Source: Balanoglossus misakiensis
Taxonomy: Eukaryota > Animalia > Hemichordata
Length of the DNA: 64,000 nt
Assembly (NCBI GenBank): GCA_040954595.2
Contig: CM082577.2
Span: 6,657,746 to 6,721,745 of the forward strand
Direction: 5' to 3'
Shown here: positions 1 to 64,000 of the stretch, one piece after another
Layout of the letters: every line of letters begins with the position of its first letter
Numbering within the stretch: position 1 is the stretch's first letter
Translations under genes and position numbers: made by a program
Notes under the pieces: model-generated
What the model was told of the DNA's origin: nothing
The model's database searches: none
What the model saw: the letters and a program-made list of their open reading frames with translations, nothing else

Positions 1-480
1 AGGACACATGAGACGCTTGCCACCACATTGAGAATTGTCCTCCTTGGATCATGTTACTCAATCTTCCCGATCAAGTAACCGATGGATGACCTGATTATGG
101 ACAGTGGAGGTTTGATTATTTTCATTGCCAAGTAGAGACTTTTTTTTTCTGCCATATTGTAAACTTTAATATCAATCTATGTGGCACCCATTGATCTTTG
201 TTGGGAAAATATTGCTTTGAAGTACTGTGTCCGGTGTACACAAAAGTTGGCCAATACTGTGGAAAATACGTTTCATACAATACACACTGGCAAGACATAT
301 TTAAAAATTCTCACCTGTAGATCTGTTAACTTGCTTTGTGCCAGCTGAATTTGATTATTGTTATTGCAATTTTTTCCCAATCATATGGCCAAATCTGCAC
401 AAAAATGAATTGCAATTGAAAAAAGTTGGTGTGTTTTGTCAGAAATCCATTTATACTGGTACAAAAATTCTAATTCTGTC

Positions 481-573
481 CAAACCCTGTCACCTTCACA
501 ATTTGGTACAACCTCATTGCTCTCAGCAGTGTGAGTGGACCCATGTATAGGGAAATGGGGGTGAAAGGATTAA
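481..573. repeat. Short (~95 bp) dispersed repeat with TTAA-like ends (MITE-like)
   Basis: The reverse complement aligns by eye with 42701-42795; 53673-53750 is a similar degenerate copy (shared ccca-ttcc / ggtccact / caat / taccaa blocks). Confidence 0.5.
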
Positions 574-1404
574 ATATCTGGCAACAAATTTGTTTTCTGG
601 ATTAAAATATTTTGATGCAAAGGAATTTTGGCAACACCTTTATTAATCCCCATGTAAAGTAAACCATGTTCACTTTATGCCTTTCAATACCAGATTTTGA
701 AAAAGTGAAATTGGTATTTCATTCGATGGGATGTTTGCACCAGTCACATCTTTTATCATACAAAGTAGATTTAAAGTTACATCACACAAGTGTATAGGTT
801 GAAGGTCAAATCTATCTATGGCTAGTAAAAACTTGTCTGTCTGGGAACCTGGCATTCAAGTTATCAAGTTTTTTGAGTGTGGAAATGGAATTATATTTAT
901 AGTTTATTATGTAACCATTACAATAGAGTTAGCAAGAACAAAGAGGGCAACATAGGTCATTAATTCCTTTGCAGTATTTTAAGCGAGAATATTTTTGGTC
1001 GGTCTGTGACATGTTTGTTCGTTCGTGTTGTTTGTAGTATATTGTCTAGTCTTGATGTTTTGTCTGCAAACAATAGTGAGTAGTCAGTGTGGATATTAGC
1101 TTTGGTGTTGCAAGTGGTCGATGTGGCATATGTAAATTAAAAAAATATAGATGAAACTCAGCAAAATTCTAGAATAACTCGCAGACAATATGGTTGACTC
1201 AAACATATGTTTAGCTGTTGAATGTGCATAGGTTCCATTCTGGTTCCAGAGCATTGTCATGACTTGTTCCAAAGTGAGAGTGACATTGTTGGTTTTGATT
1301 AAAACTATTGGGTGTCTGTAATTTTACCAAAACTTGTTTGTCGCCGATATTGTTCTGTGAATTGTTACAGTCACTCTGTACAGCTGGTGTTTTGCCATCA
1401 GTGA

Positions 1405-3594
<2,190 letters not shown>

Positions 3595-6500
3595 ATAATT
3601 CTGTTTCAAATATAATACATGTTTTCTATTGATCATAAAAGAGTTCATCTACTTCAAAAATAGCTGATTTAACCAAAAGACACTTTTTTTAAGTTGCTTC
3701 AGAAAATCAATTATTCGGTCAATAAAAGTGCCAAAAATGTAAGTATTTACCATTACAGTGCTGTTCTGCAGAACAGAACACTTCAGAGAGACAAGTCTTT
3801 TTGGTCAATTCCCTTTCTGAGTAAAATAGACATTCTGAAAAGGGTTACTCTATGATATAAAACTGTAGGTATAATAATTTCAACTCGCAAACTCAACTCA
3901 TAATATATTTGTGAATTAAAAAAAATCACCTATATTTTTTGACTTGTTCTTTTCAGTTTATACTGAGATATACCGTGAGTTTATTAATTTCTCAACATGA
4001 AAAAATTATTGGTACTTTCTGAAAACTTCTTTGAATTTTCTTACAAAAGTCAAAATGACAACAATGGTGCATGAAAGGTTATCTGCTGTGCAATACAATA
4101 TATATTTATCTCTTTAGTGTCACATGATTCTGTTACTGGAATTTTCATTGGTTGGAAAGTGTCATGTGACACAGCACTCACTGTGTTCTCCAACCAAATT
4201 ATATTTCCCCCAAATATTTTGATTGTGTGTTTCAAAGCAGGTGGAAGATAAAATAAAATTTTGATTCAGAAAGTTCATGCATAAAATAGAACTGATAACT
4301 GCCTTGTCACTCCATCCAAATCAAATTGCGACTGTATCTGACATTAAAATGTTTTGAAATCAAAATATAGGAGACAATTAAAGCATTAGTCATTTTATTG
4401 GCCCTCACCATTTCTGAAATTAACATTCATTGTAATTTCACACTGACATTTTTTTATGTTTGAAGGATTCTTTTCTAACAAAGGGAACATGGCTAAAGTG
4501 ACCTCACATAATAGATGGAATATGAAGAATTCTGCTGGCATTTGTTAGGGCAGCGACTGAACTATTTTGATGATATAAAACCTCGAACACATAAAATTGC
4601 ACATTGTGCTAGTATATAATCAACTTGAATGAAGGTCAAACGGAGGGAACATTACATTGTATGATTTATGCAATAATCTTGGTAAAATCAAATATTCTAT
4701 GCATGTCATATATATATTCCTATGAAAGTCTTGTTACTGTAACACTTTACAATATTGCATGATAGATTCTATGGCTAAAATTTTTTTGTATTGTCAGTAT
4801 GTAGAGGTGTTTAATATATTTCACTCAGAGGATCAGAGTACAATCAGCCTTTTTTCTTGCTGATGTGAAAGCCATTACATTTTGTACAAATTCATTATAT
4901 CACAATATCATAGATTATATACAAATTTCATGGAACTGTGTTTGTTTATTCACAAATGTAATGCGTCAAATCGGCAGCAAGATTCTTGTTTGAGAAGAAT
5001 TACCAGTAGACCCTGTCGCTGTACCTGTTTGTAATATTCATATTGTGTCCATGATTAGGTAGGCCAGTATCACAAGGAACCAAGGATGCATTGCTCAGCA
5101 AATGATGTACAGTTGTTTTGGATTTTTTTTTTTGACTGTCATCAATGTTTTATTTACAGATGAATTTTCGACAAAATTTTCTACTTTGATCTAACCTTTA
5201 CTTTTTCACCAATTTTTGCATGTATTTATTTCTGTTGTGTTTAAAGAAATGTGAAATACTTCAAAACTGCTTGTTGCTTTAATGGAACTTTACACAGCTT
5301 TGAGACAAAGATTAACTGTGGACACTGATCTGTAATTCCAATGATTTAAAAAAATGAGCAAAACGATGAATTGCTATTATACGATTACATGCTATGACGT
5401 AAAAATCTTGTTTTCTTGAAATAAAACATGAAAAAATATTTTTACTGATTTTACTGTGTAATGAATGATAACTGATGAATTAAACCAGGTCATTGCAATA
5501 TCAAACTCACAGTCACTGCTATCACTGTGTTATCAGCTGTTTACAAAAAGTCAATATTTTAATCATTGTACAAAAACAGGCCAAAACAGGTCACAATGTT
5601 AATTTGTAAACTGATAGACAGACATGCAGGGTGAGCCATGCAGATTTTCTTATGAACTATTAAAAAGTCATGCATATATGAATTTCATGTCAAATGTTAT
5701 CTTGTCACAAAGACATTCTATGATGAATAAAGATCTGTTTTGAAATTAGTATGAAATGCTGTTCTGTGGTTTGTGTGTGGATTGAATGTGAGTGTGTTAT
5801 TGAAAATTCCGTTCCAGACAGTTTTATTTCAGGCTTTACTACTTTCTCATGAAATGTTATCTTAACAGATCCATACCAAGGATGTATCCAGAGTTCGACA
5901 TCCGTAAAATATTTTAATTCCCACTCGTGTAAATTGAACTGTGATAAATTATCATTTTATGTGGCAGATGGAACTGATCCAATTTTAACGGTGTTATTCA
6001 GGTCACAACTATTGGTCTAATACATTTTTACATTGCTTTGTGGTAAAAGTTGTTTTTTTGTCACGACCTTCTCTGTGAGTATGTGTTGATCACTGACTTG
6101 ATATTTCCATATAAACAGTAAAAAGAAAACACTGAAAAAAACATAATTGAAAATTTTGATGGGGTCATTATTTTTTAAAACATATTTTCACCAATATGGT
6201 TACCTGCATGATTTGATTCAAATTATCAGCGACACACGCAAGCTCCATTATATATGCTATACAGATTGGGAGCTGGAGATGTCAGTCTCCAGGCAAGGAT
6301 TAGTGCGCCCTCAACGACACTGCATTTGGGCTTGTGGTATGCACATCATATCACAGTCAAAGCCTCGACGTATGCATCTTCTGAGCATCATGCCCAAATC
6401 ATTCTTTTGTGCAGACTTGCCTCATTGTGATGCTTCTGGGGCTCATATGAAAGTGGAGAAAGCAAAAGCCCAGCTGAATGTTTTAACAATCCTTTATCAA

Positions 6501-6954
6501 TATGTAAAACAAAACATAAAATCATAGCAAAGATAAGCTTTTTATATGACTTTTATTTTGATAGTCTGAAACATAGTTCATATTTTGTACATGCAGATTC
6601 AAAACTGTAAATAGAAACTCGTTTCCACTATTGTAAATTACTTTTCATATCTCATTTGACTACTAAACTATTTTTAACTTTATATGCAATAAATATTTTC
6701 CCAAAATACGAATGATAGAAGTGTGACTTCAATCTATGGTAACTTATCACAGCCATGATGGCATTTTACCCTAGACACACTTTCAAAATATACAATTCTC
6801 TAAAAAAAAATTTCATATATGTTTACATGTATACAATACATATTAGTCATTGCAGATACCATACCCTGCGTTACCAGACTGATGCACTCTTCAATAGCTA
6901 CCGAATGGTGTGACAGACAAATCATTTATCACAGCTTTATTCAACAGGGTCCGT

Positions 6955-9900
6955 TCAGTCTATAGAGTGCGAGATTTCCAATTCTTCAAGTTTAAGTCTG
7001 CCGCGGTGGTGGCATGATCTATACCTTGCCAGGTCCTTCCGTGTTACCATGCCAACGACCTGAATATTGACATGGAAAAGATGTCAACATGCAATGAAAT
7101 GACATATATTTTGAGATAACTAGATCTATTTTAAGTGGTTGTGTGAAATATTCAAAGCTAATTAATAAAAGTTTAAAACGGCTACATGTGGCGCATTTTT
7201 ACCTGATTATGGTCGTCAACGACAACAAGATGGCGCAGTCCAAGGCCACGGAAAAGATGGAAAATTCTCGGCAGAGATGCATTCTGCAATGAAAACAAAA
7301 CATTTGGATTAATTTCAGTCCCTTCGAGATGATTAAAACACATATTAACCTCTGGAAAGCGGTAAAACTTTCAACTTACTTAACAACCAGGTCATAAGGT
7401 TAAAGGTCATGACACATGAGCACACCAACCTGTGACACCGTGTAAGGTGTTGGGTTCATGAAAGGTCTCAAGTCGATGTGATAACTTCGGTGTTCTCGGT
7501 CAATCTTTATGTCCCCAATACTCGGGTATCTGGGATACTCGTCGTGGAAATCTTTGAGACGGATTCTGTGCCGCAGTCTGGTCAGTCCAATGGTTTCTTT
7601 GAACACCTAGAAAGAGTGACAGATATTTGCATATCATTTGCATGACAAGACACTTTTTATAAGCTTTTTGGCACATGAATGGCACATGACTGCTGTGTGT
7701 GACGTTTTAGAAACATCTGCAATGCACTTTTCCACTTCATAAGATTAAAAGGGATGGAAATGTGGTCAACAGTCTGCACGACTATACCATCTCTGTACAA
7801 GTACATATGTGTGTGTGAATAAGTAAATTCTTTTATTTTATCTGGACACAGTAACAATAATTCCTCACCTCTTTTTTCAACAGAACAATAAGCTGTGATC
7901 TGAGAATAAGACCACGGTATGTCCCATAGGTTCTATCAGTCTAAATGGACAAACAAAAACAATGTTACATATTGGTTGTTTGTCGATAAATCGAGAAATG
8001 CACATGTACATAGTTTGTAGGCAATGGCAGTCTCTCTTGCTGTGGTTTCATCACAAACATTGTGTAAGGTAAAAGTTGCATGCTTCGAGCTTTTCAGGCC
8101 AGAATGGTTTAAAGCATGGTGAAACGCACACTAAAACTCAGTCCATCTCTATCGACATAGAGAATTCATGTACCAACAACCACTTCTTGATTCTAAACTT
8201 CCAAATTCTGGTAACTTGGGAGAATGTGGTTCCTCCGCATAGAATATCACCAAGGCAACCAAAACACACAAAGGTCAGCGTTAGGTCAGCCACCTTACCT
8301 CTTCATTTGACTCGACTACAGGGAAACCATTGTGGTTGCTATGGGAACTGGAGAGAATATCGACAATCTTGCCAACACTTTCGATTGTATCTAAAGTCAC
8401 TACAGGGTGGCTCATCACATCACTGAAAATGGAAACAATAACAATCAAATGTCTTTTCGCAAAACATGCATGTGCTGGTTTTGTTTTTGATTTTCACCAG
8501 TCCATCAATAAGGAACAAGTGGTATGTTTTAGCTGTAAACGGTGAAAATGGTGGATTTTTGAACAATGAACTGTGCACTACTTACTGAGCTGATAAACTG
8601 TGGCCCAAAGATGGTGGGTCCCAACCAAGCAATGGAACACTTTGTAAATGAATGTGTATATCATACAAACCCTGCAATAGTCAAAATAAAATTCATGGTG
8701 ATGAAACACTAAAGTTGCAAATAACTCTACATGATGTATTTTAATAATAGTTACGTGTTTGATCTTCCCTGTACCATTAGTATTCGTTTTCAACATTTTT
8801 CACGAGAACATAAGCATCAAAGGCATATTTGCATTCTATCCCAGACCAGCTCTGTCAAAATGGCTAATATTTGTCAAAATCTTGCCGATAGACAAGACTC
8901 ACCATGTTGAAGTAATCTCCAACCCACTTTGCTAACATCAGCACCAACATCAATGGGAGACCGTACGTCACATCACCAGTGGCTTCTATGAGGATTACTG
9001 TCAGACTGATTGTCATGCGAACTATACCGCCTGTATCAGAAATTGCAAAGATTTATTTACAATATATTCAAATCTCTTCAAAATTACTGACAGTGATATA
9101 ATACTGCAATTATAATAAATACATCAGTATGAAAATGTTTTCTGTGATATTCTCGTATATACAATTTTCACTGCATGGACTTCTCAACAAATTAAATTTC
9201 TTTCTGAGAGCATTTTAGTGAAGAGAGTTCAGTGTTTATCCGTAGTATTACCAAGAGCGAGTATCTCACTATAGTACAAGCAAAATGTAGTTACCTAACT
9301 ACACATACGTGTATGCCAACTTACCTAACTGAGCTGCAGCTCCTATCAGAGCATATTTGCCAGGATCTGAAAAAGACTAACATGGACAGAAAATCAAACT
9401 ATTACTTTTGTATCAGACTTCCAAACATTCATCAGAAGTTGGATATCAATCACATCTATTGCCACCATCCCAGAAAACTTACCCCTGGTATATAATCATG
9501 GACAAACATTCCAAAAAGTCTGCCCCAAGCTGCGCCGGTCAACAGACTTGGGATAAAGAGACCACTTGGGACACTAAGGCCATACGTCCAGCAGGCCAGA
9601 AAAAAATAGACGACAAAGAAAAGACCAACTGTGATTGGTTTGTAGGTCCCTGAAAATGGAAAAACAGAAATTACTAGCATATTGTTGAGTATACATGGAA
9701 GTGATTCTCTCAAGGAAAATATCTCATCAACATTTTTCAAGTTGACTGACTGATGGAGAGATTAGATCATGGATTTTAATAAGTTCATGCACTCTCATCT
9801 GTTTGTGCCACTTACCTATTGGATCATGAAATAAACTTTTCAAGGCAGCTTCGGGGGTGTTGAAAGTCAGAGTTGCTGTTGCACTGTATTCGCCATCACC

Positions 9901-12900
9901 ACAGAAAAACTGAAGGAAAGAAAGATATTTTGACCCTCAAAATCACTTGCTTTGATAAAAGAAAGCAACAATAAAGAACCTTCAACCATAGTAACAAATC
10001 TCACCTGAAGTGGTTCAGGGCTGGAGTTGTGGCTGATTGTGTGACAGTCATCAACGAAATAAATTAGAAGAAAGCAAAGAGTTGTAGTAACTACGGCAAC
10101 CAGCATGGCTTCCGCCACACAGTACCATCTTAAATACACGTATCTGTGGAGAAGAGAGAGGAAAGATGATCATCAGAAATTTGGGAAAAGGTGGTCTACA
10201 GCTGAAACTGATTTCTTCATGGTTATAGTGTGGGAAAACACGATACATTGTTAATGGTGGGAGAATTTAGGATAATATACCATTCAAAGCAAAGGGGTGG
10301 GTGACTTACTTCAGTCTGAAAACACTGAGTTTCTGGTTGATTCCATTGAAGAGAGCACCAAGCATCCCACCGATGATTCCCATCAACATAAATATAGGGA
10401 TCTCATAACCGTAGTATGCTTGACCCTAAAAGGCAAAATATCATCCAGGATCAGCTTGTGTGATTGCAATGATCGAGAGATGCCGATGCGATAGCCATGT
10501 TGGCTCATATGACAAAACAAAATGATGTGCATATCTTTATTTGTAGTACACAGTCCTTACATCTAATATGAAATCTTATCCTACTGCTTTCTCAGATTTC
10601 ATAACTGCGCAGCTTTGTGACTTACCTCAAACTTCCCAAAGGTCACAAGACCAGGATTCGACAACTTCCACGGTTCATCATAATAATAACTCAAAACAAC
10701 GTTTAGTGTAAATGTAGACACCATGGAGGCAAAAAACTGAAAAGAAACGAAAGCAAACAAGCAATTTAAAGTTACATTTTAACCGTTGACTGCTCTTTTA
10801 ATTATTTCTCTTCTACGGAGGTAAAACTATGAACACAAAATGTAGGGATGCTTACAATTCTCCATGTCAAAGACTGGTTCCAAAAACTGGCCCCTTCTTC
10901 CAGACTGAAAAGCACGCCACCGACCGGCGCCCCAAATGCAGCCGAGACACCAGCCGCCGCGCCACCAGACACAAAGTCTCGCTTTTCAGTATCCTTGCGG
11001 AAATCTTCAAACATCTGAAACACACAAAAACAAGACAACTGAAGTCTTTTGGGTGCTTTGTTTGGACTGCGACCATGCAGCTTTCATCACACTTGAAGAC
11101 AGACACAGTAAAGATTTATAAGATTTATGGCTCAAGTACATGTAGAATTGTTAATGGTAGGATACATCTTGATTGGACAATACATACTGTGGATGTAGTT
11201 TTTCAATCTACCCTTAACAGTACTGCTACAGATAATACATGTGTACGTACCTTGCAATCTGCTTTGAATGTTGTTGATTTCCCCTGCGATACACCAGCAG
11301 CTATGACAGCTCCAGAGTGTATCATTGGTCCCTCCTGCAATACAATCATTCCATAGTGAGAAGAACACAATGCTATGATGTGTCTGCTGAAACCACAAAA
11401 GTATCTTTTTATGTCATTTTTTTGGTAAATTGGGCACAGTGAACAACGATCGTGTTTCACTTACTTTACCAATGCACAGACCGCCCACCACGGACAACGT
11501 GACCCCGAACACTTTGGTCACCAAAGTTTTGATTCTGACAACATACGGCACTTTCACTCCGTTCAGGTAACACTTGATTTGAGGAATCCCACTCCCGGCT
11601 GCAACCGGCTGAAACAGACATGTACACGAGAGATAGGTTTAATACATACAACAAAGTGCACAGTCTTCGATGACATCACGTCTCAGGTCAAAGTTCAACA
11701 ACTCTGTCAGTTCAACCTTGGTTACCATGGCACAGGACTTACTCCCCCTTTTCACATCAGTTGTTGATTATTTACATTGTGTTATTTCTTTGTTTTGATT
11801 GTAATATCTGTCATATAAATCAAACTGCCATTAGATTAAAGCCGCTAAAAGTTACCGGCTTTCACAGGATGGGCCAGAAAAGCACCCTGTATCTCCGATG
11901 GAAAAATCTTCCAGCTGAATCAGACTGTGAATCAAATTGACGATTTGAAGTTCATCTATTGAGATGCAAAAAATCCGAAAAGTTTGATTTTTGACTTACA
12001 GCTATATAGACCACCATCAGTGCAGCCAACAAGACACACGATGCATTGAATCCATTCCAAGCTAGTAACGACAACTGCATGCAGTCCTTTTCTCTGCAAT
12101 CTTGTGTGACTGAATCCAAGATTTAAGGAACAATCACAACATTAGTCATGGTCACACACATACCAATTATTCTGGCAGAAAAAAACTCACATTCCAAACA
12201 CAAAGAGACAGAAAATAACGGGTTGTCAAAGGATACTGTGTCGAACTATTGAATATTTCCACGTTGCCAGCAGATCTATACAGATGTTAATGAAGCAGGC
12301 AACCAGAGCTGTAAGAACACCAATTAACAACATGACTATCCATCGCTTTAGCTGCATACACTGTACTATCTAGAAAAAAATAAATACATTGACTTCATTT
12401 AAATTTAAGTAATTCACATGTAATCATGAAAAATGCCTTTCCACTTGTTAAAATGTTGGAAGGAGTGAGATGGTGTGAACTTACTCTTGCACCTCTTAAA
12501 CGTTCTTCTTGTGCAAATAGAGTATTTTCCACAAGGTCATAATCAAGACTCTATAGAAAAAAAGAGAAAAAAGGGAAGTAAAAACATGAACTGCAAAGTT
12601 GCGGAAGCGTTGTGGTGTTTGCTAAAAATAATCACATTTAAGTTAAGTCTGAAGAACAACTATAAAAAGCAAACACAGCCATGGTTCCATCTAGTCAACG
12701 ACGAATCTTTTATTGCTTCTTCATAAATATTGTGTAGTTTAGTGCAAACATTAAAATATTACATTGCAACATTAATAATTAGTTTTCAAAAATCATATTT
12801 GCTAAAAGGTAAACATCTCAAGATTCTGAAAAAGTTCCCCAGTCCAACTTCTTTGATTTATGATGTAGAGTCGGAGTGATCTTACCTCATAGTGATCTTA

Positions 12901-14249
12901 CCTCATAGTTTGTTGACAATACTTTCATACTACCAACTTCTCTGTTGTCCCCAGTCACCTAGGATTCAAAACACATTCATGATCCACACACTAGTCAGTA
13001 GATGACGTGCAATGGTCATACAAACAACATTGGGATAATTGTTATAGCTCTCAGAGATTTAGCCTGAGAAGAACTTCTGCTTTTCAATCAAAACCCCACA
13101 ACTCAGTCTGTGAATTGTAACCAATAAATAATACATGAACCGAGTGTCATCAAAATCCTTCCACTATAAAGGCTTTTGGTTTTCCATACAGAAAAATAAC
13201 AAATCAAAATAATATAGAGCCGCTCAGGCAAAAAGAAAAACTTGGCTTGAAATATCTCTTAAGCTAGAATGATCCTGCACAAACATTGTAGAACTATAAA
13301 ATGACACAGGTGTTTCGGTTTCTTTTCTATAAAAAAAAGAAAAGAACACGCCCCCCCCCCCCAACAAATACAAACAAATACTTATCACTTTTTATGCATA
13401 TCTTAGGGGAAAGGAGCAAAATGTACCATTTGTGCTGCCTCAAGTTTAAAAAACATTTTAATCAACACGTTCATTTGCAGCTTCAATCCAGAGAAGTGCA
13501 AAAGCATCCATTATCGAGTCTGTATAACGGTACGCAATTAACACAATGGTGTCTATTAATAGTATCAACACCTTTTGACGCTTTTATTGCTGGCGCTATC
13601 AGGTCACGGTCACAAGACATTTCAATGTGTACATGTATGTTACCTTGGCCCCTTCCCAGGACATGGCACGCTCCACACTTGATCTGTAATCACGGCTTCT
13701 TTCACGAACATCTTCGGCGGGTGACTGCTCGGAATCCGTGCGGGGATAATTCACCGAATAAGAGTGCTGCAGAAAACAAACTTGTTTTTAAATGGGCATT
13801 GTTTGGATACTGATAGGGTACATCACGGGATGATGACTACGTGATCGCGCAGTGGCCGGTGGTCGCTCGGCGCCCACGCCGGGCTCACGATCATGACAGA
13901 CACTGTCTGATACACTGAGTGATACGAGGCTAGAATAGACAGCCCCTGCAAGCAATGAACCGTGAGCTGCACTTGACTTGATCAATGTCATGTTCATGTT
14001 GGCGAAAAAGTTTACAATTACTTAGCGTGTACACCATTCATTCAAAGTTTCATCGCGAACAAGAGACGGGTGAAAAATGAAAAGTGTGCAACTTTCAGGG
14101 TTTTTGACATTTTAAACTTGACATACCCCTATGCCGACAGAATTTCTACTTACGTCGTCAGAATAACTGTTCACTTTATACCGACTGTCTCGGGTAAGCG
14201 GTGTCCTTTCGGAGTTCGAGTAGGGTTGCCTGTCGTCTGGAGTCGCCAT
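6955..14249 (-). CDS. CLCN7: Lysosomal H+/Cl- exchanger ClC-7 (about 22 exons)
   Basis: First exon 14249-14154 encodes [18 protein letters not shown]. Later exons encode [76 protein letters not shown] and the CBS domains. Last exon [13 protein letters not shown]...SID ends in TGA at 6957-6955. Confidence 0.95.
12110..12236 (-). other. U12-type (minor spliceosome) GT-AG intron in CLCN7
   Basis: 5' splice site GTATCCTTT and branch site TTCCTTAAAT about 12 nt before the AG. Flanking exons join in frame (..IVRH I TQDC..). Confidence 0.85.
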
Positions 14250-14554
14250 AGTTTGACCTCGTAGTCACGTGCATTTGGGCCCTATAACTTGCTATAAACA
14301 AATGATAGACAACATCAGTTGGAAAAAAATACAAAGTAAACATTGTATACATGGTATGTTTAACTAAAACGAATTTTTAAAGATATGTTTGTCTGCTTCT
14401 GGCAGAGGTACAAGTTAGAACATTGTTGAACTTGACCAGTTTACTCGAAATAATTATTCTAGCCTAAGGAGTTCTACTTCCGTTTACTTACCAGGTCAAA
14501 TAAATCTGTCGCACGTGTTGAAAGCGTAAACGTGTATGATTTTCAACTGCGAAA
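14250..14554. promoter_or_regulatory. Bidirectional promoter CLCN7/MRPL12
   Basis: Start codons are about 305 bp apart, head to head. E-box/CLEAR-like GTCACGTG at 14264-14271 and ETS-like ACTTCCG near 14476. Confidence 0.6.
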
Positions 14555-16185
14555 ATGACGTCTTTATGCAGATGCATGAGTTTTACGGTTCGCCACATCA
14601 AACACGTTAACAGGTGAATATACATTTGTGTTGTTTAAACGTGATGATCCAACCTTTTCTAGCTCGCACACACCGATGAAGCCGTGCGCTCATTTACGAC
14701 TAGCGCCTTTTTACGGTGCAGCTGAGTTGTGTGATCACATTCAAGGGTCTATGTTTCACGATCACATACACTGACTTGCAATCGGTGCACCGTATGTAGG
14801 TCAGTCTGTCGGCTGCTACCGGAAACCGGGCATACTCTTTCAGGCATATCAAATTTAACTGACATTAACGCTTGCTGGACAGTAGATGTCATGGTGACGT
14901 AATTATGTAAAAGGTTGATGACCTTCACCCATTTTGGGCGTTTTGATAACTTGACTGTTTGTGTAGTGTCAAGGTTCATGGCTCTGAACATCAAATATCT
15001 TTTTCTTTCTTTCACAGACATGCTGCAGCCATACACAGGGTACAGAGATATTATAACAGTGAACCACTGCCAATGCCAGTAGCAGATGGCGAACGCAAGG
15101 AATATTCTCCCAAAATTACACAATTGGTAGATGATATCTCCAAACTCACAATATCAGAAATTTCAGATCTGAATGAATTATTAAAGGCAAGTATTAATAC
15201 TCTGATATCATTGCCATATTTCACTTTCTTGTTACCAATACTGAAAGGTCCTATTGACTGGTGTGTCCATGTCACCTATTTGAACAGTTTTCCCCAAAAA
15301 TATTTGAGAGACAACTTCTTTGAAGCATTTTGTTGTGTTTTGATGGGAACCACATTCAGTCTGTTATGGCTGTGTCTTCTACCAGCTGCAAATCCCTGCA
15401 AATACTTTTTTCTGCTTACCCTGTAGGTAACATTAAACATACAAGATGCACCGATGATGGTTGCAGGGGCTATGCCAGCTGGCCCGGCAGCTCCAGCAGA
15501 GGTAAGACTATGCGGCAGTCTCGTTGAATTAACAGTGACAGAGTTGTTGAAGCTAAAATGAAAAGTGCTGTCTATACCCGATTTTGCTGTGTGTTACTGT
15601 AAGAATGGGTTTCTGATCTCATTCAAGTCTCTCCATGTTTTGCAGGCAGAGGAGGAGGCAGAGGAACCCAAAGTAGAGAAAACACATTTTACTGTCAAAT
15701 TGACCCAATTTGATGGTACTACCAAAGTTAAACTTATAAAAGAAGTAAAAAGCCTTACCACAGGCATGAATCTTGTACAGGTAAGTTGGGGGCCATCTTG
15801 TAGAGTTCCTCCTACACTCTGGTCCTGACATACATTTTGTATACTAGAATTGTCATCCGGACTCTAGTTCAACAAGGCAACACAAACTAGATCAAACTAA
15901 GCCAATTGCGACCACAGACGCAGTCGCTCAATTTTTGGAGAATTAAGAGAAAATTCAGTCCCGCTCTCCTGAACCAAAACGCAGATCACTTAGACAGTTT
16001 GCTTGTGATCGCATGAAAACAGTCATACAAAAGCTAATGTACAATCATTTCTTTTCTGATTTCTACAGGCCAAAAAATTTGTGGAATCGGTGCCCCAGGT
16101 TGTGAAGGCAGACGTCAGCAAAGCAGAAGCGGAGGAGATGAAAGCGAAACTTGAAGCTGTCGGAGGAACTGCAGTTATAGAATAA
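14555..16185 (+). CDS. MRPL12: Mitochondrial ribosomal protein bL12m
   Basis: Exons 14555-14613, 15018-15186, 15427-15501, 15646-15780 and 16069-16185 encode [16 protein letters not shown]..., [37 protein letters not shown]. Intron 2 has a GC donor. Confidence 0.93.
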
Positions 16186-34800: not shown

Positions 34801-36569
34801 CACAACGCTAAGATCACCGATGCATTCCACTTGCGCATGATCTGTTCATAACATCTCTCTACCTCATTAACAACTGTTTCGCATCTCTCCTTCAGCTTTT
34901 GGAGTGTGTGAATTCATCTTCCCAACCCTCGCAATGTCTCAATACACAGTGATCATGTTGGAGAAATAAAAAAGATTAGGGAAAAGTGAGATTGTACTTT
35001 TGCAGTAAAATGATGGCAAATGCTGAATGTGTGTATTTTAAGTCTCGGTGAAAATAGCATGGATGGCAAGCTGAAATTTTAACACACTGGGGTCGTTTTA
35101 CAGATGATGCGAATCCGAAATAAACTTCTCTTCTTCAACCAGCATACGCACACACACGTAACACCAGACATTTCCACTTTCATCACCGATAGCGTCTGCC
35201 GAGAAGTCTTAATTTCTCCGGAATCTCTGTCTCCCCTGAGGCAATGAATTAGAAATGTTGAAAGCTAGATTGCAGTGTTTGACATGTGTTTACAACTGGC
35301 AGGTGTCGGGTTACAAATTAAACACATCGCATTGCAAGTGTGACTTTCTCACCAAGGCTGTAGATCTCCTAGGACAACATAAATATTGGTTTAGTTTCAA
35401 AATCTCACCATTAACGTAATATTTCAGCACTCCCTCCAGGGGTGCGTGTTGTGGGGACAACAGCTATAATATAAATGGGTAGGGCGTGACATATGAGCTT
35501 TGGGATTCAGAGGAAGTGCTTTTAAATGCCTTTTGAGAGGCCAGAGTGGGACCAACTATTGGCAACTTACACAAAATTATACATTCGACATAAATTAAGA
35601 ATTTTGCATTCAAAATGGTAAAATCAATTTCAGCCAAATTGTAAAACCAGTCACTGGGATAAGAGTATTTTGTAACCTGCCCCTTGCCTTTCTTGATTGC
35701 GAAATGCTGGTTCTCGCTAAGAAACTGACATCGTCAACACCTTCCCGAACTGTACCCTACACAAGTATTTAATACTTCGAAACGAGGGATTGCTTGGCCT
35801 TGATGGCCCATTGCGGCATGACTACCAGAAGAAGCTAATCAATGTGTAAAGTTTGTTGGAATTTCCGGGCAAATGTTTCATGATCCACAGGCATTCTGGC
35901 AACGTCTAAACCTACATTGTATGTACAGTATATCGTTATGAGCGACAAAAATCCCAGAAGGAAGTCGAGCAATTTTTCAACACTGGGAAAATCATCCATG
36001 TTGCATATCTCCAATCATTAAATCAATGAAAAATACACTAGTGTAATGACCTGCAAAATTACATTTATTTCCTTGAAAGTTTATCTTTATCACAAAGTAT
36101 TCCTTCAAAGAATTTATAAATAACAAATATTGTAAGAGTGAAATCTTTCAATAATTTTTATCATTTTTTTATCAAAATGTCAAAAGATTTACATTGAATG
36201 GAAACTGCATCAATTTGCAGTTCAATAAATAAGGCATACAACATATGAGAAATTTAGAAAGAATCTAAAACAGCTAAGATGCTGACAAATTTTATGAGTG
36301 AAGCTGATATGAATACAAACTGTAATTTTGTGTGAAAAATTTCTGCAAAAAAAGAAAGTAATTTGCTAAAAGAATGATTTCTTTTAATGACAAGTCCAAA
36401 TTTGATAAGGCAGTAAATAATATCACAATAATTGGATTCATACACTTTCATGACATACACGATTAAAAAAAAAGACACTTCGTTAATAATTGTAAAGGTA
36501 CCTCGCCAGAGGAAGAGTTGAGTGAGTCCTTTCTGATAAATTGGTCGCAATTGTTTTTTTGGGAGTCCT

Positions 36570-39500
36570 CTATGGGGAGTGTGCCATTACGTCCTCGTAC
36601 GATGGTGGCGGTTCAGCGTTAGTGTCCTCAGCCTCTGCAACCGTGGACAGCACTGAAGACACGGAACACATATCTTGAGTCTCCGACTGTCCCGGCTCCA
36701 AGCCTATGAGCGCTGATCTCTCGTTCACCACCTCCACTTCGGCGAATGTAAAGAGCTGGCCGTTGCGCCTGGAGTTTCGCCTGCAAGAAAGGCATACAAA
36801 GACCACAAGGTTACCTCCCCACGGCACGCAGTTCACCGACCTCCCCCCGCCTGGCTCTCTACAGCTTTTATCGGACAACACTATTCAAAACACGGGGTTG
36901 ACTGCGCGAGCTAATAAATAATTCCTTACCTCTTCCCCTCTGTAAAGTCTAGACAATCTTGGAGGACTTCATAGAGTGAAAAGAACGGCCTCACTCGTAC
37001 TCCTTGAAAGTAAAATGATGGGAGAAATTTGCAGCACTGAAATTTTTCACTGTTTTTTACTGAACTCGCTACTAAAAATACCTCACGATAGGATTTCACA
37101 AGCAGTGGCCGGATTTGGCAAAATACACTCAGACATGAGAATTCTGAGTTATGTGCCACAAGTATTTTCATCACGAGAGAAATTGATCATGTTGATTGTA
37201 TGGCCCAGTGGGGTTGATTTCTCGAGCTGCTTAAATAAACTGCAGTATCATTCACTAAACTTTCTTCCTTTCTTTCCCTTCACAGAGCTGGTCACTGTAA
37301 GTCAGTATGATTATTTTAAAGAATCTGACACATGGTTACTGCGATTTGTGTGTTATTATTTTCCATAGTTCAATAAACGAAGGTATTAAACAAAACTTAG
37401 CTATTTTAGGAGTCTGAAATAGTCCCTGTGATATTTGCTGACGAAAATAAACTAAATGGACTCCACATGGTGACAGGGCAGGAACAAAGAGAATTTGCCA
37501 ATTTCAAATCTGTGGTAGACTCATTTTCAAATGTCAAATCTCGATGGAAAAAGCTACCAAGAAAAATGCAGTTTTTTTGTACTGGTAAATTCATGATGTC
37601 ACCAAAGTCTGCTGACTTCAGCGTGCCATCTATGACATTCCATGTACGCAAACTCACTGGCGATGCCAGAAAACGACCAAAGAAATGTCAAGAAATTCTC
37701 AAATTTACTCAAACCCTCTAAAATCATGCTAGTTAGAGTGCACACTGCTGGCGATGGCCTCCGCCTTGTGTAAAAAAAAGCCAGACTGTTATGAATACAG
37801 AGTTTCAGTGATACATTGATCAGACATAAACAAAATGTGGACAATAGGAAGTGACTGTCAAATTATTGAAAACAAGGCTATTTTGAGTAGCTTGAAACAG
37901 TAAATATTTGAAACCATCATGACCTCGGGCATGATATAACAAAGTATGTTACATGTAGACTGAAGAATCTGTATTGCACGATGTCCAGTATTTTGACACT
38001 GTTCTGTTTTAGATGTGTATGTTCACCACAGTATTTTTAAGCTGGCAAGTTGGAAGCAACGCGCAACTAAATCCAAGGTTAAAGAGGTAGGGCAGTTTCA
38101 CCACATTCCTGTGTACACTGCCTGGTGATCATGTTGGACAAACTGGTAAAAAGAGAGAAATTACTGAATCTTTCAATAATTTACATACGTCTTTGTCTAT
38201 TTATTCCCCGATTAAATTTTTTTGTAGCTTACATTCCTTCTCAATTCACGCTATTCACCTGAACCACGGATGAGAAGTTATCACGAAATAAACCTTATGT
38301 AATAGACAATACAGAAATTTACCAAAAAGTGATTTCTAGATAAAGATTTTAGGAAGTTGTTAGTGGCTTATTATTGAGGGGGTAATATAACATACTGTGT
38401 GTTAATTGTTCATGTGAGCATTTGAGGTTAGTCACAGTTTTTATCTTTAAAAACCATTAGATAAGATGCAAGTCTATGGTTTGACTCACCATGCATTGTA
38501 TACCACACATTTGTTGTTTTAAACAACATTTGATTCAGATCGGGGAGTAGGGTTGGACAAAAGTTCCTTCATCGCATTACCATTGGATAGATTAGTTGGG
38601 TGGGAGGAAGGCTGGCAAACACCATGCACTGCACGTCCAATTTCAAGTCCACGTAAGTCATCACATACCCTCTGCGCGTTTTGGGAACGTTATCGTAATC
38701 TGACGACATAGTCTCTTCGTCACTCACGCCTGCGGCTCTTCTCTGCTGTCGGGGCGGCGACACAAACCTGAGACCTGCCAGGGGGTTTGTGTTCGCTTGC
38801 TGCTGGGGGACAACAGGGGGTGCCACCTCTACCCTGGTAACAGTCTGATTTCGGGATTGCCTGTCCTGGGTGTGAGAGGTAGTAGATGGGGGACGGTAGT
38901 GCGGGCAAGAAGGTGAGTGCACTTCGTGATTGGATGAAATTTGACGGTTCGGCTGCGAATGATGATGATGAGGTCGTCTTCTGTGTTTGGGTTGGCCTCT
39001 TCTGTGTGCCGACACACAACAGGCACTTGCTGCTGTCAACATAATAGAACTAGCACCTGTTGGGGGGAAATTATACCAATATAAATTACATTTACCTTCG
39101 CAGGAAAGAAAAGACAACAGTATTTTTTATCAAATGGCCATTGGATAATTGAACGGAATCAACTCAGTCGTGTGTTATTTTATTTTATTATGATTATAAT
39201 ATTATGATGTGGTGCACATCACTGCTACAATGCCAAATCACCAAAACTTGGGATAATAAACATTGATTGATTGGTTGGTTGTTGATTGATTGACTGAATG
39301 AATGAATGATTGATTGATTGATTGATTGGAGTAGGTACTAAGAGAATCTTTTATACAACTTTAACCTGTGGTAATCTGATACTCATCAGGCACATGATCG
39401 TCACAGGTCACATGATCACAGTGGGATAAAACATTTGTTTATAACTTTTTTGTAAACTAAGTACTAGAAACTGTCACACACATATATAATCATGCCCATT

Positions 39501-39953
39501 AACGTTAGCTAATATTTACAATCTACATAAATATATTCGTTTGATTATTTAGAATAAATGCGGAAAATTAGTCCGACTTTATATAACCCAACCTATTAAC
39601 AAATGTACAGCATTTCACACGCTTCATAAGTTCAGTTATATAACAATCGAATAAAATTACGTATTCAACGTAATTTAATCAGTTTTGTTTGTTTTAAATT
39701 GACAATTACGTGTACAATAATTACTCAACGAAACGGTGTATTTTAAAAGTAATTAAATGAGTATTTGGGGAGAATCTACGCGCGTCTTCTCACCTATAAA
39801 ACACGGACCCGTTATCCTGAATCCGAGGATATGATGTTCGATATATCCGAGAGCTGTCAACACCATCCCGAGTACTAACACAAAAATCCCGGTAAACATC
39901 CAACACGTTCCGCACAACGCGAGTCGATCTTGTGGAGGCTCTTCATGCGGCAT
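36570..39953 (-). CDS. Uncharacterised two-TM membrane protein with C-terminal PPxY motif
   Basis: Exon 39953-39793 (MPHEE..WMFTGIFVLVLGMVLTALG..ITGPCFIG), exon from ~39057 (ASSIMLTAASACCV + Pro/His-rich tail), exon ~37002-36930 and last exon 36781-36570 (..EPPPSYEDVMAHSP*). The phase of the middle exons is unresolved. Confidence 0.6.
39263..39328. repeat. (GATT)n/(GAAT)n microsatellite
   Basis: Read directly. Confidence 0.8.
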
Positions 39954-40371
39954 TGTGGAAATGGCTGGAAGTAACTGCTATCTTTTTGAACCCGTAAAAT
40001 ATTGCATTTTCGCGAAAATGTGAGAGAAACTTATTCCTCAACTGTTCGCCCAGCGGCCATATTTACGTCGATTAGACACTCTAAGTTGTTGGAAATTGTT
40101 GTGAAAGAATACTTTCGACAGAAAAGTTAGGTACTCCCATTCAAACTTCGGGGGAAAGTGAATTTAAAGCTATGAAGGTGCTTTTCAACTAGAGATGCAC
40201 AATGTAAAGCTAATAAATAAAAAAAATCACCCGTAATTAAAGTTATCATATCTTAGAGGATCTAAAAAGACCCTGCCAAGATGATCTCGTATCGCATTTT
40301 GCGAGAGTTTGTGGTGAACTTTAAATATCATGTGACGTCATTACATTAAGACAACAATCTCATGATCCAAG

Positions 40372-43300
40372 ATGGCGCTGAACCAGTCAACACAGGGCAA
40401 TGGCGTTGTCCTCTATCAGGGCGAAAGGTAGGATCGCAAATTGTAGTCTACCATCAAAGCAAATCCCACCCTTCTAAGAGAGATTTCCACGCATGTAGAG
40501 GAATGAATAGACGATTGCCTTGTGAACACGTATTAAGCGTACTACGTCAGCTCGTACAGTGTGCGAACTTCTTTTGGACGTAGATGAGTGCATCATTGAT
40601 TCATACGATGTTTTAATAATTGTCATGTATTGCAAACCCTCTCAACACTGTTACTCCCTCCAGGCAGAACTGCATTATATGAAAAAGGGGGAAACGCTTT
40701 ATCAATCGCAGGGGTATTACATTGGAACGACGACGTATACAGTCAACAGATATGGAAAACAAGTTGTCAACAACAAACAATTAACATATGAAATTACGTT
40801 TTAATATTTTATTTTTTATTCAGTATTTCATGTTTGCAATAAATTATGTGAAAATCTTCTCACCCGCATTTGAATCAAGACGGGAATGGGCTGCTTGGAG
40901 TAATTACTCCAGCGATAAAACAGATACACGTAAAGGGAAATTGATGTACTCGTGATTCTGAGACAGAATTCTAGGTCAAAGGTCATTGTCAGATACCAGC
41001 AAGTGTGTCCTCATTTTCACAATGATTGTTTATGTAAAATAGTATGTAAATGAGTGGAAAACAATCAAAATAATGCAGTGATACATGATTTTTTGCCAAG
41101 TCAACCTGAGGTTAGAGATATATATGTAATGCAAGAATGAAAAACAAGGTTGCCTTCAATGTTTTGTATTGGCAGAAGTCATACTATGAACAATTACTAA
41201 TTAGGTTTGTCAATGCTTACATTTGTATACACGTATATTTGTATTTCTTACAGCATTCTGATGCACCAAGAAGATGTAGAGCTAGATTTTGACATGAAAC
41301 CCATGCCTGATCACTTCAGAGGAACGAAGAAAGGAAAACTGTATCTTACAACACAGAGGGTGAGTAGGGAGCTCATCAAGCGGTGTCATCTGTCCTGTGC
41401 CAAATTACTTACTTCTGATTTGAACTTTAGGTACTAGTATTTTAAAGGGCATGTGTGTGCAAGTTACTAGTACAATGGCAGAGATACATTAGCATTAAAT
41501 ATTCACATGTTGATTTTCGTTTCTAAATATAAACCTCAGTTGCCTACCATGCCTATAAGCGTGGAATTTTGAAATCTTTGGTGTGTTTTATTTTCCTCTT
41601 CACAGCTGATATTTCACAATCTGAACCGTGATCTTTTAGTGTCATTTGCAATGCCGTTCTTCTACATGAAAGAAGTGGACATAAAGCAACCAGTATTTGG
41701 GGCCAACTACATCAAAGGAAGAATCAAGGCCCAGCCTGGAGGTGAGATGTTTAACTATTACACGTGATGTAGGCCGCAGTTGCGTAGAATGTAAACAGTC
41801 AGTTAGGTTACCTTAGCTTCTGCACCTTGTGTTGTCATTTGTTGTTTTGTATACTGAGGTTGGCCACCACAGTGAAAATGCATGATTGGCTACTTTCAGC
41901 AAAGACCATATACTTTTGACCTTGAACCAAAGAGACTCCTGGGTAATGATCTCTGATGCATTTAAATCGTGGTAAGTGGTATCAGTGGTGTTATTGCTCA
42001 GACTTGGGTTTCAGCGGAGGACTGGGAATATGATCTCCGCTGCGTGCCACATTAATGATAATAATGGTCACGTGAAATAGATGCTGGTTATACATGTAGT
42101 TGTAATCCCAACATGTAACTGTGTCTGGGGCCTGCTTTAACATTGCATCATATTCTTGCATAAAGCTGGTTTGTTAGGTACATTTACATGTTGTAATCAG
42201 ACATACCGTCTTGATCAGTTTCAGTTGTAGACTTCAGTACAGGGAAACATAATCTGTTGTTGTCCTTAACCTACATTGTTTTTATATGCGTTATAAATAA
42301 AATATCTTCTTTATTTTCATGAGCTCATGCCGTATGGTACATGTATGTCAAATTATCATATCTAAGCTTAGAATTATTTTTTGTGAAACAGAACATTTTG
42401 ATAGATTTGGAAAAAATGAAAGGGACGTATAGAATCTGTAGTGAATGCTTTGATGAAACCAACTTATGTACACTCTCAGTGTGGATTGTATTATTTGCAG
42501 ATTGATCCTCCTGGCATTTGTAGAATCTACACCACATACCATATTATATTTAGGATTGTTTTTTGCTGACATAAAGCATCTCAGAAATTGCTTTCTTGTA
42601 TGCCACACATTTGTGTACATTTATGTGACATATTTTTGAACATAATTTCGTACATAGTACAGAAAATTACTGAACATTGACATTTTTATTGCCATTCTAT
42701 TTAACGCGTTCATCCCCATATCCTTTCATATTGGTCCACTATATACCATTAAAAACAATACGGTTCTTACCAAGTATTGGCTGTAAATGGGTTAAACTGA
42801 AGGCTCACCTTGGGGATGTTGCCAAACACTAAACGTTCAGTACAGAACCGTCTATGCTTTTATCACTATCAGTGGTGGACAAGTCAACATTCCAAGGAGA
42901 TGAGTCGGAAGTGTTACAAAAACTCGCATCAGTTGTCGGATGTCTGTATGGTCTTCTAAAGTTTTGATTCAGTGACACTTGGAAATGGCATCGCATGGGA
43001 TTGGTCATTCCCAGAAGCTGCTATTTGACAGGAATGTTGAATGATAAACTCCCCCCCCCCCCCCAGAAAGAAGGAGTATGCCTTCTGCTTTAACAATGTA
43101 TCTGCTCTTGTCTCTCAATGTCAGGTGGCTGGGAAGGCTCTTCGTATTTCAAACTGACATTCAAGACTGGTGGGGCCATAGAGATGGGAGAGAGACTGAT
43201 GAAGGTGGCAAGTCAAAGTGAGTATAGTGTGGTGTCGTACAGACCAATGATGAAAATAGTGAAACTGGACATATGTCTTGTCTCAATTTTGTACCAGTGC

Positions 43301-44416
43301 TTTACCAAAGCAGTTCCATGATAACTAGCCGGTTTGATATCAGAACCGTGAGTGCAATTGAAAGTTTATCCTTTTTTGTCATCCCAGATGGGAACGTTCC
43401 ACCTGGACCAAGGGGCGCACCCCAGCAGCCGTACCCACCACCAGGTGCATATGCCCCTCCGCCACCACAAATGATGAATGGAGCGCCGGGACCGGCAGCG
43501 TACGGATTTAACTATGACTTCGCCACGGGATCTGCCTATCCGCCAACAGCGCCCCCACCAGGTGAGAAACCTCTGTGGTGATAACTAGAAATCTATCAAA
43601 AAAGAGGACCAGTTTTCTGATGCTGAGATTGTTTCAGGGGAAATGGATGTGAATTTGAAGAATTAGTCGTTTCATTCACAGGGATTTGCCCACTCATTGT
43701 TTCATATCCCTCATTTTGCATCAATAGTTCATGATTGTGGTTTCTTTACTCAACAGATCATCCAGCGCATGCACCACCACCTTACTCGTCAGTGGGTCCA
43801 TCGGCACCGCCAATGGCAGACTATGGAAGCCCCCAAGGTTAGTCAAAACAACATTATTGGGGAATGTCAAACTGCTTCATGATCGTCTGAATCCACAAAG
43901 ATGCTGTGACTGAAACAGAGCGTTAAAATTGAAACTTGAAACATACATAAAAAATATGACCGGTCAATGTATGCCTGCCAAGCAATGTAGATGTATATCT
44001 CTTCAGGACTTTATCACGTCCAAATCTTATAATGTACTCTGAACGGAATTTTCAAAATGTTGTCCATCATTCTGTCTGCATGAATAGATGCCAAAGCCAG
44101 AGAAGCCATGACGAATGGAGGAACTGCCTATTACAACCCACAGAATCCACAGAATGTTTACATGCCACAATCACAGGTCAGTGAAATCTTTGATGTAATC
44201 TTTCGTCACATCCCCCAACAGACATATCGTCGTTAAAGCCAAAGTACGTGTATCCAGATTCTCCTCAAGTGCAGGTGGAACTTAGTAAAGCGGCGTTGCG
44301 AGAGAAAATTTGTCAGGATTGGATCACGGGAATATAACGATATTCTTATTATTTTACAGAGTGCTCCTCCCCCTTACTCAGAAGTTCATCGCCCGGAAGA
44401 CAAAAAGAATCAATAG
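40372..44416 (+). CDS. WBP2: WW domain-binding protein 2 (GRAM domain + PPxY motifs)
   Basis: [65 protein letters not shown] motifs and C-terminal [16 protein letters not shown]. Eight exons. Confidence 0.93.
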
Positions 44417-46748
44417 GATAGTTTCCTCAACGGACTGACTTTCCTATTCATGACGTTATTTACAATTGTATGAAAGGCAGTGGACCCCCATAGATAGTAG
44501 ACTCTTGGATGTTGAGACCGAATTCACCTGGAGTCCATCTGTGCGTGTGTGAAACAATCACTTTCAGATTTACTCTATTAACCTGAAGTGCTGGCTGGGT
44601 AGCTGAATTCCAGCTGGATTTCTTTCTCTCTGTGAATATTGGGCCATCTTTTTTCTCTACTGGTTCGAAAGCAAAGGTGGTTATGTTACAGCTGCATGTA
44701 GTAGTATACACTGGAATTTCCCTTGTAGAATTGTACTTCTCTGCAATGAGGGTAAAGTAAATAGGACTGATGTTTGCCCGTCTCCTAAAAAAACCTTTCA
44801 GAATTGTAATAGAAATCCATTCAGGTGAATATCCTGATTAATTTTGAAATAGTAGTGATTAGAGCATTCCCAAACTCAGATTCAGATTAAATTAGAAACA
44901 CGGAGCTGATTGATGCTGCAAAAACAATTGCACATGAATTCTATAAATGGTTTGTAACATGATTATTATTACCGAATACTTTTTCAAAAACGTTTGTGTA
45001 TAGTGTACCTATCACTATTTTACATATTTTAGCGTAGAACTCTACTATAATTTTAGTAAACATTGTTAATTTATAACGAAGGCTAATCTGGATGATGTGT
45101 GCTTTCTGTGCGAGAAAGGAAGTATTTATGAATTTTGAAAAGAAAGGGGCAATACCTGTGTATAAATATGATTATGTTGTAAATGTATTAAGAAAAATTA
45201 ATAAACTGCATTTATGCTCAAGTTTTTTCCCCATGAATTTTATAGTCTACACATTTTGTCAGAATTAAGAATATACTGAGGGTCTGTGGGCATGGGTGTG
45301 TTCCTATAAGTACACAAATTGTTTATGCACATCTGTCCAAGTACCACATATATTACATGTTTTATATATTTCAAATGTGTTTATTGTAAACATTAAATAC
45401 AACAGACCAACAGTAGCATAATAATTTTATGAACAATCAAAATTTTACATTAAAAGTTGCTGCAAATGTGAACAAGCAAATATATACTATAATATACTAT
45501 AATACACGTAACAAAACTAATTTCTGTAATTAAAATTTGGCAAGATTACATTATCAGTACCTGGAAATTTCTACCAACATCAAAAGGACTGGAGTTCTAC
45601 ATAATACTGCTATCTGTCACCATACTCTGGTCTCCACATGAAAGCAAAAGTACACTTATTTCACAAAACTGGTACATACAATATGCTTCAACTCTTGGAC
45701 TGTTTCTTGGTTGTACGTTTGAATACTGACTGGCACATATTGGGGTAAAAAGTTTACACAAAAGTTAATCATTCCCATAGAAAACAAAATTGGTATGATT
45801 GATAATGATAATATTACCAGTCTGGAAAACAATAAAAAACAGTATGGATCCTATGAATCTCTTGTGACATTGTGAAAATTCAGATGTGCACTTGAGCAGC
45901 AATTGCATGGGTCTGCAGATATTTTCAGTGGCTGCTGTAGTCCTGTCTATAATTTGCCAGTACATGTGTATTTGTTCATAGAAAGTACAATCACACAATG
46001 CCATTTCCCAGTCAAGTGGTAAATTTACCCAGCAGGTAACGGTACTTGCTTTATACACCTACACACCTTCCTTCACTACACACACAACACCTTGCCTCTA
46101 ATTTGATACAAGGTGTCATCCTTTTAAAATGTCAGAGGTGACTAGAACGGCCTCCAGCCAGCATCATTAGCTTTCCTGTTATGAGAAACTCCCTGGAGTG
46201 TACTCGGCATCTTCTATACCTATCTCATCAGCCAGTGCAATTTCCTGTTTATTAGACTACTGACAAATAAGAACATTTTGTACCAAAAAAAAGACAGAAA
46301 CGTATGTCAGCCCTTACCATGCTGCATCTGGGGATATATCTGATGAACAGCAATATTCTCACGAGTAATAATACAACATAATCAATGACCCTGTATGAAC
46401 AGGATTAGTTGAGAAGCTATAGACTGAACATTTCATAAAGCTATCCAGAGAAGAACAAGAAAGTGGACTTGATACACGGGAGAAAAATACTGGAAAAAAA
46501 AGTCAAAAGTTAGAGTAACTAGGGCTTCAACAGAGTACGACAATGTACCACCAAAACGACACCACAAGACAGTGCTTTCCTCGTCTTGTATGAAGGAGGT
46601 TTTATTGAACAAGAGAAGTCTGTGCACCAGATATGAGGTAGAAAAAGTGCTGGTCATTTTTGGTGTTGTTGAGGACGGCAAAAGGACAATGGTTTGGTTT
46701 TCACTCAGTTTTTATTCCACATTTTGCACAGAGAGGTCTTTCGTGGGC

Positions 46749-49700
46749 TTAGGCATACAGCTTGAACTGACTATCGATCTCATCCATGCTGCTTTGACCA
46801 AACTTTTCCTCGCTCTGCTTCATCAGATTGTAAATAGCCTCCAGCTGACGGCGCTGCACTCTGTCAAGAGAAAGAAATCAAGGACGGATTGGTGAATGTG
46901 GCCTGCTTATTATCAGCTCGTTTGGATAATTAATAATCTATACGTCATACCCATTATTGCCTCTCTTGTATAATTATTGTAATTTAGCTATAAATGGATA
47001 CAAATTATAATGCACTCCATGTCCCTACAAATAGGTTCACCTAGATAGATGAATACAGAGGAACCAAAGTCAGCGGACACCCTGTCTGGCACAAGCCCTC
47101 TTCAAACTCTGTTTCTCTGCACTGTCAATTCCAACACTTACTCTCGCTCTTCCTCAATCTGGCTTGGTGTCATCTTCTTCTCAATTTGCTTGGTGATGTA
47201 TTTGGCCTTAGCTTGCTTGACTTTTCCCTGGATGTGTTCGGAGTACGTGAGTGGATCCACTACAGCCGGATGGATGGGATCAGCTTCCGTAACTGGTTCG
47301 ATGTCATCAGGGTTCACGATGCAGTCATCCACATTTTCTGTCTCGCTGTCTCTTTCCTCTGTTTCCGCATCGCCCTGGGCCTTGAAAACCAAATCAAAGT
47401 CACAGTGTTATTCTGGGCCATTAGGAAATAATAATACCGTAGTTTGCCGGGTAAGAGCCCCGGGTGCTGGGCCAACAGATTAGCGAAAAAACAGGGGGGG
47501 GCTTTAGCCCGGATATGGCCTCGAGATTTATGCAAATGAGGGATGGCCACCTCGACTTTTATGCACATTTTTGAGTGGTTCATTCTCCGAGTCCAAGTCG
47601 GGATCTTGGGTGTTTCGCGTCGAGGACGGACTGAAGCAGCTCCACGCGGCCGCTTTGGAAAGCTCCCCGGTGACCTCACACGCGGCAGCGCGTCCATCTA
47701 CGTGATCGTTGAATTCGAGGCACGGTCCCGAGGGACCTGTCTGAGGTCATGTTTTCTAGAGCGGCTATATATAACTCAGCGTGGCCAGTCGGCCGCGGTG
47801 GGTACGATAATCAGCGCGAAAGTAAATCATCATACATTTTTTGTTCACTTTTAGTGACTTTGGGGATGAAAATCCGCCTTTTTTGCATTGCACTTTATTA
47901 AATTTCCAAGAATTTAATGGATATTCGGCCGGGGGGGGGGGGGGGGCTTTAGACCGGATATGGCCTCGATCTACAAATGGGCCCTAAAACCAGGGGGGGC
48001 GTTTGTCCGAGCAGGGGCTCTTACCCGGCAAACTACGGTATATGTATATTGCAAAAAAGCTTTTACTCGTTATCTTTTACCACTTGGTGTGAATTACTCG
48101 GGGCTCAGACTTTGATATCAGTATGAAATAATTGCAATGGTGAGAAAAAGTAAACATTTGTGACACAAGAAGGCTTGAATGATTGAATCTGTTTTTAAAA
48201 AGTGATGCTGACAGAACACGTTTTATATCAAGGTTTTTCCACCTTATTTTATTTTGTTTGCTTTGTTTTATGGTGACATTTGTTTCTCATTAGGTTGGCC
48301 TGCATGGCTTCTTCGTTGTCAAGACAAGATAACAGACCCACAACTCTCGGTGGGTGGTCAGGTTCTCCTCTGAATTAAAACTGATTAACGAGGACGCCAA
48401 ACCTTGAAAATCTTCACTCTCTGATGCCAAGTTACCATGGTGACAATCAAAGGAACAATAGAATGCCACGAGAGGTTACGGAAGAGTAAACTTTACTGGG
48501 CTTGAAATTGAAATAATTACGAGTTCACAAGAGAATTGGAAATGTTAACTATCAAATGAGAAAGAATCTTGTTACTGATCAGCAGTATAAGCTGAAATGG
48601 TAAAAGACTTTTATGACATTTATGCATCGATTATTTCCATCTCCTTATTTTAATGGACTGAATGAAAATCTATCCATAAGAGCAGTGATTTTTATAGTCA
48701 TGAACTTCAAACTCATTGACCAATGTACCCCTGTTTTTATTAGTTTGAAGTCATGGTGTCAGAACAAGACAATCAATATCATTATTTGGCCAAAGTTCTA
48801 TTTTGAAATCCTTCATGAGCATCCTTTGTTATTATTGTAGATTTCTAATCCACTACTTGACAAAAACATAACCAAGAGCCATAACAGAAGAAACTCTAGC
48901 ATACGTGCACATCACAATTCAAATCTCCCAGTAGGTCTGCATGTACAATGTATGCTTTGACCTACTTCGTAATTAGCGTTTGTATTATAGCTGGTGAAAT
49001 GAAAGAAAATCTCATAAACACTCATCGTGTAATGAGTAGGTTGCAGGAGTGTCTGTAATTTTACAATTACCTTCTCTCTGGAGAATGGAAAGCTCAATGG
49101 TACTGAATCTCGGAATTACCATTTCAGAATGAATAACAAAGAAAGTACTCCTGAAAGCCTTGATTTTACTGAAAGGACCATTCCTCATCACATCATGATC
49201 AATGGACAGATGAAGTGCTAAGTACAGCCTGAGAACAAATTCTTTTGGAATTATATGGATATTGCTTGAATGAGGCCAACCAAAATTTGAAACACATGCA
49301 TTTTACTTAGAAACAATGGCCCAGCAATACACTTCAAGTCATATTTATGACAGATTCAGAGACAACAGTAATAACTCATATTTGACAGGAAATAATATGG
49401 TAGGTTTTCCATTCCCCAGTAACTCCTTCAGGCCCCAGTATTATACCTTAGAGTTTTGCTGTTGCCATGGATGTGGTCACTGTTGCCAGGCAGTTTTGAG
49501 TAATTGCAAATACTTCTCAAATGGAAGTCTGGATAAATATTTAGCCAAACAGCCAAGATCTCCAATACCAAAACAGTTCTGCAGTTGAAAATTATGCATG
49601 TTAAATTAAAAGGGAAAAAATGCCTAAATCAAGGCAATATTCAGTAAACTTACCCCAATGTCCTTTTGTTTGCTTGCCTGGGGGTCTGGCTGCTCTGCGG

Positions 49701-49824
49701 CTATATTTCCCACTGTCCTTTTGCTTTGCAAAATTAGAAATAGCAGCGTTCCAATGACTATGGCGAAGACTGTTGTTATAAAAGCGATGGTGTAAAGAAG
49801 ATAATCTCCAGCTAAATCGTCCAT
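46749..49824 (-). CDS. MXRA7: Matrix-remodeling-associated protein 7-like (N-terminal TM, conserved C-terminal helix)
   Basis: Exons 49824-49654, 47380-47142 and 46860-46749 join in frame. KKMTPSQIEEEREVQRRQLEAIYNLMKQSEEKFG..QFKLYA resembles the MXRA7 C-terminus. Confidence 0.8.
47437..48038. mobile_element. Non-autonomous Tc1/mariner-pogo-type DNA transposon (MITE), 602 bp
   Basis: Perfect 25-bp TIRs CCGTAGTTTGCCGGGTAAGAGCCCC / GGGGCTCTTACCCGGCAAACTACGG flanked by TA on both sides. Internal direct repeat gggggctttag(c/a)ccggatatggcctcga. No transposase. Confidence 0.9.
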
Positions 49825-50813
49825 GATGACAATTCCTAGAAAAAGAAAACATAATTTCATCTCATTATTTCACATAGAAAGCAGTTTCCGTTGTCTATAG
49901 CATTTCTAACACACTTTCCTCATTGACCTCAATCCCTTGTGCTGGTGTTATGGATGTGTGAGCTTCACAATTAACTCTTATGACAGTTATTTTGTTCTTC
50001 ACTGAGATTAATAAATAAATTTCCTATCAGATACTGTACAACTATAATGCTAGTGTTACCATTAAATAGAAAACTAAATACTGAGTGACGTGGCATTGCA
50101 TTCCCCGTATATCGTATCCGATATCTCCAGGGAAACGGCGATACTAATATTCTATCGGTAGCCAGTTTCTTTTTTCCGCAGAAAAACGGCATATATTCAC
50201 AAATCTGGTTTACACAAAAACGTTCACTACACTTAAATGTCTTTCATATCGTTATTGAAAACCATACCTATTAAGTAGCGGTGAATATAACTCCGTTTAC
50301 ATCATATTTCTTTCCCGCAGAACGCTGGGGTTGTTCAGCAGCAGAAGAAGCAGTGATTCCAGACGACAAAGCAGAATATTTTGACGTCACTTCCGTATTG
50401 TTGTACCCATAGTGCATCACCCAGAATAATATGGCGGCGCCCATGTGAAAGTTTGGAAGCTGGAAAGTTGATGTTTATTTGCCTCCTTTATACCACATCA
50501 CGGCCCTCTAGGATTTATTAGGTAATGAATAGGTTTTCTCCAGGGTGCGATTGACAAGAAAATAAACGGATGTGGTGCAAGGCAAGGAGTTGGAAGATGC
50601 GGCTCTATCACGATACCATTTGTGCATGTGTACAGCCCTGGTTACGCAACATTGACGCAACAATGGAAGCCATAGAAATGCATGAGCATCCTTTCAAAAC
50701 CGCAGCTGGAGGCCAGGCTACAGTGATCCCCTATTTCCTGTAAGCAAGTTTAAAATCAATTTCTCTGGCTAATTTCTGCTATGTTTTCTGTTCTTTTCTC
50801 AGATGACTGGCTG

Positions 50814-53800
50814 ATGAGAAATACAGTTATTCCTCCAACTCATCTGTTCAGATCTGCTGTAAGAGATTTGACTGTCAAGAAAATAAACAATCTGTTTGGA
50901 TGCAGCTTTGGATGCACACAAAAAGCCTCTGTTTGTACACAAGAGATCGCAAAGAATTATAATAAACACTTTGACAAGGCAGTGTTGAACCACTGCAGGG
51001 TACAGGCTAACTGCAGTAACTGTAGCGTTTTCCGCCTTCTTTTAGCATTTTGACGATATCTAGGCCTTTTTTTGACATTTTGACCCCCCCCCCCCCCCCA
51101 AAAAAAAAAACGAGCTACAATTATTGCAGCTAGGTACAGGCAAGACAGATGGCTAGTGTTAGTCCTGAAATAAGAACTATCGATGGCAAAGACTATTATA
51201 CTATCACTGAAGGAAAAGCTGAAATACTTTTTCCATCTTCAAATGAGGTTTTCTACAATCCAGTTCAAGAATTCAACAGAGACCTTACGTGAGTAAACCA
51301 AATATGATGTCAAGTAGCTTTGTTATTCCCCAAATTTGCAAAAAAAAACGTATATTCACAAAAATTTGCTAAAATAGTTTTTTGGATATTATGCTCTGTA
51401 ATCCTTGGTTGATTGCTGGATTAATGAACTGATTAATTGATTTTCTTCTTGTGTACATTTCAGAGTTGCCGCGATTGGACTTCATGCACAAGAATTTCTA
51501 AGCAAGAAAAACATTCAAGGTATTGCTCTTTTTTAATCACTGAGCTGTGTCTCAGGAAATCTACGCATCATACAATCCAGAAAGAAATGCAAAAACAACT
51601 TATTTATGCAAAAAGTAGTGTTCTGCTACAGAACTTTTCAGTGTAGATTTCCATCACGATGATGCCATAGTGTTTCCAACAGAATTAACTATTTTACAGT
51701 CACATACCCACATAACAGTAATGACAAATCCAAACCAGTGAGAAACCTGGAAAAGTCCACTGGGAACACAGAACCAACATCCCATAGTGAAACAGCCAAT
51801 CAGAGTTCAAAGTCTGCATCACCTGATCCGTCATCAGCCAATGAGAAGACCGAGGAGATAGCTACTGATGTGGCTCCAGTTCAGCCAGGGCAGTATTGTG
51901 AAGTAGGTTTTCTTTGCAACGCCGAAATTTCCACTGGGAAATTGAATTTTAAATTTGTTAATTTGGAGATAAAAGCAACGAATGCTAGATACTAATATCT
52001 TCATGAACGTCTAATGACTTTTATATTGTATATTTCTGCTTCTTTCTCCAAATGTTTACAGATGTAACATCTGCTCACACTAGTATAAGTGATTGCGTAT
52101 CGATTAGTAATATTTGAAGTAATTGGGAGACTAGGAGAGACCACTAATTAGCTGCATTCTTTGCATTTTCTTCACTGAAAACATAAAAGTCAAACAATCT
52201 TTTGATTCTTCTGTTTTAGGATGGCATATCTATCTTGGAGGGCCTCTCGGCATCAGGTCTGAGATCCATTCGTTTCGCAAAGGAGATTGCCGGAGTGAAG
52301 GAAGTTGTTGCGAATGACATTGTCGCTGAAGCTGTGCAGTCTATCCAACAGAATGTGAAGCACAACAAAACTGAACACTTGGTCAAGCCAAGCCATGATG
52401 ATGCCGCGTAAGTACTTAATATGAACCAAGAGTCTCAACTGTAGGGGTCCCCCCATGCTGGAACCATTTGCTTTCATTTAAAATAACTTTCTCTGGGTGA
52501 AAATTAGTTTTGAAAAACAAGTGTCTCGGTGAAAACTTGTTATCTCAGTGACTTTTTCAGATCCCAAATTTAGATTTGGAAGGGTGATTTTTCCAAAATA
52601 TATCTGATAAATGTATTCCACTTAACTAGAAAATGGCTTGCACTTTGGGATTTTGTCTTCACAGATTACTCATGTATAAACACAGAGGTCACAATGATCG
52701 ATATGATATTATTGACCTTGACCCCTATGGAAGTCCTGCACAGTTTCTGGACTCGGCAGTTCAGTCAGTCAAAGATGGTGGAATGATGTGTATCACCTGT
52801 ACTGACATGGCGGTGCTGTGTGGTAACCATGGCGAGACGGCATACACCAAGTATGGTGGAATGGCACTGCATACCAAATATGGTCATGAAATGGTGAGTG
52901 CCGGTATATCTCTAGTTTATTTTTATACTGGTAAAATCTGAGAGAATGTAAGGAAACGACGTTGTGTGCAAGTTTCTAATTTTCCTTGTAGTTTTAGAAG
53001 AATTACAAGTATCATATCAGATAGTGAAAGCACAGAAACAGAACAAGGCCTTTGTAAACAGCGCCCTCCTGTGTTCACTTTCAGGCTCTGAGGATCGTTT
53101 TGCAGTCCATCCAGTCACACGCAAACCGTTACCACAGATACATCGAGCCATTGCTCTGCATCAGTGTGGACTTCTATGTCAGGTTTTTCATCAGGGTGTA
53201 CTCTGGACAAGCAACAGTCAAGAGATCAGCCAGGTATGGTGTCTGTCTTCCTTCATGAAAAGTTCTAAATTTTGCGTTTGTTTGTCAAGTAGCAAAGAGA
53301 AATCTGGCAGATATGAAATGATTAGCCCTTTTTGACAATTTATATTTACAACTAGCTGTATGCCAGTTAATATTTTGTCTGTGTCATGTGTATCAAGACT
53401 GGTTTCTACTTGTCAAAATATGCTGACAAAGGACACAACCAGAAGGCACCCATCATCTTTGCAAGGCTATTCACAATGGATATTTTGCGTACCCCTACTA
53501 TGCAAACGATGATGATGTGTTCCATTATCCTTGATTCTGTCTTGCAGCAAACAGGCAATGGTCTACAACTGTGTCAACTGTGAAACATTTCACTTGCAAA
53601 GACTTGGCGTATGCATTGAAAATAATAGAAGGTAAGGTTTACATGCTTAACATCACAATTGTCATGAAACCCACCCTTTTCACACCATATTTTAGTCAGA
53701 TCCTATTGTTCCCCATGATCAAGTTGGACCAGCACACTTGGAAATGGGGTACTGTGTACTATGCAAATAAAAAATCTATCTAGAAAGTTTATAATTTCGT

Positions 53801-56075
53801 GTTTCCTTTACTCTGCTCTCTTATCAATTTTTCTGTAAATAAAAAATAAAGATCACATTTTCTTTCTTGCTTGTTCTATATTAATTGGTTATCAAAACAG
53901 TGTACTAACACATCTAAATACACTCCTTTCCCCTTTAGCATAAAATATCGGCCCTCAGTTGGACCCCCTGTCGGACAAACATGTGAACACTGTGGTGGAA
54001 AATTTCAGGTAATAACACTTACTTGGAATCTGTAAAGTTTATCACTAGTGAGTTAAATCACAGGAAACAACCCACAAATGTGCAAAAATTTGCCTTTTCA
54101 GATCGGTGGACCGATGTGGGCTGAACCACTCCACAATGCTGATTTTGTTGCCAAATTACTGAAGACTGTGCAGAAGAACCCGGATAGATTCAAGACGTCA
54201 GATAGAATCATCGGTGTATTGAGTGTTGTCGGGGAGGTGAGTGAATAGTTTGAATTAGTGGCAAGGACGAGTTTGGGGTCAGATTGGCAGGAGAGGATAT
54301 TGCAAACTTTGAATCAATACATACAAAATGTGCTGGGCTACTGGGCATAGCAGGTTTCGTTTATTGAGACAAACAGTCTCTGTCATCAGATGCAAAATTA
54401 GAAGCTGCTGTGTTTTTCGGGGACAGAGACTACACTGTTGACATGTGCTATGTTATCTTCACAGGAACTGCTTGACTGTCCGCTATACTATACTCTTAGT
54501 CGGCTTTGTAACATTCTCCATTGCAGCTGTCCATCCCTCATTCAATTCAGGTATGTGTCAAGTGTAATGACGTGTCGTTACATGATTCATGATATTTTCC
54601 AATCTTGAACTTCAAGTTGAAGTATGCTCTTACCTCATGTTTCCATAGTTTCACCATTCCATTTTTTCTGTAAAAATGTAATATCCTTCCATATTTGTGG
54701 CTGTTAAAATTGTATTTGTAATTTTCTTGTGACAGGTCAGCCATTTTACACGCTGGATACAAGGTGTCCAGTACACACGCAAACCCAGAGGCCTTCAAGA
54801 CAGATGCACCCAGCCGTGTGATCTGGGACATCATGAGAGCATGGGTGAGTGGTAGCCATGTCTTTGCTGGGACTTGGGGTTTAAGGGGAATGCTTACATG
54901 TACATGTAGATGTGTATTGGGAAAGATGATAGCTTCTTTGTGATGGTATCTTGTTTAATAGCCTGACTCAGTATCATTATGACATCCATATGCAGGTTAA
55001 GCTGAATCCAGTGAAGCAGGAGAGATTGACAGATGGAAATCCTGCAACCAGAATACTTAGCAAAGAACCAAGGTCAGGCTCTGGGACAGTCACATGTATT
55101 TCTTGTGTATAAACTTCCTCAAAAAATATTACAAACATTTCAAAATGATTGTTAAATGCCAGGGTTTCACAATTTTAAGTTATGGTAATCCTTGATCCAT
55201 GTGGTATACATTATATATTTATATTTGTGGTGTTGTTTGCATGCTTATGTTGCAATTATTATGATGACCTTTTTGACAACTGTTACCAATATAGGAAACA
55301 ACTTTAACATTACAGCACAGAAGTGTCTTTCAGTCCACTACCAACTGCAAATCCACCATCAAGAAAATTCAAACTTGTCAGGTTTCAAGAAAATCCACAG
55401 AAGTACTGGGGGCCCAAAGCAAGAGCGAAGAGATCGTAAGTTGTGTCCTGTCATATCTCATTTGAAGTGTATTTGTTCCAAATTAACATGGTGTATTTTC
55501 TGATGTCAGACTTCTTTTATCATGTTTTTGTGAATTTGCGATTTTCAAAGAAATTCCTTTTGCTATGACAGAGTTGCAGAACCGCTTTCTGATAAAAGAG
55601 CCAGATTGCAAGGCAAACGTGCACAGGAAGGTCAAGTGGAGAGGGACTACAAGAAATATCCATGTAAAAAATTCAAAAAGGTAAATGAGAAAGTCTTATG
55701 CAACAATGGAGGTCCATTAGTTTACAGACATTTCCAGAGTTTTTGGTTAGACCACGTCACTTGAGTGACCGTGGTTACCGGTAGATTAGATTTTTCATCA
55801 ATGGGAAATTGTATAACGCGTCTCCATGTGTATAGATCAGATGGATTTATGGAATGTGTCATATTGATAAAATGGCAAGATCTACAATGTCGTTTTTGCA
55901 CCTGTGTGATTGTAAATACGATGCTTGAAGTCAACTACACACATGCTATGCTAAATGTTTATATTGAAAATCCGACATCTGATGTTACATTTTCATAATC
56001 ATTTACTTTTTTTTACAGGGTTTGTGTGATCTTGGTGATGACTGCAGATATACCCATGATTCCTCTTCGGAGTAG
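50814..56075 (+). CDS. TRMT1: tRNA (guanine-26 N2,N2)-dimethyltransferase with C-terminal CCCH zinc finger; upstream ATG 50814, downstream ATG 51149
   Basis: [77 protein letters not shown] and [19 protein letters not shown]; stop TAG at 56073-56075. The upstream start is inferred. Confidence 0.92.
51008..51132. mobile_element. 125-bp TIR element with 9-bp TSD (Mutator-like MITE) forming a TRMT1 intron
   Basis: TSD GGTACAGGC at 50999-51007 and 51133-51141. Left end TAACTGCAGTAACTGTAGCGTTTT versus reverse complement of right end TAGCTGCAATAATTGTAGCTCGTTTT. Confidence 0.8.
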
Positions 56076-56635
56076 TTAACCAGTGTCTGATGCATCAGTG
56101 AACCCATTGGATAAGACATTGTGAAATGTCCGCTTTGACAGAACTTTGCCTAAATTTGCGCTATTATTGGTGATGTCAGGTCAATATGAAAACTGCCCTC
56201 AAGTGGCAATTCTTGCTGTCTGTCGGAAAACAGGTCACCCTTAGAATTTTGTACTGGAAGTGACAATCAGTACTCCAAAATGTAGTAAAATCATGTGTCA
56301 AACCATGGCCGATATCTATTTTTGAAAAATGAGCTGTTGTATTCTTATGCTAATTCCTATTTGACCTCTATAGATGGAACTGGGGTTAAGTTTTGGGCCT
56401 GTTGCGTACAAAGATTTTATTTTCCCTTTTCAAGTTTACTGTGAAGAATTGTCCATTTGTATTCAGAGAGGCTAACAATGCAAAATAGTTGCATGTACAT
56501 GTCCCATCAATTCAAATAAACACACAAAGAAATCATATCCTGTTGAAACCGCCTTTTTTTATTATTAAAGTATCTTGTTCATCTGAAATCCACATCAGGT
56601 GACAACACTTTATAATTTATCAGAGAGTTCACTTG

Positions 56636-58719
<2,084 letters not shown>

Positions 58720-58908
58720 CTTGTCTGTTCTGCAAAGAAAATTTCGGAGTTAGGTTTACACAATTAAAAAAATAACAGGATGGCCTGATAGAAAGATATT
58801 TAATACTACTATTAAGACTGTGTCAGGCCAGTAAAATTAAGAGATATCGGCGATGACGAACGATATTTTAGAAGATCATGATTGCTACATATAAACATGG
58901 CCGCTTAC

Positions 58909-58920
58909 CTGCGGAAAAGG
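58909..58920 (-). promoter_or_regulatory. 5'TOP / TCT-type first exon of RPL10
   Basis: CCTTTTCCGCAG|GTAAGC: a pyrimidine-tract micro-exon with a YY1-like site just downstream. Confidence 0.75.
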
Positions 58921-59352
58921 ACGAAATCACGAATGATCTGCCTGATGTCGGTGAGGGCGTTTATATTGTCAGACATAATCCTTCTTCCGTACCTTCCCCA
59001 TTATTTTTTTAATTTGCTAAAGAAAACCGTAAATTTTCCACTGTTTGAACTTTAAAATGATTATATTAGGAAACTAATGCAATGTATTTATAATGTTGAC
59101 TGGTACAATCTCGCCAGTGAAAACTTATAATATAACTGTCGGCCTACTGGCGTTGAAAGAGGACACTATCACGTGACTGTCAGAACCATAACAAGATGGC
59201 TCCCCACCCCCCGGAACGTGACCTAGTAGTACTACTGTTTCACGTTTGCCATGGCAGTACTGTTTTAAAAATGCTGTAATATACACGTGACACATTCGTT
59301 GTTTATCGAAGTGGCCTTTTTATGTGCGACCCTTGATAGTAAGAAACAGAAA
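58921..59352. promoter_or_regulatory. Bidirectional promoter RPL10/SNX29
   Basis: Head-to-head genes, with E-box ATCACGTGAC near 59168 and YY1-like AAGATGGC near 59193. Confidence 0.55.
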
Positions 59353-62300
59353 ATGGGTAAGTATCATATGCGCTTCAAGTCACATATATCTGATACAGTG
59401 ATAGTGGCTGATATTTTGTGACCACTACATTACACGGTGATGAGTGAATATTGAGAGTGTTGTGCATTCGGTGTGAAAAATGACATAGCTGGATTTATAC
59501 ATGAGTTCCCTACGAAGTATAGAATAAGTCGTTTTATTAGTGCACCCATGATTATATTTGCTATCCAATATGATTTTTTAGAGGTTTAATGCATTATAAT
59601 ATTTCATCATGATAAAGTATAGTATATGAAATTTGGATGTATTGAGGTCAGAGGGCAGATATGATTGATTTACATGTAGAATCCTCTGAAACCAGTATAG
59701 AAAGAGAGCACTGGTCCCGCATAAAACAAGGCAAAGGGAAATCCCCAAGAAGTAATCGTGTCCAAGACAGAAATAGTTATGTCCACTTTTAAAATTGTGC
59801 TGTCACTTTCCTTTTCAGTGAAAGTGGAAGACATGTAAAATTCACAATCTCATTTTCTTTTCTTTTTTTACCTGTATTATTAAATTCAATACAGCTACTG
59901 AAATGTATTCAAGTGACCGGCAGAATTTGCTGGACAGGCTGTTGGATGCAGTTAAACAGTGCCAAGTGAGATTTGGGGGTCGTACGGAGTTGGCAACCGA
60001 TGGCGACAGCAGAGTGTCTTGTCTCTGTGCACAGTTTGAATCAGTTTTCCAACATGGAATGAAGAAGTCTAGCAAGCCATTTTCGGTCTTTAAGTAAGTG
60101 GAATTAATTCTTATGAAATCTAAATGTACATTATCTAATATCCAAAATTTATTCAAAAGATTATGTTCAGTGAAGTCACATTCCGTCTCTGAATGGAAGT
60201 ACTTAGCAAATATTGTGTTGGATTTAATTTATAAATGTTCATCAAAGCAGAAGTCCAAATGCTAACTGGTATCAGATTGATCTCCTGACAAACTGGCTTA
60301 TTTTAGTAAAATTTCTATGTGATTATAATTGACTGAATTGAAACAAAAATTCCCATCTTTGAATGGTAAGCATCAGGTTGAGAATTGTGTTGAAAAAAAT
60401 GTAAATGTCATAAAAAAGTGCATGAACTATGAAATTATTATTGGTTTATATTTTCTTCATTTTTATCTCTCCAGGCAAGTAACAGGTATTACACTGCCAG
60501 ATATTCCAGTTATGAAGCCTGAAAACGAACCAGGTGAGTAAAATAACATACATGTACCATATATTCAAGATTCCAGTTTAATATAAAGCCCCCAAAATGA
60601 ACCAGCTAGCTAAAGCAAAGCCAAACACGAATAATGTGATTGGCCCCTGACCACTTCAACTCACAGAGGGTAACTCAGGTGTACCATGTGAAATCCAAGT
60701 TTATTTGTTATTACATGTTTTTAAGTCAAAATTAAACCAAATTACAAAATCAGTTAATCTGTCTTTGATAAACTTAGTAGCTCTGAAAGAAACTATGTCA
60801 TTACTAAAATGTTATTGTCTGTACTGCTAAGATTCATATGTTCTATAATTGTCATTGTTTGCTTGTGATCAGCTACTAGTATGTATTCACTCATTATGAC
60901 AGTTATTAACGTGACCTTCACGTCTGTGAATAGCAGTTGTAATCGTTGTCAGTTGCAGCTGTTGAGTGCGTGGACTTTGCATCTCTCAATAACAATGCTG
61001 CATGCTGTAATTTGAGATTTAATGATGTCTTCGGCTAAATCGAGGAATTTCATATGACTTGTGATATTATCACCTTGGAAAATGACATTTAATATCATTA
61101 CGACATGATCAAATCTGACATATGGTATGTGTCTGTTAAGAGGCTGGTGTCACAAAACATGGTACAATAAGCCTGGTTGACCTAATCTGACAGCACTGAT
61201 CTACTGTTACATAAATGTACATGTATTCATTTGCATACATGTTCTCTTGAGGTCGTAAATAACAGTCGGTCGCGATCAGACTATTATCTTCTTGCATCTT
61301 AGAATTGTTGAAAAATAATTCATGCAAAAATGGCTCGTCTCTTGAAGGTATCTTTCACAGCGTGCCACATGGCACGATCAATTTCATGCCATGCTGTGAA
61401 GCTCACAGAGTATCCAATCAACGTGAAATTTATTGCTCATCTCAGCCCTCAGGTCTCGCTCCAGACATCATTCATGTTGACAACATCCAGATCCTGATAT
61501 CAGTTCATGAAAATGAGGAATTTTGTTTGAAAGGGTGATACACATTACAAGTTTGTCTGTAGATGTGTTTAATCATGTTTTGCTAAAGATGCATAATCTC
61601 ATCACTGCAGCCGTCTATCTGTGAGCATGATTGGATATAAGCTCGTAAGATATATAGCGGCAATCTGCAGATTGGTGATGTATTGAAACGGGGCATGCCC
61701 CTTAACACATGACTGTGAAGAAATCCATTTCCTTGTCTTGCATTTGCATAAAGATTGGCATGTTACAAACCCAGTTTTCCTTTCCATTCCAATTGCCTGC
61801 AGTGTGTTTCAAATAAGTATGGTAATCCGAAGTACTGGACAATTTGTATAAATCAGTTGTAACTTGCATGTATTTCTCATGATATTTTTAATTTAATACG
61901 TATTTTCATTTTACTGACTGAGAGTTTTCATCGGTTGATATCTACATGTAAACCTTTTCATCGCTTGCAGTGTTCTGGCTGATGATCAAAGAACACCTGA
62001 ACAAACATGAATATGAGAGATACCTGTCTCTCAAGAACATCAGTACTGATATTGGACGTGGCAGGGCATGGCTGAGATCAGCGCTGAATGAACATTCTCT
62101 CGAAAGGTACATCCATATGATTCTGGGAGACAAAACGACACTGGGGTAAGTCTAGAAGGATTGGCATGCGAGTTGAGGTTACTGTCAAGTTACTGTTGAT
62201 CCTTAGAGAGCAGGAACTATGATGAGGGTAGTAATGGCGATGACGACGAGGATCTTCAGCTTAATGGTATAAACCATATGTCCATCATTTGGGTAGATGT

Positions 62301-62846
62301 GCAAGTGCTTTTTACAAAATAATGTTGCCTCAAACAAAATAAACATTCTATTTGTGGACACAATTTCTGGCCAGGATGTGGATGTTTCCTCAACCAGGAT
62401 AGCATGGACTGAGCAGAATCAATGTATAGTGTTGATATAATGAATGAATGCAAGTGATATGTTCACAATGCTAAATATCAAAAAGTACAAATAATTGAAA
62501 TTTCCATAATTAGTGTTACTGTAATCAAATGAAAGTATATATACAATGATGAAACTGATACCACATGTATTTTGATGAGGTCAGTTCATTACAGGATGTG
62601 TCCAGGGTTGTTGCAAAAGTGTGTTTCTGTATTTTTTCTCTATACTGTGTCTCTGTACAAGCTTCCACCCTGAAAGACTATGATTTTATTTGCAGTCAAT
62701 TTTATGAAGAATGGGCTTTTCTTCTGGACGAGGAGAGGTCCAGTATGTTACCCATGATGGCTGCCGGGTTAGGCTCTATACTCTTTGCCATTAACATTGA
62801 CAATGAACAGCTGAATGGTGGGAGGCAGGTGAGTACATGGAACAGA

Positions 62847-62881
<35 letters not shown>

Positions 62882-64000
62882 AAACTCTATTTTTCAGGTA
62901 GTTTTAACATTTTGGTCAATCACATAATACTGACAAGTGTGATAAGAATTGAAAAGTAGTGTTATCTGTAAAGATTAGTGTCGGTAGCTACAAGAAAATA
63001 TCAACTCTTATCAAATTACATGAACATAATTTTTTTTATATCTTATATGCTAAAAATCTGTGTTTAATTTGATCAGTCTTAACAATATGATTTGTTTTTG
63101 ACTACATTATATCTTGTAATTTAAGTGCAGTTTTCGTCAACTATCTCCCACCTCACACAGATTATACAAATCCCCATGTAATGTAGGAGCGTACTCATTC
63201 CATTTCATTATAATTTAATGCCTGACTGCACAGACGGTCTACACATGCAACGCTGCTTAAAAGATTAACTTTAACATGCAATTTTTCATTCTGTGATACA
63301 TACAAACATAAATAACTGAAATGGAAAAAAACTGAGCTAAATGTAGACTGGACAAATGCCACACAATCTTTATAATATTCTTGATTTGCTTTGATGTTGC
63401 ATAGGTGTCGTCAACTCACAGTTCTCCATCGCATCAAAGCAAACTTGCCAGTAGAGTTGCTGATGAACCCCAACCGGTCTATCCGGGCGATATCCTCATC
63501 AATGGTAAGCAGATCCATGGTTGCTTCCCAAAACTGTGTCTGCAATTTTTCCACTGGCCTTCCAATCAACATTTAAGTTTAATGATGCTATAACTTCTTT
63601 TTACCAACATTGCGCTTTTGTATATTGCCTTCATCAGAAAAAATGTGTGTCATGTTATCTCTGTTTAAATAATGGTTATGTACTGTACATGATTGGGTTC
63701 ACCTGTATCTGGGCTTTCAGAGAATATATACTTTCTGGGGGTTTTGAACTGTCTTAGTTCTATTTGACAGAAATTTACAATTCCCGAAGTGTGTATATTG
63801 CATGTCATATAATGTTGCTCTGTGTGGTTTGTTGGCCGTTGTATAAGTAACAATGATTTGGTTCTCTTATTCATTCCAGAAGCATCAAAGGAGAGAAAGA
63901 AAGACAAAAAGAAAAAGAAGAAGAAAGGAGTTGCAATTGTGTCCTTTGATGGCACACAATCAAAATCCTACAGGGATTCCTACTCTGCTTCACAGGGGTC
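59353..64000 (+). CDS. SNX29: Sorting nexin 29 (RUN domain N-terminus), 3'-incomplete
   Basis: Exons 59353-59356, 59895-60093 (LLDRLLDAVKQCQVRFGGRTELATDGDSRVSCLCAQFE), 60475-60533, 61971-62145 (GRGRAWLRSALNEHSLERY), 62696-62828 (FYEEWAFLLDEERSSMLPMMAAGL), ~63405-63504 and 63880 to the window end. Confidence 0.92.

Follow-up and report, generated by a model that had tools for sequence, protein, structure and literature searches.

A polymorphic MITE insertion at the 5′ end of an acorn-worm TRMT1 gene and its nominal, empty-site-restoring intron

The TRMT1 gene of an acorn worm carries, close to its conserved start codon, a 125-bp element with inverted ends that lies between two copies of a 9-bp sequence. 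A 134-nt segment that starts with GT and ends with AG can be taken out of this structure so as to leave the sequence of the uninterrupted site. This raises the question of whether the element is removed from the transcripts as an intron, as had been proposed from a reading of the sequence alone, or whether it is an ordinary transposon insertion that the transcripts mostly keep. We have addressed this question in the 64,000-nucleotide stretch of DNA that carries the gene (the window, 64 kb), in contigs from sequencing runs, and in orthologous proteins.

The element, its empty site and its class

The coordinates of the element and of its surroundings are given in Table 1. The direct repeat, or target site duplication (TSD), is perfect, and its 9-mer was found in the 64-kb window only in these two places. 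Ten different cuts would restore the empty-site sequence; one of them has GT..AG ends (51000-51133) and one has GC..AG ends (51006-51139). The terminal inverted repeats (TIRs), described in the sequence-only reading as imperfect and about 25 bp long, are indeed imperfect, and their length had been overstated: they span 19 bp when aligned without gaps (16/19 complementary) and reach about 25 bp only with a 2-nt gap. The TIR pattern gave 2 matches, with 0.01 expected by chance, and of the 825 pairs of identical 9-mers that occur in the window at spacings of 60-1500 nt, the pair flanking this element was the only one whose ends were complementary at 12 or more of 19 positions. Based on these two results and on the empty site found in DNA, we have rejected a chance repeat as the origin of the TSD/TIR structure.

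The element has TA...TA ends, an internal 21-nt direct repeat and C16 and A11 runs, and is free of ATG on the + strand. A second copy was not found in the 64-kb window, where the only matches were to poly-C, and Rfam returned 0 matches for positions 50300-51400. A scan of the window for TSD/TIR structures that required an exact 8-mer in both arms misses the element and is thus no census. Elsewhere in the window we have observed an unrelated 602-bp TIR element (47437-48038; perfect inverted arms of 28 bp, a flanking TA at either end, internal 31-nt direct repeat), a Tc1/mariner-like MITE that apparently lies in an intron of a minus-strand gene, and a long inverted repeat (21995-22127) in which an (ATG)n tract precedes a (CAT)n tract.

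Table 1. Positions, within the window, of the features in and around the TRMT1 insertion
Feature	Position	Strand	Remarks
Predicted first coding exon of TRMT1	50803..51288	+	486 nt with the element, 352 without
62-codon basic extension (putative mitochondrial presequence in the long isoform)	50814..50999	+	Frame open in the second haplotype
Left TSD copy	50999..51007	+	Nominal GT donor at 51000 inside; single copy in empty-site contigs
Nominal 134-nt GT..AG intron restoring the empty site	51000..51133	+	Predicted; weak splice sites
125-bp non-autonomous TIR element (MITE)	51008..51132	.	Multicopy; missing from the second haplotype
Left TIR, 19 bp	51008..51026	+	31-mers match high-depth contigs with no other letters
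TGA that stops the long frame when the element stays in the RNA	51051..51053	+	235 nt before the next exon junction
Right TIR, 16/19 complementary	51114..51132	-	Includes the competing CAG 51127-51129
Right TSD copy	51133..51141	+	Its first G is the second letter of the nominal AG; another AG, in frame, at 51138-51139
TRMT1 (tRNA G26 dimethyltransferase) CDS from the conserved Met	51149..56075	+	TRM domain PF02005

The empty site was looked for in contigs from three runs of one sample, all of them probably DNA; this sample may be the window's own source and gives no independent support for an allele frequency. DNA contigs of two runs (X1 and X2) carried the site, with 50998 joined to 51133, 134 nt skipped, 9 letters that fit either side of the joint, and a single copy of the 9-mer. 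Since the empty site is present as DNA, the insertion is polymorphic. An old orthologous intron and a fixed intron gain are both ruled out by this empty allele. The contigs thus bore out, together with the window, the proposed 125-bp element between perfect 9-bp repeats as well as its recent insertion, and the claim that the 134-nt cut restores the pre-insertion sequence held on the sequence.

The haplotype with the empty site departs from the window at several SNPs, through a deletion of 11 nt at 50644 and through an additional 21-nt segment near 50963-50968. The window haplotype lacks this segment and is marked by the bases C, A, C and C at positions 50892, 50904, 50926 and 50948, respectively; SNPs between the two haplotypes also lie at 51235 and 51268. 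Deeper in TRMT1, both runs hold contigs identical to the window beside contigs with 11 differences (depths of 9.6 and 30.5 in X1, and of 10.7 and 11.7 in X2), and the sample therefore has two haplotypes. None of the contig pieces listed bridged the filled junction (best 20 of 60 and 20 of 38), as expected because contigs break at repeats; hence, the filled allele rests on the assembly of the window. For comparison, the genome of Ptychodera flava is reported to have 1.3% heterozygosity and frequent indels (PMC4729200). The P. flava TRMT1 protein is colinear across the insertion site, in a comparison made at the protein level.

The 31-mers from the 5′ part of the element had a depth of 470-842 in X1 and of 2858 in X2, with most flanking contigs at about 10-40 (X2 flanks reach 136 and more). 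This implies tens of copies or more, depth being no direct copy number. Four other left flanks of the element were seen as loose contig ends, and for one of these four the whole element was followed by a right flank opening with the 9-mer of its left flank, a second 9-bp TSD, read from two overlapping contigs joined by inference. The second contig comparison passed over the 3′ half of the element as repetitive and accordingly yielded no right flanks. Other genomic copies, as the sequence-only reading had supposed, were thus found. Directly outside the left end, C accounted for 470/800 of the depth, a possible target preference. Two metagenome matches to a 20-mer of the left TIR were taken as chance, since in the 40 bases that follow they agreed with the element at 14 and 7 positions.

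With its TIRs, a TSD that is single at the empty site, and a short, non-coding sequence dispersed in many copies, the element is a young, multicopy, non-autonomous DNA transposon (MITE) with a 9-bp TSD. The length of the TSD had been taken as the mark of a Mutator element. We have rejected this classification because AcademH TSDs are also 9-10 bp, those of MuDR-related elements being 4-10 bp (PMC10045372); a 9-bp TSD agrees with AcademH (9-10 bp) as well as with Mutator/MULE (about 9 bp). Like AcademH and Mutator MITEs, the element is short, non-coding, multicopy and polymorphic, with TIRs and a 9-bp TSD at two loci. A transposase-bearing partner was not found within the 64-kb window, where 27/27 stop-to-stop ORFs of at least 120 aa gave 0 Pfam hits to a transposase. 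An autonomous AcademH partner would encode an Academ transposase and helicase and have the TIRs in common with the element. Mutator/MULE elements typically have long TIRs, G..C ends and a MuDR-type transposase partner; the TIRs here measure 19 bp and the ends are TA..TA. The TA..TA ends presumably fit Academ better than Mutator, and suggest an Academ affiliation. Pfam also gave hints of a mitochondrial-type ribosomal L12 N-terminus (14950-15423), of the RNA polymerase III subunit RPC5 (19091-19591) and of a RUN domain (62559-62924) elsewhere in the window.

TRMT1 and its N-terminal extension

Our hand-built TRMT1 model, taken from ATG 51149, has 15 exons separated by 14 GT..AG introns that are 93-338 nt long; its product is an intact protein of 603 aa. 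For one of its exons the closest matches were P. flava (91%), Saccoglossus kowalevskii (86%) and Glandiceps talaboti (82%), followed by matches of 70% or less, which places the host among the enteropneust hemichordates. The predicted first coding exon is bounded by a strong acceptor at 50802 (11.1 bits) and a strong donor at 51289 (8.6 bits). The 5′ end of the gene likely lies in 50420-50802, a region with the motif ATGGCGGCG at 50431, which we take to be YY1-like, donors at 50522 and 50740, and the strong acceptor at 50802. A minus-strand gene appears to begin just upstream of TRMT1, which suggests a shared promoter. Joining the donors 50522, 50545 or 50740 to 50803 added no in-frame ATG.

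The GT..AG cut puts ATG 50814 in frame with ATG 51149, with 62 codons preceding the cut, and with the element kept in the RNA the frame from ATG 50814 ends at the TGA of Table 1. Both points, made in the sequence-only reading, proved correct. The same reading had placed a basic exon ahead of the conserved enzyme start, and basic extensions of 54-82 residues do precede the conserved Met in 3/3 hemichordate orthologues. The P. flava TRMT1 models comprise long forms (isoforms X1 and X2) and a short one (isoform X3) that starts at the conserved Met. In the window, the upstream frame is free of stops for 65 codons, a length reached in 195/20000 shuffles. Three of the five SNPs of the second haplotype in this frame are synonymous, and the one indel between haplotypes within the extension, of 21 nt, keeps the frame and brings in no stop (by eye); the indels flanking the extension measure 11, 7, 1 and a 1+2+1 cluster, the non-coding ones not being multiples of three. 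A short similar sequence stands at both ends of the 50963-50968 indel, and its longer form is by eye closer to P. flava; the window haplotype has probably lost the 21-nt segment.

An ungapped comparison with P. flava, anchored at the conserved Met and running across the insertion site, gave 6/15 identical residues (p about 2e-4, for a length picked after looking; the 10 upstream residues alone give p 0.01-0.02). The local alignment of the whole extension to P. flava was not significant (749/5000 shuffles as good), and BLASTP with the extension found nothing. The insertion site is probably coding, judging from the frame and its variants. The first 40 residues of the extension carry a net charge of +5 and have a hydrophobic moment of 0.73, the values for the orthologue extensions being +5 to +9 and 0.52-0.79, and those for the short start -3 and 0.43. 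In charge and amphipathicity, the extension is thus predicted to resemble a mitochondrial presequence.

In these respects TRMT1 has in common with the dual-targeted Trm1/TRMT1 enzymes (those of yeasts, and the human one with its N-terminal targeting sequence) an upstream in-frame AUG and a basic extension before the conserved Met (10.1101/2023.04.12.536578). The same source reports that yeast Trm1 has long mitochondrial and short nuclear isoforms, the short form also modifying mitochondrial tRNAs, and that the switch between them in budding and fission yeast lies in alternative transcription starts.

Splice signals at the nominal intron

How much weight the exact fit can bear depends on how often it arises by chance. 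For an element that ends in this way and makes a 9-bp TSD, an exact GT..AG fit would result at 3.7% of window positions and at 164/3388 (4.8%) of the position-orientations in TRMT1 exons. With a chance rate of about 4-5%, the fit is a one-in-25 coincidence and no signature.

The splice sites were scored with matrices from 18 host introns, 14 of TRMT1 and 4 of the ribosomal protein L10 gene; these matrices are crude, and the plausible donors 50740 and 50859 scored below zero. The L10 gene (56630-58720, minus strand) has five coding exons and lies tail to tail with TRMT1. The donor at 51000 reached 1.7 bits, with 1/18 real donors lower and 11/97 exonic decoys as high. It matches the complement of U1 at 4/9 positions (5-8 for the 14 TRMT1 donors) and has neither +5G nor -2A, a combined lack seen in 0/18 host donors. 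As its sequence is also in the empty allele, we infer that it must be ignored there. The acceptor at 51133 scored -0.2 bits (1/18 real acceptors lower), and some host acceptors are also weak, with leave-one-out scores down to -3.0. Four bases upstream of it, the CAG at 51129 scored 3.1 bits and would shift the frame; another AG within 18 nt was seen at 0/18 host acceptors. This agrees with the weak acceptor and competing CAG that had been pointed out in the earlier reading. A TIR hairpin is predicted (z -3.1), in which the last 13 nt before the AG are 5% unpaired.

Other properties would suit an intron: a C-run and words resembling branch points are found 51-81 nt ahead of the AG, and the length of 134 nt falls inside the host range of 93-338 nt. 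Acceptors in frame are found at 51133, 51139 and 51148. Within the element, a pyrimidine-rich stretch with an AG at 51045 (51028-51045) could serve upstream donors, with part of the presequence being skipped. At the other insertion flanks an exact GT..AG was found in 0/4, on either strand and by eye, with one GC..AG and ~0.3 expected by chance; this speaks only against a family whose copies are mostly introns. Since the product of exact splicing equals the empty-allele sequence, unphased junction reads are uninformative in a carrier of both alleles.

Retention, splicing and the alternatives

On balance we favor, with modest confidence, a young MITE in one TRMT1 allele that is mostly retained in transcripts and not exactly spliced. 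The element has inserted, with its 9-bp TSD, into the stretch of one allele predicted to encode the leader of the long isoform. The flanking sites 50802 and 51289 would define a single exon containing the element, and the strength of these two ends favors retention. Translation started at ATG 50814 would then run into the TGA at 51051-51053, whose distance from the next junction makes it a likely trigger of NMD; minor cuts at CAG 51129 would shift the frame, and a small in-frame spliced fraction may accompany retention. The short enzyme from ATG 51149 would keep its sequence untouched. The filled allele would hence amount to a partial loss of the long, probably mitochondrial, isoform with the short one preserved. 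Two circumstances would make such a loss tolerable: the second allele is intact, and the short Trm1 of yeasts can enter mitochondria as well.

The rival closest to the original proposal takes the element as a nascent spliceosomal intron, born in a single event and segregating by presence and absence, in which cuts between the 51000 donor and the acceptor AG (51132-51133) would be frequent enough to restore the long isoform exactly. Exact restoration, a site within the coding extension, the empty allele, the intron-like length and the branch-point-like words all fit it, and a geometry in which both splice sites come from the TSD has been described for Introners (PMC9860276). Moreover, survival in a coding part of a housekeeping gene enriches for spliceable cases, so that the prior for splicing lies above 4-5%. 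We nevertheless consider it unlikely, given a weak donor, an acceptor that is outscored by its neighbor and buried in a hairpin, a fit expected by chance in 4-5% of cases, and an insertion that is not fixed, for which selection for splicing need not have acted. It is likewise doubtful that an animal intron has here been caught at birth, as a segregating copy that is exactly spliced and whose partial efficiency sets the allele's mitochondrial versus nuclear TRMT1. The working intron tuning the two isoforms, as put forward in the sequence-only reading, thus found no support: an exact fit arises by chance at 3.7-4.8%, the splice sites score near decoys and the allele is not fixed.

Removal need not involve the spliceosome. 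In SOS splicing, paired inverted repeats lead to an imprecise excision that is heterogeneous, mostly non-GT-AG and dependent on AKAP17A, CAAP1 and RTCB, and that, when tested in C. elegans, freed 90-100% of the mRNAs from their TIR elements (PMC12779559). Such efficiency means that retention may be the wrong reading even if the spliceosome ignores the element. The insertion has in common with the reported substrates (derived from C. elegans Tc1, Tc3, Tc4 and Tc5A; PMC12779559) a predicted exonic position, inverted repeats predicted to pair and a poorly conserved protein region, in which mixed in-frame and out-of-frame junctions and their scars would be tolerated. However, its TIRs are much shorter and imperfect (19 bp with 3 mismatches, against 54 nt for Tc1 among the tested ITRs), and the same paper leaves the ITR features needed open; we regard this route as rather improbable. 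It seems more improbable still that the insertion is effectively neutral, the region being 5′ UTR or intron in most transcripts, whether because little of the long isoform is made or because upstream donors use acceptors at 50851-50982, 51045 or 51129-51148. ATG 50814 has C, no purine, at -3 and is preceded by the out-of-frame ATG 50803 (ATG 51149 has C at -3 and G at +4), several AGs between 50851 and 50982 have scores like those of real acceptors, and the non-significant whole-extension searches and the P. flava isoform starting at the conserved Met point the same way; against them stand the 65 stop-free codons, the in-frame 21-nt indel and the 6/15 residues in register with P. flava.

The last rival places the element in an Introner family, so far undescribed, that would regularly create introns across the host genome. 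The nominal intron has in common with TIR-derived Introners (the Huff-type MITE introners of Micromonas and Aureococcus, and the Florenciella type co-opting both sites) a TIR and a TSD, splice dinucleotides in the TSD, an intron equal to the element plus one TSD and an mRNA that splicing would leave unchanged (PMC9860276, PMC12130899, PMC11282704), and the insertion is missing from the allelic site. Introners that take splice sites from TSDs are described in two of these sources (PMC9860276, PMC11282704). The element is also multicopy and young, and next to any TSD that begins with G its terminal A supplies the first letter of an AG. In contrast to Introner families, with many copies annotated as spliced introns, it offers one nominal fit: neither splice site is whole within the element, the 64-kb window holds no second copy, and members forming whole introns were not seen at the four other flanks (0/4 exact GT..AG, one GC..AG, by eye, in a small sample with only one TSD seen on both sides). 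A 2025 survey reports one sea-urchin Introner family, non-LTR and with 4 members, and 0 families in Saccoglossus (PMC12130899); Ptychodera was not found in 12/14 of its supplement files, and a literature search on hemichordate Introners found none, an unrelated Copia-element match aside. An intron-generating family is thus unsupported, and we judge it very improbable.

The insertion belongs to a known class, that of polymorphic MITEs, and has Introner geometry. Under our best reading, retention, it is an ordinary case of such a MITE, whose likely effect is to weaken one isoform on a single allele. Its value is that of a test case, since the empty allele and the nearby phasing variants can separate retention, exact spliceosomal removal and SOS-type removal, and linked variants within 40-110 nt allow splicing efficiency to be followed allele by allele in one animal. 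Exact splicing, if true, would make this a rare segregating transposon-made intron in a deuterostome.
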